Shown here: positions 1-64,000 of the stretch, one piece after another
How positions within the stretch are numbered: the first letter of the stretch is position 1
Layout of the letters: each line of letters starts with the position of its first letter
Made by a program: the position numbers and the translations under genes
The notes under the pieces: generated by a model
Told to the model about the DNA's origin: nothing
Database searches by the model: none
Seen by the model: only the letters and a program-made list of their open reading frames with translations
Source: Myxococcota bacterium
GTDB lineage: Bacteria > Myxococcota_A > SURF-8
Direction of reading: 5' to 3'
Assembly (NCBI GenBank): GCA_963674735.2
Contig: CAXXQS010000002.1
Coordinates: 1,024,001 to 1,088,000, forward strand
Length of the DNA: 64,000 nt

Positions 1-2
1 AT

Positions 3-140
3 GATCGCGATGAAGTACAGCGCCTGATGCTGACTCCCATCGCCCACGAAATCACCGAGCGCGAACCGCACAACGGTTATCTCATCCTCCAGGGCGGTTT
101 GCCCGAGGTGGAAGAGTTCTTGTCCAAAATCCGAAAATAG
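3..140 (+). CDS. 3' end of a CDS truncated by the window edge (hypothetical protein)
   Basis: Open frame from base 3 (DRDEVQRLMLTPIAHEITERE...FLSKIRK) to TAG at 138-140, followed by a terminator-like hairpin. Confidence 0.6.
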   Translation, partial: DRDEVQRLMLTPIAHEITEREPHNGYLILQGGLPEVEEFLSKIRK

Positions 141-160
141 ATACAATCGAACCCCGTTTT

Positions 161-193
161 AACGACCGTCAGCCTGCGGCGCGGTCGTTTTTT
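161..193 (+). terminator. Probable intrinsic terminator
   Basis: AACGACCG...CGGTCGTT stem followed by a T run, just after the stop at 140. Confidence 0.6.
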
Positions 194-334
194 CGTTTCG
201 ACCGCCCAGCCCAAAATCCTTTCCTCCCAAAAACAAAAAAGACGCGCCGCGACCAAAGGTTTTTGCCTGCAGCCCTCCTTCTCTGCTAAACTGCAGGCTA
301 TTTCGACACGAAAAAAACCAAATGGAGGATCGCC

Positions 335-1120
335 ATGCCGGAGTTCACCACCCTGACGACCGAAAGCCGCGACCGTGTTTTTTGCATCGGCTTTAACCGA
401 CCCGATAAGTTCAACTCCTTCAATCTGGCCATGCTGAAGGAATTGGCCGAAGCATACACTCTCTTCGAAAACGATCCCGAGCAACGTTGCGCGCTGGTCT
501 TCGCCCACGGCAAACACTTCACCGCCGGTCTCGATTTATCCGAAGTCGGTCCGGCCGTGGCCCAAGGCGCGCCCCTGTTCCCCGCCGGTTCCGTGGATCC
601 CATGGACCTGATGGAACCGCGCCGCAAAAAACCGGTGGTGATCGCCATGCAGGGCTATAGTTTCACCATCGGAGTCGAATTGGCTCTGGCCTGCGATATC
701 CGACTGGCGGCCGACGACGCCGTCTTCGCCCAGATGGAAGTCTGCCGAGGCATCATGCCCTTCGGCGGTGCGACGCTGCGTTTCTGGCAGATGAGCGGCT
801 GGGGCAACGCCATGCGCTACGTCTTGACCGGTGAACGCTTTCCGGCTGCCGAAGCTTTGCGTATTGGACTGGTGCAGGAAATCGTCCCGGCTGAACAGCT
901 TTTCGAACGCGGACTGGAAGTCGCGACCACGATTGCCAAACAAGCGCCGCTGGCGGTGCAGGCGGCCCGCCGGGCCTCCATGGTGGCCATGGAAAAAGGA
1001 CGCGAAGCCGCGCTTCAGGAATTGATGCAGGAAGCGACCGGCCTGATGGCTTCAGAAGATGCGGTCGAGGGAATGATGAGTTTCATCGAGCGCCGCGAAG
1101 CGGATTTTAAAGGTCGCTAA
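335..1120 (+). CDS. Enoyl-CoA hydratase/isomerase (crotonase family)
   Basis: NRPDKFN, FTAGLDL, ELALACDIR, EGMMSFIERR motifs; GGAGG RBS. Confidence 0.9.
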   Translation: MPEFTTLTTESRDRVFCIGFNRPDKFNSFNLAMLKELAEAYTLFENDPEQRCALVFAHGKHFTAGLDLSEVGPAVAQGAPLFPAGSVDPMDLMEPRRKKPVVIAMQGYSFTIGVELALACDIRLAADDAVFAQMEVCRGIMPFGGATLRFWQMSGWGNAMRYVLTGERFPAAEALRIGLVQEIVPAEQLFERGLEVATTIAKQAPLAVQAARRASMVAMEKGREAALQELMQEATGLMASEDAVEGMMSFIERREADFKGR

Positions 1121-1247
1121 GCGGATCAGCCGACATCGGGGCTTTGTCAATCTTCAGCGAATCCGGCCCACGACGGTCCCGACAGAGACGGCACGCAAAC
1201 CCTTGACTCCCGACTTTGAAAAAACACATGGCGAATGTGCGGAGAAA

Positions 1248-1463
1248 TCAGAGCGTTCTCGCCAATAACCAAGCCGTCCCCATAATCGAAGCGGCGATAA
1301 TAAGCTGCCAAGTCCACAGTTTAGGCGCGGGTCTATCCATTTTTTCCGTCCAGATATAGCCCTTTCCCCGGCATACCGGGCAGGGCAAGCCCAATGGCTC
1401 ATCCCCCTCGACAAACCGCAACCCCATACACTGCGGGCAGGCGACACGCACCACCTGTCCCAT
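1248..1463 (-). CDS. Small protein with two CxxC motifs and a C-terminal transmembrane helix
   Basis: MGQVVRVACPQCMG...PCPVCRGKG then LIIAASIMGTAWLLA; AAGGGG upstream of ATG at 1463. Confidence 0.6.
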   Translation of the reverse strand: MGQVVRVACPQCMGLRFVEGDEPLGLPCPVCRGKGYIWTEKMDRPAPKLWTWQLIIAASIMGTAWLLARTL

Positions 1464-1654
1464 CGTAGCCCCCTTTTCCGGAATCGACCGCAGATACCCC
1501 ACCGCGCAAGCCGATTCCGCTTCCATCAAACAGATTTGTTATCCAAATTTATACCCGCTCCAATTATCCCCACAAGTAATACAATTGCAAGAAATATTTG
1601 ATGGAAAAACGACGATTTACGGACATGTAAGTCTAAGATTGGAAGTGGACGCGT

Positions 1655-3313
1655 TTAGTCGCCGTTCCAAAGACGGGCCGAACCGGGGGTGGGGTCACTG
1701 ACAATGAAATCGAGGCTGTTGTCATCGATATCGGTATTGGCCAATTCGCGAACCAGCGAACGGCCCTCGGACGGAGCCGGAGCGGGATTGCCTTCCCCGA
1801 CGAAACTCCAGGTGCCGGTATCCGAATCGCCGAAGCCCACCGCATCGTAGATGAACCCGAGTTCTTCGGAGTCCAGAATCACGTTCATCGGCAGACCGCG
1901 CGTGAAGAACGTATCGAAGTTGTCGAGTACCAGATCGGCGGGCGGTCCTGCCGTTCCAGCAAGAACGAACAAGCCGTTTTCATTGAGGGTTTGTCCATCG
2001 AGGGTCACAACTGCATACCCGATATTCAGTCCATCGCCACCCTTAGACCATTTCTCGTAAAGTCGCATGCCGGTGAGATCGTAGCCGGGCGAACCCACCA
2101 ATTCGTAAAAGCCGTCATCAACCCCGGTACCCGGATAAACTTCCGAAATAACCGGTAAATCGATCAGAGGAGCATTATCGACGCCGAAAGGCGCACTGAC
2201 CGAAACCAAGGGCGGCTCGAAGGCGTTCCCCTCAACATCGAGCAGTTCCACCACAATCCGCAGATCCCGGACAATCCCTTTGCCCAGATCGGCCAAGCTG
2301 TCCCAAACAAAGGCATGATCGACTCCTTCCGGATGGGCGCGCAAGTTGCGGGTGTTGTCGGAGGGACCGATAAGCTGGGTGCAGGCCGTCGCCGTTTCTC
2401 CGCCGTCATCGGAATAACCGATCCAGACACGAAAGAGAGTCTCAGTGTTGCCGACAAGCGTGAAAGCCAGGGGGGCTTCACCGCGCAGGGTGGAGGCGGG
2501 ATCGGGTAGCTCCAGCGCCGCCGCGACCTCGAACGCGAGCCAGAAATGGTTGGAAACAACCGCCACGCCATCGCCAAGCGAATCCCTCGGGAGAAGAATC
2601 AGGCGCAGATTGTCACGATCGACATAGTCGAGATCCTGACCGGCGGCCCAGCGCAGTTCATGGATACTCCCTTCGGGAGTGGCGGCCAAGTCCGTCGCCT
2701 CGTCGAGCAGAGTGGCCGGACGATAGTTCTCCCCTCCGTCGATGGAAAAAGACAACTCCACCGAAACGGGGTCGTCCTCGGGATCGGCCAGACCAACCGA
2801 CAAAGCCACCACGCCGGAGCTGGTATCGGGTAATGGTGCGAAAGCGGCCTGGGGCGGCAGGTTGTCGTTCTCGACCGAAAAAGCAAGACTTTCGGCGGCG
2901 GAGGCGGCTGCCGGGTTCTGGGCAGCCACACGCAGGCTGACTTCGGCTCGGTTGAACCCGATATCCGCATAGCTATCCCACAAAAAGACACGCGCCTGCG
3001 TGGTGCCGTCGGAACGAAAGCCCTGCCCATCCGTCGCACCGGCGGCGGCGCTGGCGGCGCGCCATTTATCGCGGCCTTCCGTACGGTACGAGACACTGAT
3101 CTGTACCGGATAACCGCTGGCATCGGCCAGATTGAAGGAAACCGGCACCACCCCGCGAACGCTCTCGCCGGGCAATTCGATATCCGAGATCACCGGGGCC
3201 GGACCGCTATCGGTCCCGACGCCACAGGCAGGCAAAACAAACAGGACGACTATCAGCCACAAGATCTGCGGCCCAAAGCTCATCCGACATGATGTGTAAA
3301 ACGGCGTTTTCAT
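1655..3313 (-). CDS. Lipoprotein with three repeated beta-rich domains and a C-terminal lamin-tail-like domain
   Basis: Lipobox VLPAC; repeated SxD/EGG..YR/WR..A and G..H/R.F/L.W motifs; PVISEVY..FYEL..DL.G and DxDDNxxDF....PTPG typical of LTD; start 3313 or 3283. Confidence 0.7.
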   Translation of the reverse strand: MKTPFYTSCRMSFGPQILWLIVVLFVLPACGVGTDSGPAPVISDIELPGESVRGVVPVSFNLADASGYPVQISVSYRTEGRDKWRAASAAAGATDGQGFRSDGTTQARVFLWDSYADIGFNRAEVSLRVAAQNPAAASAAESLAFSVENDNLPPQAAFAPLPDTSSGVVALSVGLADPEDDPVSVELSFSIDGGENYRPATLLDEATDLAATPEGSIHELRWAAGQDLDYVDRDNLRLILLPRDSLGDGVAVVSNHFWLAFEVAAALELPDPASTLRGEAPLAFTLVGNTETLFRVWIGYSDDGGETATACTQLIGPSDNTRNLRAHPEGVDHAFVWDSLADLGKGIVRDLRIVVELLDVEGNAFEPPLVSVSAPFGVDNAPLIDLPVISEVYPGTGVDDGFYELVGSPGYDLTGMRLYEKWSKGGDGLNIGYAVVTLDGQTLNENGLFVLAGTAGPPADLVLDNFDTFFTRGLPMNVILDSEELGFIYDAVGFGDSDTGTWSFVGEGNPAPAPSEGRSLVRELANTDIDDNSLDFIVSDPTPGSARLWNGD

Positions 3314-3531
3314 CGCGTCAATCTTAACACAACGCCGGGCTGGGTCAAGATAGAAGAAAGCCTGTCGCCCACATGCGGGAAGACCGCCTCCGACAATCCT
3401 CTTCGAGACATGAACCAGAACAAAAAGGCGCCGTGTGCCGTCAAGCGATGCCGTAACAACTTGAAAAGCCTTTATCATTCCGGTATAATATAATGAATGG
3501 AGCCCACGTGCGCTCCGCGATGGAGGTTTGC

Positions 3532-4554
3532 ATGCAACGATACGTCCCGGTTCGCCTGGCGCTCTGGGTTTGTTTGGTCGCGCTATGCCTGGGCGGCTGC
3601 AAGCGCACTTATCCGGAAGACGAACCTTTCGACTTCGATTTCTACCCCGACGGCGACAGCGAACAGGTCGTCGAACCCGATGGCGACGGCCTCATCCCCG
3701 GCGATGGCGACGGCCCCGACATCGGCCCGGTGGATCAACGCCCGCAAACGCGGGATGCCGCCGTCGAACCCTTCGGACCCGGCGAGTGGAATCCCCCGAC
3801 GCCGCATCTCACCCCGGACGGCGAGATGACCATCGCTCCCTTCGAAACACTGAATTTTCATGCCGATGCCTCACTCCCGGCCGAAGGCGACATTACCGAT
3901 TATTACTGGCATCTGGTTCAATCCCCCGCTCTGACATTGTCCACACTCGATTTGTCGCCTAATGGCGTCGCCGCCGCTCTGACCCCCGATTTCGCCGGAC
4001 AGTACACTCTGCGCCTCAACGTACGCGACGAAGGCGGCGTGGGTTTCGCTCCGGCGCGCGCCGACATCTGGGTTCGTCCGCAAACGGCTCTATACGTGGA
4101 ATTGGGTTGGACAACCCCCGGCGATGACGATGAAGCCGACGACTGCACCGGTTGCGGAGCCGATCTCGACCTTCACATGGTTCCGCTCGGCGGTCTATGG
4201 GGCGGGCCGCTCGACTGTACCTGGTTGAGTCCGCAGGTGGATTGGAGCGGCGAACATGACCCGCAACAGGCCTGCGTTCTCGCCCGTGAAGATTTCACCG
4301 GACGCGGCCCGGAGATCGCACAGGTGGAGGATCCCAGCAATCTGCCCGCCATCGCCATCGGCGCGCAGGTTCTCGACGATGCCGGATTCGGTCCGAGTAC
4401 GGCGCGATTGGTGATCTGGCTGGACGGCGAAGCGGTGTTTACGGGAGAGAGCGACCCGCTGGACATCGGACAATTCTGGACCGCCGCCACTCTGCGGTCG
4501 GACGGAACGGTATTGCCCGTCAACCGCGTCAGTGATGGTTACCCGAACAATTGA
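3532..4554 (+). CDS. Lipoprotein with PKD/Ig-like domain and ELGW...DLDLH (YfaP-like) domain
   Basis: Lipobox LGGC, DGD linker, YYW..PDFAGQYTLRLNV, ADLDLHM, GPE motifs; GGAGG RBS before ATG 3532. Confidence 0.7.
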   Translation: MQRYVPVRLALWVCLVALCLGGCKRTYPEDEPFDFDFYPDGDSEQVVEPDGDGLIPGDGDGPDIGPVDQRPQTRDAAVEPFGPGEWNPPTPHLTPDGEMTIAPFETLNFHADASLPAEGDITDYYWHLVQSPALTLSTLDLSPNGVAAALTPDFAGQYTLRLNVRDEGGVGFAPARADIWVRPQTALYVELGWTTPGDDDEADDCTGCGADLDLHMVPLGGLWGGPLDCTWLSPQVDWSGEHDPQQACVLAREDFTGRGPEIAQVEDPSNLPAIAIGAQVLDDAGFGPSTARLVIWLDGEAVFTGESDPLDIGQFWTAATLRSDGTVLPVNRVSDGYPNN

Positions 4555-5560
4555 TCCCGCATTGGTGCGGAGGAGCCTGCTTCCGTTGCGGCCGCCACTC
4601 GTCGTAGGCGGATGAGGTCCGCGCGCAACCGACGGTGCAGTAGGTACAGCAGGTTTTGATGGTATCGAACTGCTCCTTGAGGTCGTCGATGGTGTACTCC
4701 ATCAACGGCTTGGCGAAATCGTCGCGTTGCTGGCTGCACCAATGCACCACCCCGAACTCGTCCAAGTACAGATAACGGGCACCGGAACGACACTTGAACG
4801 GCGCGGGCTTGCCATCGAGCAAACGCTCGCGGTAGCCGTGCGATTCTTTGAAACGACGACCGATACGGCGCTTGGCTTCCTCATAGGCCGCCAACTCTTC
4901 CGCACTCAGCTTCACCTGACCGTCTTCGCCGTGGATCAAGAGCACCCGCGGCACGAACTTCATCTCACGTGCAAAGTCTACCATCTCCAACACTTCATGT
5001 GGAGGTGCAGCCCCCACCACCGCCGACAGGGTCACGGTGAAGCGCGCCCGTTCCGAAATCATGCGCAGCTTGTCGCGCAATGGATCGAGCACCTTGACGG
5101 TCATGGCGTTGGTTTTCACGCCGTCGATCGAAACCTGCAAGTCGGTCAACCCGGCTTCGTTCAACTGCTCCACGCGCCGTTCGGTGAACAGATAAGCGTT
5201 CGAAATCATCATTCGGGCCGGAAAACCCAACTCGGTGGCATAGCGTACCGCCTCCACCAGATCGGGATTCAAAAGCGGTTCGCCCCCGGTGAACTCCACC
5301 GCCAGAGCCCCCAGTTCGTGGATTTTATCGAGCTGGCGTTTGAGTGTATCAAGCGGCAGAGGATTGGATACCTTATCGAATTCGTTGCAGTAACCGCAAG
5401 CCAGGTTGCAGCGGCGCGTGACCACCATTTGCACCAGAAACGGGCTGTAACCGAATTGATCTTTCAGGCCCACCGGCAAGCGCGGACGATCGAGGATGAA
5501 GTGCCGGGCGATGCGCACGGCATTGGATAATTTTTCCTGAAGCAAACGACGTGTCGCCAT
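4529..5560 (-). CDS. Radical SAM protein with C-terminal Cys cluster (SPASM/twitch-like)
   Basis: CNLACGYC, TGGEPLL, VSIDG; later CRSG...HWC...CTYCTVGC. Confidence 0.9.
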   Translation of the reverse strand: MATRRLLQEKLSNAVRIARHFILDRPRLPVGLKDQFGYSPFLVQMVVTRRCNLACGYCNEFDKVSNPLPLDTLKRQLDKIHELGALAVEFTGGEPLLNPDLVEAVRYATELGFPARMMISNAYLFTERRVEQLNEAGLTDLQVSIDGVKTNAMTVKVLDPLRDKLRMISERARFTVTLSAVVGAAPPHEVLEMVDFAREMKFVPRVLLIHGEDGQVKLSAEELAAYEEAKRRIGRRFKESHGYRERLLDGKPAPFKCRSGARYLYLDEFGVVHWCSQQRDDFAKPLMEYTIDDLKEQFDTIKTCCTYCTVGCARTSSAYDEWRPQRKQAPPHQCGINCSGNHH

Positions 5561-5563
5561 GGA

Positions 5564-8292
5564 TCAGCCGTCCTTTCGTGAGCGCCGCGCATCCATGAAA
5601 ATCAGCAACGCGGGGAAAGAAAGCACCGAAGACACCAGACAACATCCGATGCCCACAACTGCCAGAAGACCGATGGAGTTGAGCCCGGCATGATTGGCCA
5701 GATTCATACCGGCGAAGCCGATCATGGTGGTCAAGGACGCCAGCGTCACCGCCCAGCCGGAAGTGGCTAAAACCTTGGGCACCGAGCCCGGTCCCTCTTC
5801 CAGATAACGGTGGTAGATATGCACCCCGTTATCGACCCCGATTCCAATGAGCGAGGGCAATACCACCATATTGAAAAACGATAGCTTGATACCGTCGTAA
5901 GCCATCACTCCGCACAACATCAGCACACCGCCCAGAAGCGGCGTCATCACGAACAGGGTATGCCGCAACGAGCGAAAATCGATCAACAACAGCAAAAACA
6001 CCACCAGGATGCTGGCGCCGATGGCGATCTTGCCGTCCTCTTCCATCGCCCACATGGTGTCGGCGAAAACGAAAGCCTCACCGGCCGGGTAGAAGGTCTT
6101 CCCGCCGATTTCCAGCTTCGAGGCCTCTTCCGTAAAACGAATGGAGGCAATGCCGTTCCAGGTATCGACGTTGGTGTAGATCATGTTCAAAATGCCCACC
6201 CGGTGCTGGGTCCAGCGGATCAACTTGGCCAAGACGGGATCATCGGACTTGGGCGTATCGGGTATCTCGACATTCGCCACCCATTTCGCCACCCGCTCTT
6301 TCGCCTCGGCGGAAACCTGCGGCCAGCGGCGGGTCAGTTCACTGACGAAACGATCGTCGAGGCTTGTGCCCTTCCACCCTTTCATGGTGTCTTTCAGGAA
6401 GGGAATCAGCTCTTCCTTGCCCGCGCGCACGATGGAGAACGTGCGAATCACCTTTTCGGGCAATTCGAACAAGGCGGGCGGCGGGGTGCGCGTCATCGTG
6501 CGCAGTTGCTCGGCGTCGGCCCGGTTTTGCTCATCGCCGATCATATCGAGGTTCTCGTCGGTAAGCAGCTTCTCGATCTCGCCGATGATCATCCGTTTGC
6601 GCGACAGATCGTCCGGGAGGAAGGTGAACAATGAACGAATGATCTTGAGGGTGGTGCGCGGCGTGGTATCGCGCATCTCCATCACATGATCATGCACTTG
6701 CTTGGTCTCCGCCAGGTCTTCGGCGATCACCATCACCGGCTGCAACGACAGAGGCATGGCCTTGCCGTATTTTTTGCTCATGTTGAGCACCGGGTTGTTG
6801 CGGGTGCGCAGCTTGGCGAAGTTGTATTCGAAATCGATGGGCGGCACACAACAGTCGCCGGGTTCCGGCGCGCAACGCCGCGTATCGGAATACCAGGGGT
6901 TGTCGGTGTGACATTGGAAACTGCGATAGATCGTGTAGCCGCCGAACAGCATGATCAAGGCGGTCAACAGCACCACCCAGCCGGGTTTGGGAATGCCGAT
7001 CGGCTTGACATCATGGTTGGTAGCGTTTTTACGGACGATGGGCCAGATCCGCTCCGAAATCACCAGCATGGCCGGATGAACGACGAACGAGGCGATCACG
7101 CAGAAGACCACCCCGGTTCCAGCCAGAAAACCGAACTGTGAAAACCCGCGAAAATCAGCCAGTGTAAGGGAGAAAAAGGCGGCGGCCGTGGTTACCGAAC
7201 CGGTAAAGATGGCACGGCCGGTTTTCGTTTCGGCCTCCAGCAGACTGCCCGGAATGTCGACACCCTTATGGCGGTTTTCCATGTAGCGATTCAGGAAATG
7301 GATGCAGAAATCGATACCCAGCCGAGCAACACCGCGAAGATGAACGCGGTGATCATGTTCAGATAACCATACTTGAACTGCGCCACAGCCAGCGCCCAGG
7401 TGATGCCCATGATCAAGGGCACCATCACGGTCACGATGGCCCGCAGGCGACGGAAGTAGAGGGTGATCAGCAGAGTCAGCAAGATCATCGTCGTGCCCAT
7501 GGAGCGCACCAGATCATTGATGATACTCTGTTTTTCGACCATTTTATTACGGTAGCTGCCCCCCAGGTCGAAGGTGGTGTCGCCGAATTTTCCCGCCGCA
7601 ATCACTTCGTTGCCCACGATACGCACGTGGTGGAGCAAGCGTTGGTTGAAGCCCAGATCGGAGGACGACTGGGTGGGTTTGACCAGCACACCCAGAACGC
7701 TCTCGTCGTCGGAAATGAAGTACTCCTTAAAGTCGCCGGTACGGTATTTCTGATGCAGACTCTTCTGCCGCCAGACCTCGTCGTCGTCCTCTTCCTCTGC
7801 CTCGTCGTCGTCGAGATCGACGTACAGCGGGTTGGCTTTGAGCTTTTCCTCACGAACGCGGTCGTCCAGCTTCTCCCATACTTCCATCAACTCGTCGCGC
7901 GATAGGAAATAGAGGGCGCGGTCTTTGAAGTACTGGATATCGTTTCGTAAATCGACCTTCTGAACGAAGATCTCCTTCCCTTCTTTCAAGCGCTGTTCTT
8001 TGTGAACCAGCAAGGCTTCTTTGAGCGCATGACCGAAGGCTTTCATCTGCGCGGGCTCGGAGCCCTCTACCATGACCATCAGATAACCGGCCGCCCCGAT
8101 TTCCTTCATGGTTTTTTCGAGGTTCGTCACCGAGAAGGTGTGCTCGGGCAACAAATCGCCGATGTTGGTTTTAATCTTGAGTTTGGAGGCGTAATACCCC
8201 GCCCCCACAGTCAGAAGCAGCGCCAAAACGAGAATCCAAACCGGGAACCGGTAAACGAGCGTCGCCAGGAACTTCAAAAACCGTTCAATCAT
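5564..8292 (-). pseudogene. MMPL/RND (HpnN-like) transporter split by a 1-bp frameshift near 7321 (real pseudogene or sequencing error)
   Basis: ORFs 7291-8292 and 5564-7282 are the two halves; adding one base restores LLGLGIDFCIHFLNRYMENR, the first-repeat counterpart of GIGVDNGVHIYHRY. Confidence 0.85.
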
Positions 8293-8344
8293 GCGGTCCT
8301 CCCGCTAAACCTGCGTCCGTAATCGACACTCACGACCTGCCCCC

Positions 8345-9670
8345 TCAGTCGCCCACGGGTTGAGCAAGCCGGACTTTCAAGCGCCAGATGCGCACCGACA
8401 AGGTCAAAACGCCGTAGGCGGTCATCATCCAGTAGCCGGGGTAATAGGCACCGGCCAACAAGAAGGGGATCAAGGTCCAGATATAGGTGTTGCGACGCCC
8501 CGAGATCACCCGGAAACGACGCTCGAAGTCGCCCGCATCATCGAGCTGGATGTTACGACGCTTTTTCATCACCAGACCCACGTAGATGTCGGCCATATTA
8601 CAGAAGAACAGGATTCCGAACAGAATATACGGCATTTGCCCGTATCCCTGATTCGACAGGTAGTAGGCCATAGCCCAATACCAGGTGTTTTCGTAAATTT
8701 TATCGAGTACCTCTTCGATGCGCCCGAATTCCGACGTCATCATTTTTACGCGCGCCTGCTTGCCGTCCAGGCCGTCGAGAATGCCCACCGCCAGCGCACC
8801 GGCCATCGCCGGAACCAACGCACCCACGGCAAAGGCGTAAGCCGCCGCAAAGGCCACGATATTGTTGATCAACGTGAGTTGGTTGGGCGTAATCGACCAT
8901 TCGCAGATGTGATAGACGATCCATTTTTCGATGGGCCGGTGAATGTACCAGGCGGGCCAGTCGAGCACGCTTTTCTGGGCGTGATTCAACAGCTCGCGTT
9001 TGGCCGCAGGGTTGTCTCCCGGACGACTGATCGGCAGCCACAAATAGGGCACGTCCCGGCGCATATCGTAGTGATAAGTCGGCAAAGTTGCGGTATCGAC
9101 GAGCGCATCGGGGCTATCGGACACAACCGATTTCAGCAATTCAGCGAGCCAGGCGTCGCCTTTTTCGGGTTTGAGCGCACCGATGCGTCCGGCCCGCAGT
9201 CGCGCCACACCGTTGAAAATATAGGATTTACCACCCAACTCCAATTTCAAACCGCGTGCCGCATCGCCGGAAGCCGCCACACTCTCGGGTAGCAGCGCAA
9301 CCTGCTCGTCGGCGCTCTCACCGAATGAATTGGACAGCCGCTCATCGAACAGGGACGCACCGTCGAGCAACAGCCAGGGGGCGTTGTCGTTGGCCGCAAA
9401 CGTACCGTCCAGATCCAGCCGTCCATCGGCGCCCGGCCACGTCAGCCGCAGACGCATCTTGAGCGAAGCCAGCCGATCCATTTCGGCCTGCAACGCCTCA
9501 TCGCGTCCGGCCGCCACCACCAGCGCCTCCGATACCCCGGCCTTGCGCAGGATCCGCACCTGTCGCTCAAGCAAAGTGATACCGCCGATACGAATCAGCG
9601 CGCGCGGTCCCGAACCGCTTTCGGTCGGTGCCGTGGCCGCGATCAATCCACGCAAATTGCGAGTATTCAT
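8345..9670 (-). CDS. NTP-transferase-like domain fused to CDP-alcohol phosphatidyltransferase
   Basis: N-terminal PRALIRIGGITLLER; C-terminal ITPNQLT and DGLDGKQAR...G..E...D signature with TM helices. Confidence 0.85.
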   Translation of the reverse strand: MNTRNLRGLIAATAPTESGSGPRALIRIGGITLLERQVRILRKAGVSEALVVAAGRDEALQAEMDRLASLKMRLRLTWPGADGRLDLDGTFAANDNAPWLLLDGASLFDERLSNSFGESADEQVALLPESVAASGDAARGLKLELGGKSYIFNGVARLRAGRIGALKPEKGDAWLAELLKSVVSDSPDALVDTATLPTYHYDMRRDVPYLWLPISRPGDNPAAKRELLNHAQKSVLDWPAWYIHRPIEKWIVYHICEWSITPNQLTLINNIVAFAAAYAFAVGALVPAMAGALAVGILDGLDGKQARVKMMTSEFGRIEEVLDKIYENTWYWAMAYYLSNQGYGQMPYILFGILFFCNMADIYVGLVMKKRRNIQLDDAGDFERRFRVISGRRNTYIWTLIPFLLAGAYYPGYWMMTAYGVLTLSVRIWRLKVRLAQPVGD

Positions 9671-11187
9671 TCCGTTTTACCTCGAATTCCCAAACGCCCC
9701 AAGACCTTGTGCGCCACCGCGCGTTCTTCCCGCGCGGGACCGAGCGCCAGAAGCAAGGGGAAATAAACCACCAGATAAACCAACGCAAATCCCAACTCAG
9801 CCAGGGTTCCATCCAAACCGGAAACGGCTTTGGCCGCAAAAACCATCCCAAAGGCCGCCAAGGCTGAAAACACGGCCTTCAAGTGATAAACCGTGAACGG
9901 ATGCAGCTTGAACAAGACACTCACCTCGATCAGACGAGCGGCATTCATGGCCGAATAGGCGATCACGATGGCCGCCGCCGCACCCTCCATTCCGTATTGA
10001 GGAATCAACAGCACGTTCAACGTCACGTTGATCGCGATGGTGCCGATCGTGTTGGCCAGGTTCAACATCGGCCGGTCGATCAGGATAAAGAGCTCAGACA
10101 CCCCCAAAACTCCGTTGATCATCACCGACAGCGCCAAGAGTGCCAACGTGACGGTGCCGGCCGTGAAATCGGCTCCGAACAGGGCCATGAGCGGTCTGCC
10201 CGCCAGCACTACCACACCCAAAAGGGCGGCGTCAAGGATCAGGATCCAGCGAGTGACATTTTGATATTGCAGCCGCATGGCCGCCCGGTCCTTGATTTCA
10301 TGGGCGGCCGAGATCACCGGGATGAAGATGGGATCGAAGCTCTGACGCACCTTCTTTACGGTGAAGGCCGCTTCTTCGGCCATTCCGTAAACACCGACCA
10401 TGGCAGTGGGCACATAACGTCCCACCATGAACATATCGATCCGCTGTAGAAGCAGGTTCAGCATATCGTAAAACCCGATGGGTGCAGCGAATCGCAATAA
10501 ATCACCCCGCCCCGGTCGTTCGAACAAACTTCGCAGCACTTTCTTGAGCGACATCTCTTTCGAAAAGAAATAAGCCGCCAATGCCGCGCCCGCCGCCACG
10601 GAACACAGAAAAGCGATGGACAGCCCCGTGATTCCGGCGTCGAGCCAGAATAGCGGCAAGGCCAACGCCAGCATCACCAGCGGTTCAACCACCCGCTTGG
10701 TAATAACCTCGTAACGCATCACCCGCAGAGCGCGCGTGGCGAATAATAAAACAGCGGAGATCGTCCAGAACGGCATGCCCCAGGCCATCACGCGCAACGG
10801 CAGAATCAACTCGGGCTTGTCGTAAAACGCCAAAGCTGCCGGAGCGGCCAGAAGTTCGAGCAGGGCCACCATCACCGCAGAGGCAACCAGACCGATCATC
10901 AGCGCCTGAGCCACGGCGCGGTGTAACGCTTCTGTATCGCCCCGCGCGTGATGCCGCGCCGCAACGGCCAGAATGCCGCGATCAAGCCCTAAAATGCCCA
11001 GCTTCGACACCACATCCACACTGGCCCACGAAAGCAGATAAAGGCCCGTCAATTCCGCCCCGTAAAGACGGCCGAGAACAATGTAGAAGACGAAGTTCAG
11101 GCTGGAGGCCAGAACCCCGATAAAGTTCACCAAGGCCCCCCGGACGATGTCGCGCGTATCGCGACGGCTGGTTTCGTGTGCGCTCAT
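9667..11187 (-). CDS. Flippase (MOP superfamily, Wzx/polysaccharide-biosynthesis type)
   Basis: Many TM segments; RIDMFMVG..VGVYG and LNVLLIPQYGMEGAA motifs. Confidence 0.85.
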   Translation of the reverse strand: MSAHETSRRDTRDIVRGALVNFIGVLASSLNFVFYIVLGRLYGAELTGLYLLSWASVDVVSKLGILGLDRGILAVAARHHARGDTEALHRAVAQALMIGLVASAVMVALLELLAAPAALAFYDKPELILPLRVMAWGMPFWTISAVLLFATRALRVMRYEVITKRVVEPLVMLALALPLFWLDAGITGLSIAFLCSVAAGAALAAYFFSKEMSLKKVLRSLFERPGRGDLLRFAAPIGFYDMLNLLLQRIDMFMVGRYVPTAMVGVYGMAEEAAFTVKKVRQSFDPIFIPVISAAHEIKDRAAMRLQYQNVTRWILILDAALLGVVVLAGRPLMALFGADFTAGTVTLALLALSVMINGVLGVSELFILIDRPMLNLANTIGTIAINVTLNVLLIPQYGMEGAAAAIVIAYSAMNAARLIEVSVLFKLHPFTVYHLKAVFSALAAFGMVFAAKAVSGLDGTLAELGFALVYLVVYFPLLLALGPAREERAVAHKVLGRLGIRGKTE

Positions 11188-11205
11188 TGAATGTTCGGCA
11201 GTCGC

Positions 11206-12279
11206 CTACGGATTGATAAGCTGCATGACATAGTCGCGGTTTTCCTTGATCACGATCGTCTCCGCTTCACCGCCTTCCGTTACGGGCGGTAAAGTCAGCG
11301 TGAACTGAAAATCGCCGTTGAAGGTATAGTCGATCGGTTCCGATACCCGCGCCACCACGAAGCTTTCCAGTTTGGAGAGATCGTCCAATACATCTTTCCG
11401 ACGTAACAGCTTTTTCTGCCGGAGTGTCACCTCAAGCTTGCAGCCGTCTTTCTCGGATGAAATCGTCACCATTTTCGGTAACTTGTACTTGTTTTTCGAT
11501 TTGCTGTCCTGCACCGCCCCTTTGAAAGTCACCTTCGGATTAAGAGTCGCAAACAGGGTGCGCTCTTTCTGCCCCAGCCAGATCCATCCGCGATCGAGAC
11601 CTTGCGGACCCGCCTGGTCGGTGGCGAAACCGGTGAAAAGCGCTGTGGTATCGCCGCTGAAGAACTTGAATTTCAACCAGCGGCGCGCCAGCTTGTGTGG
11701 GGGAATGGTCGTCCAGCTGTGGTCCACCAACCCGGTCCCCACGATCGGCAACGACTTGCCTTTGATGGTCATCACGCCTTTGAATGCCGCGCGCGGGGCC
11801 AACAAGACCATGTCGTACACGCCGTTTTTCTCGTACAGATGTCCGCCCGCCGCCGGATTGAAACCGGGGGTGAGAGACGTAATGGTCAATTCGGTTGACA
11901 AATCGCCATCACCCGCCTTGATATAAAGCGCATCGCCGCGCTTTTCGATGACCGACCCCTCGAAATCGAGCGCAAAGCGATCTTTGGCGAAGCGCCAATC
12001 GTCACCCACTTTGATCTTGGTGGCCAAACGTTTCATCCTGGGAGTGGTGACTTCCACCTTGACGGCGCCCTTTTTATCGCCAAGCCCGATATTGGACACC
12101 ACAAACTGCACGTGCACGTAAAAACCGTTTTCCGCCCAGACGGAACTCGACCATTGCTCGGTGTAAAATTCGTCGGAGGCAAGGTGGGGCTGATAGTCGC
12201 CCAACGGCAACGCGAAAGCGGGCGTGGCCAACAACCACAAACCCGTCAAGACTGTCAGAAAATGTTTCAACAGGGTCAT
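11206..12279 (-). CDS. Secreted protein, AttH/CrtC/Svf1-like beta fold (tentative)
   Basis: Signal peptide ending AFA; FYTEQW near N-terminus and GTGLVDHSW; AAAGGAG RBS. Confidence 0.55.
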   Translation of the reverse strand: MTLLKHFLTVLTGLWLLATPAFALPLGDYQPHLASDEFYTEQWSSSVWAENGFYVHVQFVVSNIGLGDKKGAVKVEVTTPRMKRLATKIKVGDDWRFAKDRFALDFEGSVIEKRGDALYIKAGDGDLSTELTITSLTPGFNPAAGGHLYEKNGVYDMVLLAPRAAFKGVMTIKGKSLPIVGTGLVDHSWTTIPPHKLARRWLKFKFFSGDTTALFTGFATDQAGPQGLDRGWIWLGQKERTLFATLNPKVTFKGAVQDSKSKNKYKLPKMVTISSEKDGCKLEVTLRQKKLLRRKDVLDDLSKLESFVVARVSEPIDYTFNGDFQFTLTLPPVTEGGEAETIVIKENRDYVMQLINP

Positions 12280-12924
12280 GAAATCTCCTTTCCGGTCGAA
12301 AGCCTCCCGCACTTTCAACCGAAGCAAGCGCGGGATTCTACCGCAAATTGCGCGGCAATGCCAGAAAACGGACGATTAGGTCACGATTACAAGAACTTCG
12401 GGAGTCGGATGCTCGATGCTCACTCACAGGATGACAGTCGCGTCGCATAGCAGCAATCGATTCGTTCAATCCCGAATTCATCCCATTCTCCGATTCTCAC
12501 CGGAAATAGAATCGCCATCCGCAGCCCGAAGCTCAGCTACATCATGAGTGTTTTCAAAGAGTTAACAGATTCCTTTCTAAGGCTATCGTTTTATCCGTTG
12601 CCGGGCATTGCCACCCTCATTAAACAGGTAACACGAACAGCCCCGCCATTCGTTACCGGCACACAACATCCGCACGACAATAAAGCTCGCATTTCGGATG
12701 GCCAGTCGAACGAGATGCCAACCGATATCGAATCGGACGGCACTCATGAAAAAAACGATCGGATACGGCTTGTCGAAAGGAAGAAGAGTAGGGTTTTTTA
12801 TGAAATTGTGGTATATATGAGCTTCTGCGTTTCGGGAACCCTCTCATGACGGGGCCGTCTGTTCGGGGTTCCTTGTTCGATTCCGACAATCAGGACCCCT
12901 GCGAAAGGGCGAAAGGAGAGCACC

Positions 12925-13275
12925 ATGAGCACAACCATGCTGGCTTACTGCGGCTTGGCCTGCAACCGCTGCCCCGCTTATCTGGCGACTCAAAACAACG
13001 ACGACGCCCTGCGCAAACAAACGGCGATCGAGTGGTCCAAGATGTACAATGCCGAGATTCGTCCGGAACACATCAACTGCGACGGCTGCAAAAGCGGCTC
13101 CGAACGGCTCTTTTTCCATTGTTCCCAATGTGGAATCCGCAGCTGCACAACGGAGAAAGCCTACCAAACCTGCGCCGACTGTGGCGACTACCCCTGCGAC
13201 CAACTCTCTTTCGTTATCAACGCCGTGCCTGAAGCCCGTGCAGCCTTGGAAATGTTACGCGAGTCCATTAAGTAA
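12925..13275 (+). CDS. DUF3795-type Cys-rich protein
   Basis: AYCGLACNRCP, CDGC, CGIRSC, TCADCGDYPC; GGAGAG RBS. Confidence 0.8.
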   Translation: MSTTMLAYCGLACNRCPAYLATQNNDDALRKQTAIEWSKMYNAEIRPEHINCDGCKSGSERLFFHCSQCGIRSCTTEKAYQTCADCGDYPCDQLSFVINAVPEARAALEMLRESIK

Positions 13276-13386
13276 GCCAAGGCTCTTTTGAGTGGATGGT
13301 TTTAGGAAACTACGCCTGCTAAATCAAGCCCTTTTGCGCCTTAACCAACCGGAAATAATAGATTATTTCGCCTCTACATTTCAAGC

Positions 13387-13419
13387 TTGCCCAAGGCTGA
13401 AGTGCATGCTAGGATGCAC
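13387..13419 (+). promoter_or_regulatory. Sigma70-like promoter for thyX-pur operon with overlapping inverted repeat
   Basis: TTGCCC-N17-TAGGAT; GTGCAT-N6-ATGCAC overlaps the -10. Confidence 0.4.
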
Positions 13420-13499
13420 GCGCCCGACGGGGTAACCGATAAAAAAGGGGGCTGAAAACGCCGCCGATTTGCCGCCCGTCCGATACGAAAGGAGCGCCC

Positions 13500-14303
13500 A
13501 TGGGTCATGTCACCACCCCGGAAGCCGAAGCCCTGCTCGACAAACCGATTGCCGTTTTAGATCACGGATTTGTCCGCATGGTGGACTACCTGGGATCCGA
13601 TGCTCGCATCGTCCAATCGGCGCGTGTGTCTTACGGCGAAGGGACGAAAACCGTCCGCGAAGACAAAGGTCTGATCAACTACCTGCTCAGACACCAGCAC
13701 ATGTCCCCCTTCGAGCAAGTGGTGTTCACCTTTCATCTTAAAATGCCCATTTTCGTGGCCCGCCAACTGGTGCGCCACCGCACGGCCCGTTTGAATGAAA
13801 TCTCGGGACGTTACAGCAAGATGCTCAACGAGTTCTACCTGCCCACCGAAGAACGGGTGGCTTTTCAAAGCAACAGTAACCGGCAGGGCTCCAGCGACAA
13901 GGATGTCCCGGACGAACTGCGCAAGAAGGTGATCGAAACGCTCACCGGCGTCTACGACAGCGCCTATCAAGGCTACGAAGAAATGATCGAGGCCGACATC
14001 AGCCGCGAATTGGCGCGGGCGGCCTTGCCTTTGTCCCTTTACACGGAGATGTACTGGCAGATCGACCTACGCAACCTGATGCACTTCATCGCCTTGCGCG
14101 CCGACAGCCACGCCCAGCATGAAATTCAGGTTTACGCCAACGCCATGGCTACATGCGTGCAAGCGGTCACGCCATATACCTGGGAAGCGTTCGATCGCCA
14201 CGTCCTCGGCTCCAAAAAGCTCAACCGCGAGCAGCTGGCCGAACTGGTGGAGGCGCTTGGCGAAAGTCATCCCGACCTGTTACGCAAACTGAACCTGATT
14301 TGA
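13500..14303 (+). CDS. thyX: FAD-dependent thymidylate synthase
   Basis: ARVSY, HMSPFE, RHRTARLNEISGRY, HAQHEI. Confidence 0.95.
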   Translation: MGHVTTPEAEALLDKPIAVLDHGFVRMVDYLGSDARIVQSARVSYGEGTKTVREDKGLINYLLRHQHMSPFEQVVFTFHLKMPIFVARQLVRHRTARLNEISGRYSKMLNEFYLPTEERVAFQSNSNRQGSSDKDVPDELRKKVIETLTGVYDSAYQGYEEMIEADISRELARAALPLSLYTEMYWQIDLRNLMHFIALRADSHAQHEIQVYANAMATCVQAVTPYTWEAFDRHVLGSKKLNREQLAELVEALGESHPDLLRKLNLI

Positions 14304-14357
14304 CCTCACGGCCGCCTTGCGACAGGCGGCCGTTTGCTTTTCGGAGGATTCACTTAC

Positions 14358-17351
14358 ATGGCAGCGCGAATCGAAGTCATCCATAAGCCCGCAGTGGTCG
14401 ACGCCGCCGGGGCATCCATCCAACGCCGCCTCAAACGCGATCTCGGCCTGACGGTCGACGATTTGCGCGTGGTGCAGGTGTACACCATCGACAAAGAGCT
14501 GACGTCCGAACAACTCGACCAACTGCGCAAGCGGCTCTTCACCGATCCGGTGACCCAGGACTCGGTCATCAACCAGTCCGTTTCAACCGCCTTCGACTGG
14601 GCCATTGAAATCGGCTACCTGCCGGGCGTCACCGACAATGCGGGCCGCACCAGCCGCGACGGCATCCAGGATCTATTGGGCTTGCGTTTCGATGAAGGTG
14701 AAGCGGTCTATACTTCCGAACTGCTTCTGATCAAAGGCGCGCTCAAAGCCGCCGAAGCCGAGCGCATCGCCGGTCTGCTGTCGAACCCGCTCATCCATCG
14801 CGTAGCCGTGAAAGACAAAGCCACCTTCGATAAAACGGGCGACATGGACATGACGCCGCCCAAAGTCACGCTGGCCCCCAATCCGCGCGTGGACGACGTC
14901 GACCTGGAATTGCCCGAAGCGGATCTCAAGATTTTGTCATCCCAAGGCATTCTCGACCATGTCGAGGAGGGGCGGGAAATCCGCCGCGGTCCGCTCGCAC
15001 TGGACATGGACCAGATGGAGGTCATCCGCGCCTACTTTAAAAAAGAAGGCCGCAAGCCCACCGACGTCGAGCTGGAATCGCTGGCGCAGACCTGGTCGGA
15101 ACACTGCAAACACACCATCTTCGCGGCGCAAGTCGACGATGTGACAAGCTTGTATAAAACCTACATCCAGCGCGCCACTCGCGAAATCCGCGAAGCCCTG
15201 GGAAACGACGACTGGTGCGTGTCGGTTTTCTCCGACAACTCGGGCGTCATCAAGTTCGTCGACGGCCACAACATCTGCTACAAAGTCGAAACGCACAACA
15301 GCCCCTCGGCGCTGGATCCTTACGGCGGGGCCATCACCGGCATCGTGGGCGTCAATCGCGACCCGCTGGGCACCGGCATCGGCGCGCGGCTGGTCACCAA
15401 CATGTACGGCTATTGTTTCGGCAACCCTTACTACGACAAGCCGCTGCCCTATCGCCGACCCGGTAAACAGGATCCGATCCTGCATCCGCGCGTCATTTTC
15501 GAAGGCGTGCGCCTGGGCGTCGAACACGGCGGCAATAAGTCAGGCATCCCCACCAGTTGGGGTTTCCTCTCCTTCGACGACCGCTACATGGGTAAGCCGC
15601 TGGTATTCGTGGGAACCTTGGGCCTTATGCCCGAAACGATCAACGGCCAGCCGAGCGAGCAGAAGCAGGCCTTGCCGGGAGACGTCATCATCATGGCGGG
15701 CGGACGTGTGGGAGCCGACGGCATCCACGGCGCCACCTTCTCATCCGAAAGCCTGCATGCCGGATCGCCCACCGGCGCGGTGCAGATCGGCGACCCCATC
15801 ACCCAGAAAAAACTTGGCGACGCCCAACTCGAAGCGCGCGACCTGGGATTGTACCGCTCCATTACCGACAACGGCGCGGGCGGACTGAGCTGCTCGGTGG
15901 GTGAAATGGCGCTGGAATCGGGCGGCTGCGAAGTGGCGCTCGATAAAATCCCGATCAAATACGCGGGCCTGGCTCCCAACGAAATCTGGATCAGCGAGTC
16001 GCAGGAACGCATGACCTACGCCGTTCAGCCGGAAAACGTCGACGCGTTCATGGACCTCATGCGTCGCCGCGACGTCGAGGCCACCATCATCGGCCATTTC
16101 ACCGACAGCGGGCGCTGCGTGGCCACCTTCGAAGGCCGGGCGGTGATGGACGTCGAACTCGATTTCCTGCACGACGGTTTACCTAAAAAACTCTTGAATT
16201 CCAGCTATACACCGCCCAAACACCCCGAACCGATCTTGCCGGGCTCCGAAACGCTGGCTACCGACTGGATCGCGTTGATGGGGTCGCTCAATCTGTGCTC
16301 CAAGGAATACGTCGTGCGCCAGTACGACCACGAAGTGCAGGGCGGCTCGACCGTCAAACCGCTGGTCGGTCGTCAACTCGACGTCCATTCCGATTGCGCC
16401 GTGGTGCGACCGCTTCTGAATAATGCGGCAGGCGTGGGCTTGTCGTCGGCGCTGTATCCAAGCTACGGCGACATCGATCCCTACGCCATGGCCGCCTGCG
16501 CCATCGATACGGCATTGCGCAATCAACTCGCGGCGGGAGCCGATCCCGAACGCGTGGCGCTACTCGACAATTTCTGCTGGTGCAGTTCCAACGAGCCCGA
16601 GCGCCTGGGCCAACTCAAACTCACCGCGCAGGCCTGTTACGAAACGGCCGTGGCCTACCGCACCCCGTTCATCTCGGGCAAAGACAGTATGTTCAACGAC
16701 TTCAAAGGCTTCGACGACAACGACCAACCCGTCAAAATATCGGTACCCCCGACCCTGCTGGTGTCGTCCGTAGGCGTTTTGCCCAAAGCGCACTTCGCCC
16801 TCACCCTCGACGCCAAGGCCGCCGGCGACCTGGTTTATGTCGTCGGCACCACCCGCGACGAACTGGGCGGCTCGGAATACTTCCGCCTGCTGGGCGAACG
16901 AGAAAGCGGTCAGCCCTATCTGGGCAACCGGGTACCGACCCTCGATCCCGAAGCGAACATACCGGTTTATAAAGCCTTTTACCGCTGCATACGCGAACGC
17001 CTGCTGGCTTCGGCGGCCAGCGTCCATCTGGGCGGCTTGGCGGCGGCGGCGGCCAAAACCGCCATGGCGGGCGAACTGGGCCTGACACTCGATCTCGATG
17101 CCCTGCCCGCCGACGGCCTGGACGATCCGCTACGACTCCTGTTTTCGGAGTCCCAGGGACGTTTTCTGGTAACCATGCCGAAAGCCAGCACGGGTCGTTT
17201 CGAAGCGTTATTCGCCAACCTGCCCTGCGCTCGCGTGGGTCTGGTAACCGAAGCGCCCGTCATCTCGGTCACGCAGGGCTCGGGTCCGGCGCTGGCGACC
17301 ATCGAGCTGGCGGATCTCAAAACAGCTTATAAGCAAACCCTCGATTGGTGA
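14358..17351 (+). CDS. purL: Phosphoribosylformylglycinamidine synthase subunit PurL with PurS-like N-terminal extension
   Basis: QTWSEHCKH, KVETHNSPS, DGIHGA, DNGAGG, SESQERM, QYDHEV, SGKDS; GGAGG RBS. Confidence 0.95.
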   Translation: MAARIEVIHKPAVVDAAGASIQRRLKRDLGLTVDDLRVVQVYTIDKELTSEQLDQLRKRLFTDPVTQDSVINQSVSTAFDWAIEIGYLPGVTDNAGRTSRDGIQDLLGLRFDEGEAVYTSELLLIKGALKAAEAERIAGLLSNPLIHRVAVKDKATFDKTGDMDMTPPKVTLAPNPRVDDVDLELPEADLKILSSQGILDHVEEGREIRRGPLALDMDQMEVIRAYFKKEGRKPTDVELESLAQTWSEHCKHTIFAAQVDDVTSLYKTYIQRATREIREALGNDDWCVSVFSDNSGVIKFVDGHNICYKVETHNSPSALDPYGGAITGIVGVNRDPLGTGIGARLVTNMYGYCFGNPYYDKPLPYRRPGKQDPILHPRVIFEGVRLGVEHGGNKSGIPTSWGFLSFDDRYMGKPLVFVGTLGLMPETINGQPSEQKQALPGDVIIMAGGRVGADGIHGATFSSESLHAGSPTGAVQIGDPITQKKLGDAQLEARDLGLYRSITDNGAGGLSCSVGEMALESGGCEVALDKIPIKYAGLAPNEIWISESQERMTYAVQPENVDAFMDLMRRRDVEATIIGHFTDSGRCVATFEGRAVMDVELDFLHDGLPKKLLNSSYTPPKHPEPILPGSETLATDWIALMGSLNLCSKEYVVRQYDHEVQGGSTVKPLVGRQLDVHSDCAVVRPLLNNAAGVGLSSALYPSYGDIDPYAMAACAIDTALRNQLAAGADPERVALLDNFCWCSSNEPERLGQLKLTAQACYETAVAYRTPFISGKDSMFNDFKGFDDNDQPVKISVPPTLLVSSVGVLPKAHFALTLDAKAAGDLVYVVGTTRDELGGSEYFRLLGERESGQPYLGNRVPTLDPEANIPVYKAFYRCIRERLLASAASVHLGGLAAAAAKTAMAGELGLTLDLDALPADGLDDPLRLLFSESQGRFLVTMPKASTGRFEALFANLPCARVGLVTEAPVISVTQGSGPALATIELADLKTAYKQTLDW

Positions 17352-17368
17352 CAGACAGGGGAATATCC

Positions 17369-18175
17369 ATGGCAAAACCAACCACGCTGGTGCTGACCGG
17401 CTATGGCATCAACTGCGATAACGAAACTCAATTCGCCTTCGAAAAGGCGGGCGGCAAGGCCGAGCGGGTCCACATCAACGACCTGATCGAAGGCCTGAAA
17501 AAGCTCGACGACTACCAGATTCTCGCGTTTCCGGGCGGCTTTTCCTACGGCGACGACATCGCCGCCGGGCGCGTCCTGGCCAACAAGTTCATCGCCAATC
17601 TGCGCGAACCGCTCAAACGCTTTCTCGAAAACGACAAACTGGTGATCGGCATCTGCAACGGTTTTCAGGTCATGGTGAAACTGGGACTGCTCACCGCCGA
17701 CGAAGCCACTCTGGGCGCGCAAACCTTGACGCTGACCTACAATGACTCGGGCCGTTTCGAAGACCGCTGGGTACATGTGAAAAACGAGCGTCCCGACTGC
17801 GTGTGGCTGCGCGGTATCGACGAGCTGCCTCTGCCCGTCGCCCACGGCGAAGGGAAGTTTTTCGCCCCCGACACACAACTCGATCGCTTGGAAGAACGAC
17901 GCCAGGTGGCGCTGCGCTACGTGTTGGAAGACGGCCAACCGGCCGCTGGCGCGTATCCTGCCAACCCCAACGGTTCTCCACGCGATATTGCCGGACTCTG
18001 CGACACGACAGGCCGAGTGTTCGGCCTCATGCCCCATCCCGAACGTTTTCTGAGCTTCATCAACCATCCGCACTGGACGCTTGAATCCGATCGTCTGCGC
18101 CGCAAACAGGAGCCCGTTCCCGAAGACGGCGCCGGGCTGGCCATTTTTAAAAATGCCGTGTCGTATTTCAAGTAG
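17369..18175 (+). CDS. purQ: FGAM synthase glutaminase subunit
   Basis: GINCD, PGGFSYGD, GICNGFQ, AHGEG, MPHPER. Confidence 0.95.
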   Translation: MAKPTTLVLTGYGINCDNETQFAFEKAGGKAERVHINDLIEGLKKLDDYQILAFPGGFSYGDDIAAGRVLANKFIANLREPLKRFLENDKLVIGICNGFQVMVKLGLLTADEATLGAQTLTLTYNDSGRFEDRWVHVKNERPDCVWLRGIDELPLPVAHGEGKFFAPDTQLDRLEERRQVALRYVLEDGQPAAGAYPANPNGSPRDIAGLCDTTGRVFGLMPHPERFLSFINHPHWTLESDRLRRKQEPVPEDGAGLAIFKNAVSYFK

Positions 18176-18202
18176 GCGAACTCCATCGCCGAGGAGGCCG
18201 CG

Positions 18203-18985
18203 TTGCTGAAACCCTTGCACGATCCCGCCGAAGGCCCCTTGCGCGTAGCCGGATTGATGTCCGGTTCGGGCACCAACCTGCGCCGCATTCTCGAACATCG
18301 GCAGGCGCTTTGCGCCAAGCCGGGCGGTTGTCCTTTCGAAGTCGTGGTCATTTTTTCCGACAACGCCGACAGCCAGGCGACGGCCATCGGGCGCGATTTC
18401 GATATTCCGGTTGTCACCCACGACATTCGCGGCTTTTACAAGAAACGCGGACTGCCGCGCCGCGACCTGAACGCCCGTGCGGAATTCGACGAAATCAACG
18501 TGGCGGCACTCAAGTCGTTCAACGCCGAAGTGGCCGCTTACGCCGGCTACATGAGTATCGCCACTCCGGCACTGATCAACGCCTTTCTGGGCGTCAACGT
18601 GCATCCGGGCGATTTATCGGTGATCCAGGACGGTCAACGCCGCTGGGTGGGCGATCACGCCGTACGCGACGCCATCGTGGCGGGCGAGAAAACCCTGCGC
18701 GCCACCACGCACCTGGTCGAACTGAAGGTGGACGGCGGTCACTTGCTGATGCTGTCGGACCCACTGCCGGTGGAATTGCGGCCGAATGTGGATGTGTCGA
18801 TTCCGGAAGCGGCCACCTGCGCCGAATCGCACAACCAGGAACGCCTGAAGGAAGCGGGCGACTGGGTGATTTTCCCCAAAACCCTCGAATTGATCGCGGC
18901 GGGCCGCGTGTCGCGCGACGCCGAGGGCCGCGCCTACATCGATAGCCGCCCGGCCCCGCTCACGCCGGAGGAGTTGGAAGACTAA
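18203..18985 (+). CDS. purN: Phosphoribosylglycinamide formyltransferase-like protein
   Basis: SGSGTN, AGYM, NVHP, VDGG; follows purLQ; TTG start with GAGGAGG RBS. Confidence 0.75.
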   Translation: MLKPLHDPAEGPLRVAGLMSGSGTNLRRILEHRQALCAKPGGCPFEVVVIFSDNADSQATAIGRDFDIPVVTHDIRGFYKKRGLPRRDLNARAEFDEINVAALKSFNAEVAAYAGYMSIATPALINAFLGVNVHPGDLSVIQDGQRRWVGDHAVRDAIVAGEKTLRATTHLVELKVDGGHLLMLSDPLPVELRPNVDVSIPEAATCAESHNQERLKEAGDWVIFPKTLELIAAGRVSRDAEGRAYIDSRPAPLTPEELED

Positions 18986-19620
18986 CCCGTTCCGTCCGAT
19001 CGGATCGTCTTCCCTTCGCCCTCCGCTTCATCATCGTAATCGACTTTCAACGGCAACCCCGCCAGCATCGCCAGTTCGGCCGCCGGGCCTTCGACCTGCC
19101 GCCGGTTGTCCCGTGACCACAGCTCGACAGGTCGCCCCGATCCGCCGTCCAGCGCGGCGGTGTAGTGGTAGCCGGGTTTGCCGTTCTTCGGGGTATAGCG
19201 CTCGGAGACCCGGATCGGCAACCGGGTCAGCGTCACCGCGCGGCACTCGCTCCACGACAGATCCAGCATGCGGCGCGGCCACAGCGGCCGTACACGCAGC
19301 CGCTGTTTGTTTGTGTCCACCTCCACCACTTGAAACCAGTGTGTCAGCAGAACACGGAGCATGAAAACCCCTCCGATGAAAAGCAGGCCGCCGAAAAACA
19401 TCAACTTCGTGAGATAGCTCGAACCCAGCGACTCGTAAACGGATAACGAGAGACCCAGTTTGGAGGCCGCGCCAAACGCCAGGAGCATCGGTCCGCCGAT
19501 CGTCATCGCCAAGGCGACCGTCAACGGCATCACGATCATAAACCGTTCGGTATGATCGTAAATGCGATAACGCCAGCCCTGCGACGTGCGGCGAAAAAAG
19601 CGCGGCTCTTCGGTCGTCAT
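18982..19620 (-). CDS. Hypothetical membrane protein (two TM helices plus soluble domain)
   Basis: ORF directly downstream of the deacetylase gene; two hydrophobic segments. Confidence 0.65.
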   Translation of the reverse strand: MTTEEPRFFRRTSQGWRYRIYDHTERFMIVMPLTVALAMTIGGPMLLAFGAASKLGLSLSVYESLGSSYLTKLMFFGGLLFIGGVFMLRVLLTHWFQVVEVDTNKQRLRVRPLWPRRMLDLSWSECRAVTLTRLPIRVSERYTPKNGKPGYHYTAALDGGSGRPVELWSRDNRRQVEGPAAELAMLAGLPLKVDYDDEAEGEGKTIRSDGTG

Positions 19621-19621
19621 C

Positions 19622-20428
19622 TCATGCCCCTTGTTCGAACAGTTCTCCGGCCATTTCGGCGCGGAAAGCCTCGGCATATTCGCAATCGTGGGCCGCGCCC
19701 ACCTTGCCCGCCCAGGTTTTGATGAGCATGTCGGTGGCGGGTTCGAAGTTGTCCTTGTCGAGCAGCGGAATCAATTCCGTATGCCGTCCGGTGGCCGTGA
19801 GCGCACCGACGAAATCCTGCATGGTCATGCGCATCTGGCTGGTATGCGCGCAGATGGCCTGAACCTTCGTGTCGATCGTCGCGCCGATGTCCACCGCTTC
19901 GTTGCACAGGTTGTCGTTTTTGGCGAACCACAAAAAGTAGGGCGTCTGGTGCGGAGCCAGCCCGGCTTCCACCTGCTCGGGATGATACAGCGGCAGATGC
20001 GCGAAACCCGCCGCCTCCACCGCCGCCGCCGCCACGTGCCGATGGTCGGGGTGGGTTTCGAAGGGGGCGAAGAGGTCGAAGCTCATCACCAAATCCGGCT
20101 GCACGCGCCGCACCCATTCCATGAAGATGCGCCGCAGCTCGTTCTTGGGCGTATCGTCGAGGAAGCCGTCGGGATAGCCGAGAAAATGCACGGCCTTTTT
20201 ACCGATGATCTTGGCCGCCGCACGCGCCTCCACGTCGCGGCTTTCGCTGACAAGCTGCGTGGTGGCCAGTTCGAAGCTGCCGCGCCCGTTGTCGGTGGCG
20301 ATGATTTCCGTGATTTCCGCGCCGTTTTTCGCGAGCTTGGCCACCGTGCCGCCCGCGAAGAACTCGCAGTCGTCGGCATGCGCCGAAAACACCAACACCC
20401 GCTTTACACGATCCAGCCAGTCCAGCAT
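19622..20428 (-). CDS. PIG-L/LmbE family deacetylase
   Basis: AHADD, HPDH, HTSQ, YAEAF motifs. Confidence 0.9.
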   Translation of the reverse strand: MLDWLDRVKRVLVFSAHADDCEFFAGGTVAKLAKNGAEITEIIATDNGRGSFELATTQLVSESRDVEARAAAKIIGKKAVHFLGYPDGFLDDTPKNELRRIFMEWVRRVQPDLVMSFDLFAPFETHPDHRHVAAAAVEAAGFAHLPLYHPEQVEAGLAPHQTPYFLWFAKNDNLCNEAVDIGATIDTKVQAICAHTSQMRMTMQDFVGALTATGRHTELIPLLDKDNFEPATDMLIKTWAGKVGAAHDCEYAEAFRAEMAGELFEQGA

Positions 20429-20454
20429 CTGTGTTACTCCTTGCTTGAGTTATC

Positions 20455-21294
20455 TTAATCCGGTTCCTCCGACACCTCCGGCTTATCCAACGCCAGGCGA
20501 TAGGCCTCCTTCTTGCGCAGGCCGCAACGCGCCATCAGCGCCTCGCTCAAGCTGCGTCCCGTCAACCCCTCGGCACGCAACTCAAGCAGCACAACCTGCG
20601 GATCTTCGGCCATGCCCTCTTCCGCCGCGCCCGCGACCACCAGCACGATCTCGCCTTTGGGTGGCGCATCGCGGTAACGGTCGGCCAGTTCGGTCAGCGT
20701 TCCTGTCACATATTCCTCGTGGATTTTGGTCAGTTCGCGACACAACACCGCCGCACGCTCCCCGAAGGCCCCGGCCAAATCGTCGAGTTGACGAACGGTT
20801 TTATGCGGTGCGAGGTAAAAGACCTGGGTGCCCTTCAGATGAGCCACTTCCGCAAACAAAGCCTGCCGCTTGCCCGGCTTTTCGGGTGGAAAGCCATGAA
20901 AAGTGACCCGGTCGGTGGGCAGGCCCGCCGCCGACAACGCCGCCATGGCCGCCGTCGCTCCCGGTATCGGCACCACGGTATGGCCCGCCTCACGGCAGGC
21001 GCGCACCAGCTTGAAACCGGGATCGGAGACGGTCGGCGTCCCGCCATCCGAGATCAACGCCACGCGCTTGCCCTGCTCCAGCTCGCGCAACACGCGCGGC
21101 AGGCGCTCTTCTTCGTTGTGTTCATGCACCGACAGCGTCACCGGATGAAAACCGTAATGGTTGAATAACTTGGCCGAGTGGCGCGTGTCCTCACAGCAAA
21201 CCAGATCCGCCTCCTTGAGAACGCGAACGGCCCGGAAGCTGATGTCTTCCAGGTTGCCGATGGGCGTCGCCACGATATACAAAACTCCGGCCAT
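20455..21294 (-). CDS. rsmI: 16S rRNA (cytidine1402-2'-O)-methyltransferase
   Basis: ATPIGNLED, CEDTR, SDGGTPTVSDPG, RELTKIHEE. Confidence 0.95.
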   Translation of the reverse strand: MAGVLYIVATPIGNLEDISFRAVRVLKEADLVCCEDTRHSAKLFNHYGFHPVTLSVHEHNEEERLPRVLRELEQGKRVALISDGGTPTVSDPGFKLVRACREAGHTVVPIPGATAAMAALSAAGLPTDRVTFHGFPPEKPGKRQALFAEVAHLKGTQVFYLAPHKTVRQLDDLAGAFGERAAVLCRELTKIHEEYVTGTLTELADRYRDAPPKGEIVLVVAGAAEEGMAEDPQVVLLELRAEGLTGRSLSEALMARCGLRKKEAYRLALDKPEVSEEPD

Positions 21295-21303
21295 GCGGCC
21301 TCC

Positions 21304-21684
21304 TCAGTACGCCTCGAAAGCGTTTTTGATATGGGTAATTCGAAAAGGTCCGTTCGCGACAGGCACCAGGCCGATGACGTCGAAGCGCACCGCCACATCG
21401 TCCAACCCCTTTTGCTGCAGATAGGCCTCCGCCATGCGCACGATCCGCCGCTGCTTGGGGCCGGTGACCGTCTCCACCGGATGCCCCAGACCGGGGCGGG
21501 TTTTGGCACGCACCTCGACGATGCACAAGGTTTCGCCATCCCGGGCGATCAGATCCAGCTCGCCCTCGCGAATATGCCAGTTGCGCTCGACAATGACATA
21601 CCCACGCGCTTCGAGATAGGCCGCCGCCGCGTCCTCACCCGCCTCGCCCAGACGGCCTTTGCGCGTTGCGTTGTGGATTGACAT
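21304..21684 (-). CDS. yraN: YraN family protein (UPF0102)
   Basis: GEAGEDAA, GELDLIA, IVEVR, RFDVI, HIKNAF. Confidence 0.9.
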   Translation of the reverse strand: MSIHNATRKGRLGEAGEDAAAAYLEARGYVIVERNWHIREGELDLIARDGETLCIVEVRAKTRPGLGHPVETVTGPKQRRIVRMAEAYLQQKGLDDVAVRFDVIGLVPVANGPFRITHIKNAFEAY

Positions 21685-21705
21685 GCGCCCCCTTTGTGCT
21701 ACAAT
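21678..21705 (+). promoter_or_regulatory. Sigma70-like promoter for the 21763 gene; its -35 overlaps the yraN start codon
   Basis: TTGACA-N16-TACAAT. Confidence 0.5.
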
Positions 21706-21762
21706 CGGCTGCCTGCATGGACAGGCCGATAAGATACGGGAACCTGGAGACGAAAACAGATA

Positions 21763-23409
21763 ATGATTCCAGACGATTACCTGGTCATAAGTGTGACGCC
21801 CGACACCCTCGCGAAACTCGATTTCAGCGAGGCCGAAGATCTCCTGACGCTGCTGACCGCCGATGACGATACCATATCGCAGCAGGCCGGGAAACTGTTT
21901 TTGGATGTCGAGTCCCTTCTCGAAGCCGACAACCGCGAGCCGGGTGAAATCGCCGAGTTGCGCGTGTGGACCGCCGAGTTGGATCGCCGCTATCCCTACC
22001 TGCCCTATTTTCTATCGCACGCGACGGAGTTGGCTCAGCTCGGACTGTATGCCAATCTATTGGTTCCGTTTCACGTGGACGGCAACCGGCTACGCTTCGA
22101 ACGTCAAGAATTGGAACGCTTCGCCCTTGAAAAAATTCGTGCCATTCACGATTTCTGCGGCGAACACGGCATCAGCCCGAAAGACAGCATTCGCCATCTT
22201 TGCGAACAGCTCAATCTCGACATCATCGAAGAAATTACGGAAGACGACGAAGGTCCGCGCTTTCCTTTTGAATCCGAGCGAATCACCTCGCCGTTCTTGA
22301 TCGATTTTTTCGAAAGCGGTTACTATTTCCACACCATCGACGCCTCCGACGAACCGGTGCTGTTTGCGCTGGTGGACGATCCGGTAGCCGCCTATTACGC
22401 CGATACGGCGGTTGAAATCGAGCTTTTCACCTCATCGGCTTACCCGGTGATCGCACTGGAACTGACGGTCTTCGACCTTCCCGAATCGCCGCTCAAGATG
22501 ACCTTCGTCTACAACATCGATATCGAGCGCCACCGCCGGGAACTGTATCAGTACGCCGAGATGCCCTATATCTCGGCCAACTTCCTGTTCAAACAAGAAA
22601 ACGAACTATTTTACGGCTTTACGCGCGCCATCGCCTTGCCCGACCCGGTGCGGGAACGTATCCGCAGCCTGGTGCTCGACGCCTCGAACCTGCTGCGCGC
22701 CATTCCCAAAGAGGCGCGACGCTTCCCCGATGCGGTCGCGGAACTATTTGCCGCCAAAGGCCACGCCAAAGAGGCCGAAGCGATCGAGGCGGAAATGGAC
22801 GAGCTGCCGCCTCTTCCGGAAGCGCCAGCCGCTCCCGAACCGGATGATCATGAAGAAGTGAAAGCCGCGGCCACAGCTCCTCAAACGGGGGATGACTCTT
22901 TACCGGAGGAAGTGCAAACAGACGAAGAAACCCCAGTGGACACGGATGCGGAAGGCGATTCCAGAGCGGCGCGCGCAGTATCCGATGCGGCTGATATTTT
23001 GCAGGAAATCGAGGTGGTTAATAGCACCACTGCCCCTGAACACGTTTCCGATGACGACGGCCAACGCCACTCCGTCCGCTCGCCCTACGAAAGCGCCATT
23101 CCCGCAAGCGTGTTACCCGAGTCGATTCAGCGCATAACCAAAGCGCTGTCCAAACCGGTACGCAAACCCGCCCGCAATATCACCGAAGAGTTGAGTATCG
23201 CCCCCGCTCCCAAACGGGTGGTCATGCGTGAGGAAGACCCCATGGAACGCCTCTCGCGGCGCCTGGTGATCATGCAAAACAACCTGGAACGCACCGAGCG
23301 TGAAAATCTGCGTCTCAGCTCCGAGTTGAAAGCCGCCCGAGAAGAAATCGAGCATCTGCAACGCGAAAATATGTCTCTCGAAACCCGCTGGTGGAAATTC
23401 TGGCGTTAG
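21763..23409 (+). CDS. Hypothetical protein: CRR6/DUF1817-like N-terminus, acidic linker, C-terminal coiled coil ending WWKFWR
   Basis: EIAELRVWTAELDRRYPYLPYFL resembles the CRR6 core; heptad-rich C-terminus; GGAG RBS. Confidence 0.7.
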   Translation: MIPDDYLVISVTPDTLAKLDFSEAEDLLTLLTADDDTISQQAGKLFLDVESLLEADNREPGEIAELRVWTAELDRRYPYLPYFLSHATELAQLGLYANLLVPFHVDGNRLRFERQELERFALEKIRAIHDFCGEHGISPKDSIRHLCEQLNLDIIEEITEDDEGPRFPFESERITSPFLIDFFESGYYFHTIDASDEPVLFALVDDPVAAYYADTAVEIELFTSSAYPVIALELTVFDLPESPLKMTFVYNIDIERHRRELYQYAEMPYISANFLFKQENELFYGFTRAIALPDPVRERIRSLVLDASNLLRAIPKEARRFPDAVAELFAAKGHAKEAEAIEAEMDELPPLPEAPAAPEPDDHEEVKAAATAPQTGDDSLPEEVQTDEETPVDTDAEGDSRAARAVSDAADILQEIEVVNSTTAPEHVSDDDGQRHSVRSPYESAIPASVLPESIQRITKALSKPVRKPARNITEELSIAPAPKRVVMREEDPMERLSRRLVIMQNNLERTERENLRLSSELKAAREEIEHLQRENMSLETRWWKFWR

Positions 23410-23428
23410 GTCGTTCAAGCAACCCCAT

Positions 23429-24481
23429 TTACGGTCCGGTCGGAAACACACCGTTTTCGTGATAGGCGTCGAGTGCCACGACCAGTTCGGCGGGCATGTC
23501 GGACTGCAACAGAAAGACCCCCGCCTCAACGAAGGCCGCCCAGCCCGAATAGTCACCCACGAAAGCCAGCGAATCGCCCGCCGCCATCACATCCTGCTGC
23601 ACCTTGAGGCCCAGCCCGTTGATACCGGCGGTCAGATCCGGTTCCGGGCCCGCTTTGGCGATTTCGACGATGCACAAACCGGGCAAAAGCTGTTGCGCGG
23701 CTTCGGCTTCGGCGACACTGTTCACCGGCGGCATGACCAGCAAATTGGAATCAAGGTCGAGCATCAACTGCAACTGACCCGCCCCATCGCGCACCAGCGC
23801 CTGTTCGTAATAAGGTCCGGCCGCAATGGCTGCCGCCACCCAATCTTCACGGTCGGTTTTCTGATCGACATAGAGCATCAACCCCGTTTCGGCGGCCAAA
23901 GCCAAGGCGTCGGAAAAGGTGGGGATTTTGACGGACTCCGCATCGCCCGGGTCTGCACCGTTGAGCGTGAGCGCTTGGAGTTCGGCCAGCGTAAGCGCTG
24001 CCACCTCGCCCGATCCGTCGGTCGTGCGGTCCACCGTATCGTCGTGCATCAGCACCAAAGCCCCATCGGAGCTATGGCGGACATCGACTTCGGCAAAGGC
24101 CGCCCCGATTGCCGCCGCCGAACGGATGGCCGCCAGCGAGTTTTCGGGATGGCCGACATGATGACCGCGATGGGCGGTCACCAACGGGAAAGTGCAAGTC
24201 GGATCGCACAGGCATGCGGCCGGAATCAGAGGGATATCCGGGTCGTCAGCGCCGTCGCCGTCGAGATCCGCCTCACCGTCATTGTCGGCTTCCTCATCAC
24301 CCTCCGGCAAGTCACTTTCTTCATCGCCATCCGAGGCCCCGCCGTCGGTCTCGATATCGACATCGCTGTCGCCATCCGGCAAGATCGGCTCTCCCTCGTC
24401 ATCCGAACAGCTCCAGATCAGCACCGTGCCAAGCAGCAGGATAAGAACCAAACGGATGAACGAGGGGCCCAGACGCAACAT
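23429..24481 (-). CDS. Glycerophosphodiester phosphodiesterase family lipoprotein
   Basis: Lipobox IWSC, DGD-rich linker, AHRG, PENS, EVDV, HD..VDRTT. Confidence 0.9.
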   Translation of the reverse strand: MLRLGPSFIRLVLILLLGTVLIWSCSDDEGEPILPDGDSDVDIETDGGASDGDEESDLPEGDEEADNDGEADLDGDGADDPDIPLIPAACLCDPTCTFPLVTAHRGHHVGHPENSLAAIRSAAAIGAAFAEVDVRHSSDGALVLMHDDTVDRTTDGSGEVAALTLAELQALTLNGADPGDAESVKIPTFSDALALAAETGLMLYVDQKTDREDWVAAAIAAGPYYEQALVRDGAGQLQLMLDLDSNLLVMPPVNSVAEAEAAQQLLPGLCIVEIAKAGPEPDLTAGINGLGLKVQQDVMAAGDSLAFVGDYSGWAAFVEAGVFLLQSDMPAELVVALDAYHENGVFPTGP

Positions 24482-24484
24482 GTT

Positions 24485-26938
24485 CTAGTCTCCCGATTGG
24501 ATAATGCCACTGTAAAGGCCCATGTAGTAGGGCAACAGCCAATTGGTGGGGGCCTGATAGCTCGACCCGTCGCCGCCGTCACTCATGGAATAAGGATTGC
24601 CGTTCCACCACATGGTGCGCAATTCATCGTAAGGATAGACCCGGTCGATCTGTTCGTGGCCGTGACGATCATCGACCACCTTCACGTGATCCTTGCGATG
24701 TGCGTGATTCACATGCCATTCTCGCAAATCGTCCGGCATTTCGCGCAGGGTGCGTAAAGCGCTGTCCACATCCGGGTCGGCTCCACCCGAAAGCGCATAG
24801 GCCGCCGCCCACCAGGGGTTGCGCTCCGGGCGCTCGTGGTCGTACATGAATTTGTAGCTCTCGATCCAATCGGCGCGACGCGCGTCGTCGGCCTCGTAGC
24901 GGATCAAGGAGGTGTACGCCAGGGTAGCCAGCTCGTGATCGGAATGGTTGGCGATGGAATCGCTGACGATGGTGAGGGTGTCGTCGCCGGCCATGGCGAC
25001 TTCGGCATAGCGGTGAGTGGTGTGCAGCAACTCATAGGCATCGTAAAAATAGCTGTCGCCGGTCATGTGGTAGGCAGCCAGCAACATGCCCAGCGCTTCC
25101 AGTGAATTGAGCCAACCACCGCCGTAAAACGCCTCGCCGCAATCCGTGATCTCGTAGCCGTTCCCCAAACACGCCGTCACGCCGTCCACCGCGATGGAGA
25201 TGGTGTCGGGATCCCAGTGACCATGCAGAGTCCGCTCGCCATCCAGGTCGATCAGCTTGAAGCCGCCTTCCACGATGTAGCGCGCCACCTCGTCGGCATA
25301 AGCCGCGATCTCGTCCTTTTCGTCCTGGGTTTTGGCGCACAGGTCGTAAAAGACGGGGAAGCCGAAGAAATGCCCGGCCAGTTCGTCGGAGGAGGTGTCG
25401 TCCTTCCACACATGTTCCTGCTCCTCCCAGGTTTCCTGGTGCCAGTTATCCTGAGTCAGCTTGGACTCCCACACCGACCCCTCATCGTCACGAACGATGG
25501 AGCGCGAAATAAACCCGCGCTCCAGGCCCGCCCGTTCGAAGGAGATGGCCGGGATATCCACTAGAAGAAACATGTTGTCCATGGCTTTGCGGGCGTAATC
25601 GTAATACTTTTCCTCGCCGGTGGCGGCGTAAGCCATGCACCAGCCGCCGATCATCATCTGCGTCCACAAGCCGTCGTTGTCTTTGTCGTTGAGCGTCATG
25701 GTGTCGGGATCGGCCCACGGATCGTCCACCCGACCATCGGAAGCGAAAAAGCCCCCCATGCGCCAGAAATGGGGAACCATGCTATCGAACACGGGTTCCT
25801 TGTCCGCCAAGGTGCGTTCGATCAGATAGATACGTCCGGCACCCGCTTCGGTTCCTATCCAGCGCTCACCGGTCGCACTCAACGCCACGGCAGGCGCGCG
25901 CAGCCCGGGCGTCCAGCGGATGCTGGCGTAGTGATCGATATGACTGTAATCGCTCGAAAGGAAGGTTGCGCCGACTTCGTGACCCACCAGGAAACCCGCA
26001 TCGGAGCAGGTGACGGCAATCAGGTTGTCGGTCGGAAATCCGTCGGGCTGAGCCAGGAAGCGGCGCGGATCGCCGTCGCCGACGATGCTGAGTCCGCTTG
26101 CCGTTGCAACCGCCACGCGCGAACCGCACACGGCAACCGCACGCGCATCGTTGTCGAGCAATTCGCCACTCACGTTGCTCCAGGTCTCGCTGCCGCCGTC
26201 ACCGGTAATCCGGACACCGTTATCCGTTGCCGCATACAGCGTTCCGTCGTCTGCGATATCCAAACCCTGGTAGGTGTGCACATCACTTCCGGTGATGAGA
26301 GTCCAGCCGCCATTGCTTTCGTGTTCATACAAACCGTTCTGTGTCGCGGCAACCAGCTTCCCGCCGCCGACCGCGATATCGATCACCGGGTTATCGGTGA
26401 AGGCGAAGCTGTCGTGGCTGCTGCCGCCCAGATCGATCAGGTCCACCCGCTCGGCAAGCGCGACGGCCAGTTTTCCTTCGTACAATTCGTCGGCGATGGC
26501 ATGCACGGCTCCCGCAGCACCGCCCAACGGCATCGCTTCGAAGATCCGCGAGGTGTCGTTCAACTGATAGAGACCATCGACCGCACCCAGGTATACCGCA
26601 GCACCGATCACCGCCAGAGCCTTGACATCCAGGCTGGGAAGTTGTTCGACACGATGGAATTGTTCGGAGAATTCCTGCATATAGGGCTCGTCGGCCGCCG
26701 TTGCGGCGGGCGTGCGAACTTCAAAGATAAAAGCCGGGTCGGGATATTGGAATTCTTCATCGCCGTCCGTGTCGCCATCCGGATCGTCGCCATCGGGTTC
26801 GTCACCATCCGGATCATCCCCATCGGGGGCATCCCCATCGGCATCGCCGTCCACCGATGCATCGTCGCTGCCGCCGCAGGCGAAAGCGGTCAAGGCGACA
26901 AACAAAACCATCATCCAGATTATCCAATTAGCTCGCAT
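24485..26938 (-). CDS. Large lipoprotein: DGD linker, beta-propeller-like region, helical C-terminal domain of unknown activity
   Basis: Lipobox AFAC; AT.NGL/WIGT..G propeller-type repeats; DNDGLWT, WKDDTSSDE, LLPYY motifs. Confidence 0.75.
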   Translation of the reverse strand: MRANWIIWMMVLFVALTAFACGGSDDASVDGDADGDAPDGDDPDGDEPDGDDPDGDTDGDEEFQYPDPAFIFEVRTPAATAADEPYMQEFSEQFHRVEQLPSLDVKALAVIGAAVYLGAVDGLYQLNDTSRIFEAMPLGGAAGAVHAIADELYEGKLAVALAERVDLIDLGGSSHDSFAFTDNPVIDIAVGGGKLVAATQNGLYEHESNGGWTLITGSDVHTYQGLDIADDGTLYAATDNGVRITGDGGSETWSNVSGELLDNDARAVAVCGSRVAVATASGLSIVGDGDPRRFLAQPDGFPTDNLIAVTCSDAGFLVGHEVGATFLSSDYSHIDHYASIRWTPGLRAPAVALSATGERWIGTEAGAGRIYLIERTLADKEPVFDSMVPHFWRMGGFFASDGRVDDPWADPDTMTLNDKDNDGLWTQMMIGGWCMAYAATGEEKYYDYARKAMDNMFLLVDIPAISFERAGLERGFISRSIVRDDEGSVWESKLTQDNWHQETWEEQEHVWKDDTSSDELAGHFFGFPVFYDLCAKTQDEKDEIAAYADEVARYIVEGGFKLIDLDGERTLHGHWDPDTISIAVDGVTACLGNGYEITDCGEAFYGGGWLNSLEALGMLLAAYHMTGDSYFYDAYELLHTTHRYAEVAMAGDDTLTIVSDSIANHSDHELATLAYTSLIRYEADDARRADWIESYKFMYDHERPERNPWWAAAYALSGGADPDVDSALRTLREMPDDLREWHVNHAHRKDHVKVVDDRHGHEQIDRVYPYDELRTMWWNGNPYSMSDGGDGSSYQAPTNWLLPYYMGLYSGIIQSGD
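26760..26850. repeat. Imperfect 15-bp coding repeats (DGDxP)
   Basis: DGDADGDAPDGDDPDGDEPDGDDPDGDTDGD in the 24485-26938 protein. Confidence 0.8.
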
Positions 26939-27095
26939 AGATGCCTCCACGAATGATGCCCCAACAACGGGACGAAAAGTTCGGGTTTTCAAACGGACTC
27001 ATCATACTTGAACATAGTGGCGAGGGCAAGCATGGTTGACATTCTCATTCACTGCGCTACGATACTCGCATGGCGAACCACAAGCGAGGTCGGAC

Positions 27096-27899
27096 ATGAA
27101 TCCGCAAGCCCGAGTCATCTCACTGCTGACGGATTTCGGGACTCAGATGGGGTATGTGGGTCAGATGAAAGGAGTGATCCTGTCGATCAATCCCGAAGCG
27201 CATCTGGTCGACCTGTCCCACGATGTTCCGGCACAGAGTATCGCCACGGCGGCGCTGGTTTTGGAACAAAGCACACCGTTTTTCCCTACCGGCTCCATTC
27301 ATCTGGCGGTTACGGATCCCGGAGTGGGCACCGACCGTCCGGCCGTCGTGGTTGAAACGGAAAAAGCGTTGTTCGTCGGTCCCGACAACGGCCTCTTCGG
27401 TTTTCTGGCCAAGTCGCAACAGGTGCGATCCATTCACCGCATCGTCAACGAACGCTATTTTCTGGACCAACTCTCCAATACCTTTCATGGACGCGACATC
27501 TTCGCTCCCATCGCCGCCTACCTCTCCCTGGGCTATCCGCCCGACGAGTTCGGCCCCCTCGACGACAGCCTGTGCATGCTATCCGGAGACGGATTGCGCA
27601 AAACCGGCAACGAAGTCGAAGGGGATATTCTCGCCGTGGATGTCTTCGGGAATCTGATCACCAGCCTGCCCGCCGATGCGGTGGACCATTACCTGTTCGA
27701 GCACGCCGACCGCGACGTCTATGCCTGGTGCCACGACCAGCCGGTCCCCATCCGTTTCACTTACGCCGATGTCCCGGAGGGGGATCTCTTGGCTTATATC
27801 GGGTCGGGGGGGCGCCTGGAAATCGCGGTCAACCGCGGCAATGCCGCCACAAAACTGAACGCAGGCATCGGCACGCCCGTCAAATTGATCACACTGTAG
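27096..27899 (+). CDS. SAM hydrolase / SAM-dependent halogenase family protein (DUF62)
   Basis: LLTDFG, DPGVGT.R, GPDNG, TFHGRDIFAP, DVFGN, EIAVNRG. Confidence 0.9.
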   Translation: MNPQARVISLLTDFGTQMGYVGQMKGVILSINPEAHLVDLSHDVPAQSIATAALVLEQSTPFFPTGSIHLAVTDPGVGTDRPAVVVETEKALFVGPDNGLFGFLAKSQQVRSIHRIVNERYFLDQLSNTFHGRDIFAPIAAYLSLGYPPDEFGPLDDSLCMLSGDGLRKTGNEVEGDILAVDVFGNLITSLPADAVDHYLFEHADRDVYAWCHDQPVPIRFTYADVPEGDLLAYIGSGGRLEIAVNRGNAATKLNAGIGTPVKLITL

Positions 27900-27913
27900 A
27901 CTCGACCGAAGAC

Positions 27914-29059
27914 TTAATCGCTGGTGGAGGGAATGCAGACTCGCCGCCCATCGGAGGTCTGGGTGCAGGCATAACCTTCACGGCAGTCGCCGTAATTGGT
28001 AAAAGGCGGATACGCCAAAGTGCCGCACAGATGCAAGCAAAGGTACTGATAGTCGGTCTGTTCGTTGGGACGAATGCCGGTACAGCGCGTGTAAGGATTG
28101 TCACAGGTACTGTCATCGCCTGCAGTACAAAACTTGGAACACAGCCCATCCGGCCAGTTGAAACCGTAATCCCCGCTGGACAAGCATTCGGCATCGGGTG
28201 AACAATCCAAATCGACCTCGCACGAACCCCCGATGTTATGCAAACCATTGCACGTATCATCGGCCGGGGCACACACATTCCCACCCGTTGTGGAAACACA
28301 TTCGGCATCGAAAGGACACGCATTGTCAGCCTCGCAAGGCGGAGCGCAATAGGCTTCCTGCGTATCCGGGATGTACAGACATGCCGATCCGGAAGCACAG
28401 TCGTCGGGCGAGAAACAAGGGGCGCAATAGCTGGGCCATTCGTTGGGATAAACACCTTCGCACTCGCCCGTTTCGGCATTGCAGGTGTGTCCATCCGGAC
28501 AACCGGTGACCACGCAATGGTTGCGCTCATAAACGCAATTCCCGGTTTCGGTGTTGCAGCGCTGGCGTGGCGGGCAACCGGTATCGACACATGTCCGCAC
28601 ATCGCCGTCGGTTGCATCGCCGTCGGTTGCGTCGCCGTCGGTTGCGTCGCCGTCGGTTGCGTCGCCATCGGTTGCGTCGCCGTCGGTTGCATCGCCATCG
28701 GGTGTATCGCCATCGGGTGTATCGCCATCGGGTGCGTCGCCATCGGGTGTATCGCCATCGGGTGTATCGCCATCGGGATCGTCGCCGTCGGCAGGTTCGT
28801 CATCGATGCAACTATTGGTGATAAGATCGCAGATCTGCCCGTCGGGACAGGGAACCTCATCAGAACAATATAAACGGCATTCGTTATCGATACAAAGCTC
28901 TCCCGCCTCGCAATCGGCCGCCACCTGACACTCGACGAAGACCGGACTATCGCCATCCGCATCGCCATCGGGATCGAACGAAGGCAGCAGGGTGGATTGA
29001 CAGGCAGTCAGAATCCCAAACAGGCAGGCGATTGTGGCAATGAAAAGAAAGCTTCGCAT
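27914..29059 (-). CDS. Cys-rich lipoprotein with DGDTP/DGDAT pentapeptide repeats
   Basis: Lipobox LTAC; many small Cys modules; alternative start 29074. Confidence 0.85.
   Translation of the reverse strand: MRSFLFIATIACLFGILTACQSTLLPSFDPDGDADGDSPVFVECQVAADCEAGELCIDNECRLYCSDEVPCPDGQICDLITNSCIDDEPADGDDPDGDTPDGDTPDGDAPDGDTPDGDTPDGDATDGDATDGDATDGDATDGDATDGDATDGDVRTCVDTGCPPRQRCNTETGNCVYERNHCVVTGCPDGHTCNAETGECEGVYPNEWPSYCAPCFSPDDCASGSACLYIPDTQEAYCAPPCEADNACPFDAECVSTTGGNVCAPADDTCNGLHNIGGSCEVDLDCSPDAECLSSGDYGFNWPDGLCSKFCTAGDDSTCDNPYTRCTGIRPNEQTDYQYLCLHLCGTLAYPPFTNYGDCREGYACTQTSDGRRVCIPSTSD
28601..28790. repeat. 15-bp tandem repeat array (about 12-13 units) encoding DGD(T/A/D)(P/T)
   Basis: Repeated (a/g)tcgcc(g/a)tcgg(t/g)tg(c/t) units. 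Confidence 0.9.
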
Positions 29060-29192
29060 GGTACTCTGCTCCATTGTTGGTCCGCGTATGGCGGAAAGAA
29101 CGGACGGGAACCGTTAACCGGGAAACTCTAGCGGGTGAAGGACGAAAAGTCAACCACGGCAAAGGAATGAAGGAATGAAGCGCAATACGGCA

Positions 29193-29365
29193 TTTCAATT
29201 CTGATTTAGTCGCGAATCATCTTCGATCGATGATGGGTGGCACGGGCTAAACCGTCAGGTTTGCCCGTGAAAACAGCATGGGCAAGCCAAAGGCTTGGCC
29301 CATGGCACCCCGTAAACCGAATTAGAGTGGGTGGAAAACGGTGAAAAGCTTGGAAGTGAATCGCC
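29193..29365. repeat. Dispersed 173-bp palindromic element, copy 1
   Basis: Near-identical, gap-free match to 62657-62829; internal GGGTGGCACGGGC...GCCCGTG and CATGGGC...GCCCATGGCACCC hairpins. Confidence 0.9.
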
Positions 29366-29466
29366 CTATGAAACACAATCCGCAGCCTTGCCTTTCTCCC
29401 CCTTCTGCGATAGCATCAAATGAGTGATCTCGCCATCGACCACCTGACAACCAATGGAGGAATGTC

Positions 29467-30054
29467 ATGTTACGTGTCGGACCGCTCGGTTTGGGGGTGG
29501 GTATTTTTATGCTGGTGATAAGCTGGACGGCGATCGCCTCGGCCAACTCCCCGGCCCCGCAAACCTATGTCGTCAATGCGGAAAACAACACCGTGACCAT
29601 TTGCCCCATGAGTTTCGACACCCGTTACTGCCCGGATGGCGGCGTCATGCTGCGACTCGATGTCGACACTCGCGAGGCGGTGGAGTTGGCCGGATTCTGC
29701 GACAGCGGCGAATGTTTTGTCGATGAATGCGTCCCGGCCGGCACCTACCGCTATGGCTTCGCCGAACCCTTCGAGTGCGTGGAAGAAGCCAACACCGACT
29801 ATTTCAGCGAAGTGACGGTAGAGGACGACTTGGGCGACTGCACGCTCAATCCCGAAAACAGCGGCGTTACACCGTTCAGCGGCGAGATGGCCTGGAGCGA
29901 TTGGCAGACACGCTGCTGGGGGCACTACGAAAGCAGTGAAGAAGATGACGGCTGCCGTGGCGTCGGCATGCTGTCGGCCCGCGTGCTGGGCTTGAACCTG
30001 CTCGTGGCATCCCTGGCCCTGCTAATTCTATGGCGGCGACGCCGGACAACCTGA
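29467..30054 (+). CDS. Secreted Cys-containing protein with MYXO-CTERM-like C-terminal anchor
   Basis: Signal peptide; C-terminal DDGC + hydrophobic helix + WRRRR; GGAGG RBS. Confidence 0.8.
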   Translation: MLRVGPLGLGVGIFMLVISWTAIASANSPAPQTYVVNAENNTVTICPMSFDTRYCPDGGVMLRLDVDTREAVELAGFCDSGECFVDECVPAGTYRYGFAEPFECVEEANTDYFSEVTVEDDLGDCTLNPENSGVTPFSGEMAWSDWQTRCWGHYESSEEDDGCRGVGMLSARVLGLNLLVASLALLILWRRRRTT

Positions 30055-30387
30055 ATGCATCCCGTCCTGCAAGCCTGGCTTCTGACGGTCGCCCTGGAGA
30101 CACCGGTTGTTGCGCTGTTGTTTCCGGGACGACGAGGTTGGATGGCGCTGGTTTGCGTGATCGCCACAAGCGGCACCAATCTATACATGAATATCGGATT
30201 GCCGCGCTTCTTTAGCGACTTCGCCTATGGCTTGTTGCTGGGGGAAGCGCTGGCATTGGTGATTGAAGCGTTGATTTACGGAGTGGCCGCCCGCAAACTG
30301 GAGATCGTTAACCCCTTTGTAAAAGGCTGGCTCGCTTCGGCTTTGGCCAACAGCCTGAGTTACGGGGTAGGCATCGCGGTTTTGTAA
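30055..30387 (+). CDS. Small multi-pass membrane protein
   Basis: Abuts previous stop; LTVALETPV, GEALALVIEA, ANSLSY in hydrophobic helices. Confidence 0.7.
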   Translation: MHPVLQAWLLTVALETPVVALLFPGRRGWMALVCVIATSGTNLYMNIGLPRFFSDFAYGLLLGEALALVIEALIYGVAARKLEIVNPFVKGWLASALANSLSYGVGIAVL

Positions 30388-30442
30388 CTGCCGAGCGGCC
30401 GCCTTCAACATACACCTTCACGTTGAGCTATTTCCGTGAAAT

Positions 30443-31684
30443 CTAGGGGTGATCGGTTTCTTGTTTCACCTTCTCGATTTGGCCACCATGGGCGAGCTTG
30501 TAGATCTGGCTGACAATGTAACGGGCGAAGGCGAAGGAACTGGTGAAAGCCGGTGATACGGCGTTCAGGACATGCATGGATTTATTGTCACCCTCCAACA
30601 CGAAATCCATCTCCAACCGTCGCGTCAGAATATCGTATAATTGGGCACGAATACCGGGTTTTCCCCAGCTCGGGTACAGATCAGGGTCGACATTGTCCAC
30701 CATTTCGGAACCCAGCTCCACCATATGCTTGATGGAGTGTTTGCTGATCTCGGCCGGAATGTCGACACCGGAGCCGAGCATCACGCCCAACTGGCGGAAG
30801 ACGATATCAAAAAATTCACCTAAACTGAAATTGTCCAGCCCGTCATAATGTTCGCGCCACAGTCCGGGTGAAGCCGAGGGGCCGATTTTGATGTGCTCAT
30901 CGGGCGTCAGGATGAAATGAATGCCTAAAAACGGGTTGGCCAGGTTGGGGGCGGGATAAATATGCGTGTGCAACCCGCCCGCCATCTCTTTGGAATTGAC
31001 ATACATCCCACGAAACGGAAGAATGCGGTAGCGATGTCCGAACCCGAAATCACGCGCCACCACATCGGCATACAGCCCGGCGGCGTTGATCACGTAGCCC
31101 GCTTCGTAGGCGTGCAAATCGGTCAGGACGACGTTGGAGTCGCGGCTGCCTCGGCGCAAGTAACGAATCCCGAGCTGAAGCCGGATGCCCGCCTTCATGA
31201 GAGCTTCGGTTTTGAGTTGCCCCATGACCCGCACCGGATCGAAAGCTGCGGAAGTGGGAGAATAGAGCGCTCGACCGACGGTTTTAACACGCGGTTCGAT
31301 TTCCCGTGCTTCCTCGGTCGTAACCATTTGAACTTCGACATTGTTGGCTTGGGCACGCGCGTAAAGTTCGTCCAAAATAGGGAAATCGGATTCGCTACGA
31401 GCCACCACCAACTTGCCGCAGCGGTTGAACGGCAATTTGTGCTCCTGGCAGTACTGACTCATCATCAGGTTACCCTCGCGGGTAAGCTTGGCTTTCAGTG
31501 AATCCGCATCATAGTAGAAACCGGCATGCAGCACCCCGCTATTCCTACCGGAAGCATGCTTGGCAACGTCCGCCTCTTTCTCAATGAGAATCACGTGCTG
31601 ATCGGGAAAACGACGCTTTAGCTCCCGAGCAATACTGATGCCGACGATCCCCGCCCCAATGATTAGAAAGTCTGTTTTAATCAT
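30443..31684 (-). CDS. lhgO: L-2-hydroxyglutarate oxidase family FAD oxidoreductase
   Basis: GAGIVG, HASGRNSGVLHAG, PFLGIHF, GIRAQ, NAVSPAFT. Confidence 0.85.
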   Translation of the reverse strand: MIKTDFLIIGAGIVGISIARELKRRFPDQHVILIEKEADVAKHASGRNSGVLHAGFYYDADSLKAKLTREGNLMMSQYCQEHKLPFNRCGKLVVARSESDFPILDELYARAQANNVEVQMVTTEEAREIEPRVKTVGRALYSPTSAAFDPVRVMGQLKTEALMKAGIRLQLGIRYLRRGSRDSNVVLTDLHAYEAGYVINAAGLYADVVARDFGFGHRYRILPFRGMYVNSKEMAGGLHTHIYPAPNLANPFLGIHFILTPDEHIKIGPSASPGLWREHYDGLDNFSLGEFFDIVFRQLGVMLGSGVDIPAEISKHSIKHMVELGSEMVDNVDPDLYPSWGKPGIRAQLYDILTRRLEMDFVLEGDNKSMHVLNAVSPAFTSSFAFARYIVSQIYKLAHGGQIEKVKQETDHP

Positions 31685-31811
31685 ACCAATCCCACGCAAA
31701 TGTAAGATTTACAAACAACCCCTCACTGCAACACTGGAGCTAAATCCCGCTGTTACTCTCTATTATCGGATGAAAACGGTGATAGAACCACAAAAAAATC
31801 GAAACTCACTC

Positions 31812-32852
31812 TTAAATTTCTCCCTCACCCCCGATAATTTTCGGGATATTGACGTCGTATGGCGGTAATATTACACCCTTTTCGGTGATAATGCCCGCCA
31901 CCAGCTCATGTGGCGTAACATCGAAGGCCGGATTCCAAACCGGCACATCGGCGGCCCAGGTACAGTCGCCGAAACCGCGGACCTCCTGCGGGTCCCGTTC
32001 TTCGATCGGAATTTGATCGCCGCTCTCAATCGTCAAATCGATCGTAGATGAAGGCAAGGCGGCGTAAAACGGAATCCCGTGATATTTCGCGAGGACAGCC
32101 ACCCCATACGTCCCGATCTTGTTGGCCACATCGCCGTTGCGCACGGTCCGGTCGGAACCGACCACCACGGCTTGCACCTTGCCCGAGCGCATCAAAACCG
32201 CCGCCATATTGTCGGTAAGCAGCGTAACCGGGATGCCTTCCTCGGCCATTTCATAAGCCGTCAGACGCGCACCTTGTAGCAGCGGACGGGTTTCGTCGGC
32301 ATAAACGTGAATTTTTTTGCCTTGTTCCCAGGCGGCGCGGAAGACGCCCAAGGCGGTCCCGTAGCCGCCGGTGGCCAACGCTCCGGCATTGCAATGGGTG
32401 AGAACGCCATCGCCGTCTTTGAGCAACTCGGCCCCGAAGCGCCCCATGGCGCGGTTCATGGCGATATCTTCCGCATGGATGGCCTGAGCCTCCGCGAGCA
32501 TGCGCTCGATCAATTCGGGACTGTTCTTGTACTCGCTGTATACACCACGCATACGCTTCAGAGCCCAAAAGAGATTGACGGCGGTGGGGCGGGTGGCCGC
32601 CAACGCCTGCTCCACGGCATCGTAATGGGCGTCGCTGAGCGCTTCACCCGTATCGGCTTTTTCTTTCAACCCGACCACCAGCCCGAAAGCGGTCGCGATT
32701 CCGATGGCGGGAGCCCCGCGTACGCTCAAGCGGCGGATGGCTTCACAAACGATCTGATGATCGCGACAGTGGATATAGGTCACCTCTTTGGGAAGAAGCG
32801 TCTGGTCGAGCAAATATAAACGATCGTCACGCCATACGATGGCATCCGCCAT
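31812..32852 (-). CDS. mtnA: S-methyl-5-thioribose-1-phosphate isomerase
   Basis: LDQTLLP, VRGAPAIG, RPTAVNL, THCNAG, ETRP, NKIGTY, NPAFDVTP. Confidence 0.95.
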   Translation of the reverse strand: MADAIVWRDDRLYLLDQTLLPKEVTYIHCRDHQIVCEAIRRLSVRGAPAIGIATAFGLVVGLKEKADTGEALSDAHYDAVEQALAATRPTAVNLFWALKRMRGVYSEYKNSPELIERMLAEAQAIHAEDIAMNRAMGRFGAELLKDGDGVLTHCNAGALATGGYGTALGVFRAAWEQGKKIHVYADETRPLLQGARLTAYEMAEEGIPVTLLTDNMAAVLMRSGKVQAVVVGSDRTVRNGDVANKIGTYGVAVLAKYHGIPFYAALPSSTIDLTIESGDQIPIEERDPQEVRGFGDCTWAADVPVWNPAFDVTPHELVAGIITEKGVILPPYDVNIPKIIGGEGEI

Positions 32853-33049
32853 GAGAGCCTCCATTCAGGTCGTTTTCAGCGGTCCGAACATAGCGCCAAG
32901 TATCCGATGATGCAAGTGAAAAGTACACCGAAACCTTTCGGATCGTGACCAGGCGGCAAGCGAGAATCAGAAATCGGGAATCGTCCGGCCGCCCGGATCG
33001 CTCTTGCAAACTAGGGTTTGGAATCGAATATTGTCAGGGTGGGGCATTG

Positions 33050-34564
33050 ATGAAAGCATGGGTGTTTTTATTTTTGGCGGGGTGGTTGGCCGCCTGCGGA
33101 AATGTCAACGGAAACGGCGACGACATCGAGGCCGGTTCCGAAACGGACGGCGACAACCTGAAAACCGACGGCGACCTCGATGCAACTCCGCCTCCCTTGC
33201 CGGACTTCAGCGACGAAACCGTCGAATTTCATGTGCAATTCGACTCGAACAACAGTGTTTTATCGGATTGGAGCGCCATCGATTTCGGAACGGCAGGCGG
33301 AACCGGGTCGGATTGGTCGGTAATGGGAGACGGCTTGACTCAGTGGAACCTGGTGGCCGGCAGCAGCGAAACCGATCCGATCCCCGAGCAAAGCGCCTTG
33401 CGATCATCGGAATTGCGTTATAAACGGCATGCTCCACGCGTGTGGGCTCTGCGCATACAGTTTACGTTGTATGGCGGGGCGGGCGGCATCGGCCTGACCC
33501 TGGGAAACGGCCGGCATGAATTGCTTTACTGTGCGGATGTCGACTTGTGCGGGGGCGTGTTTTTACGCTGGCGCAGCCAGGGCGAGACACGGGCCCTGGT
33601 CGCAATCGACCCCTTGGCCAAGGGCGAGCGGCAGGAATGGCGGATCGCGGTCGACCAGGGCTGGGCACGCTGGCTGGTCGGCGATACGCAGCAAATGGCC
33701 TTCCCCCTGGAAACCGAAATCGAGGGTGAAATCGGGATTCTAGCCTACGGCGCCCCGGATTTTCGCATTCACGAATTAGACCTGTGGGGGCAGTTGGGAT
33801 CTCCGCGCGACCCCCCCGGCCGCCACTGGAGTATTGTCGCCAACCACGGAGCCGGTTTGAGCAGCCCACGGAATCTCTTTCCCGAACACACCCTGGTTGC
33901 TTTCGCCCACGGACAAGCGGCCGGAGCCGACTTTATCGGCGTGGATGTGCGGCTCAGTCGCGATGGCGCGCCGGTTCTGTTGCACAACTCCCGTCTCGAC
34001 ATCACCACCGATTGTACGGGCAATGTCGCCGATCTCGATTGGGAAACGATCTCCGCCTGCCGAGCCGAAAAGGGATCTCCCTGGGAGGGATCCGAACAGT
34101 TCGTTTTGCGCTTGGAACAAGCGGTGGATGCTTTCCCAGCGGCCCGTTGGCTGATCGAACTCCAAGCAGGCAACAATGAGACGGCGGATGTCGAGAGCAT
34201 GAATACCGTGATCACCCTCATGGAAGAACGTGGGCTGTGTGGCGGAAGTTGGATCGGCTCACGCGACTTAAACGTGCTGATCGAGGCTCGTAAACGTAGC
34301 GACATCGCCAACTTGGCCTGGGTGCTGGAGACCGTAACCCTGGACGATGTCGACCGGGCGGTGCTTGAAGGCTTGGATGGCCTGGTGTTACCTCCCGGTG
34401 CAATGGACACCGCCACGCGCTTGCGCGCCTTGGAAGAAGGATTGCACCTGTTTATGGGACCGGTGGATACCCCGCAGAATCTGGATGAGTGGGTTGGCGA
34501 CGGCACGGAAGGCTTCATCACCAATCGTCCCGATCGACTGGCCGGATCGGCCTGGCCTTTGTAA
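33050..34564 (+). CDS. Lipoprotein with beta-sandwich-like domain and degenerate GDPD domain
   Basis: Lipobox LAAC; DVRLSRDG..VLLH, GFITNRPD; catalytic motifs altered. Confidence 0.75.
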   Translation: MKAWVFLFLAGWLAACGNVNGNGDDIEAGSETDGDNLKTDGDLDATPPPLPDFSDETVEFHVQFDSNNSVLSDWSAIDFGTAGGTGSDWSVMGDGLTQWNLVAGSSETDPIPEQSALRSSELRYKRHAPRVWALRIQFTLYGGAGGIGLTLGNGRHELLYCADVDLCGGVFLRWRSQGETRALVAIDPLAKGERQEWRIAVDQGWARWLVGDTQQMAFPLETEIEGEIGILAYGAPDFRIHELDLWGQLGSPRDPPGRHWSIVANHGAGLSSPRNLFPEHTLVAFAHGQAAGADFIGVDVRLSRDGAPVLLHNSRLDITTDCTGNVADLDWETISACRAEKGSPWEGSEQFVLRLEQAVDAFPAARWLIELQAGNNETADVESMNTVITLMEERGLCGGSWIGSRDLNVLIEARKRSDIANLAWVLETVTLDDVDRAVLEGLDGLVLPPGAMDTATRLRALEEGLHLFMGPVDTPQNLDEWVGDGTEGFITNRPDRLAGSAWPL

Positions 34565-34658
34565 ACTCGATTCACATCGCATACAGCACAACACGTAAAA
34601 CTATTTTCAGGATGAAACGGCTTGACTTGCCCAAATAGCCTGTGCTAAAAATGACGGG

Positions 34659-34678
34659 CTGAATGAATGGTCATTCAG
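34659..34678. promoter_or_regulatory. Palindromic TetR operator resembling the Bacillus FadR box
   Basis: CTGAATGA-ATGG-TCATTCAG downstream of TTGACT (34622) and upstream of the TetR gene. Confidence 0.7.
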
Positions 34679-34704
34679 TATACTCAAAGCACCGATCTTG
34701 CTCA

Positions 34705-35322
34705 ATGAAGACAAAACTCATGAATGGATCGCGAAACAACGATAAACACAAACGGATTCTTGATGCTGCGGTTAAAGTTTTCGCCCGGAACGGCTTCTTC
34801 AACTCAAAAGTAGCTGAAATAGCGAAAGAAGCCAACGTCGCGGACGGCACCATCTACCTGTATTTCAAGAACAAGGACGACATCCTGATCTCCCTGTTCG
34901 AATACCGCATGAATCAAGTGATCTCGCTGTTGAATGATCGAATGAAGGGCGTGGACGACCCGATCGAGAAAGTACGCATCTTCATCAACGCCCATTTCGA
35001 ACTTCTGGAACAACACCCCAACTTGGCGGCCGTCATCACCCTGGAGTTGCGCCAGTCGACCAAATTCATGAAAGAATACGACAATCAGAAATTCATGGAT
35101 TATCTGGGTATCCTTTCCGACATCATTAAAGACGGGACAACGAAGGGGATATTCCGCAACGATCTATCCCCCGGCATCATCAAGCGCGCCTTTTTCGGCA
35201 TGATGGATGAGCTGGGCTTGTATTACGTGTTGTCATCACCCAACAGCCAGTACAGTTGCCGGATGATGGCCGACCAAATGACGAATTTCGTTCTGAGCGC
35301 GCTGTTGAAATTAAACGGATAA
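34705..35322 (+). CDS. TetR/AcrR family regulator (FadR/YsiA-like)
   Basis: ILDAAVKVFA..GF, IAKEANVADGTIYLYFKNKDDIL, ELRQS; start may be 34720. Confidence 0.9.
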   Translation: MKTKLMNGSRNNDKHKRILDAAVKVFARNGFFNSKVAEIAKEANVADGTIYLYFKNKDDILISLFEYRMNQVISLLNDRMKGVDDPIEKVRIFINAHFELLEQHPNLAAVITLELRQSTKFMKEYDNQKFMDYLGILSDIIKDGTTKGIFRNDLSPGIIKRAFFGMMDELGLYYVLSSPNSQYSCRMMADQMTNFVLSALLKLNG

Positions 35323-35421
35323 TACGGGACCTCCCGCCATAAAGGATTGACAAATCCTTCGGGTTTGATAATAGTTCGATGCTATCGCTTTTTTAAAAAC
35401 GATTAGGAAGGAGGCACGCGC

Positions 35422-36177
35422 ATGAAAATTCTGGTGATGTGCAAACAAGTACCGGATCCCGACATTAAGGTGAAATTGAACGCCGACGGGACGGGCATCA
35501 ACACGGACGGCATGAAGTTCGTGGTGAACCCTTTCGATGAGATTGCCAACGAAGAAGCCCTGCGCATCCATGAGAAAAATGGCGGCGCCGAGGTTGTCGT
35601 TCTGGGTATCGGCCCGAAAGACATCACGACGCAGATTCGCAGTTGTCTGGCCATGGGCTCCAACCGCGGTATCCACGTGGTGACCGATGACGTAATCGAC
35701 CCCGATAACGTGGCTCGGATCATCCAGAAGGTGATGGACGACGAGAAACCCGACCTGGTTCTCATCGGCAAGCAAGCCGTCGACGACGACTCCGGCCAGG
35801 CCGGCCAGATTCTTTCCGCCCTCACCGGCTATCCGCAGGCCTGCTATGCCTCGGAAATCGTCCTTGACGACGGCAAGACCAAAGCCACGGTGACCCGCGA
35901 AATCGACGGTGGACTCGAAACCATCGACGTCAATTTCCCGGCCATCATCACCGCCGACCTGCGTCTCAACGAACCGCGCTACGCATCGTTGCCCAACATC
36001 ATGAAGGCCAAGCGCAAAGAAATCAAAGCACTCTCCCTGGATGACCTGGGCTTCACACCCAGCCCCAAGGTGAAATTGATCAGCTTGACCGCTCCGCCGG
36101 AGCGTCAGGCGGGCGTCATCGTCAAGACGGTTGACGAACTGGTCGACAAACTCATCAACGAGGCCAAGGTCATCTAA
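35422..36177 (+). CDS. etfB: Electron transfer flavoprotein beta subunit
   Basis: KQVPD, NPFDE, GKQAVDDD, LNEPRYASL. Confidence 0.95.
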   Translation: MKILVMCKQVPDPDIKVKLNADGTGINTDGMKFVVNPFDEIANEEALRIHEKNGGAEVVVLGIGPKDITTQIRSCLAMGSNRGIHVVTDDVIDPDNVARIIQKVMDDEKPDLVLIGKQAVDDDSGQAGQILSALTGYPQACYASEIVLDDGKTKATVTREIDGGLETIDVNFPAIITADLRLNEPRYASLPNIMKAKRKEIKALSLDDLGFTPSPKVKLISLTAPPERQAGVIVKTVDELVDKLINEAKVI

Positions 36178-36216
36178 CACAAGCTCCCACGGGAGTTGCA
36201 AAAATAGGAGAGACCC

Positions 36217-37182
36217 ATGTCGGTTTTGATCCTTGCGGAACAGAAAAAAGGGAAACTGGTTAAGGCGTCGCTGGGCGTCATGAACATCGGCGCCACCATC
36301 GCTTCCAAGATGGGCACCGATTACAACGTGCTGCTCATCGGCGAAGGCGCCAAAGACGCGGCCGCGGCCGCCGTCAACTCGGGTGCGGGCAAAGTGTTCG
36401 TGGCCGAGGGTGACAAAGTCGCCACTTATATGGACGAGCTTTGGGCGGACATCACGCTGGACGTGGCCAACACCGCGGGCGCGACGGTCGTGCTCGGCCT
36501 GGCCACCACCCAGGGTAAAGCGGTCATGCCGCGTGTCGCGGCCAAACTGGATGCCGGTATGGCTTCGGAAATCACCGGCGTCACCGACGATCTGCATTTC
36601 ATCCGCCCGGTGTATGCCGGTAACTTGAATGCCGAAGTCGAAATCACCACCGAGAAGAAGGTTGCCACCGTGCGCGGGACCGCCTTCGAACCCATCGCCG
36701 AAGGCGCTGCCGCCGCCATCGAAGACGTGGCCATCGCCGCCGATCCGGCCGGTTACAACAAAGCGTTCGTGAAACTCGAAGAAACCGTCTCCGACCGTCC
36801 TCCGCTGACCGAAGCGGCCGTGGTGGTCTCGGGTGGTCGCGGCCTGAAAGCCGCCGAGAATTACAAAATCGTCGAAGAGCTGGCCGACCTTCTGGGCGGC
36901 GCGGTCGGCGCAACCCGCGCCACCGTCGATGCGGGCTGGATCCACAATGATTACCAGGTGGGTCAGACCGGTAAAATCGTCGCTCCCGACCTGTACATCG
37001 CGGTCGGTCTTTCCGGTGCGATCCAGCATCTCGCCGGTATGAAAGACTCCAAAGTCATCGTGGCCATCAACAAGGACGAAGAGGCTCCGATTTTCTCGGT
37101 TGCCGATTACGGCCTGGTCGCCGATCTCTTCGAAGTCGTGCCCGATCTGGTTCAGAAAGTCAAAGCCGCCAAGCAAGGCTAA
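36217..37182 (+). CDS. etfA: Electron transfer flavoprotein alpha subunit
   Basis: RPVYAGN, VSGGRG, QVGQTGK, SGAIQH, AINKD.EAPIF. Confidence 0.95.
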
Positions 37183-37203
37183 GCTTTCACCACCATTCAG
37201 ACT

Positions 37204-37236
37204 AAAAACGGTCGTCCGAAAGGGCGGCCGTTTTTT
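37204..37236 (+). terminator. Intrinsic (possibly bidirectional) terminator after etfA
   Basis: AAAAACGGTCGTCC-GAAA-GGGCGGCCGTTTTTT. Confidence 0.85.
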
Positions 37237-37390
37237 GTGTGCATGAATGGGATGGATTCGCACAAACGGTCATCCAATGAGTCGTAAACATGGACAAATC
37301 TGTGGACATAATCATTGACAACATTGTTGTGGTAATATAATAATATTTAATATTATCATACAGATAATATGGACGCGATGGAGGACATTC

Positions 37391-38566
37391 ATGAGGACAT
37401 ACGAGCGGACACATCACTGGCTTAAATTTTCCCTCGATTTACGCCAGGCGTCCCCCGACCTGTGGATGAAATTGGGCGAAGCGCAATCGAAATGCGAGCA
37501 TATCGCCGGTGTGCCCCTGGACAAGGAAACGGAAAAACAGCTTCACCTACTCTATCTCACCAAAGGCGCGCTGGCCACGACTGCAATCGAGGGCAACACG
37601 CTAACGGAAGAAGAAGTCCGCGCTCGTATTGAAGGCCAGTTGGAACTACCGTTATCCAAGGAATATCTGGGGCAAGAGATCGACAATATCGTCAACGCCT
37701 GCAATGAAATTACCAAAAGTTTGATCGACAACCCATCCGCCGAGTTGTCCGTCGAGCGGATACGCCGTTTCAATCGCCAGATTCTCCATAAACTGCCGAT
37801 GAGCGAAGAAAAAAGCCCCGGGGAGATACGACAGGTTTCCGTTGGCGTTGGTCGCTATCGGGGCGCACCGGCCGAAGACTGCGACTATTTACTTGAACGC
37901 CTATGCCGGTGGATCAACGAACAAAAAGCTGAAGCAGGAAAAAAAAACCGTATCGCCAATGGCATTCTGAGAGCTATCATCGCACATATTTATCTTGTCT
38001 GGATTCATCCTTTCGCCGACGGCAACGGGCGCACGGCGCGTTTGATCGAGTTCATGATCTTGCTTGATGCGGGCGTTCCTTCACCGGCCGTTCATCTGCT
38101 GAGCAATCATTACAACCAAACCCGAATGGTTTATTATCAGGAACTGGATAAGGCTAGCCGTTCAGGCGGTGATTTGCAGCCGTTCATGGAATACGCCCTG
38201 CAAGGGTTGGTGGATGGTCTCAAAGAGCAGCTTATGCGCATTCGAGATTATCAGTGGGATGTTATCTGGCGAGATTACGTCTATAAAACGTTCAAAACAC
38301 ACAAAGCGAAATCGTCCAGCACGGTCAATGCCAGAAGGCGAGATCTCGTTCTGGCGTTACCGGCCAATGAAGCATTCACCCCCATTCGCCGGTTGAACAT
38401 GATCACCCCGGAGATTGCCAGAGCTTATGCCGAGAAGACAACAAAAACCATCTCTCGCGATTTGAATGTTCTTGAAGAAATGGGCTTGGTTCAAATTTCG
38501 AAGTCCGGCGTCCGCGCCAGACGAGACAGTATTCTCGCTTTCCTGCCGATGCAAAAACACGAGTGA
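37391..38566 (+). CDS. Fic domain protein with internal inhibitory motif and C-terminal HTH-like region
   Basis: HPFADGNGRTAR; TTAIEGN; KTISRDLNVLEEMGLV. Confidence 0.9.
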   Translation: MRTYERTHHWLKFSLDLRQASPDLWMKLGEAQSKCEHIAGVPLDKETEKQLHLLYLTKGALATTAIEGNTLTEEEVRARIEGQLELPLSKEYLGQEIDNIVNACNEITKSLIDNPSAELSVERIRRFNRQILHKLPMSEEKSPGEIRQVSVGVGRYRGAPAEDCDYLLERLCRWINEQKAEAGKKNRIANGILRAIIAHIYLVWIHPFADGNGRTARLIEFMILLDAGVPSPAVHLLSNHYNQTRMVYYQELDKASRSGGDLQPFMEYALQGLVDGLKEQLMRIRDYQWDVIWRDYVYKTFKTHKAKSSSTVNARRRDLVLALPANEAFTPIRRLNMITPEIARAYAEKTTKTISRDLNVLEEMGLVQISKSGVRARRDSILAFLPMQKHE

Positions 38567-38575
38567 CCCGATCGA

Positions 38576-39046
38576 TTAATTCGATTCCCCCAACCATTCC
38601 TGCACCGCTTGTTCGGCCATGTCGAAGCGTGCATCGCCTGCGGGTAGGACGGCCACCACGTCGCTCACCTCCGGTGGCGGAGGCTCCGCACCGACCCACA
38701 GTTTGGGCCAAGGGCTCCCTTTGTGCCCTTCCACGAGCACAAGATCCACGTCCACGGGCAGGCTTTGCAGAATCGCCTCCATGGCGTCGGGACCGTCGTC
38801 CGTCATGCGCCAGCGCATGAATCCCTGGGTCGGGTCATGGGCGAGCACCACCGCCGCCCCGGCATCGAAAAAACGCGCCGAATCTTTTCCGGGTGTGTCG
38901 ACGCTCAAACGATGGGCGTCGTGCTTGAGTACCGCCAAGCGCAAGCCGCGCGCCTGCAGGCGCAGAATCAACGCCTCGATCAGCGTCGTTTTACCCGATC
39001 CTGAATAGCCGCAGACAGCCAGAACCGGCAGAGCTTTTTTCGTCAT
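38576..39046 (-). CDS. mobB: Molybdopterin-guanine dinucleotide biosynthesis protein B
   Basis: GYSGSGKTT, KHDAH, D.PGKDS, DLVLVEG.K. Confidence 0.9.
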   Translation of the reverse strand: MTKKALPVLAVCGYSGSGKTTLIEALILRLQARGLRLAVLKHDAHRLSVDTPGKDSARFFDAGAAVVLAHDPTQGFMRWRMTDDGPDAMEAILQSLPVDVDLVLVEGHKGSPWPKLWVGAEPPPPEVSDVVAVLPAGDARFDMAEQAVQEWLGESN

Positions 39047-39256
39047 TCGAACCTCCTTCTCGCTGCTTCCGTTATAGGGTTTACCGATGGCGAGTGCAAG
39101 CCCAAATACCCCGTGATTCCTGCTCTTTCGCCTTGACGCGCCAGGGTTCGAGGAGTAGAACTAGCAACGGGTGTGCCGCCACGCCACCCGCCGACCATTG
39201 TCAACGGTGCAAACAATGAAAAATGGCCGGACCATCCTGGTGCAAGGAGGACGCAC

Positions 39257-40648
39257 ATGATCAAAACTCTGGAATTCACCTATGGGGACGGAAAACTCGC
39301 CCTCGACTTCCCCAATGCCTTTTTAGCCGGAGACCTGGTCGAGCCGAAGCCGTCCAGCGAAAAACTCACGGAACGCGAGCTGAAAAAGAAAATCGATGAG
39401 GCGCTGGCGCAGCCGGTGGGACGTCCCCGCCTGCGCGATATGGTGAACGGCAAATCGGTCGCCATCGTGATGTCCGACGAATTTCGCGCCGGACTCCAGC
39501 AGCTCATCATGGACCGCCTGCTGGTCGAAGCCAAGGCGGGAAACCCCACCCGCATTGCCGTATTCGTCGCGACCGGCAGCCACGATCCCAAATACTACGT
39601 CTCGAACATTCGCAAATGGTTCGACGCCAGCTGCAAATTTCACGGCATCGAAGCGGAGATGTTCGCCAACGAATGCGATGCCGAAGACAAAGCCATGCTC
39701 GGCCACACGTCGCTTGGGACGCCGGTCGAACTGATGAAAGAATTGCTTACCTTCGATGTGCGCGCCTACGGGCACGAATCGAAGCACCATTACATGAACG
39801 GCTATTCGGTCATCGACAAGCAGGTTCTGCCCGGCTTCGCCTCGCGCGCCACCATCGCGGGGGCGCATAAGTTCGCCCTGGATGCCGACCATTCCGCCGC
39901 AGGGCGCATTCCCTGGCATGCCGACCCGGAGCGTCGCACCAATCCCTTTGCCCAGGGCGCCGTCGATGGCCGCAAACTCTCCGAAGCCAAGCGCTGGCGC
40001 GACGGCCAGGTGGTGGACGATCCCATCGAGACCTTCGCGTTGGAGATGATCTCCACCAAAACCTCCATCGACTGGATCTTCGCCGGGGATCCCGACGAGG
40101 CCTGCCGCCGCATGACCGCCGCCGCCGATGAGCTGGCCGCCCATACCCTGCCGCGCACGAAATATGTCGTCATCTCCCCCGGTGGCCCACCCGCCTGCAA
40201 CGCCCTTTACGGCGTGCAGAACTGTTTCGATATGGCCCTCAAGTTCGCCATCGAAACCGGCGGTGAGGCCTTGGTGCTGGCGCCGTGTCTGGGACGTCCC
40301 GATCTGCCCGACGAAGTGAAAGGTTTGGCCCCGGATCTGAAAAGCAAGAAGCTTTTCTGGGATAATCTGTGCCGGTATCTCAAGATGCCGATCGACGAGG
40401 CGCTCAAGGATATCGACGATAACTTCGAGCTTTATCTCTGGAAAACCGACCGCGTGTTGAAACTTCTGCGCGTGGCCAACATCAACCTGCATCTGCATTC
40501 GGCCCTGCCGCCCGAACTGGTACGCAACGGCTGCATCGAACCCTGCGAAAACCCGCAAGCCTGGATCGACGAACGCGCCAATCGCGGCGACGGTCAGGTT
40601 CGGGCCATCGATGAGGGCAACAAACTGCTGGTTATCGCCGACGATTAA
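39257..40648 (+). CDS. LarA (lactate racemase) superfamily protein
   Basis: ALAQPVG...L, ATGSH, GHTSLGTPV, HYMNGYS, GGEALVLAPC; AGGAGG RBS. Confidence 0.75.
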   Translation: MIKTLEFTYGDGKLALDFPNAFLAGDLVEPKPSSEKLTERELKKKIDEALAQPVGRPRLRDMVNGKSVAIVMSDEFRAGLQQLIMDRLLVEAKAGNPTRIAVFVATGSHDPKYYVSNIRKWFDASCKFHGIEAEMFANECDAEDKAMLGHTSLGTPVELMKELLTFDVRAYGHESKHHYMNGYSVIDKQVLPGFASRATIAGAHKFALDADHSAAGRIPWHADPERRTNPFAQGAVDGRKLSEAKRWRDGQVVDDPIETFALEMISTKTSIDWIFAGDPDEACRRMTAAADELAAHTLPRTKYVVISPGGPPACNALYGVQNCFDMALKFAIETGGEALVLAPCLGRPDLPDEVKGLAPDLKSKKLFWDNLCRYLKMPIDEALKDIDDNFELYLWKTDRVLKLLRVANINLHLHSALPPELVRNGCIEPCENPQAWIDERANRGDGQVRAIDEGNKLLVIADD

Positions 40649-40675
40649 CCGTCACGATCCTTTCTCGTTTTTCCG

Positions 40676-40703
40676 TGCGGGGCTTCTGGCCCCGCATTTT
40701 TTT
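40676..40703 (+). terminator. Intrinsic terminator
   Basis: TGCGGGGC-TTCTG-GCCCCGCA followed by T7. Confidence 0.8.
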
Positions 40704-40902
40704 GCGGATTGCGCGCTATCCAAAGCTTCGCACTCGCCAAGGCAAATAGGCACACAAACCCTGCAAATTCAGGTATTTATGGGAATATTCACCGCCTCCC
40801 AGCCTTCTTTACAGGTGCACGGGAACGGAAAGACTTTCATGGGTTGAAAACAGGTTTTGGGTCGCGCAAGCGGCCCAATTTCTTTTGGAATGCGAGGATA
40901 CC

Positions 40903-41217
40903 ATGGGACGACGTATCGTTCACGAATGCGACCTTTGCCACCACGCGATCGAAGACCCGTACCCCGATCTGATTCCGGGTAGCCAGGATCTCAAACGGTT
41001 ACTCGCACAACCGTCGATCGACTTGATCTGTCACGACTGCGTCTCGCGGGCTCGCGGCATTTTACAGGCCTTGGCCAGCGAGCCGGTGGAGCTGTCCTTG
41101 ACGCACGCATTGAGTCACTGGATCAAAGGACGCCGGGCGGCATCGAATACGCATCAAACACGGCGAGGCTGGCACACCAAATGGTCCTCTCACGCGGCGG
41201 ATGGACTGGCTAAGTAG
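40903..41217 (+). CDS. Small hypothetical protein with two CxxC motifs
   Basis: ECDLC...ICHDC; GAGGA RBS. Confidence 0.55.
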   Translation: MGRRIVHECDLCHHAIEDPYPDLIPGSQDLKRLLAQPSIDLICHDCVSRARGILQALASEPVELSLTHALSHWIKGRRAASNTHQTRRGWHTKWSSHAADGLAK

Positions 41218-41309
41218 CGGGAGGGTCATCCGCAACCGCTCTTCAGACTTGTAATTTCACGCACTTCATGTCATGCTGAAGGCCACTAATCGACTCAAAG
41301 GGGAGCGCG

Positions 41310-41828
41310 ATGAAGGCGTATTGTATCCTGTTTGCCGTGGGGAAAGACAGGCCCGGGATCGTAAGCGATGTCTCGGGCTATTTGTTCGATAACGGGGCCA
41401 ATATCGTCGACAGCCGCATGGCGGTGATGGGCGGTCGCTTTGCCCTGACCACCCTGTTTTCCTGCGACGAACTCCACCTGGACGATATCAAGAGCCAAGT
41501 CACCGATCTCAACGCATTGGGACTCAGCGCCTCGTTCCACGATGCCGAAGCGCCCTCATCCGAAAAGGCGGCCGCCGAGCGGCTGGACCTGACCATCCAG
41601 GCCATGGACCACGCGGGGATCGTCAACCGGGTGGTGCGCCTTTTGCACAGCTACGACGTCAATATCGAGTCGCTGGACACCCAGGTTTCCCATGCGCCGT
41701 TTTCCGGCGATGCCCTTTTCAATATGCATCTGAAAGCCAGCATGCCCCCTGCGGTATCAGCCCGGGATCTCATCCACGAACTCAAAGATCTGGCCGAAGC
41801 CGAAGACCTCGACATGCTCTTCGGGTGA
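41310..41828 (+). CDS. Double ACT-domain protein (GcvR-like)
   Basis: GKDRPGIV..NIVDSRM and DHAGIV..VNIESL. Confidence 0.85.
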   Translation: MKAYCILFAVGKDRPGIVSDVSGYLFDNGANIVDSRMAVMGGRFALTTLFSCDELHLDDIKSQVTDLNALGLSASFHDAEAPSSEKAAAERLDLTIQAMDHAGIVNRVVRLLHSYDVNIESLDTQVSHAPFSGDALFNMHLKASMPPAVSARDLIHELKDLAEAEDLDMLFG

Positions 41829-41955
41829 GAAACACATCGTTGAAGCCGCCGGGAGCCCGTCGCAGACGCGCGCCAGCGAGGGGAATCGTTCTACAATCGT
41901 TTCGTTATTACACCCCCCGCTCAGCCTGAGTGATTTCGCGAAGCGAAATTTTATC

Positions 41956-42700
41956 GAAGGCTCCCTCGATACACCGTTTTCCAAACGGCTACTCGGGATA
42001 AGCGAGTTATCATTCATTTATTGGCCAAGGTTGCGCCATCCCCGAACGATGGGCAACAAGTTGCCCCTCCTACTATTCTTGAGAAAGTTTGCGTGATCGC
42101 CCCTCTTCCACCCCGTGTTCGCCGACGGGTCCGGGCGGCGGAGAGAGCGCGAGGACTGTCCGAGCCGGACGGCGTCCGGCGAGTTCCGCAGCGCCCGCCG
42201 CTTGGGCGCGGGGACGTTGGAAAACGGCCGAGGCGAACCCCGGGCGTCCTTTCTTTCGGTTCCCTTTCTTTGGACGCGCAAAGAAAGGGGACAAAAAAAC
42301 GATAAGCCGCACTAGCGCAAAGCCGGGAGCCCGTCGGGAGATGCGCGCCAGCTGGCGGAAGGCTCCCTCGATACACCGTTTTCCAAACGGCTACTCGGGA
42401 TAAGCGAGTTATCATTCATTTATTGGCCAAGGTTGCGCCATCCCCGAACGATGGGCAACAAGTTGCCCCTCCTACTATTCTTGAGAAAGTTTGCGTGATC
42501 GCCCCTCTTCCACCCCGTGTTCGCCGACGGGTCCGGGCGGCGGAGAGAGCGCGAGGACTGTCCGAGCCGGACGGCGTCCGGCGAGTTCCGCAGCGCCCGC
42601 CGCTTGGGCGCGGGGACGTTGGAAAACGGCCGAGGCGAACCCCGGGCGTCCTTTCTTTCGGTTCCCTTTCTTTGGACGCGCAAAGAAAGGGGACAAAAAA
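41956..42700. repeat. Tandem duplication (period 402 bp, about 340 bp identical) of stacked palindromic repeats
   Basis: GGCTCCCTCGATAC at 41959 and 42361; identity extends to GGGGACAAAAAA; duplicated shadow ORFs in the track. Confidence 0.95.
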
Positions 42701-42802
42701 GGCGATGAGCGACACGCACGCAAAGCTGGGAGCCCGTTACAGACACGCTCCGACCTGCAAAAAGTGATAATTGCCGATTTATTTTCGAAGATTGGCGTAA
42801 AT

Positions 42803-45382
42803 CTACATCCGCCGGTATGGGTCGGGCAGGTCGAGCACCAGGCGAAAACCGATGTTGGGTTTGACGCGCTCGCGTCCCATACCCATCCGGCCCGCCACGC
42901 GACACAAGGGTTCGGGATCGAGCCACGAACCGCCTTTGGTCAGCTTTTCGTGGGCCTGCGGGTTGAACCAATCGGCGCACCACTCACGCACGCTGCCCGC
43001 CATGCCGAAAACACCGAAAGGACTGCGATCGCGCGGCATGCTGTGAGTGGGCAGCAGATGGCAGCGCCGTAACGAGTCGCGCATGTGACACAGCTCCGGT
43101 TCGAAGCCGTTCCCCCACGGAAACACGCGCCCATCCGCCCCACGTGCCGCTTTCTCCCACTGCTCATCGGTGGGCAGGGTATACTCTTGACCGGTCGTCC
43201 AGCTCAACCAGGCGGCGTAGGCCATGGCATCGTCCCAGCTGATTCCGAAGACCGGCCAGCCGGGGTCGGCTCTCCCACTGTCGCCGTATTGCCCGAAATA
43301 ATAGCCGTGGTCGGGGCGCATGCGCGGAGCTTTCGGCGGGCGGTTCTCGAACTGGAAACCGCTACGGCGCGATTCCCGCAGAAAAATCAAGTACTCCCCC
43401 AGAGTAACCGGCTGGCGCGCGATCAGATAGCCGTCCAGATCGGGGGCGCGGCTCTTTTCGTAGCCCACCGCGCCTTCGTCCCCGCCTTTCATAAAGGGAC
43501 CGGGAGGAATGTAGGCAAATCGCGGATCGAACGTCCCCTGCGCGATCATGGGCAGTTTCAATTCCAAATGTTCGCCGATTTCCAGCAAAACCGGATAATG
43601 GATATCCGGATAGCCATCCAGGCTAAGCATCAGATGCCAAGATCCGCGTTTGAGCGTGAGACCCTGAAGCGGTGTTTTTCCAAGTACTTGCAGATTATCC
43701 GCCAAAAGCAGGCCGTCCCGCTCCACCACCGTCGCAGCGGTTACCTGGGCACCCTCGGGCCAGCTTTGGATATCGAGGGTTGCCTCGCCATCGAGAATAT
43801 CCGAATAGCGCTGCGGGTCGTTGAGCTCCACCCGATGGCGGTTGTAAAGCATTTCCTTTTTGTTGCGGGTTTGAGCGGCGTCCTGATAGCGGGCATGGTA
43901 CAAATTCGCCAGCCAGCGCCGCGCCTCGACCTGAACGGGATCGAGTTGCAAGGCCTCGTTAAGACCCTTGATCGCGTCGGAAAACGTGCAATCGGCCGAC
44001 ACCTGCCCGGCGAGCACGATTTCCTCTTTGTCCCACAACAGGGTTTCACTGCGCTCCAGCGCCGCCGTCAATTCACCGCGCAGATCGTCCACGCGGGCCT
44101 TCTGCTCCATGTAACGGCGGGCCAGCAGAACCGCTTCGTCGGTCAAGGCCGCCGCTTTACGCCGTAACATGCGACGCTCGCGCGTACCTTCAAGATAGGC
44201 TTCCACTTCTTCGAACACCTGGCGGGCCGTCGTTTGTCGCTGACCGGGGCTTTTCGCCAACGCCTTCAAGCAGACCCGCTCGATTTCCTCGGGAACCTTG
44301 CGCCCGGAAACGCGTAAGGAAGGCGCCACCACCGGGTCGTTCTTGACGTGTTCGAGAATCTCTTCCGGCGTGCGACCGCTCTGCGGCGGAGAAAGGGTGA
44401 GGATTTCATACAAGATGGCTCCCAACCCGTAGATGTCGGTGCGTGCATCCCAATCCTCCGTACGTCCTTCGGCCTGCTCGGGAGCCATATAGGCGGGAGT
44501 CCCGGATACTTCCATCAAGGAGGTGGCCAAACGTCGCTCGGGATGCTCTTCGTCGAAGCGATGCGCCAAGCCCCAGTCGGTGACCAGCGTTTCGCCATAT
44601 TCGCCGATCATGATGTTATCGGGTTTCAAATCGCGGTGCAGAATGCCGAAGCCATGGGCGTATTCCACAGCCAGGCAAATTTGTTGGAAAATGGTCAGCA
44701 GACGCACAAAACCGAAACGTTCGGCCAAAGCCTCATCCCCGGTTGCCAAAGCGTTGAACACGTCCTTTAACGAACGGCCCCGCACCTGCCGCATGGAAAA
44801 GAACGCTTCGCCGCTGGGCAGGCGACCGGCATCGTAAGTGGGAACGATATTGGGATGTTCGAGTAAAGCCGCCGCATGGGCTTCCCGTTCGAAACGCCGC
44901 TCGGTGGCGGGGTCGGCCCCTGTTCCGGCCTTGAGTAGCTTGAGGGCGACGCGTCGATTCAGCAAACGATCGAACGCTTTCACCACCCGACCGGACCCGC
45001 CCGCCCCCAGTTCGCCTTCGATTCGATAGCGATCGGCGGCAAGTTCGGGCGACAGGGGAGCCCGCATCGATTCCGGAACCGAAGAAGTCTTTGTATATTG
45101 AGGAATACCGGGGTCTTGCAACGCGTCGCCCAGCGCCGTGAACAGCGTCTCACCGTCCGTCCCCATCTTGCCGGGTTGGAGCCGCACTTCGGCAAGCAAC
45201 ACCGCCGCCTGCTCGGCATCGAGCAGGTCCATTTCGACCAGACAAGCGGCCAGATCGGTCCCGCCTCTTTCACCCAAGCTGCGCCAGGCGTCCAGAAGGT
45301 CATCCAACCCCAGGATGCCGCGTTCAAGAAGCAGGCGCGACAGCTTGCGCGCCCATCGAATGTCCCCACCATGGCCCGTCAT
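42803..45382 (-). CDS. Ser/Thr protein kinase fused to an FGE-sulfatase (SUMF1) domain
   Basis: GAGGSG, VALK, HRDLKPDN, DWG, GTPAYMAPE; C-terminal QWEKAARG, FPWG, MAGSVREW, KGGSW, IGFRL. Confidence 0.9.
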   Translation of the reverse strand: MTGHGGDIRWARKLSRLLLERGILGLDDLLDAWRSLGERGGTDLAACLVEMDLLDAEQAAVLLAEVRLQPGKMGTDGETLFTALGDALQDPGIPQYTKTSSVPESMRAPLSPELAADRYRIEGELGAGGSGRVVKAFDRLLNRRVALKLLKAGTGADPATERRFEREAHAAALLEHPNIVPTYDAGRLPSGEAFFSMRQVRGRSLKDVFNALATGDEALAERFGFVRLLTIFQQICLAVEYAHGFGILHRDLKPDNIMIGEYGETLVTDWGLAHRFDEEHPERRLATSLMEVSGTPAYMAPEQAEGRTEDWDARTDIYGLGAILYEILTLSPPQSGRTPEEILEHVKNDPVVAPSLRVSGRKVPEEIERVCLKALAKSPGQRQTTARQVFEEVEAYLEGTRERRMLRRKAAALTDEAVLLARRYMEQKARVDDLRGELTAALERSETLLWDKEEIVLAGQVSADCTFSDAIKGLNEALQLDPVQVEARRWLANLYHARYQDAAQTRNKKEMLYNRHRVELNDPQRYSDILDGEATLDIQSWPEGAQVTAATVVERDGLLLADNLQVLGKTPLQGLTLKRGSWHLMLSLDGYPDIHYPVLLEIGEHLELKLPMIAQGTFDPRFAYIPPGPFMKGGDEGAVGYEKSRAPDLDGYLIARQPVTLGEYLIFLRESRRSGFQFENRPPKAPRMRPDHGYYFGQYGDSGRADPGWPVFGISWDDAMAYAAWLSWTTGQEYTLPTDEQWEKAARGADGRVFPWGNGFEPELCHMRDSLRRCHLLPTHSMPRDRSPFGVFGMAGSVREWCADWFNPQAHEKLTKGGSWLDPEPLCRVAGRMGMGRERVKPNIGFRLVLDLPDPYRRM

Positions 45383-45548
45383 CGATTCTCCTTCTGATGG
45401 TTTCATGCTACACCGGGAAGCGACCGGGTGCAAGGCATGGCTCACACTTCCTGAAAAAGATCCGCTCCCGCGTCCTTGACCGCACCGGGAGCGACTGCTA
45501 CACTGCCGCGCGGAGTTGTACGGTACCTGTATTGAAAGGACACAAATC

Positions 45549-46814
45549 ATGAAAATCGCGATAATCGGAGGCGGTTCGACGTATAGTCCCGAATTGATCG
45601 AAGGCCTGATTCAGCGTGGCCAGGAAATCGACTTGTCCGAAGTCGTGCTGATGGATGTCGACGCCGAACGGCTGGAGGTCGTGGGAGGCTTCGCGAAGCG
45701 CATGGTGGAGCACGCCAAGGCGGCTTTTACCCTCCGCCACACGACCGATCGCAGCGACGCCATCGAGGGCGCGGATTTCGTCTTGACCCAAATTCGTGTG
45801 GGCCAGATGCCGGCGCGTCACAAAGACATCCTGCTCGGTCTGCGCCACGGCCTGATCGGCCAGGAAACCACCGGCGTCGGGGGTTTCGCCAAGGCGTTGC
45901 GCACGATTCCCGCCATGGTGGACATCGCCAACGATGTCAAGACGCGTGCGCCCGAAGCCTGGATCATCAATTTCACCAATCCCTCGGGGCTCATTACCGA
46001 AGCGCTTCATCGCGCCGGTATCTCGCGTTCCATCGGACTGTGCAACATTCCCATCGGCATGCTGATGGATCTGTCCCTGCACCTGGAATGCAGCCCCGAC
46101 CGCATCAAGATCGACTACGTGGGCCTCAACCACCTTTCCTGGGTGCGCAAGGTGTTTCTCGACGGCGAAGACATCAGTGCGCGCCTGATCGGCGAACTGG
46201 CCGGTCATGGCGGCCCGGCCAACATTCCGGAACTGGACTACGGGCCCGACTTCGTGCGCGCCCTGGGCTTCATGCCCGGTCCTTACCTGCGCTATTTCTA
46301 CGCCACCGACGAGATGTTCGACCGCATCAAAAACAAGCCCCAAACCCGCGCCGAAGAGGTGATGGAGGTCGAAAAAGCGCTCTTGGCGAAATATGCCGAC
46401 GAGTCGGTGGTCACCAAGCCGCCCGAACTGGAAAAACGCGGCGGGGCCTTCTACAGCACCATCGCCGTGGACCTGATCGATGCCATCTACAACGACCGCC
46501 GCAAGGAACACATCGTCAACGTCCCCAGCCGAGGCGCCGTTTCCGGTATCGGCGACGACCAGACGGTCGAAATCGCGGCGCTGATCGGCAAAGACGGCGC
46601 CGAGGTCTTGCCGGTCGACCCGGTGGAGCCGAAAATTCTCGGCCTGATGCAGCAGGTCAAGGCCTACGAAACCCTGGCCGCCGAAGCGGGCCTGGAAAAA
46701 AGCTACGACAAAGCCCTGATGGCCCTGGTGGCCCATCCGCTGTGTCCGGCGGAGAAAGCCAAGGCCGTGCTCGATGACATCATCGAGACACACGGAGTCG
46801 AGCTGCATAAATAA
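45549..46814 (+). CDS. Family 4 glycoside hydrolase (6-phospho-beta-glucosidase-like)
   Basis: KIAIIGGGSTY, GQETTGVGG, NFTNP, GLCN, GLNH, RGGAFYS. Confidence 0.9.
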   Translation: MKIAIIGGGSTYSPELIEGLIQRGQEIDLSEVVLMDVDAERLEVVGGFAKRMVEHAKAAFTLRHTTDRSDAIEGADFVLTQIRVGQMPARHKDILLGLRHGLIGQETTGVGGFAKALRTIPAMVDIANDVKTRAPEAWIINFTNPSGLITEALHRAGISRSIGLCNIPIGMLMDLSLHLECSPDRIKIDYVGLNHLSWVRKVFLDGEDISARLIGELAGHGGPANIPELDYGPDFVRALGFMPGPYLRYFYATDEMFDRIKNKPQTRAEEVMEVEKALLAKYADESVVTKPPELEKRGGAFYSTIAVDLIDAIYNDRRKEHIVNVPSRGAVSGIGDDQTVEIAALIGKDGAEVLPVDPVEPKILGLMQQVKAYETLAAEAGLEKSYDKALMALVAHPLCPAEKAKAVLDDIIETHGVELHK

Positions 46815-46865
46815 CGCGTTCACGGGCCACCCCAAGGCGGGAACGTCCGCGCAAGGTAAACCGGC

Positions 46866-48869
46866 ATGGCCAATGAAACCTTCAAGCTGACCTCGCGCTA
46901 CCGACCGACCGGCGATCAGCCGCAGGCTATCGATGCGCTGACCGAAGGCATCGAGCGCGGCGACAAACACCAGGTGCTGTTGGGCGTGACCGGCTCGGGC
47001 AAAACCTTCACCATGGCCAACGTCATTGCCCGCCTCAACCGTCCGGCGCTTGTTCTGGCTCACAACAAAACGCTCGCGGGCCAGCTCTATGCCGAATTCA
47101 AAGAGCTGTTCCCTGAAAACGCGGTGGAGTACTTCGTCAGTTATTACGATTACTACCAGCCCGAAGCCTACCTTCCCAGCTCGGATACCCACATCGACAA
47201 AGAAGCCACCATCAACGACGAGATCGACAAAATGCGCCTGTCGGCCACCCGCTCGTTGTTGGAACGCAACGACGTGGTGATCGTCTCGTCGGTCTCCTGC
47301 ATCTACGGCTTGGGTTCCCCCGATGCCTTTGAAGGTCTGGTTGTCTTTTTAAACGAGGGGCAGGAGGTTTCCCGCGATGCGGTCATCCGCCAACTGGTGG
47401 AGATCCAGTACGAGCGCCACGACATGGATTTCCATCGCGGCACCTTTCGCGTGCGCGGCGACCGGCTGGATATCTTTCCGGCCTACGAAAACGAACGGGC
47501 CATCCGCGTCGAGTTCTGGGGAGACGAAGTGGCGGAGATCAGCGAAATCGAGCCCCTGCGCGGAACGACCCTGCGCAAACTGATCAAATGCGCCATCTAT
47601 CCGGCCAGCCACTATGTCACCACCCTGCAGCGCCGCCAGAACGCCATCCGCGCCATCCGCGACGAACTGCGCGAGACGATTCCGTTTTTCCGCAAACAGG
47701 AAAAATTAATCGAGGCCCAGCGCATCGAACAGCGCACCCAGTTCGACCTCGAAATGCTGCAGCAAATGGGCTATTGCAACGGCATCGAAAATTACTCGCG
47801 CCACCTCACCGGACGCGGGCCCGGCGATCCGCCCCCCACCCTGCTGGATTTCTTTCCCGAACCCTGGCTGCTGTTCGTGGATGAATCGCACGTGAGCATT
47901 CCGCAGGTGGGCGGCATGTATCGCGGCGACCGTTCGCGCAAGCAAAACCTGGTGGACTTCGGTTTCCGTCTGCCTTCGGCGCTCGACAATCGTCCGCTGA
48001 AATTCGAGGAGTTCGAGGCGCGCCTCAACCAGGTCGTCTATGTATCGGCCACCCCGGCCAACTACGAGTTGGAGAAAACCGAGGGCGTCTTCATCGAACA
48101 GGTCATCCGCCCCACCGGCCTGGTCGATCCGACATTGGAAATCCGCCCGGCCGGGCAGCAGGTGGACGACTTGCTGGAGGAAATCCGCCTGCGGGTGGAA
48201 CGCAAGGAGCGCGTGTTGGTCACCACGCTGACCAAGCGCATGGCCGAGGAATTGACCGACTACTACACCGACCTGAAGGTGCGCGTGAAGTATCTTCACT
48301 CCGACATCGACACCTTGGATCGCATGAAGATCATTCGCGATCTGCGGCTCGGCAAGTTTGACGTGCTGGTCGGCATCAACTTGCTGCGTGAAGGCCTCGA
48401 CATTCCCGAAGTGTCGCTGGTGGCCATTCTCGATGCCGACAAGGAAGGCTTTTTGCGTTCCGAGCGGTCGCTGATTCAGACCATCGGGCGGGCGGCGCGC
48501 CATGTAAGCGGAACGGCCATCCTATACGCCGACCGGATCACCGATTCGATGAAGCGCGCCATCGACGAAACCGACCGCCGCCGCAAAAAGCAGCTTGCGT
48601 ACAATCAGGCGCACGGCATCACGCCGCGCTCGATCGTCAAGGCGGTGTCGGAGGGCGGCATCTACGCCGAGGGCGATTACACCGTGGATCGGCGCTTGCC
48701 TAAAAATGTGGCCGCCAAAGAGATGGGGCCCGAAGAACGGCGTCAGAAGATCAAGAAACTCGAAAAAGACATGCTGCGCGCCGCCGAACGGCTGGACTTC
48801 GAAAAAGCCGCCGCCTTGCGCGATCAGCTTCTGGAACTCAAAAAACGCGACCTGCTGCCGGAGCGCTGA
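46866..48869 (+). CDS. uvrB: Excinuclease ABC subunit B
   Basis: [40 protein letters not shown]. Confidence 0.97.
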
Positions 48870-49058
48870 GGCGGCATCTCCGGCTCACACCATCCCGTTC
48901 CATTCCTTGATTTGTTGGCAGATTTCAGGTGAGTCGAAGTAATTTCTCAGCCGGCATTATTTCATATCAAACGGATGCCATCGTCTCACAAACCACGTTC
49001 GGGAGGCTGTGTAAACTCTTTGATACACACAGTCAGCCAGTAGCGACTGTTATCGGTG

Positions 49059-49994
49059 TCAAGCGAAATTCGGGTTCCAGGCTTCGTTTTTCCGCATCAT
49101 CGTGTTGAGAATGAGGACCAATTTTCGCATGCAGGCCACCACCGCCGTCATCTTCGGTTTGCCGCGTCCGACCAGCCGCTGGTAGTGTCCGCGAATCACC
49201 GGGTTGTGTTGAATCGCCACCAGCGTCGGCATGTAGAGCGCCGTGCGCAGGCGATGACGACCGCCGCCGGTCATGCGTTTACCCCGAAACGTTCCGCTGT
49301 CCCGATTCATGGGCGCCACGCCGATCAACGCCGCGATCTGCCGCCGGTTGTAGATCCCCAGCTCCGGCAGATCCGTCACCAGAAGATTCGCCGTGCACGC
49401 GCCGACGCCCGGCATCGTTTGGAGCCGCGCGGCCCGGTCGCTGCGCTCCCGATCCGATGCAATGGCCGCCGCGATGGCCCGATCCAGCCGCTCGATTTCC
49501 CGTTCGATCACCTCCAGAATGCGGTGCAGGCTTTGTCCGATCGTCCGATCGCCCACGTGTTCGGTGCGGTTTTTCTCCATCGTGCGCATGGCGACCAGCT
49601 GCCGCCTCCGTGAAGACAGGGCTTTTAACAGGAGGGCGGTTTCGCCGAGCGTTTCGTTCGGTGCGGGACGCATGGCGGCTGCGTAGCGTGCGATGATGCC
49701 CGCATCGAGTCGATCCGTTTTCGCCATCACGCCGACGGCGCGGGCATAATCCCGGATGCGCCGGGGATTGACCACCGCCACCGGCCAACCCGCTTTCTGA
49801 AGACGTTTGCACAGCTCCCGTTCGTAGCCGCCGGTGGCTTCCATCACGACGCCCTCCACCTCGATCCGCTTCAACGAACGGACGAAGCGTGTCATGCCGG
49901 CTTTGGTGTAAGCGTAGCGGACGCACGTGCTTTCGCCGTCGACGGCGACATCGAAAACGGCTTTGCTGACGTCGATCCCGATCCATTTCTTCAT
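49059..49994 (-). CDS. IS110 family DEDD transposase/recombinase
   Basis: GIDVSK, MEATG, KTDRLDA (DEDD); PGVG, G.AP..RDSG (catalytic Ser region), KMTAVVACMRKL. Confidence 0.95.
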   Translation of the reverse strand: MKKWIGIDVSKAVFDVAVDGESTCVRYAYTKAGMTRFVRSLKRIEVEGVVMEATGGYERELCKRLQKAGWPVAVVNPRRIRDYARAVGVMAKTDRLDAGIIARYAAAMRPAPNETLGETALLLKALSSRRRQLVAMRTMEKNRTEHVGDRTIGQSLHRILEVIEREIERLDRAIAAAIASDRERSDRAARLQTMPGVGACTANLLVTDLPELGIYNRRQIAALIGVAPMNRDSGTFRGKRMTGGGRHRLRTALYMPTLVAIQHNPVIRGHYQRLVGRGKPKMTAVVACMRKLVLILNTMMRKNEAWNPNFA

Positions 49995-49997
49995 GGC

Positions 49998-50200
49998 GCA
50001 CCCTTCCTTGCCAATACGGGCTCATTTCGATTACAATGGCCCCTGCGACTGTTCGGGTTTTCCCGGACGAAACGGACGGCGGATCCGGCTACAAAACGGG
50101 CTCATCAGGCCCCAGGATGGGACGATCTCGCCGCCCACCACGGCCTCCCGCTTGCTACGGGAGGTCGTTTCATCTTATCATCACAAACGATGACAGTCGC
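49998..50200 (-). ncRNA. Putative IS110 bridge RNA (5' hairpin, target-binding loop, donor-binding loop)
   Basis: Minus strand: CCTCCCG/CGGGAGG hairpin; CCCATCCT and GTAG match target GCCCATC-CT-AC; AACAGTCGC and CAAG match donor AACAGTCG-CT-TG; ends approximate. Confidence 0.8.
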
Positions 50201-50219
50201 TTGAAAGGGATAATACAAG

Positions 50220-50284
50220 GATGGGCAACTTGTTGCCCATCTTCTACACTTGAATCGCGATGGGCAACAAGTTGCCCATCCTAC
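50220..50284. repeat. Pair of inverted GTAG-type REP palindromes (left copy interrupted by the IS110)
   Basis: GATGGGCAACTTGTTGCCCATC ... GATGGGCAACAAGTTGCCCATCCTAC. Confidence 0.85.
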
Positions 50285-50300
50285 TCCAGCTACTCCAGTT

Positions 50301-50981
50301 TTATTCCTGCAATGAATTGCTAAACGTATTGTAAGGCTCGTAAACGGTCCGGCAACCGGTGAAGACGGCCTCCATGGCGTCGTCGTCTTCGGGAAAGGCG
50401 AATTCGGGGAGGCAGTGCGTGATCGGCGGGATGAAGGCGCGGATACACGCGCGCAGATCGGTATGGGTGTCGCATGCTTGGTCCGTTACCTCGTGCGCCA
50501 GGGCATCGTCGATCGTCGCGGCGGTCCAGGTCGGGAAGGCGCTGGGTGGGTTGATCATATAACCGTAAGGCAACTCGGCCCATCCGGTAACGCGGGTGTA
50601 TTCGGAGTTCGCGTTGCCGTCGAACAGACCGTATTCGGGACCCAACCACGCATACTTGAAGGCGGCGGTAGGCTGAGAAGTCGATACATCAGCGCGGTGG
50701 CTTTCGCACTGCACGGCTTTTCCACCCGCTTCGCTGGGGGCGAATCGCACCCAGGCCGCCTGACAAAAAACGCCTTCGCAACCCGAGTCGGCGCTTTCAC
50801 AGGCTGCGATCCATCCGTCAAACTCGCTTTCCGAATCCGTCGCGACACCCGAACTCGCCTGCCAACAGCGCGGCTCGCAAGCGGCATCCCACCCCGAATC
50901 GTCGCGGCTCGATCCGCAAGCGCTGATCAAGGCGATCCAAAGGCCGATGACGACCGACAACCACAGCTGTTTGATGAACAT
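50301..50981 (-). CDS. Cys-rich hypothetical lipoprotein
   Basis: Lipobox ISAC; about ten further Cys; AAGGAG RBS. Confidence 0.75.
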   Translation of the reverse strand: MFIKQLWLSVVIGLWIALISACGSSRDDSGWDAACEPRCWQASSGVATDSESEFDGWIAACESADSGCEGVFCQAAWVRFAPSEAGGKAVQCESHRADVSTSQPTAAFKYAWLGPEYGLFDGNANSEYTRVTGWAELPYGYMINPPSAFPTWTAATIDDALAHEVTDQACDTHTDLRACIRAFIPPITHCLPEFAFPEDDDAMEAVFTGCRTVYEPYNTFSNSLQE

Positions 50982-51839
50982 CAGCAGGCTCCTTTAATAT
51001 TCATCTCACTTTTTCCCAAAACAGGTCGGGTGGTTTTTTACCTGACCATGCACAATGAATTATTATCATACCATGTAACCTCAATTTATAAAACGATTGT
51101 ATACCGGTCTGGCGATTCCCGCCTGAAAACACTGCCCCTCACCTGCGCAACCTGCCGAGATTCCACACGATATTCCTGATTTTACCCTCCCTTTTCGGGC
51201 GCAGGTCGGCGTCATTCGGCCGGAATGGGAAAAGACGCCTGATATCATGAAGATAAGAGGGCATCCCTTGAATCGCATTAGTGTACTATATTCACAGTAT
51301 GACATCGGGCCTCTTTTTTCGCCGCCTCCGTCTTGCCGAAACGCCTGACTGCGGCTCTTTTCAATTCGACTCAAAACGCGCCAAGCCCCCTGTTGACGGG
51401 GTGAAATCGATTTGCGCATGCCCGACGACGCGGCAGGGAAACGCGCGCAGCGACTCTGCAAGCCGCCGTCTTCCGGCTCCACGTGTGACGTATTACGGCA
51501 ATCCCGGTTTTCCCATATGATTCGCTGCAGGACCCCCGATACGACGGCGAAAAACCCAATGATTTCGCGAAAGGCCTAAATATGGCGGCGCAAAACCGCG
51601 CAAGCGGCGCATCGGACGCATTCAACGCATCGAGCCGGATAGGCCCAGCCGAGAGGCGTTTCGGCTCTGCCGGGCGATTTGGGTCGTTTCGGCAGGTTTC
51701 GCTTGTCGCGGCAAGACGACCCATCGACGCATTCAGCGCAGGGGTGGCCTTGGCTCCCGCGAGTCGCTATTTGAGGGTTGATCGGTTTAAGCCGGTCGCG
51801 CGGACGGTCGCGCGCGGGAGTCTCGGCGAGTCGAGACGT

Positions 51840-54710
51840 TTATGCCCGCGCCTTTTTGCGCGGTTTGCGCGGTTTGCGCGGTTTCGATGTGCGATCTTTG
51901 AGCTTGGACTTCAGGAAGCTACCGGTGTAGCTGCGTTTGCAGGCCGCCACCTCTTCGGGCGTTCCGGCCGCCAGCACCGTCCCGCCGCCGTCGCCGCCCT
52001 CCGGTCCCAGGTCGATCAGGTAGTCCGCCGTTTTGATCACATCCAGGTTGTGCTCGATCACGATGACCGTATTGCCCGTTTCCACGAGTCGGTTCAACAC
52101 GTCGAGCAGCTTGTTGATGTCGTCGAAATGCAGGCCGGTGGTGGGTTCGTCCAGAATGTACACCGTGCGGCCGGTGCTGCGCTTGGACAACTCGCGCGCC
52201 AGCTTGATGCGCTGCGCCTCGCCGCCCGAAAGCGTCGTGGCCGCCTGCCCGACCGCGATGTAACCGAGCCCCACATCGCGCAGCAGCTTCAGCTTGTTGC
52301 GGATAATGGGCACGTTTTCGAAAAACTCGAAGGCCTGGTTGACCGTCATGCTCAAGACATCGCTGATGGTTTTGTTTTTGTAGCGCACTTCCAGAGTTTC
52401 GCGACTGTAGCGCTTGCCGCCGCACTGCTCGCAGGTGACGAACACATCCGGCAGAAAATGCATCTCGATGCGATTGACGCCCGCGCCTTCGCAAGCTTCG
52501 CAGCGCCCGCCCTTAACGTTGAAGGAAAAGCGTCCCGGCTTGTAACCGCGCGCCCGCGACTCGGGCAGTTGGGCGAACATTTCCCGGATGGGCGTAAACA
52601 CGTTGGTATAGGTGGCCGGATTGCTGCGCGGCGTGCGTCCGATGGGCGACTGATCGATGGCGATGACTTTATCCACATGCTCCACACCCACAAGCGAGGT
52701 GCAGTGGACCGTCCGTTTGCGGCGGCGCAGTTTTTGTTCCAGCGTCGGCTGCAGGGTATCCACCACCAGCGAACTTTTTCCCGATCCCGAAACCCCCGTG
52801 ACGCACACCAGCATGCCGAGCGGAAACTCGACCGCGATCTCCTTGAGGTTGTTGGCGTTGCAGCCTTTGAGCGCCAAGCGCCGGTTGTCGGGCTTGCGCC
52901 GCTTGGCGGGAAGAGGGATTTCCAGGTCGCCCGTCATGTAACGACCGGTCAGCGATTTTTTGCAGGCCTTGATTTCCTTGGGCGTTCCCTGCACCACCAC
53001 TTCGCCGCCCCGCACACCGGCCCCCGGACCCATGTCCACCACATGATCGGCGGCCAGAATCGTGTCTTCGTCGTGCTCCACCACGATGACCGTGTTTCCC
53101 AGATCACGCAGATTCAACAGGGTTTTCAGCAAACGATCGTTGTCGCGCTGATGCAGCCCGATGGAAGGTTCGTCCAGAATGTACAGCACCCCCACCAGCG
53201 AGGAGCCGATCTGGGTGGCCAGACGAATGCGCTGGCTTTCGCCGCCGGAGAGCGTGGCCGAGGCGCGGTCGAGGCTCAGGTAGTCGAGACCGACGTCGTT
53301 TAGAAAGCCCAGCCGCTCGCGAATTTCCTTCAAGAGCCGCTCGGCGATCACCAACTCGCGCGGGGTCAATTCAAGGCTACTGAAAAACGCCAGGCTGTCA
53401 CGCAGGGTATGGCGGGTCAACTCGATGATGTTTTTGCCCGCCATTTTCACGCTCAAGGCCTCGGGGCGCAGGCGATTGCCGTGGCAGGTCGGGCAGAGCT
53501 GGTAATTCATGTAGCGTTGCAGCTCTTCGCGCACGCCTTCCGACTGCGTTTCACGGTAGCGCCGCTCCAGGTTGGGAATCACTCCCTCGAAGGGACGCAT
53601 GTAGCTGTAGTGGGAATCCTCGCCCTCGTGGTCGAACAGAATTTCGCGGTCCTGGGTGCCGGTGAAAATCGCCGTCTGGACTTTCTTGGGCAGCTTTTTA
53701 AACGGCGTGTTCATCGACACCCCGAAATCGCGCGCCACCGATTCCAGCATGAACGCGTAGTAGTAACCGGTCCGTGAACTCCACGGAGACACCGCCCCCT
53801 GGTTCATGCTCAATTCGTCGTTGGGCACCACCAACTCGGGATCGAAGTACATCTTCATGCCCAAGCCGTGGCAGTCGGGACACGCGCCGGTGGGATTGTT
53901 GAAGGAAAACAGGCGCGGCGAGATTTCGGGATAGCTGATGCCGCAATCGGCGCAGCCGAAGCGTTCGGAAAAGGTGATCGATTCGCCCTCGGGCGTCTCC
54001 ACCGTCGCCACGCCGTCCGCCAGCGACAAAGCCAGCTCGAAGCTTTCGGCCATGCGCCCGGCGATGCCGTCGCGCACCACCAGACGATCCACCAGAATTT
54101 CGATCGTGTGCTTCTTTTTACGGTCGAGCTGGGGAATCTCCTCCGAGAGATCGTGGGCGACGCCATCCACCCGCGCGCGGATATAACCTTCGCGCAAAAA
54201 GCGCTCGAAATCCTTGCGGTATTCGCCCTTGCGCTCGCGCACCACCGGGGCGTAAAGCAGGATCTTGGAGCCTTCGGTCATGCGCAGCACCTGGTCGGCC
54301 ATCTGCTGCACCGTCATGCGTTCGATCGGCTTTCCGCAGTTATAGCAGAACGGTTGCCCCACACGGGCGAACAACAGGCGGAAGTGATCGTAAATCTCGG
54401 TCACGGTGGCCACCGTCGAACGCGGATTTTTGCTGGCGGTTTTCTGCTCGATGGAAATGGCCGGGCTCAAGCCCTCGATGCTGTCCACATCGGGTTTGTT
54501 CATCTGTTCGAGGAACTGCCGCGCATAGGCCGACAGGGATTCGACGTACCGCCGTTGCCCCTCGGCGTAAAGCGTATCGAAAGCCAGCGAACTTTTGCCC
54601 GACCCCGACAAGCCGGTGATGACGATGAAACGGTTGCGTGGCAAGGCCAGAGAAATATTCTTCAGGTTGTGCTCGCGCGCACCCTGTATGACGATCTGTT
54701 TATCCGACAT
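51840..54710 (-). CDS. uvrA: Excinuclease ABC subunit A
   Basis: GAREHNLK, two GxSGSGKS Walker A motifs, LSGGE, DEP, zinc fingers; basic [11 protein letters not shown] tail. Confidence 0.97.
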
Positions 54711-54746
54711 CCTGTCTGTACTCCGATTCGCGGGGATGGCTCAGCC

Positions 54747-55802
54747 TCAGGGGGTTTCGATAGCCGCGCGGCGCTGTTCGGCGGATTTGGCCAGGCGGTG
54801 CCTCCGTTTTACGGCCAAAGACGCGGCCAAGTCGATGGCTTTTATCATACTCTTTTCCGAGGCGCGGCCTCGCCCGGCGATATCGTAGGCGGTGCCGTGC
54901 TCGGGGGCGGTGCGGATGATGGGGAGACCCAGCGTGACGTTGACGCCGTAGCCGAAATCGATCAGGCGAAACGCGATCTGTCCCTGATCGTGGTACATGC
55001 ACACAACGGCGTCGAATTGGCCGTCGCGCGCGCGCGGGAAAACCGTGTCGGCGGGGTGCGGACCGGTGACGTGGATGCCTTCTTCCAGCGCGGCTTGTAT
55101 GGCCGGCGCGATGATGGCGCTTTCCTCTTCGCCGAACAGACCGCTTTCTCCGGCATGCGGATTCAACGCACAAACCGCCAAGTGGGGGGCGGAGATCTCG
55201 AAATCGCGACGCAAAGCCTGGTGGGTGATGCGAATGGCGTTGAGCACCCGTTCGACCGTCAACGTGGCCGCCACCTCGCGTAGCGGGATATGGCTGGTGA
55301 CGCGCACCAGGCGCAGGTGGTCACCCAGCATCATGGCGACGCTGTGATCGGCCAGCGTGTAGGCCTTGAGCATTTCGGTGTGGCTGGAATAATTGTAACC
55401 GGCCTGATTGAGCATGGCTTTGTTGATGGGACCGGTTACCAGCGCTTCCACGTGTCCGCCCACGGCATACTCGGCCGCCTTGACGATATAAAAGGTGCTG
55501 ATCAATCCCAGGTCGGTGCGGGAAACACCGAAATGGAAGGTATCGAGCTTGATGTTGGACAGCCCGATCAGGTTGGGGCGTCCGGCCTCGGCCTCGTGCG
55601 GCTCGTGAATCTGCTGGCAATGGCACGATAAGCCCAACTCCCGCCGCAACTTCTGCATCACGCCCGGATCGCCCAGCACGATGGGGATGCAACGTTCGTA
55701 TAAATCGGAATGCGAGAGGGCACGCAACACGATCTCCGGACCGATCCCGGCCGGATCTCCCATGGTAATCGCCAGTTTGGGAAGGGTGTCGGTCTCGCTC
55801 AT
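54747..55802 (-). CDS. pdxA: 4-hydroxythreonine-4-phosphate dehydrogenase
   Basis: ITMGDPAGIGPE, LNPHAGE, MYHDQG, HGTAYDIAG. Confidence 0.93.
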   Translation of the reverse strand: MSETDTLPKLAITMGDPAGIGPEIVLRALSHSDLYERCIPIVLGDPGVMQKLRRELGLSCHCQQIHEPHEAEAGRPNLIGLSNIKLDTFHFGVSRTDLGLISTFYIVKAAEYAVGGHVEALVTGPINKAMLNQAGYNYSSHTEMLKAYTLADHSVAMMLGDHLRLVRVTSHIPLREVAATLTVERVLNAIRITHQALRRDFEISAPHLAVCALNPHAGESGLFGEEESAIIAPAIQAALEEGIHVTGPHPADTVFPRARDGQFDAVVCMYHDQGQIAFRLIDFGYGVNVTLGLPIIRTAPEHGTAYDIAGRGRASEKSMIKAIDLAASLAVKRRHRLAKSAEQRRAAIETP

Positions 55803-55811
55803 GGCTACTCC

Positions 55812-56840
55812 TTATTCAGGGGTGTCGGCTTCGACGGCAACCGGTTCCACTTCCTGCGGAGGCCGGTCGAACTTGATATCCACGTAAGCCTTGCCGCGCA
55901 GTTGCTTGAGCCAGACGGCCATCTCCCGTTGCATGGCTTCTTCGCGCAGCCGTTGGCGAATGTCGCTTTTCGCTTCGTCGACACCACCGCTGACCACTTC
56001 GCGCTTTTCGGTAAGGCGGATAATGTGATAGCCGAAAGGACTGCGCACCACACCGCTGGTTTCACCCTCCGAGAGAGCGAGCACGGTGTCTTCAAACGCT
56101 TTGACCATCACGCCTTCTCTGAAGAAACCCAGATCGCCGCCGAAACGCGCGGTCGGGCCTTCCGACAGTTCCTTTGCCAGTTGGGAAAACGCTTCTCCCG
56201 CCTTCAAACGCTCGAGGGTTTCCTCGGCGCGCGTCCGCTGGGCCGCGTCGCGCGCGGGGGAATCGTCGGCGGCCACACGAAACAGAATGTGGCTGGCGCG
56301 GTATTCGTACTCGCTTTCCTGGCTGTCCTTTTCCTTTTCGTAGGTCAGTTCCACTTCGGCATCGGAAATCTTGATGCGGTTGCCCACTTTCGCATTGATG
56401 AACTGCCATTTCTCCAGTTGCTTGCGGACTTCGCCCCGATACTTGGTCCACTCGATACCCTGCTGTTTAAGCGCCTCTTTGAGCGTGTCCTGGTCGGGGA
56501 TGTTGTTCTGTTTCATCACCCGCTCGATGGCGCCGTCCACCTCGCGCTCGGAAACGCTGAAGTTCAGCTCCTTCATCTGCTGCTGCAAAAGCTTGTCTTC
56601 GATGAGCGAATCCACCACTTTCGTGTGGATTTCCTTTTCCTTGGCGGTGCGCCGGTCGGGATCCCGGATCCCCACCAGCATGCTGCGGTAGCTGCGCGCC
56701 ACCTCCTCCACCTCGGAGAGCAGAATGATGTCGTCGTTGACGATCGCCGCAATACGCTCCACCACCTCGGCAGAGGCGGGAGCGGATAAAAAGCCCAGCC
56801 CGATAATCAGGCAGGCAATCAGACAAAAGATACGTGTCAT
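55812..56840 (-). CDS. surA: SurA-like chaperone / parvulin PPIase
   Basis: Signal peptide, ERIAAIVNDDII, SHIL, GGDLG, FGYHII; upstream of pdxA. Confidence 0.8.
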   Translation of the reverse strand: MTRIFCLIACLIIGLGFLSAPASAEVVERIAAIVNDDIILLSEVEEVARSYRSMLVGIRDPDRRTAKEKEIHTKVVDSLIEDKLLQQQMKELNFSVSEREVDGAIERVMKQNNIPDQDTLKEALKQQGIEWTKYRGEVRKQLEKWQFINAKVGNRIKISDAEVELTYEKEKDSQESEYEYRASHILFRVAADDSPARDAAQRTRAEETLERLKAGEAFSQLAKELSEGPTARFGGDLGFFREGVMVKAFEDTVLALSEGETSGVVRSPFGYHIIRLTEKREVVSGGVDEAKSDIRQRLREEAMQREMAVWLKQLRGKAYVDIKFDRPPQEVEPVAVEADTPE

Positions 56841-57808
56841 GGGGCGAAAGTCTCCTTGCTTTGGAAAGCCGGATTGAGTTTGATGGTCGTTCGACGGCGC
56901 AGGCTCTCGATCAGGTTCCGCTCGGCCTCTTGCTTCTTGAGAGCGAAAAGATCGCGTCTGGCCAGCCGCCGCATGCTATCCGCATCGGGCAAGCGGGCGG
57001 GCCGATGGTCGGTAATGAGAAAGACATGATACCCATAGCTGCTCTTGATCGGTTTGGAAATCACGCCGCGCGGCAGTTCGAACACAAGCTCACCGAACGG
57101 ATCGGGCAGGCTGCCGCGATGGACATGCCCCAGATCACCGCCGCGGTCCCGCTCGGGCATGATCGACAGCTCACTGGCCACTTTATGGAAGGGTTCGCCG
57201 CGATAGATGCGCCGCCGAGCCGCATCGGCTTCATCTTCGGTGGCAACCACGATCTGCCGCACCCAGACGGTCTCGGGCTGCTTATAGCGCTCGCCCTGCG
57301 TTTCCAGAAAGTTCGTAAGCTCATCATCCTTGATCAGGATACGCGGGTAAACGTCGTGGGAGAACAGGTTTTCCACGCGCAGCAGGTTTTCCATGCGCGG
57401 GGTCAGCACGGCCGGATCGACGATGGTTTCGGCAGCCGCCCCATCCGGCTCGTCGCGCTTCAAACCGCTCAGCAGGTCGGCCACTCGCTCTTGTACCTCT
57501 TCAGGCGCCACGACGATATGGCGGCGACGCGCTTCGGCGAGCAGGACGGCCCGGTCGACCAGATCGTCCAGCACCGATCGTTCCATACGCACGCGCTCGG
57601 GGGTTCCGGCTTCGGGTTGTAATGTGTCGCCGCTGAGCAGGCGTATTTCCAGATCGAGATCCTGCCGGGTGAGGGTCGTGTCGTCGACCCGCGCCAGCCA
57701 GTCCTCCGGAATATCCGCCGAACCCGTTTCGCAGGCAACCAGGCATAAAACCCAGCCACCCATCAGGCTCAGGCCGATCCCCCGCATCAAGCGGCGATAA
57801 ATAGTCAT
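56837..57808 (-). CDS. Parvulin-type peptidyl-prolyl isomerase lipoprotein
   Basis: Lipobox LVAC; VRQIVV, GGDLG, YGYHVF. Confidence 0.85.
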   Translation of the reverse strand: MTIYRRLMRGIGLSLMGGWVLCLVACETGSADIPEDWLARVDDTTLTRQDLDLEIRLLSGDTLQPEAGTPERVRMERSVLDDLVDRAVLLAEARRRHIVVAPEEVQERVADLLSGLKRDEPDGAAAETIVDPAVLTPRMENLLRVENLFSHDVYPRILIKDDELTNFLETQGERYKQPETVWVRQIVVATEDEADAARRRIYRGEPFHKVASELSIMPERDRGGDLGHVHRGSLPDPFGELVFELPRGVISKPIKSSYGYHVFLITDHRPARLPDADSMRRLARRDLFALKKQEAERNLIESLRRRTTIKLNPAFQSKETFAP

Positions 57809-57825
57809 CGTTCCCTAAATATCAA

Positions 57826-57849
57826 GGGCCCGTCGCAATCGACGGGCCC
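57826..57849 (-). terminator. Intergenic hairpin (terminator or mRNA stabiliser)
   Basis: GGGCCCGTCG-CAAT-CGACGGGCCC. Confidence 0.5.
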
Positions 57850-57881
57850 GAATGTGTGAAATCATCGGACCGCGTCAGCCA

Positions 57882-58937
57882 TCAGTTGCCTTTCGCGGGA
57901 ACTGCGTCGGCCTCTTCGGCTTCCTCTTCACCCGGTCGGGCGGGCTTGCTGCCGGGAACGACATACGCATCCAGAGTAGCTTCTTTGACATCGATCGCGG
58001 CTTTTTCCTTCAAGCCATCGATGAAATCGTCGAACATCTTCGTGCGTTTGTCCTTGAACAGACGGTGCTGAATTTGTCCCTTCACCTGCTCGAAGCTGCG
58101 CTCGATCTTATCGCGTTTGCCGGTAAGGCGAATGATGTGGAAACCGAACTTGGATCTTACCGGACCGGTCAGATCGTTGATTTTTCCCATTTTGAACACG
58201 GCCTCGGAAAATTCTTTGACCATGGGACCGCCATCTTCCGTAGACGCGAAATAGCCCAGGTCGCCGCCGCGATTTTTGTTGCTGTCGTCGTTGCTGTATT
58301 TGGCCGCCAGCTTACGGAAGGAGTTGGGCTCCTTTTCCTTGCCTTTGGCTTCCTTCAGGATTTTCAGCGCTTTTTGGCGGGCTTCTTTTTCCGCCTTGGG
58401 TCCGGCGGCCTCATCCACCTTCACCAGAATGTGACTCGCGCGCCGCATGGCCGGTTTGTTGTATTCCGATTGGTGTTCCTCGTAGTACTTGCGCATTTCG
58501 TCGTCGGTGATATCTTCCCGGCGCACCTTGTTCTCGAACTCTTCGCGCATCAGTTTTTGAGTCATCACCTGCTTGGCCGAGCGGATCACTTCCGGGTCGT
58601 TGGCATAGCCACGCGCGGCCGCGGCCTGGGCCAGCAGTTCGAAACGCACCATGTTATCGAGGAATTCTTTTTTCTTTTCCAGGTCGGCATAGCGGGCACG
58701 AATGTAGGGAGATTGCTTCTCCATACGGTCTTTGTAATCATCCAGGTAAATCGGCGAGCCGTTCACCGTGGCCAGCACCTCACCGCTGCCACCGGTCAAC
58801 ATCCAGTCGGGAAGCCCGGAGGCACCGGTTTGGGGCTTCGAGGGCGAATCACCGCTACCGGATTGCTGCGAGCAGGCCGCCGTCAGACCGACAATCAACA
58901 TCAGTCCCATTGCCACCAGAAGCGCCTTTTTCAACAT
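57882..58937 (-). CDS. PrsA/PpiC-type peptidyl-prolyl isomerase lipoprotein
   Basis: Lipobox TAAC; ASHILV, GGDLGYF, FGFHII; start could be 58943. Confidence 0.88.
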   Translation of the reverse strand: MLKKALLVAMGLMLIVGLTAACSQQSGSGDSPSKPQTGASGLPDWMLTGGSGEVLATVNGSPIYLDDYKDRMEKQSPYIRARYADLEKKKEFLDNMVRFELLAQAAAARGYANDPEVIRSAKQVMTQKLMREEFENKVRREDITDDEMRKYYEEHQSEYNKPAMRRASHILVKVDEAAGPKAEKEARQKALKILKEAKGKEKEPNSFRKLAAKYSNDDSNKNRGGDLGYFASTEDGGPMVKEFSEAVFKMGKINDLTGPVRSKFGFHIIRLTGKRDKIERSFEQVKGQIQHRLFKDKRTKMFDDFIDGLKEKAAIDVKEATLDAYVVPGSKPARPGEEEAEEADAVPAKGN

Positions 58938-58987
58938 CCTCATCTCCTTCCGATTGATCGTCATACGGGGGCTTGAGTTTTCCCCAA

Positions 58988-61900
58988 TTAGTTAAAATCA
59001 TGGGGGTTTTTGTTAGCATAACCCGCCAGCTCTTGCAAGATGTTTTTTGCCGCCATAATGGGCTCGGCCAACTCCGGCCCCGCGAAGCGACACGCCAGTT
59101 TCATGTCCGGCGTCAGACGGAAGCGCCGAGGGTCGCGCGTAACCATTCCCACCGCCACATCGGGGTCGAGAACACAAGCTTCGCCCAGATTGACCGACAT
59201 GCGCGCAGGCGTCAAGTCGATTCCCTCGGCGTTGATCTGTCGCAGCAGAATTTTCAACTCGATGGCCCGCACGAGGTGCTGGGCCTCGACGGGCGGACGC
59301 CCGAAGCGGTCTTCCATTTCCTCGCGGATCTCCAAGAGCGCTTCCTCGGAAGCGGAAGACGATAAACGCTTGTAAAAATGCAGCCTTTGGGCGGTATCGG
59401 GGATGTAGGTATTGGGCAGAAAGGCCGCCAGGTGCAGGTTGATCTGGGGTTCCACCTGGTTTCTGGCTGCCTCACCCTTGAGTTCGCGTACCGCCTCCTC
59501 GATCAATTCCAGGTACAAATCGATCCCCACGGCGGTAATCTGCCCGGATTGCTGTTTGCCCAGAATGTTGCCCGCACCCCGGATTTCCAGGTCGTGCGTA
59601 GCGATACGGAACCCCGATCCCAGTTCGGTATGACGCATCAGAGCCGCCAGCCGCTTCTGGGCATCCTTGGTGAGATTATCCGGGGACGGCACCAGCAGAT
59701 AGGCGTAGGCTCGCTCCTTGCCGCGTCCGACGCGGCCGCGTAGCTGATAGAGCTGGGCCAGACCGAAGGTATCGGCACGGTTGACGATCATGGTGTTGAC
59801 GCTCGGGATATCGATCCCCGACTCGATGATGGTGGTGCTCACGAGCACGTTGGTGCGGCGCTGGATGAAGTCGAGCATCACGCTTTCGAGCTGGTGCTCG
59901 CTCATCTGACCATGGGCGACCGAGACGCGCGCCTGGGGCACGAGCCGCTTGATCAGCGTGGCCATGGCCCCGATCGAACCGATGCGATTGTGGATGAAAT
60001 AAACCTGCCCGCCGCGCCTCAATTCGGCGGCCACCGCCTCGCCGATGACTTCCTCGTCGAATTTCGAGATGAAGGTGCGGATGGACAGGCGGTCGTTGGG
60101 CGGGGTTTTGATGACGGAAATATCCCGCACCCCCGAAAACGCCATATTGAGCGTTCTGGGAATGGGAGTGGCCGTGAGCGTGAGGACATCCACGTTCTTG
60201 CGCATGGCCTTGATGCGCTCCTTGTGGGCGACGCCGAAACGCTGCTCCTCGTCCACCACCAGCAGGCCCAGATCGGCGAATTCCATATCCTTGGACAAAA
60301 TCCGGTGAGTCCCGATGATGATGTCGATCTTGCCCTCTTTGAGCTTTTTCAACGACTCGCGCTGTTGCTTGGCCGTTTTGAAGCGCGAAATGGAATCGAT
60401 AACGACCGGGTAGTCCTTGAAGCGTTCGGTGAAGGTTTCGGCATGCTGAAGGGCCAAAACGGTGGTGGGGACCAATACCGCCACCTGCTTGTTGTCGAGC
60501 GCGGCTTTCATGGCGGCGCGGATGGCGACTTCGGTCTTGCCGAAGCCCACGTCGCCGCAGACCAGCCGGTCCATCGCCTTGGGCTTCTGCATGTCGCGCA
60601 AAACCTCTTTGATGGCGCGTTCCTGGTCCGGGGTTTCCTCGTAGGGGAAAGTGGCTTCGAACTCGTGAAAATAGCTGTCGGGGGACGAAAAGGCGTGGCC
60701 CATGGTGATCTTACGGGCCGCGTAAAGCTTGAGCAACTCTTCGGCCATTTCGCGAATCGCGGCTTTGACACGCGCTTTAAGTTTGAGCCAGCGCGTACCG
60801 CCCATGCGGTCGAGTTGCGGAATCGCCCCTTCGGCGGAGGAATACTTCTGGACCTTGTCAAGCCGGGTGACGGGCAGGTAAAGCTTGTCGCCGGCCAGGT
60901 ATTCGATGTACAGGTAATCGTTGACCGCGCCCCCCGCTTCCAGTTGCTCAAGCCCGCGATAAACACCCACCCCGAACTCGATATGGACGATGAAATCGCC
61001 CTCGTTGATATCGTCCAGGCTGGTGAGAAAGGCCTCTTTGTCCAGGGAAACGGTTTTGGCGCGCCGTCGTTTGCGTTCACCGAAGATCTCTTCTTCGCAC
61101 AGGAAAACGGCTTTTTCAGCGGGCCATATTTGTCCGCGCCGCAGGGGACCGACCACCAGGTTGACCTGGTCGTTGTGGACATCCGAGACGTCGCGCCAGA
61201 CTTCGGGAAAGGGCTTGTCCCAGCGCAGCAGGCGTAACCGATGGGGTTCGAGCAGATCGCGCAGACGATCGGCCTGGGGCTCGGTATTGGCGACCAGAAA
61301 GACTTTGTAACCCTGCTCGACCCAGTTTTGGAAACGCCGGATCAACGGCTCCAGCACTTCGGCCCGACCCCGCCGCAAGGAGAGTTCCTGCTTGAGTTCT
61401 TCGTGGTTGTCCCAGGCAAACTGCACCGCCGGTTCCCCGCCCCCCACACCGAAACGCAAATGGTACGACTCGACCCGTCCCATGTGCATGCGCCGGGCGG
61501 CCACATCCTCGGGCGGCAGGGTATACGCTTCCGGCGGCAGAAGCAGGTCGTCGTCCCGGTCCCGTTCTTCCCACTGAACCCGCAGGCGGTCGAAGTGCTG
61601 GACGAGAGCCGCGTCCACGGCCGCCGGGTTGTCGATCACCAAACGCGTATCGGCGGACAGATACGCAAACAGCGGGGCCATTTCCTCATAGAACAGGGGT
61701 AGATACGGATCGAGCTCGTGCGTGTAAAGCCCTTCGCGCAGATCGGTCAGCGCGTTCATCAGACGACGATCGAGACTGCCCTGGTCGCGGGCCAGTTTTT
61801 CGATCTTTTCGGCGCCACGCCGACGGATGCTTTCTTCCAGTACCACTTCGCGCACCGGCGGAATATAAGCCTCTTCCAGGTGTCGCCGCGATTTCTGGGT

Positions 61901-62566
61901 GGCGGGATCGAACAGGCGCAGCGATTCGAGGGTGTCGCCCAAGAACTCCAAGCGCAACGGATGGCTGTAAAGCGGTGAAAAGACATCGATAATGCCGCCG
62001 CGCGCCGAAAAAGTCCCCGGATCCTCCACGATGGGCGAAGTCACATAACCGCCCGCCGCCAGGTTGCGCAAGAGGTCATGCCGGTCGATATCGGCCCCCG
62101 CCAGAATGTACTCGGTGGCGGTTGTGAGAACCCGCTTGGGCAGGGTGCGGCGCATCAGGCCCCAGGCCGTGGTAATGACGATCGGGGGGCGGAAGGGTTG
62201 CGACAAACTATAGAGGGTGGCCAATCGCTCCATCAAACGCGCCCGCGAGGGCGTCAGTTTGCGGCTTTCATAGGGGCTCAATTCGTCGGGAAGCAAGGGG
62301 GCGACCAGACGTTCGCCCAGGAAATCCGGGTCGTCATCCTCACGGCCCAGAAAGAAACGTAAACTGCGCTGAAGCTCTCGGGCGTCCTCTTCTTCCGCCA
62401 CCACGACCAGCAGAGGATGGCCGGTCTGACGACGCAGGTCCGCCACGAGCGCCGCACGGGCGGGCCCCATCACCCCCTCCAACTCGATCGCCTGATCGAG
62501 CCAGCGTACCGGCAGAGCTTCTGTCACGGAAGACAGAAACGCCGGGCCGGTTTTGCGCGTATTCAT
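58988..62566 (-). CDS. mfd: Transcription-repair coupling factor
   Basis: RGGIIDVF, CGDVGFGKTE, DEEQRFGV, ATPIPRT, QLRGRVGR, DLEIRGAG. Confidence 0.97.
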   Translation of the reverse strand: MNTRKTGPAFLSSVTEALPVRWLDQAIELEGVMGPARAALVADLRRQTGHPLLVVVAEEEDARELQRSLRFFLGREDDDPDFLGERLVAPLLPDELSPYESRKLTPSRARLMERLATLYSLSQPFRPPIVITTAWGLMRRTLPKRVLTTATEYILAGADIDRHDLLRNLAAGGYVTSPIVEDPGTFSARGGIIDVFSPLYSHPLRLEFLGDTLESLRLFDPATQKSRRHLEEAYIPPVREVVLEESIRRRGAEKIEKLARDQGSLDRRLMNALTDLREGLYTHELDPYLPLFYEEMAPLFAYLSADTRLVIDNPAAVDAALVQHFDRLRVQWEERDRDDDLLLPPEAYTLPPEDVAARRMHMGRVESYHLRFGVGGGEPAVQFAWDNHEELKQELSLRRGRAEVLEPLIRRFQNWVEQGYKVFLVANTEPQADRLRDLLEPHRLRLLRWDKPFPEVWRDVSDVHNDQVNLVVGPLRRGQIWPAEKAVFLCEEEIFGERKRRRAKTVSLDKEAFLTSLDDINEGDFIVHIEFGVGVYRGLEQLEAGGAVNDYLYIEYLAGDKLYLPVTRLDKVQKYSSAEGAIPQLDRMGGTRWLKLKARVKAAIREMAEELLKLYAARKITMGHAFSSPDSYFHEFEATFPYEETPDQERAIKEVLRDMQKPKAMDRLVCGDVGFGKTEVAIRAAMKAALDNKQVAVLVPTTVLALQHAETFTERFKDYPVVIDSISRFKTAKQQRESLKKLKEGKIDIIIGTHRILSKDMEFADLGLLVVDEEQRFGVAHKERIKAMRKNVDVLTLTATPIPRTLNMAFSGVRDISVIKTPPNDRLSIRTFISKFDEEVIGEAVAAELRRGGQVYFIHNRIGSIGAMATLIKRLVPQARVSVAHGQMSEHQLESVMLDFIQRRTNVLVSTTIIESGIDIPSVNTMIVNRADTFGLAQLYQLRGRVGRGKERAYAYLLVPSPDNLTKDAQKRLAALMRHTELGSGFRIATHDLEIRGAGNILGKQQSGQITAVGIDLYLELIEEAVRELKGEAARNQVEPQINLHLAAFLPNTYIPDTAQRLHFYKRLSSSASEEALLEIREEMEDRFGRPPVEAQHLVRAIELKILLRQINAEGIDLTPARMSVNLGEACVLDPDVAVGMVTRDPRRFRLTPDMKLACRFAGPELAEPIMAAKNILQELAGYANKNPHDFN

Positions 62567-62656
62567 GGAAACTCCCTTGTCGATTTCGCGCAAATAGCCC
62601 TCCGGTTATAGAAAAGCACGGCGATGGTGTCAAGGTTGTTAGGGAAAGGCAGGGCG

Positions 62657-62829
62657 TTTCAATTCTGATTGAGTCTCGAATAATCTTCGATAGATGATGG
62701 GTGGCACGGGCTAAACCGTCAGGTTTGCCCGTGAAAACAGCATGGGCAAGCCAAAGGCTTGGCCCATGGCACCCCGTAAACCGAAGTATCGTGGGTGGAA
62801 AACGGTGAAAAGCTTAGAAGTGAAACGCC
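62657..62829. repeat. Dispersed 173-bp palindromic element, copy 2
   Basis: Matches 29193-29365 at constant offset 33464. Confidence 0.9.
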
Positions 62830-63038
62830 GTGGGGAAAAGAAGACGGGTTCGTGGATTCGCGGGGCTCCTGCGTGTTTTTTCCCTCTGCCTTTGCTGGAA
62901 CTGTTTTCATTTCAAGTATGACAACCATGTCGCAATTTTTCCAGGGCCACCTTGTTTTCCTTTACTTTTTTACCTAAGTCGGATAACGTTTGAGTCGTTG
63001 GTAGGACAATTATTTCATAAATATGAAGCGCGGGCAAA

Positions 63039-64000
63039 ATGATCGGCCAACGCGTAGAGAAATATACGATTCGCGAAGAAATCGGCCAGGGCGGGATGGC
63101 CGTGGTCTATCGGGCGGAAGACAGCGTCTTGAAACGCGATGTGGCGATCAAGATCCTGCACCCGCATCTCATGCGCCAGGAGGCCGCCGTCGAACGTTTC
63201 CGCCGAGAAGCGGTGACCGTCGCCCGCCTGCAACACCCGAACATTATCGAAATCTACGATTACTCCGGCGAAAATTCGGCCCAGCTCTTCATCGTTACCG
63301 AGCTGATCGACGGCGTTACGCTGGCGGAATTCATGGCTTCGCGCGATCCGCTGCCCTGCGAGTTGGTGGCCTGCCTGGGCTTGGAGCTGTGCCAGGCACT
63401 CGACCACGCGCATAAACAAGGCATCGTGCATCGCGACCTCAAACCCGAAAACGTCATGATCCGACGCGACGGGAAGGTCAAGCTGATGGATTTCGGCATC
63501 GCCCGTGCCCTCGAAGGCGCGTCGATGACCATGACCGGATCGATCCTGGGATCGCCCGCCTTCATGTCGCCGGAGCACATTGCCGGAAAGGACGTAGACG
63601 CCCGCTCCGATCTCTTTTCGCTAGGCAGCATCTTATATTACATGGCAACCGGTGTTCTGCCGTTCTCCGGACGCAACCCGGCAGAAACATTAAAGAAAGT
63701 TTCAGAAAGTCGGGTGGCGCCGGCCCAGGCCGTCAATCCCACCATCAGCAATCGTTTCGGACGCATCCTGGATCGCCTGTTGCAAGTCGATCCAACCCAG
63801 CGCTATGCCTCGGCCTCCGATCTTTGCTGCGATCTGGAAGAATTGACGCGCCAGTCCGGTATCGTCCGGCCCGCCGAAGAAGTCCATCACCTGTTTGCCG
63901 ATCCCGACCACTATCCGGCGGTTTTCATTACCCGCATCATGGCCGATCTGGAAAAACAGGCCGAGGCTTCCCTGCGCAAAGCTCCGGCACTCGCCATGCA
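63039..64000 (+). CDS. Ser/Thr protein kinase (runs off the window end)
   Basis: Read manually: MIGQRVEKY..IGQGGMAVVY, VAIK, HRDLKPEN, DFG, GSPAFMSPE. Confidence 0.92.
   Translation, partial: MIGQRVEKYTIREEIGQGGMAVVYRAEDSVLKRDVAIKILHPHLMRQEAAVERFRREAVTVARLQHPNIIEIYDYSGENSAQLFIVTELIDGVTLAEFMASRDPLPCELVACLGLELCQALDHAHKQGIVHRDLKPENVMIRRDGKVKLMDFGIARALEGASMTMTGSILGSPAFMSPEHIAGKDVDARSDLFSLGSILYYMATGVLPFSGRNPAETLKKVSESRVAPAQAVNPTISNRFGRILDRLLQVDPTQRYASASDLCCDLEELTRQSGIVRPAEEVHHLFADPDHYPAVFITRIMADLEKQAEASLRKAPALAM

Follow-up and report, generated by a model that had tools for sequence, protein, structure and literature searches.

Joining the two ends of an IS110-family insertion sequence at 49042..50219, on the minus strand of a 64,000-nt stretch of Myxococcota DNA (the window, to which all coordinates refer), gives a near-consensus promoter that straddles the joint. 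The element and its promoter features are read on the minus strand. The -35 hexamer TTGACA (49057..49062, minus strand) lies in the right end (RE), which in gene-strand order consists of TTGACA, 6 nt, the 7-nt left donor arm (LD; 49044..49050, minus strand), and the CT core; the -10 hexamer TATTAT (50210..50215, minus strand) lies 2 nt inside the left end (LE), where the order is CT, TG, and TATTAT. In the chromosome the hexamers are thus at opposite ends of the element, 1.1 kb apart. When RE and LE are joined with one CT kept, they become TTGACA-17 nt-TATTAT, with LD forming part of the spacer and an overall score of 11/12. A -35 in one end and a -10 in the other, within 16-18 nt of each other on joining, is the arrangement of a junction promoter (Pjunc), and we put the probability that the joined ends carry the Pjunc of an IS110-family bridge-RNA element at about 0.8; such a promoter is very probably real and would be ordinary for the family. 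An earlier note on this DNA had described a consensus -35, a 17-bp spacer, and a 5/6 -10 across the junction, with the -35 overlapping the transposase stop codon and the -10 just inside the LE. Coordinate arithmetic bears out each of these points: the TGA stop codon (49059..49061, read 49061->49059) is contained within the -35 (49062->49057), and the -10 runs 50215->50210. Only 17 nt of the RE are non-coding. Circle formation, promoter activity, the transcription start, and how strongly the circle would be transcribed compared with the integrated copy we infer by analogy from IS621 and ISPpu10.

The frequency of comparable sites in the genome indicates how often such a promoter might arise by chance. 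Across 10.53 million positions, 128 sites reach at least 11/12 with spacers of 16-18 nt, a background that includes real promoters, and at this frequency the chance that a site of at least 11/12 straddles one given joint is about 2e-4. The RE-LE joint itself is absent from the genome assembly (0 matches to a 26-nt probe).

The boundaries of the element were established from its copies. A genome search and copy alignment revealed eight copies that are identical across exactly 1178 bp, including the CT core at each end (RE, 49042..49043; LE, 50218..50219; both minus strand), and whose flanks diverge exactly there. On the plus strand, every copy is preceded by GT and followed by the same 22-bp REP palindrome, which is the insertion target (50220..50241, unstranded, in the window), and AG, corresponding to CT on the gene strand, is found at both ends of all eight. 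The assignment of the core rests on these copies and on related genomes. On the gene strand, AC follows the RE core in 8/8 copies. The genome contains 31 REP palindromes, or 62 half-contexts, of which 14 read GTTGCCC-ATC-CT-AC and are unoccupied, and eight read ATC-CT-TG and are occupied; rejoining the flanks of all eight copies through one CT yields GTTGCCCATC-CT-AC, the motif present at the 14 unoccupied REP halves. Because eight identical copies agree and the unoccupied motif is recreated, the boundaries and the CT core proposed in the earlier note are right, independently of any argument from the promoter. Three sequencing runs of one study contain the element, none of them listed as RNA; in their contigs over 48500..50800 it assembles as a separate unitig (49040..50241) whose loose ends lead into different flanks, the pattern of a repeat, and the joint does not appear.

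The recombinase (transposase) gene, identified as an open reading frame with domain matches, occupies 49059..49994 on the minus strand and encodes 311 amino acids. Its product combines a DEDD (RuvC-like) domain at the N-terminus with a Tnp domain at the C-terminus, matching PF01548 with 79.5 bits (cut-off 29), PF02371 with 68.2 bits (cut-off 21.3), and the NCBIfam model NF033542, "IS110 family RNA-guided transposase", with 218.3 bits (cut-off 140). The nearest solved relatives by sequence in the PDB are the ISCro4 (3e-37) and IS621 (1e-34) transposases. Residues D8, E52, D94, D97, and S233, which we take to be catalytic, are invariant in an alignment of four recombinase sequences. The element lacks terminal inverted repeats, has the single core dinucleotide CT at both ends, and is inserted site-specifically, in the same REP arm in 8/8 copies and likewise in four related genomes; furthermore, a long non-coding LE upstream of the gene encodes a predicted RNA with two loops that match the target and the joined ends. 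The recombinase domains, the CT ends, and these 5' bridge RNA features together sustain the assignment to the IS110 family.

A joined form was found in a relative. A motif spanning the joint of this clade was present in metagenome contigs as six stretches in five contigs; the exact 23-nt RE string of the window element had no matches in metagenome contigs. Contig MWVX01043319.1 is 1321 nt long, its first 127 nt are the same as its last 127 nt, and it contains two RE-CT-LE joints at a distance of 1194 nt. Upstream of the joint is the 3' portion of a recombinase homologue (59% over 107 amino acids, 1e-40), a bridge-RNA motif and the recombinase N-terminus lie downstream, and the promoter at the joint is TTGACA, 17 nt, and TATCTT. 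This contig is a circular assembly path through the joint and could be either a circle or a tandem pair. A clean circular path was present in only one contig among the joint-motif stretches. In two others (L131 and L133) no LE-like sequence follows the motif, and a further two (L132 and L134) are contig ends that overlap by 52 nt.

Conservation was assessed at two depths. A DNA search of 40 related genomes and the window's own gave matches in 8/41, among them elements of about 69% DNA identity in four genomes of other genera (two of other families in the same order). All four keep the 17-nt spacer, their hexamer pairs being TTGACG and TATTAT (G001), TTGACT and TATTAT (G008), TTGATT and TATTAT (G004), and TTGACT and TATGAT (G009). 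A broader search, based on four aligned recombinases, provided 568 confirmed relatives, and the best 80 of the 568 loci, with 39-62% amino acid identity and from many phyla, were used. Boundary walking between copies in the same record failed in one of nine groups and overshot the ends in several because the flanks are repeats too, and ends were instead anchored by motifs: ACAGnnGCT within 200 nt after the protein match for the RE, and CTTGT 150-310 nt before it for the LE. Among the best 80 loci the RE motif was found in 53, the LE motif in 68, and both in 49, four of which were ambiguous and were dropped; the retained loci, the window element, and three of the ~69% relatives make up 40 distinct end pairs. 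The two anchoring motifs fix some positions by construction.

Both hexamers and their spacing are kept among these relatives, in agreement with the proposal of a promoter at the joined ends. TTGA occurs exactly 17 nt upstream of the -10 in 29/40 end pairs, and the match to TTGACA at that distance is at least 4/6 in 31/40, at least 5/6 in 22/40, and 6/6 in 8/40, proportions that may be inflated because the 31/80 loci lacking one or both motifs and the four ambiguous ones were left out before counting. Spacers of 16 or 18 nt score at most 3, save in L101 (4/6 at 16 nt) and L099 (which fits at 18 nt). The -35 bases T, T, G, and A are kept in 36, 35, 30, and 33 of 40, respectively, and the next five columns carry only 0.1-0.5 bit. 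For the -10, TAnnnT is present in 29/40 and the last T in 34/40; LE positions 6, 7, 9, and 10 have A in 35, T in 40, T in 30, and T in 34 of the 40, position 8 has 0.37 bit, and positions 11-14, which follow the -10, have 0.13-0.25 bit. The low-information columns beside both hexamers are the footprint, in this alignment, of two hexamers at a fixed distance and not of a generally conserved end. Nine of the 40 have no -35 (less than 4/6) in the 17-nt register, including the gammaproteobacterial L058, L063/L064, and L065 and the Gemmatimonadales L084 and L098. The usual -10 among relatives is TATGTT or TATCTT, only 4/6, and most relatives therefore have a weaker promoter than the window element, whose 11/12 is equalled by only one other end pair (L061). 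In this clade, compared across phyla, the -35 stands 13 nt before the core and the -10 stands 2 nt after it, a fixed geometry that helps the automatic annotation of the ends of such elements.

Conservation of the two hexamers has an explanation that involves no promoter: they could be by-products of the stop codon, of the donor arms read by the RNA, and of protein contacts near the ends. The TGA is indeed inside TTGACA, the TAT of the -10 belongs to the right donor arm (RD) under the IS621 pairing rules, and the most invariant columns are those of the donor arms and not those of the hexamers. Recombination could also account for the conservation of TAT, which falls within the 7-nt arm that the RNA reads. 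The stop codon does not account for -35 conservation: the -35 overlaps it in the window element and eight other end pairs, whereas the RE motif begins at least 20 nt past the protein match in 28/40, and TTGA persists in 18 of those 28, beyond the coding region. TTGA also falls outside the 7-nt LD, at 12-19 nt from the core, with low-information columns around it, and the well-kept last T of the -10 is outside the 7-nt RD. A spacing of 17 nt in nearly all relatives, together with the promoter activity measured at the joints of IS621 and ISPpu10, likewise argues against such by-products, and we regard an origin of the hexamers with no promoter role as highly improbable.

The LE, with 225 nt from the left end to the start codon, folds better than all 200 of its shuffles (z = -3.25). 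The predicted bridge RNA, which is also the 5' UTR, would extend over 49998..50202 on the minus strand; its start (~50202, +/-2) is placed from the -10, and it ends just before the start codon. Twenty of the 40 elements, hand-picked for closeness and similar LE length, were aligned, and the consensus fold has 16 pairs, ten with compensatory changes. The compensatory pairs are in the inner stem of the first (target) loop and in the closing and inner stems of the second (donor) loop. RNAalifold missed the target loop's outer stem in the 20-sequence alignment, some rows of which have the 3' side of the stem shifted by one column; the stem is visible by eye. No Rfam family for bridge RNA was matched within 48500..51000, where the four matches at E<=1 were all far below gathering scores (miRNA models on the REP pair, and sX15).

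Guides were assigned by the IS621 pairing rules. In the first loop, the left target guide (LTG; 50114..50122, minus strand) comprises 7 nt and CT, and the REP arm beside the LE matches it at 6/7 positions, or 8/9 with CT; the right target guide (RTG), GUAG (50089..50092, minus strand), is complementary to the target CT-AC. In the second loop, the left donor guide (LDG; 50044..50052, minus strand) repeats LD and the first core base in the same sense and ends in A where the core has T, and the right donor guide region (50007..50015, minus strand) contains CAAG at 50007..50010, complementary to CT-TG, and overlaps the ribosome-binding site at 50001..50007. Across the 20 elements, LT and LTG agree at 94/140 positions, against a permuted mean of 59.7 and a maximum of 81 in 10000; the real agreement is higher, since a one-column shift affects several rows. 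Elements with CCCATC in one have CCCATC in the other, and CCCGAC similarly accompanies CCCGAC. In 37/40 the LE contains an 8-nt same-sense LD copy (the LDG), which varies with the arm (GTCGC, GTTGC, and GCCGC), although related elements share history and such guide-match counts are not independent events. The guide matches place the CT core, and the hexamers relative to it, independently of the promoter.

An 11-nt leader (50193..50203, minus strand; LE positions 17-27) corresponds exactly to the reverse complement of the joined ends, i.e., the 7-nt LD, CT, and TG. Only the joined form gives this 11-bp inverted repeat, in which the -10 is within the 12-nt loop. In IS621, the same 11 positions were those reprogrammed as donor. 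The two closest relatives have a 10/11 leader match at the same place. The repeat might allow a single-stranded circle to fold back into a duplex donor site, or the RNA leader might mask the left donor guide, making a self-inhibited bridge RNA that needs opening; we think it quite unlikely that the leader serves in either way. The minimum-energy fold pairs the leader with the left donor guide, and the leader-guide duplex beats shuffled leaders (<=0.05) in 8/37 elements, six from the closest clade and two more distant (L067 and L087). In two of the eight, L053 and L061, the leader fits the RNA guide region and not the joined ends, which weakens the idea of the leader as a conserved subterminal DNA inverted repeat. 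The leader-guide statistics thus favour RNA-level pairing particular to the clade. Among the papers listed by a literature search, none was relevant to self-masking or autoregulation of bridge RNAs, and a description may still be in print.

Integrated copies have a single promoter-like site in the gene-strand arrangement, TGGGCA-18-TATTAT, scoring 9/12. Its -35-like hexamer (50234..50239, minus strand, 18 nt from TATTAT) is supplied by the REP, and the weak promoter of the integrated form is therefore the same at all eight copies. Expression of the integrated element might be adequate from this site, or by read-through, in which case the joint would add little, as for ISPpu9. This is an unlikely account of the element, even though two papers offer precedents, with IS621 being transcribed and excising without a junction promoter (PMC13626964) and ISPpu9 having no hybrid promoter (PMC12288879): the -35-like hexamer matches at 4/6 at 18 nt, as opposed to 6/6 at 17 nt when the ends are joined, relatives inserted in other repeats do not have the TGGGCA site, and conservation of the RE -35 would be left unexplained. 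The REP hairpin and the T-rich LE start that follows it were moreover flagged as terminator-like and would, judged from the sequence, limit read-through from outside. The suggestion in the earlier note that bridge RNA and recombinase would be expressed mainly after excision is plausible.

The same note had also proposed a scarless excision that restores the REP. This is consistent with the sequence, where rejoined flanks recreate an unoccupied half, and with the PCR data for IS621 (PMC13626964). Two preprints on CazIS110 and IS621 describe excision as mostly copy-out or removal of one strand, the donor copy staying in place (10.1101/2025.10.25.684509; 10.64898/2026.08.31.748434). If this applied here, copy-out or single-strand excision would be the main source of the joint, the interrupted REP would remain along with the donor copy, the promoter would work only once the circle was double-stranded, and scarless restoration of the REP would be minor. 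The eight identical copies and the 14 perfect target halves left unoccupied fit copying at least as well as cutting out. On the other hand, post-excision junctions were found by PCR for IS621 (PMC13626964), and nothing in the window separates copy-out from cut-out. We consider a predominantly copy-out origin of the joint a serious contender, at somewhat less than even odds.

Taken with the junction promoter, these assignments suggest a sequence of events. The recombinase-RNA complex would join both ends at the shared CT, and the resulting circular or otherwise joined form would carry TTGACA-17 nt-TATTAT, whose donor site would coincide with the spacer together with the leading TAT of the -10. 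The transcription start would fall near 50202, ~17-18 nt inside the LE, and one transcript could give both a bridge RNA of ~200 nt and the recombinase mRNA. The target loop of the RNA would then read the REP arm (7 nt, CT, and AC), and its donor loop would read the joined ends. Because the promoter would be formed by joining, and the guides are for the REP and the joined ends, high expression would be coupled to the form that is ready for insertion. With recombinase, guide RNA, target, donor, and promoter all assigned, the element is a fully annotated natural bridge-recombinase system.

The earlier note had taken it as established that IS110 circles form junction promoters, and the literature on IS621 and ISPpu10 agrees. 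In IS621 circles, according to Durrant et al., a sigma-70 promoter reconstituted across the core drives the bridge RNA, the RNA starts there, and removal of the -35 leads to loss of function. Hiraizumi et al. 2026 (PMC13626964) report strong transcription from the joint and weak read-through when the element is integrated, and both circles and post-excision sites were detected by PCR. In two further papers (PMC12288879; 10.64898/2026.03.19.712850), Pjunc is defined by a -35 from the RE and a -10 from the LE; ISPpu10 has a strong one and ISPpu9 has none.

The window element and IS621 of Escherichia coli have in common the DEDD and Tnp recombinase, the CT core, a REP target, and a long LE encoding a bridge RNA with target and donor loops, as well as a -35 in the RE and a -10 in the LE across the core. 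They differ in that the recombinases are only distantly related and the target repeat is not the same, and in the window element the -35 lies over the stop codon, only 17 nt of the RE are non-coding, and the promoter is predicted from sequence. ISPpu10 of Pseudomonas putida KT2440 is comparable in its REP specificity, CT core, and hybrid Pjunc (-35 in the RE and -10 in the LE; strong in ISPpu10), and in having a bridge RNA from +1 to the start of the coding sequence and an antisense promoter in the LE; its host is of a different phylum, and the likeness described here is one of features. ISPpu9 of P. putida, also an IS110-family element found in REPs, circularizes at the core dinucleotide, but its joints have no hybrid promoter and its native promoter suffices (PMC12288879), whereas on the recombinase strand of the window element there is no internal promoter of that kind. 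ISEc11, also counted among the closest known systems, is mentioned in PMC12288879.

More distant parallels exist. IS492 of Pseudoalteromonas atlantica (Perkins-Balding 1999) is cited as a precedent for circle formation and a promoter across the joint. In the IS3 family (IS911-type), a transient hybrid promoter is likewise formed from abutted ends, by elements with an unrelated DDE transposase, inverted-repeat ends, and no guide RNA. Circle junction promoters of IS3-family elements are also mentioned in 10.64898/2026.03.19.712850. The junction promoter in the window is a further case of the mechanism known from IS621 and ISPpu10, and since that mechanism is already established for those two, the element changes no concept; its particulars are the unusually good 11/12 match, the very short RE, the -35 placed over the stop codon, and the Myxococcota host.

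The right donor guide of the predicted bridge RNA and the 3' half of its donor-loop closing stem both overlap the recombinase gene's ribosome-binding site (50000..50010, minus strand); recombinase translation could therefore be controlled by folding of the bridge RNA or by protein binding to it. The last base of the left donor guide, at 50044 (minus strand), is A, whereas the core has T, leaving the window element with a single mismatch to the core, at its second position; the left donor guides of its four closest relatives have T at the corresponding site. That guide is also paired, in the predicted RNA fold, with an 11-nt leader (50193..50203, minus strand), whose reverse complement matches the joined ends exactly (7-nt donor arm, CT, and TG). 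In the joined form, the leader would create an inverted repeat of 11 bp whose loop contains the -10. The same leader match is 10/11 in two related genomes (G001 and G004), and comparable pairing of leader to guide was found in 8 of 37 elements.

On the flanking side, the REP hairpin has a 9-bp stem directly followed by the T-rich start of the left end (50210..50241, minus strand), an arrangement that resembles a terminator. Because the unoccupied REP half (…ATC-CT-AC) has the hairpin without this T-rich start behind it, a terminator shielding the element from read-through may be made by insertion itself. The interval 50220..50282 contains two REP palindromes, 19 nt apart, whose loops (TT and AA) are complementary; together they form a longer imperfect hairpin, which gave rise to the spurious miRNA-model matches.

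Among the relatives, the recombinase ORF of the element copy in G009, a related genome (L035, 717..1583, minus strand), stops after 288 amino acids, but DNA similarity continues past the stop up to the right end, suggesting a frameshift in this, the one copy examined. In L131, a metagenome-contig stretch, a right end is joined to TGTAT through CT (501..526). Neither left-end-like sequence nor a recombinase N-terminus was found in the 500 nt past the joint, which may have arisen when an element inserted into a half-site resembling the donor.

At three Planctomycetota loci (L056, L057, and L060), the right-end motif lies 187 nt past the recombinase match, and an extra module of ~170 nt thus separates the gene from the end; at another locus (L125), the right-end motif occurs twice, 63 nt apart. 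The extra module and the double motif are each reminiscent of the modular ends of ISPpu9. Within the window element, two plus-strand promoter-like sites, TTGCCA-18-TACAAT (50008..50037, 10/12) and TTGCTA-18-TATCAT (50152..50181, 9/12), are antisense to the bridge RNA, reminiscent of ISPpu9 and ISPpu10, for which antisense sRNAs have been described.

Follow-up and report, generated by a model that had tools for sequence, protein, structure and literature searches.

A probable bridge-RNA-guided insertion sequence of the IS110 group and its REP target sites in a Myxococcota genome

An IS110-group element lies on the minus strand of the window, the whole 64-kb stretch of DNA that was analysed. Two long open reading frames (46866-48869 on the plus strand and 51840-54710 on the minus strand), the translations of which we take to be UvrB and UvrA, flank the element and the pair of REP palindromes beside it. 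The element, its single gene and its site of insertion are laid out as follows.

49042..50219, minus strand: whole IS110-group element, with a CT core at both junctions (boundaries common to eight 100%-identical copies)
49059..49994, minus strand: recombinase gene, 311 aa, with DEDD residues D8, E52, D94 and D97 and Ser233 (open reading frame, Pfam, NCBIfam, structure alignment)
49040..49051, minus strand: left donor AACAGTCG (49051-49044), core CT (49043-49042) and right target AC (49041-49040) (sequence, copies, vacant sites)
50220..50241, no strand assigned: REP palindrome GATGGGCAAC-AA-GTTGCCCATC, the 3' arm of which is the left target, followed by the CT core at 50219-50218 (0 mismatches; 0 matches expected in shuffles; flank at 8/8 copies)

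The left flank terminates in ...GTTGCCCATC-CT, with the core at 50219-50218, and the element starts with TGTATTAT at 50217. The right end terminates in ...AACAGTCG-CT, with the core at 49043-49042, and is followed by AC at 49041-49040. The body and one core add up to 1176 bp (50217 down to 49042), within which the non-coding left end accounts for 223 nt (50217-49995), while the right end extends 17 nt past the stop codon (49058-49042). This is the layout of the IS110 group, in which a long non-coding left end lies 5' of the gene and the right end is short. The target reconstructed from the two flanks is CCCATC-CT-AC, and the donor formed at the circle junction is AACAGTCG-CT-TG. Within the element, ATA precedes ACAGTCG and TAT follows CT-TG, as PMC11208160 describes, yet an additional 14-nt subterminal inverted repeat is present.

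Eight copies, 100% identical across the queried 1186 nt, were found genome-wide, and the open reading frame is intact in every one of them. Relative to the palindrome, all eight point the same way, between GATGGGCAACAAGTTGCCCATC-CT on the left and AC on the right. Copies at unrelated sites, which would have spoken against the reading given in an earlier note on this DNA, were not found: 8/8 copies sit at CCCATC-CT-AC. Eight identical copies argue for recent movement, and the element has apparently been active recently. The right-end 12-mer occurs a ninth time in the genome, by chance and outside any copy of the element. In the contigs of three public DNA runs from one study, the element is a single collapsed repeat contig with a depth of ~79-91, versus a flank depth of 6-11 in runs X1 and X2; the contig depth is in line with about eight or more copies. 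No joint was found in the contigs of these three runs.

The recombinase matches PF01548 (DEDD_Tnp_IS110, 3e-22) and PF02371 (Transposase_20, 8.3e-19), and scores 218.3 bits against NCBIfam NF033542, "IS110 family RNA-guided transposase", the cut-off of which is 140. Its only solved relatives in the PDB are ISCro4 (9t56), the best structure match (131.5 bits, E = 3.2e-37, residues 4-300), and IS621 of E. coli (8wt6, E = 1.3e-34). The protein shares with IS621 the same domain set and the aligned DEDD and Ser residues. In contrast, IS621 is a distant match at 123 bits, and its chain has 328 residues versus 311 aa here. Residues D8, E52, D94, D97 and S233 align with D11, E60, D102, D105 and S241 of IS621; the correspondence was counted through the alignment, the chain numbering being offset by 2, and residue names were taken from PMC11208158. 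The same five residues are invariant in 26 relatives, in line with the intact DEDD/Ser recombinase that had been proposed from the sequence.

The nearest protein among 5.8 billion is 64% identical, and many relatives of 311 aa were found at 50-64% identity. The closest loci are labelled Myxococcota, and the lineage has metagenome-assembled relatives only. The best relatives listed in a plasmid search, at 42.7-45.5% identity, go by the generic name 'IS110 family transposase' only; no close or specifically named relative occurs among the matches listed. These figures fit the description "probably uncharacterised ortholog" given earlier.

REP palindromes recur in this genome. With up to 2 mismatches allowed, the 22-nt pattern has 4 matches in the 64-kb window and 0 in shuffles. 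Units of the form GATGGGCAAC-NN-GTTGCCCATC map in the window to 42048-42069, 42450-42471, 50220-50241 and 50259-50280, and REP units are often found in inverted pairs, about 17-40 nt apart. The genome holds 42 strand-wise perfect matches, which are read as 21 sites since the pattern is its own reverse complement, and 75 half-sites. The uninterrupted (vacant) target CCCATCCTAC is found 17 times in the genome, and 17/17 vacant targets are inside REP units. Together with the 8 occupied sites, this means that 8/25 sites are occupied. Because all 17 vacant sites are REP units, a possible gate formed by the REP stem-loop is inseparable from the paired target in this genome. A depletion of the 10-bp target outside REP was considered and dropped: zero non-REP sites are unremarkable, since among the 1260 10-mers of equal composition, which have a mean count of 8.3, 41 are absent and 143 are present no more than once. 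IS621 inserts into REP sequences, as does the element described here.

The predicted fold of the 223-nt left end consists of a 5' hairpin and, behind it, two stem-loops, each interrupted by a large internal loop. The hairpin, the two modules and their guides are listed below, in the order in which they would be transcribed.

50144..50164, minus strand: 5' stem-loop, 8 bp and 5-nt loop, -15.2 kcal/mol (fold)
50074..50136, minus strand: target-binding loop module (loop 1), in which a 12-bp outer stem and an inner hairpin enclose an internal loop of 11/12 nt (local fold, covariation)
50114..50121, minus strand: left target guide CCCAUCCU, with the letters of the left target and the core as read on the top strand (sequence, copies, fold, left-flank covariation)
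50088..50092, minus strand: right target guide GUAG (50092-50089), complementary to CT-AC, with C at 50088 in the putative handshake position (sequence, copies, fold, covariation)
50000..50058, minus strand: donor-binding loop module (loop 2), in which an internal loop separates the short outer stem ACCC/GGGU from an 8-bp inner hairpin (local fold, covariation)
50045..50053, minus strand: left donor guide AACAGUCGC, which repeats the terminus of the right end, AACAGTCG, and adds the core C (columns nearly invariant in 48 homologs)
50005..50010, minus strand: right donor guide CAAG (50010-50007), complementary to CT-TG, with GA (50006-50005) in the putative handshake position (CAAGG conserved in alignments)

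Folded whole, the 225-nt end has a z-score of -3.47, and 0/200 shuffles fold as well. The four guide motifs are located where the earlier note had placed them (CCCATCCT at 50114-50121, GTAG at 50089-50092, AACAGTCGC at 50045-50053 and CAAG at 50007-50010), the shared scaffold GGGGCC...ATGAGCCCGT is present in both loops, and the 5' hairpin is present at 50164-50144. When the modules are folded locally, all four guides are unpaired and located in internal loops, each on the expected side, again as anticipated. In the minimum-energy fold of the whole end, the 5' guide of loop 2 is paired with the 5' part of the left end and is not free.

In loop 1, guides of 8 nt on the 5' side and 4 nt on the 3' side match the flanks, and do so at 8/8 copies. 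The target match is short, as 8 + 4 nt sharing a 2-nt core make 10 bp. The target had originally been read as GCCCATC-CT-AC; CCCATC-CT-AC stands, whereas the 5' G is unmatched, since U at 50122 of the RNA mismatches this G of the REP, and the left match is 8 nt including the core rather than 9. In loop 2, 9 nt (AACAGTCGC) on the 5' side and 4 nt on the 3' side (CAAG versus CT-TG) match the donor. The circle junction AACAGTCG-CT-TG was read correctly, but the claimed match of the 5' guide holds for the C of the core and not for the T: this guide reads GUCGC-A, which matches C and mismatches T.

In IS621, once strands have been exchanged, the two nucleotides behind each 3' guide pair with the other DNA at positions 6-7 (PMC11208158). 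A similar handshake may occur here: the G in front of the donor core is a possible partner of the C after GUAG, and the TC in front of the target core is complementary to the GA after CAAG. With these nucleotides included, the 3' sides read GCTAC and TCCTTG, which are exactly both junctions of the integrated element.

A scan of positions 48800-50500 with Rfam 15 gave no match to a bridge RNA family. Sub-threshold microRNA-type matches on REP palindromes and a weak sX15 match were also returned, none of which is meaningful.

Homologous elements were collected by scanning one genome per species, which yielded 80 loci; 47 distinct left ends were aligned with that of the window, giving 48 rows. 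In this alignment, 83.1% of the cells are paired; column shuffles give 69.9%, and shifting the partner by 1-3 columns gives 32-47%. Among the 48 left ends, 32/37 pairs changed on both sides, and 0/500 shuffles reach any of five measures, although relatedness among elements inflates both this and the permutation tests below; there are still 27 distinct 7-nt left targets. Both modules contribute: the outer stem of the target module is 88.2% paired, with 11/12 pairs changed on both sides, and its inner stem is 87.5% paired, whereas in the donor module the outer stem is 85.9% paired, with CG-to-UA double changes, and the inner stem 86.5%. A 5' hairpin (>=6 bp, -8 kcal/mol or better) is found in 43/48 homologs despite unrelated sequence, which accounts for the poor alignment of this hairpin between elements.

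Guides and flanks also change together. Element boundaries were set by a rule independent of the guides (left, last CT followed by TGT[AG][TA]; right, ACAG[TC][CT]GCT after the open reading frame), and guide offsets of 0-2 (left) and 0-3 (right) were allowed equally for cognate and non-cognate pairs, since column-based extraction misplaces the guide by one position in some elements whose loop has an additional nucleotide. On the left (36 elements), cognate guides match 6.25/9 non-core positions of the flank versus 4.70 for non-cognate guides; on the right (37 elements), the values are 3.65/5 and 2.42. The totals are reached by 0/10,000 permutations on either side, which bears out the guide-target covariation across homologous elements that had been suggested as a check. 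Twelve of the 48 elements were outside the left-flank test, and 11 outside the right-flank test, owing to the lack of a boundary by the rule or to a contig end. The strand sense is that expected for a bridge RNA: 5' guides have the sequence of the top strand, and 3' guides have its reverse complement. For instance, element L038 has the left flank TTGACACCT, the right flank GA and the guide UCAG, and element L067 has the left flank GGTCATTCCT, the right flank TCGTC and the guide GACGAAG. Right guides are longer in alphaproteobacterial members, as in L067, where GACGAAG faces CT-TCGTC.

Loop 2 and the matching ends are nearly invariant in the homolog alignments, while loop 1 is variable; the same pattern of a conserved donor loop and a variable target loop was reported by Durrant et al. 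(PMC11208160). Where it faces the core T, the 5' guide of loop 2 has A in 18 of the 48 elements, T in 17, C in 11 and G in 2; the core itself is invariably CT wherever the right end was mapped. The varied base opposite a constant core suggests that the 5' donor guide does not need that pair.

A covariance model, R1, was built on both modules. In its own genome, R1 finds exactly eight places, which are the eight copies, and no orphan RNA. It also places the RNA directly upstream of the open reading frame in seven distant loci outside its build (L078, L065, L085, L080, L070, L077 and L081). R1 has no match in L083, L086 and L088, nor in the 5'-truncated loci among its sources.

The left end could be viewed instead as a leader that controls translation of the recombinase, with the protein itself reading the REP hairpin and the guide-like matches resulting from common descent. 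The 3' arm of loop 2 and GGAAGGG are 6-13 nt before the ATG, so that folding could mask the ribosome-binding site; moreover, all targets are REP stem-loops, and a stem-loop in the target adds specificity for ISPpu10 according to a preprint (10.64898/2026.03.19.712850). We hold this explanation to be highly improbable. It does not predict the covariation of loop 1 with both flanks, the 27 distinct left targets or the strand sense of pairing, and the homologs target sequences unlike the REP of the window. A structural gate would, besides, add to guidance by RNA and not replace it. Positions 50001-50010, immediately 5' of the ATG at 49994, read CAAGGAAGGG and comprise the 3' donor guide, the putative handshake GA and the 3' strand of the outer stem of loop 2. 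This segment also resembles a ribosome-binding site for the recombinase gene, so that folding of the RNA may be tied to translation.

A promoter is predicted to form when the two ends of the element are joined, from one box in each end.

49057..49062, minus strand: -35 box TTGACA in the right end, overlapping the TGA stop codon (6/6 to consensus)
50210..50215, minus strand: -10 box TATTAT, of the promoter formed on joining of the ends (5/6 to consensus)

The joined ends give TTGACA-17 nt-TATTAT, which agrees with the consensus at 11/12 positions, as judged by sequence only. In 34 elements with both ends (that of the window included), examined at a fixed 17-nt spacing, the -35 box matches at least 4/6 positions in 33, and both boxes do so in 27. 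In the integrated copy, TATTAT faces only a weak REP-derived -35 box, TGGGCA. According to PMC11208160, excision switches the bridge RNA on, and RNA expression from integrated IS621 copies is described as weak in PMC13626964. A promoter predicted to be weak in the integrated form and strong at the junction agrees with both reports.

The observed anatomy, the identical multi-copy insertion at one site, the structural and guide-flank covariation, the conservation of the junction promoter and the protein homology point to a complete IS110-group insertion sequence that very probably moves by bridge-RNA-guided recombination. As far as sequence can tell, the defining features of an IS110-group bridge element are found here, the length of the subterminal inverted repeat being the one oddity. 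In the cycle that we infer, which covers RNA production, RNA-protein binding, the chemistry and present-day activity, excision would join the right and left ends at the CT core, and the junction would build a strong sigma-70-type promoter, TTGACA-17-TATTAT. This promoter would transcribe the left end into an RNA of ~200 nt and probably the recombinase gene behind it. The RNA would fold into the 5' hairpin and the two internal-loop modules, of which loop 1 would read the target and loop 2 the element's own junction. A tetramer of the 311-aa DEDD/Ser recombinase would hold both loops and exchange strands at the shared CT core, whereby the circle would be inserted 2 nt after the 3' foot of the REP palindrome.

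The element might belong to the bridge-RNA family and have copies that are immobile in this host, i.e., the fossil of a past burst in which promoter, RNA or protein is cryptically defective. Such a state would be compatible with the contigs of the three DNA runs, which show no joint, with the mismatch of the loop-2 5' guide at the core T and the mismatch of the left guide at -9, and with the distribution of the element: of 30 related genomes searched, four carry members of the clade (54-62% identity) and none carries the exact element. However, the mismatch at the core T is common among relatives (31/48), the eight copies are 100% identical over 1186 nt with intact open reading frames, the catalytic residues are all present, and the junction promoter is 11/12. 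An immobile fossil therefore seems very unlikely, and a bridge element that still moves, or did so recently, is the reading we prefer.

The element resembles IS621 in having a long left end, a very short right end and a CT core, in the order 5' hairpin, target loop and donor loop, with 5' guides of 8-9 nt and 3' guides of at least 4 nt, and in the promoter rebuilt at the circle junction (PMC11208160, PMC11208158). Fold and covariation both recover this layout, and the assignment to an IS621-type bridge RNA made in the earlier note stands. In contrast, the target CCCATC-CT-AC and the donor AACAGTCG-CT-TG differ from those of IS621, and the predicted RNA measures ~200 nt, versus 177 nt in IS621 (PMC11208160, PMC11208158). 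ISPpu10 and ISPpu9, IS110-family elements of Pseudomonas putida, are likewise reported in multiple copies, each at the same conserved intergenic palindrome, with a stem-loop 5' of the paired target, but differ in host, REP and guides. Elements of the IS1111 group have the same recombinase family and a long subterminal inverted repeat (7-17 bp in IS1111; 14 nt here). However, their seekRNA/bridge RNA is in the right end, which measures 17 nt in the element of the window, where the RNA lies in the long left end instead. An RNA in the long left end is the layout of the IS110 group, according to PMC11208160.

Thousands of bridge RNAs were predicted by Durrant et al. in 2024, who found a bridge RNA in 85.7% of IS110-group elements (PMC11208160). 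The element is a new example of the mechanism described in that year and no new kind of system, and it leaves the picture of how IS110-group elements work unchanged. It provides a compact bridge recombinase (311 aa, 1176 bp), the natural target and donor of which are fully readable. With 8 occupied and 17 vacant sites in one genome, it is a well-defined candidate for screens of bridge-editor orthologs. It also offers a natural case for the question of whether a REP stem-loop beside the paired target adds specificity.

The subterminal inverted repeat has one arm inside the left end.

50188..50201, minus strand: inner arm of the 14-nt subterminal inverted repeat; the outer arm consists of the last 14 nt of the right end, 49042-49055 (93% complementary)

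The inner arm is located 17-30 nt inside the left end, and upon joining of the ends the repeat extends to 16 nt with one mismatch. Its 14 nt compare with a subterminal repeat of 2-3 bp in the IS110 group (PMC11208160). A family-wide subterminal repeat was considered and rejected, as a 9/10 match is found in only 3/34 elements (that of the window included) and an 8/10 match in 2 more; the repeat is common only to the element and its two closest relatives. For the joined single strand, a hairpin of -14.9 kcal/mol is predicted, the stem of which contains the CT core and the loop the -10 box; 0/200 shuffles are as stable. In the RNA fold, the repeat can pair with the 5' guide of loop 2. The repeat might be no leftover: a hairpin at the junction of a circular single strand could supply the 'bottom strand' for the loop-2 5' guide, or the 5' end of the transcript could mask this guide until the protein binds. 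We consider such a role unlikely, but if it were true, the repeat would connect the mechanism of IS110-group elements with the long subterminal repeats known from the IS1111 group, and would fit the single-strand excision reported for IS621 (10.64898/2026.08.31.748434).

Two minor observations concern the RNA region and the flanks. On the plus strand, 50008-50037 holds a promoter-like sequence, TTGCCA-18-TACAAT (10/12, a match to consensus only), antisense to loop 2. In a Myxococcota metagenome-assembled genome, L010, one of 8 copies of a 62% relative, has TC after the right-end CT, versus AC in the other seven, and could reflect either an off-target insertion or a rearrangement between copies.

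What the first reader, a model, noticed from the sequence alone, without database searches (positions are those of the whole stretch)
50188..50203. A 16-bp inverted copy of the donor site inside the IS110 left end
Seen: plus-strand CGATGACAGTCGCTTG matches the junction donor CGATAACAGTCGCTTG at 15/16, including the CT core and both guide-paired flanks, but in opposite orientation. In the circle the two copies form an inverted repeat with a 12-nt loop holding the -10 box. The predicted transcript would begin near CAAGCGACTGT, which is complementary to the donor guide ACAGTCGC. Inference: this could be an autoregulatory decoy where the recombinase-RNA complex blocks its own promoter, an anti-guide that masks the donor loop, or a second recombination site. 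I do not recall this in the IS621 model, so it may be a new control layer.
Basis: partly seen in the sequence, partly recalled or inferred. Interest (0 to 1): 0.78.

Follow-up and report, generated by a model that had tools for sequence, protein, structure and literature searches.

The report
Subterminal inverted repeat in IS110 element
A bridge-RNA insertion sequence carries, just inside its left end, a near-perfect inverted copy of its own right-end recombination site; the copy is real and conserved in a few close relatives, but its role is not settled.

Summary
Window 50188-50203 is a 15/16 inverted copy of the right-end donor half-site plus core (49055-49042), extended by the first two left-end bases. 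It lies in an IS110-type element on the minus strand, present in 8 identical copies, each inserted at CT beside a REP hairpin. In the circular form the two arms would flank a 12-nt loop holding the -10 box of a TTGACA-N17-TATTAT junction promoter.

It is not a family-wide feature. A significant repeat with this geometry occurs in 3 of 24 comparable elements (G000, G001, G004). All three lie in one 8-member clade, where the other members keep only a degraded motif. Two further elements have a shorter hairpin across the core. Three enterobacterial relatives have none.

The copy matches the junction (CTTG) better than the donor guide's own flanks, so its partner is the right end, not the guide. 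Predicted leader-guide RNA pairing is strong in G000 (0.93) but absent in G001 (0.00).

Closest known: the subterminal inverted repeats of IS1111 elements, reported as absent or "short and imperfect" in the IS110 type. I read it as a lineage-restricted repeat of that kind, probably acting on DNA. An RNA anti-guide remains possible. Interest is moderate.

The parts
50188..50203 (-). Left arm of the inverted repeat (the finding). Reads CAAGCGACTGTCATCG in element orientation, at left-end positions +15 to +30.
   Evidence: 16 bp, 1 mismatch, 0 of 2000 shuffles reach the score. Identical in all 8 copies.
49042..49055 (-). Right arm: CGATAACAGTCG (left donor half-site) plus the core CT at the right end of the element. 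In the circle the next two bases would be TG, from 50217-50216.
50204..50217 (-). Left-end tip TGTATTATCCCTTT. It holds the right donor half-site start (TGTAT) and the -10 box TATTAT (50215-50210). Bases +3 to +14 form the 12-nt loop between the arms.
   Evidence: Ends fixed by 8 copies and the intact REP form. TGTAT is invariant in 15 of 15 aligned relatives.
50218..50219 (-). Left copy of the core dinucleotide CT (target-site duplication).
   Evidence: CT flanks both ends in 8 of 8 copies.
50220..50241 (-). REP target hairpin GATGGGCAAC AAGT TGCCCATC (9-bp stem, 4-nt loop). Its 3' arm is the left target half-site and abuts the core.
   Evidence: Layout as described for ISPpu10 targets.
49057..49062 (-). 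-35 box TTGACA of the junction promoter, overlapping the transposase stop codon TGA (49061-49059).
   Evidence: read directly from the sequence. A TTGA overlapping or just after the transposase stop is visible in most relatives listed.
49059..49994 (-). IS110-family DEDD recombinase gene, 311 aa.
   Evidence: PF01548 E=3e-22; PF02371 E=8.3e-19.
49995..50166 (-). Bridge-RNA body. It comprises the 5' stem-loop (50166-50143), the target-binding loop with left target guide CCCATCCT (50121-50114), and the donor-binding loop with left donor guide ACAGTCGC (50052-50045).
   Evidence: The target guide changes with the target flank across relatives (CCCATCCT, CCGACCT, CCACCCT against flanks cccatcct, cccgacct, ccaccct).
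50172..50180 (-). Extended -10-like motif TGATAAGAT, about 7 nt upstream of the 5' stem-loop. This is a possible internal promoter that would give a bridge RNA without the leader.
   Evidence: Sequence reading only. Similar TA-rich hexamers occur at the same place in relatives. Not tested.

Best explanation
The 16-mer is the left arm of a lineage-restricted subterminal inverted repeat of an IS110-type bridge-RNA element. Its partner is the last 14 bases of the right end (left donor half-site plus core CT). In the circular or joined form this extends by the first two left-end bases.

Shown: the repeat exists, is far beyond chance, is kept in three diverged elements, and follows the junction sequence rather than the RNA guide's flanks. 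At the junction the arms bracket the -10 box.

Inferred mechanism: the repeat acts on DNA. [quoted passage not shown] That gives a 16-bp hairpin containing the core. The hairpin would hold the right-end tip next to the left-end start and stabilise the joined donor site. This would be a donor-side counterpart of the target-side stem-loop reported for ISPpu10. Complementarity of the leader RNA to the donor guide follows automatically, because the guide copies the donor half-site.

The repeat is dispensable: sister elements have lost it.
For: - Ends and repeat. Significance: 0 of 2000 shuffles.
- Same geometry (arm at +15, 12-nt loop) in G001 (12 bp, 1 mismatch, p=0.001) and G004 (p=0.000), at 59% and 57% protein identity.
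- Left-end bases +15 to +26 are 10/12 identical to G000 in each of G001 and G004, while the leader after +27 is unalignable.
- One compensatory double change lies in the distal stem (C-G in G000, T-A in G004), and a second position pairs only in G004.
- The arm reads CAAG in G000 and G001 and CAGG in G004. This complements the junction CTTG better than the guide's 3' flank (CAGG in G000, CTGG in G001 and G004).
- Predicted single-strand DNA hairpin at the junction: -14.9, -12.3 and -10.6 kcal/mol, with z of -5.4, -3.7 and -4.1.
- Two other elements (L072, L073) have 10-bp hairpins that also enclose the core, with z of -3.1 and -4.8.
- Literature context: single-strand or copy-out excision of IS110 elements (bioRxiv 10.64898/2026.08.31.748434, section read; 10.1101/2025.10.25.684509, abstract). 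A target stem-loop enhances ISPpu10 integration (10.64898/2026.03.19.712850, sections 7-8).
Against: - No experiment or RNA/DNA structure data exist for this element.
- The repeat is not significant in 19 of 24 comparable elements, including the sisters G008 and G009, so it cannot be essential to the mechanism.
- IS621 needs only a 22-bp donor when the bridge RNA is supplied in trans (PMC11208160, passage).
- The hairpin would enclose the cleavage site and the right donor half-site. That could hinder strand exchange rather than help it.
- The covariation rests on one pair among three related sequences.
- No circle junction was seen in contigs of 3 runs, so the joined form is inferred.
Confidence: 0.4

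Rival explanations
1. RNA anti-guide. Transcripts from the junction promoter begin at about left-end +16 with AAGCGACUGU. This sequence pairs with the left donor guide ACAGUCGC in the donor-binding loop and masks it until the leader is removed or displaced. Bridge RNA made from the circle would thereby be throttled.
For: - The minimum-energy fold of the G000 left-end RNA uses this helix.
- The mean probability of guide-leader pairing is 0.93, and forcing the guide unpaired costs 8.9 kcal/mol.
- The C-to-U change in G001, L068, L069 and L073 would keep a G-U pair.
- The arm starts exactly where the -10 box predicts the transcript start.
Against: - Pairing probability is 0.00 in G001 and 0.46 in G004, although both keep the repeat.
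- The arm extends 4-5 nt (CATCG) and 3-4 nt (CAAG) beyond the guide. These extensions match the right-end junction, not the guide's flanks.
- In L072 and L073 the arm lies at +8 to +21, mostly upstream of any junction-promoter start.
- A conserved -10-like motif just before the 5' stem-loop could give a leaderless bridge RNA.
- The transcript start is unmapped, because no RNA run is listed.
Confidence: 0.25
2. Operator or decoy. The recombinase-RNA complex binds the inverted half-site as well as the true donor. Two complexes would flank the -10 box and shut off the junction promoter.
For: The arms sit symmetrically around the -10 box and discriminator. The copy contains the half-site, the core and TG. 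Donor-arm-only 'half-match' recognition is reported for IS621 (abstract).
Against: The true donor already overlaps the promoter spacer and the -10 box, so binding there should repress without a second site. The feature is lost in sister elements. There are no binding data.
Confidence: 0.1
3. Second recombination site. The guide-loaded recombinase recombines the right end with the inverted copy and flips the element body, as the related invertase Piv flips pilin segments.
For: The half-site plus core is present in inverted orientation 1.15 kb from the right end. The relation of Piv to IS110 transposases is noted in PMC11187229 (passage).
Against: All 8 copies have the same orientation, and the A/G mismatch is on the same side in each. 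No joints or strand switches appear in contigs of 3 runs. Only 2 nt of the right donor half-site are copied.
Confidence: 0.05
4. Relic without function. An old fold-back or template-switch copy of the circle junction, decaying at different rates in different lineages.
For: The distribution is patchy: degraded in G008, G009, L068, L069 and L075 within the same clade. The copy includes TG from the left end, as expected if it was copied from a junction.
Against: A 15/16 match, together with 10/12 identity of each of G001 and G004 to G000 over +15 to +26 at 57-59% protein identity, is not expected for neutral sequence. The leader just downstream has diverged beyond alignment.
Confidence: 0.15

Closest known systems
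Subterminal inverted repeats (sTIR) of IS1111-family elements
   Same: A near-perfect inverted repeat of more than 10 bp set inside the element ends. At the circle junction the two arms lie about 10-12 bp apart, around the joined promoter (PMC11187229, passages).
   Different: IS1111 repeats are 11-13 bp, with terminal extensions of 7 bp on the left and 3 bp on the right, and the non-coding RNA region lies downstream of the transposase gene. Here the left extension is 14 bp. The right arm reaches the very end and includes the core. The RNA region lies upstream, as in the IS110 type. [quoted passage not shown]
IS621 / IS110-type bridge-RNA recombination
   Same: DEDD recombinase. Upstream 223-nt non-coding left end with a 5' stem-loop and two guide loops. 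Left target and left donor guides identical to the target and donor top strands. CT core, REP target and a promoter rebuilt at the junction (PMC11208160, passages).
   Different: No inverted donor copy turned up in text searches (find mode, passages only) of three bridge-RNA papers (PMC11208160, PMC13626964, 10.64898/2026.03.19.712850). Three enterobacterial IS110-type elements at about 42% identity have none. IS621 itself was not retrieved.
Target-encoded stem-loop of ISPpu10 ('dual-match')
   Same: An inverted copy of the guide-matched left half-site lies a few bases away and can fold with the strand displaced by the guide. The REP target of this element has exactly that layout.
   Different: In ISPpu10 the stem-loop lies on the target, upstream of the core. 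Here the repeat is on the donor and spans the core and the right half-site. A donor-side role is my inference.
Piv inversion sites
   Same: A relative of IS110 recombinases acts on inverted repeats. The relation is noted in PMC11187229. The details of the inversion sites are recalled, not read here.
   Different: There is no evidence of inversion here.

Membership tests
IS110 family, IS110 type (bridge recombinase element) | DEDD RuvC-like N-terminal domain plus C-terminal Tnp domain | tested here: met
   PF01548 E=3e-22 and PF02371 E=8.3e-19.
IS110 family, IS110 type (bridge recombinase element) | Long non-coding region upstream of the recombinase gene and a short right end | tested here: met
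   The left end is 223 nt. The right end is 17 nt after the stop codon, including the core.
IS110 family, IS110 type (bridge recombinase element) | Non-coding RNA with two loops whose guides match target and donor around a CT core | tested here: met
   CCCATCCT matches the target flank plus core. ACAGTCGC matches the right-end tip plus C. The target guide changes with the target flank in relatives. This is by sequence only. No Rfam family matched.
IS110 family, IS110 type (bridge recombinase element) | Site-specific insertion with a 2-bp core at both ends | tested here: met
   8 of 8 copies are inserted at the same REP position with CT on both sides.
IS110 family, IS110 type (bridge recombinase element) | Circular intermediate with a junction promoter | tested here: inconclusive
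   A TTGACA-N17-TATTAT promoter would form on joining (sequence reading). No junction was seen in contigs of 3 runs.
IS1111 family (defined by its subterminal inverted repeats) | Subterminal inverted repeat of 11-13 bp, perfect or near-perfect | tested here: met
   16 bp with 1 mismatch.
IS1111 family (defined by its subterminal inverted repeats) | Terminal extensions of 7 (or 6) bp on the left and 3 bp on the right | tested here: not met
   14 bp on the left. On the right the arm includes the terminal core.
IS1111 family (defined by its subterminal inverted repeats) | Non-coding RNA region downstream of the transposase gene | tested here: not met
   The region is upstream.
ISPpu10-type structured REP target | Stem-loop formed by the left target half-site and an upstream inverted copy, abutting the core | tested here: met
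   9-bp stem and 4-nt loop at 50241-50220, directly before CT, in 8 of 8 copies.

The most novel reading that the evidence does not exclude
The repeat is a donor-side structural module. [quoted passage not shown] The junction then folds into a hairpin that the guide-loaded recombinase can still read, as integron attC sites and CTX phage fold single strands into recombination sites (recalled analogy). The same sequence, once transcribed, doubles as an anti-guide. One 16-mer would then couple the DNA form of the intermediate to bridge-RNA activity.
Probability: 0.15. Interest if true: 0.75.

Novelty: new variant of a known kind. Interest (0 to 1): 0.4.

Why it matters
Bridge recombinases are being developed as programmable genome editors, and how the element is excised and how the donor is read are still debated (cut-out or copy-out; double- or single-stranded circle). 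A natural element whose donor site is built into a conserved hairpin-forming repeat gives a simple pair of mutants, arm scrambled and arms co-varied. These can test whether donor DNA structure or a leader anti-guide modulates recombination. If neither has an effect, the finding only adds that IS110-type elements can carry IS1111-like subterminal repeats.

Tried and rejected
- **Rfam.** A scan of 48900-50400 at E up to 1 gave only weak microRNA-like hits on the REP palindromes and one weak sRNA hit below threshold. No bridge-RNA family matched.
- **RNA evidence.** No RNA holder was listed for the element.
- **Circle junction.** Contigs of 3 DNA runs from one study showed no joint across the element ends. 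The 1202-nt element unitig has about 8-10 times the flank depth.
- **More relatives.** A phylum-wide search of 401 genomes added no new carriers beyond G001, G004, G008 and G009. The viral contig scan found none.
- **Longer repeat.** The DNA folds of G001 and G004 suggested the repeat runs on to the -35 box. Gapped local alignment with shuffles did not extend beyond 16 nt, so I do not claim it.
- **Terminator assembled at the junction.** Rejected, because the tail after the stem is U-poor and not conserved in G001 or G004 (sequence reading).
- **IS621 itself.** A distant DNA search of E. coli genomes with a plasmid IS110-type element gave related elements, but none I could identify as IS621.
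- **Papers.** PMC166490 and PMC219399 are not held, so what I say of them is recalled or second-hand. Supplements were not seen. The ISfinder-wide tables in the supplements of PMC11187229 may list other IS110-type elements with such repeats.

Full report
**What is there.** The finding lies in the left non-coding end of an insertion sequence on the minus strand. The element encodes a 311-aa recombinase at 49994-49059, with the two IS110-family domains PF01548 and PF02371. The genome holds 8 copies at 98-100% identity.

I lined up all 8 copies with their flanks. Each has ...GATGGGCAACAAGTTGCCCATC-CT on the left and CT-AC... on the right. The same palindrome elsewhere in the genome continues ...CCCATCCTAC. 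So the element sits at a CT inside a REP repeat, and CT is present at both ends. The left end starts TGTATTAT at 50217, and the right end finishes ...CGATAACAGTCG plus CT at 49042.

**The observation.** In element orientation, left-end bases +15 to +30 (50203 down to 50188) read CAAGCGACTGTCATCG. This is the reverse complement, with one mismatch, of the last 14 right-end bases followed by TG, the first two left-end bases. That arrangement exists only after the ends are joined.

The spacer between the arms is 12 nt, TATTATCCCTTT. Joining would also create TTGACA (49062-49057, overlapping the stop codon), a 17-nt spacer and TATTAT (50215-50210). The right arm is thus almost the whole promoter spacer, and the left arm begins where transcription should start.

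None of 2000 shuffles of the leader reached the repeat score. Both arms are identical in all 8 copies.

**The rest of the element fits the bridge-RNA model.**
- The left end contains a 5' stem-loop (50166-50143).
- One loop carries CCCATCCT (50121-50114), identical to the target flank plus core.
- A second loop carries ACAGTCGC (50052-50045), identical to the right-end tip.
- In an alignment of 15 relatives these blocks are conserved, and the first guide changes with the target flank.
- This matches the published description: left guides pair with the bottom strands of the left target and left donor (PMC11208160, passages).
- No Rfam family matched.

**Relatives: how the sample was built.** I collected relatives from one genome per species, from metagenome contigs and from plasmids.

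24 distinct elements had both ends recognisable and entered the repeat test. I dropped the following:
- extra copies of the same element;
- broken or partial genes (L034, L035, L039, L040, L059, L062, L065, L106, L107);
- contigs lacking the left-end start or masked there (L036, L074, L077, L081, L084, L085, L090-L092);
- L093, L095 and L096, near-duplicates of the L089/L094-type element;
- elements whose ends my motif rules mis-assigned or that I did not take forward (L031, L087, L046, L050);
- elements for which no guide/donor match was found (L098-L105, L109); and L108, which failed the pipeline's coverage filter.

**Relatives: results of the repeat test.**

| Element(s) | Repeat found | p (shuffles) |
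|---|---|---|
| G000 | 16 bp, 1 mismatch, arm at +15, 12-nt loop | 0.000 |
| G001 | 12 bp, 1 mismatch, same geometry | 0.001 |
| G004 | 12 bp, 1 mismatch, same geometry (16 nt with one gap) | 0.000 |
| L072, L073 | 10-bp stems, loops of 3 and 6 nt, enclosing the core and TGTA | 0.03-0.04 |
| Other 19 | none | above 0.05 |

By eye, three enterobacterial IS110-type elements at about 42% identity have no copy.

**Relatives: phylogeny.** I built a protein tree of 26 rows: the 24 elements plus L074 and L077. G000, G001 and G004 fall in one clade of 8, with support 99/100. In that clade G000 pairs with G008 and G001 pairs with G009. The sisters keep only degraded versions of the block: CAGTGCGTTTGT in G008, and CAG[AT]GCGATTT in L068 and L069. 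The simplest history is one origin at the base of this clade, followed by repeated decay.

**What is the partner of the copy?** The donor half-site ACAGTCGCT is the same in 21 of 24 elements. The informative bases are those outside the guide match.
- On the loop side the arm reads CAAG in G000 and G001 and CAGG in G004. This complements the junction CTTG better than it complements the RNA sequence 3' of the guide (CAGG in G000, CTGG in the other two).
- On the far side, G000 has CATCG opposite CGATA, and G004 has TTATT opposite AATAA. That gives one C-G to T-A double change, and one position paired only in G004.

So the copy tracks the right end and the junction, not the guide. Complementarity to the guide follows because the guide itself copies the right end.

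**RNA level or DNA level?**
- *RNA.* For a transcript starting at +16, the G000 fold pairs the leader with the guide: mean probability 0.93, and 8.9 kcal/mol lost if the guide is forced open. The same calculation gives 0.46 for G004 and 0.00 for G001, although both keep the repeat.
- *DNA.* As single-stranded DNA, the joined ends fold into a hairpin enclosing the core in all three:

| Element | Energy (kcal/mol) | z |
|---|---|---|
| G000 | -14.9 | -5.4 |
| G001 | -12.3 | -3.7 |
| G004 | -10.6 | -4.1 |
| L072 | -8.8 | -3.1 |
| L073 | -11.8 | -4.8 |

- In L072 and L073 the arm lies mostly upstream of any junction-promoter start.
- A TA-rich, -10-like motif sits just before the 5' stem-loop in most clade members (50180-50172 in G000). 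It could yield leaderless bridge RNA.

I therefore lean towards a DNA-level role, but the evidence is indirect.

**Comparison with what is known.**
- Siddiquee et al. (PMC11187229, passages) define IS1111 elements by subterminal inverted repeats of 11-13 bp, with 7-bp left and 3-bp right extensions. [quoted passage not shown] This element is IS110 type by gene order and RNA, yet it carries a 16-bp repeat with a different offset: 14 bp on the left, none on the right.
- Find-mode text searches of Durrant 2024, Hiraizumi 2026 and the ISPpu10 preprint turned up no mention of an inverted donor copy in the left end.
- Recent preprints report single-strand or copy-out excision. Another reports that a stem-loop formed by an inverted copy of the left target half-site enhances ISPpu10 integration. 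The REP target here has that same layout.
- These reports make a donor-side fold-back plausible, but that step is my inference.

**Verdict.** The interpretation as a new control layer is not established. What is new is its presence, length and exact overlap with the donor half-site, core and junction promoter in an IS110-type bridge-RNA element. I rate it a new variant of a known kind, of moderate interest.

Noticed in passing
window 50220-50241 and 50261-50282; many places in G000: A REP-like 22-bp palindrome, GATGGGCAAC(A/T)(A/T)GTTGCCCATC, is scattered over all three contigs and often occurs in convergent pairs. It accounts for many of the 40-odd short matches in the own-genome search. All 8 IS copies sit at its 3' side.
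   Followed up: partly
L031 and L087, right end and following bases: In a Gemmatimonadales MAG and a metagenome contig, the right end of a related element is followed directly by about 70 nt of a second left end. This is a natural head-to-tail junction or a tandem remnant.
   Followed up: no
window 50152-50181, plus strand: A promoter-like site, TTGCTA-18-TATCAT, lies antisense to the bridge RNA leader. Its expected start falls at about 50188, the first base of the inverted copy. An outward RNA would begin with a sense copy of the donor half-site. It scores 9 of 12, which is weak.
   Followed up: no
window 50210-50239, minus strand: In the integrated state the REP flank offers TGGGCA 18 nt upstream of the left-end TATTAT (9 of 12). 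This possible hybrid promoter could drive weak bridge RNA expression from integrated copies.
   Followed up: no
window 50172-50180 and the same alignment columns in relatives: Extended -10-like motifs lie about 7 nt before the 5' stem-loop in most clade members: TGATAAGAT in G000, TGTATAAT in G008 and TGTTATGAT in G004. This suggests an internal promoter for a leaderless bridge RNA.
   Followed up: partly
L034, L035 (Terriglobia); L059, L062, L065 (G009): Some copies of related elements carry premature stops or truncations beside intact copies in the same genome.
   Followed up: no
L110 (E. coli plasmid NZ_CP123239.1): An IS110-type element sits immediately next to a Hok/Gef toxin gene on an IncF plasmid. 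Many of the partial E. coli matches covered only the flanking Hok-region segment of the query.
   Followed up: no
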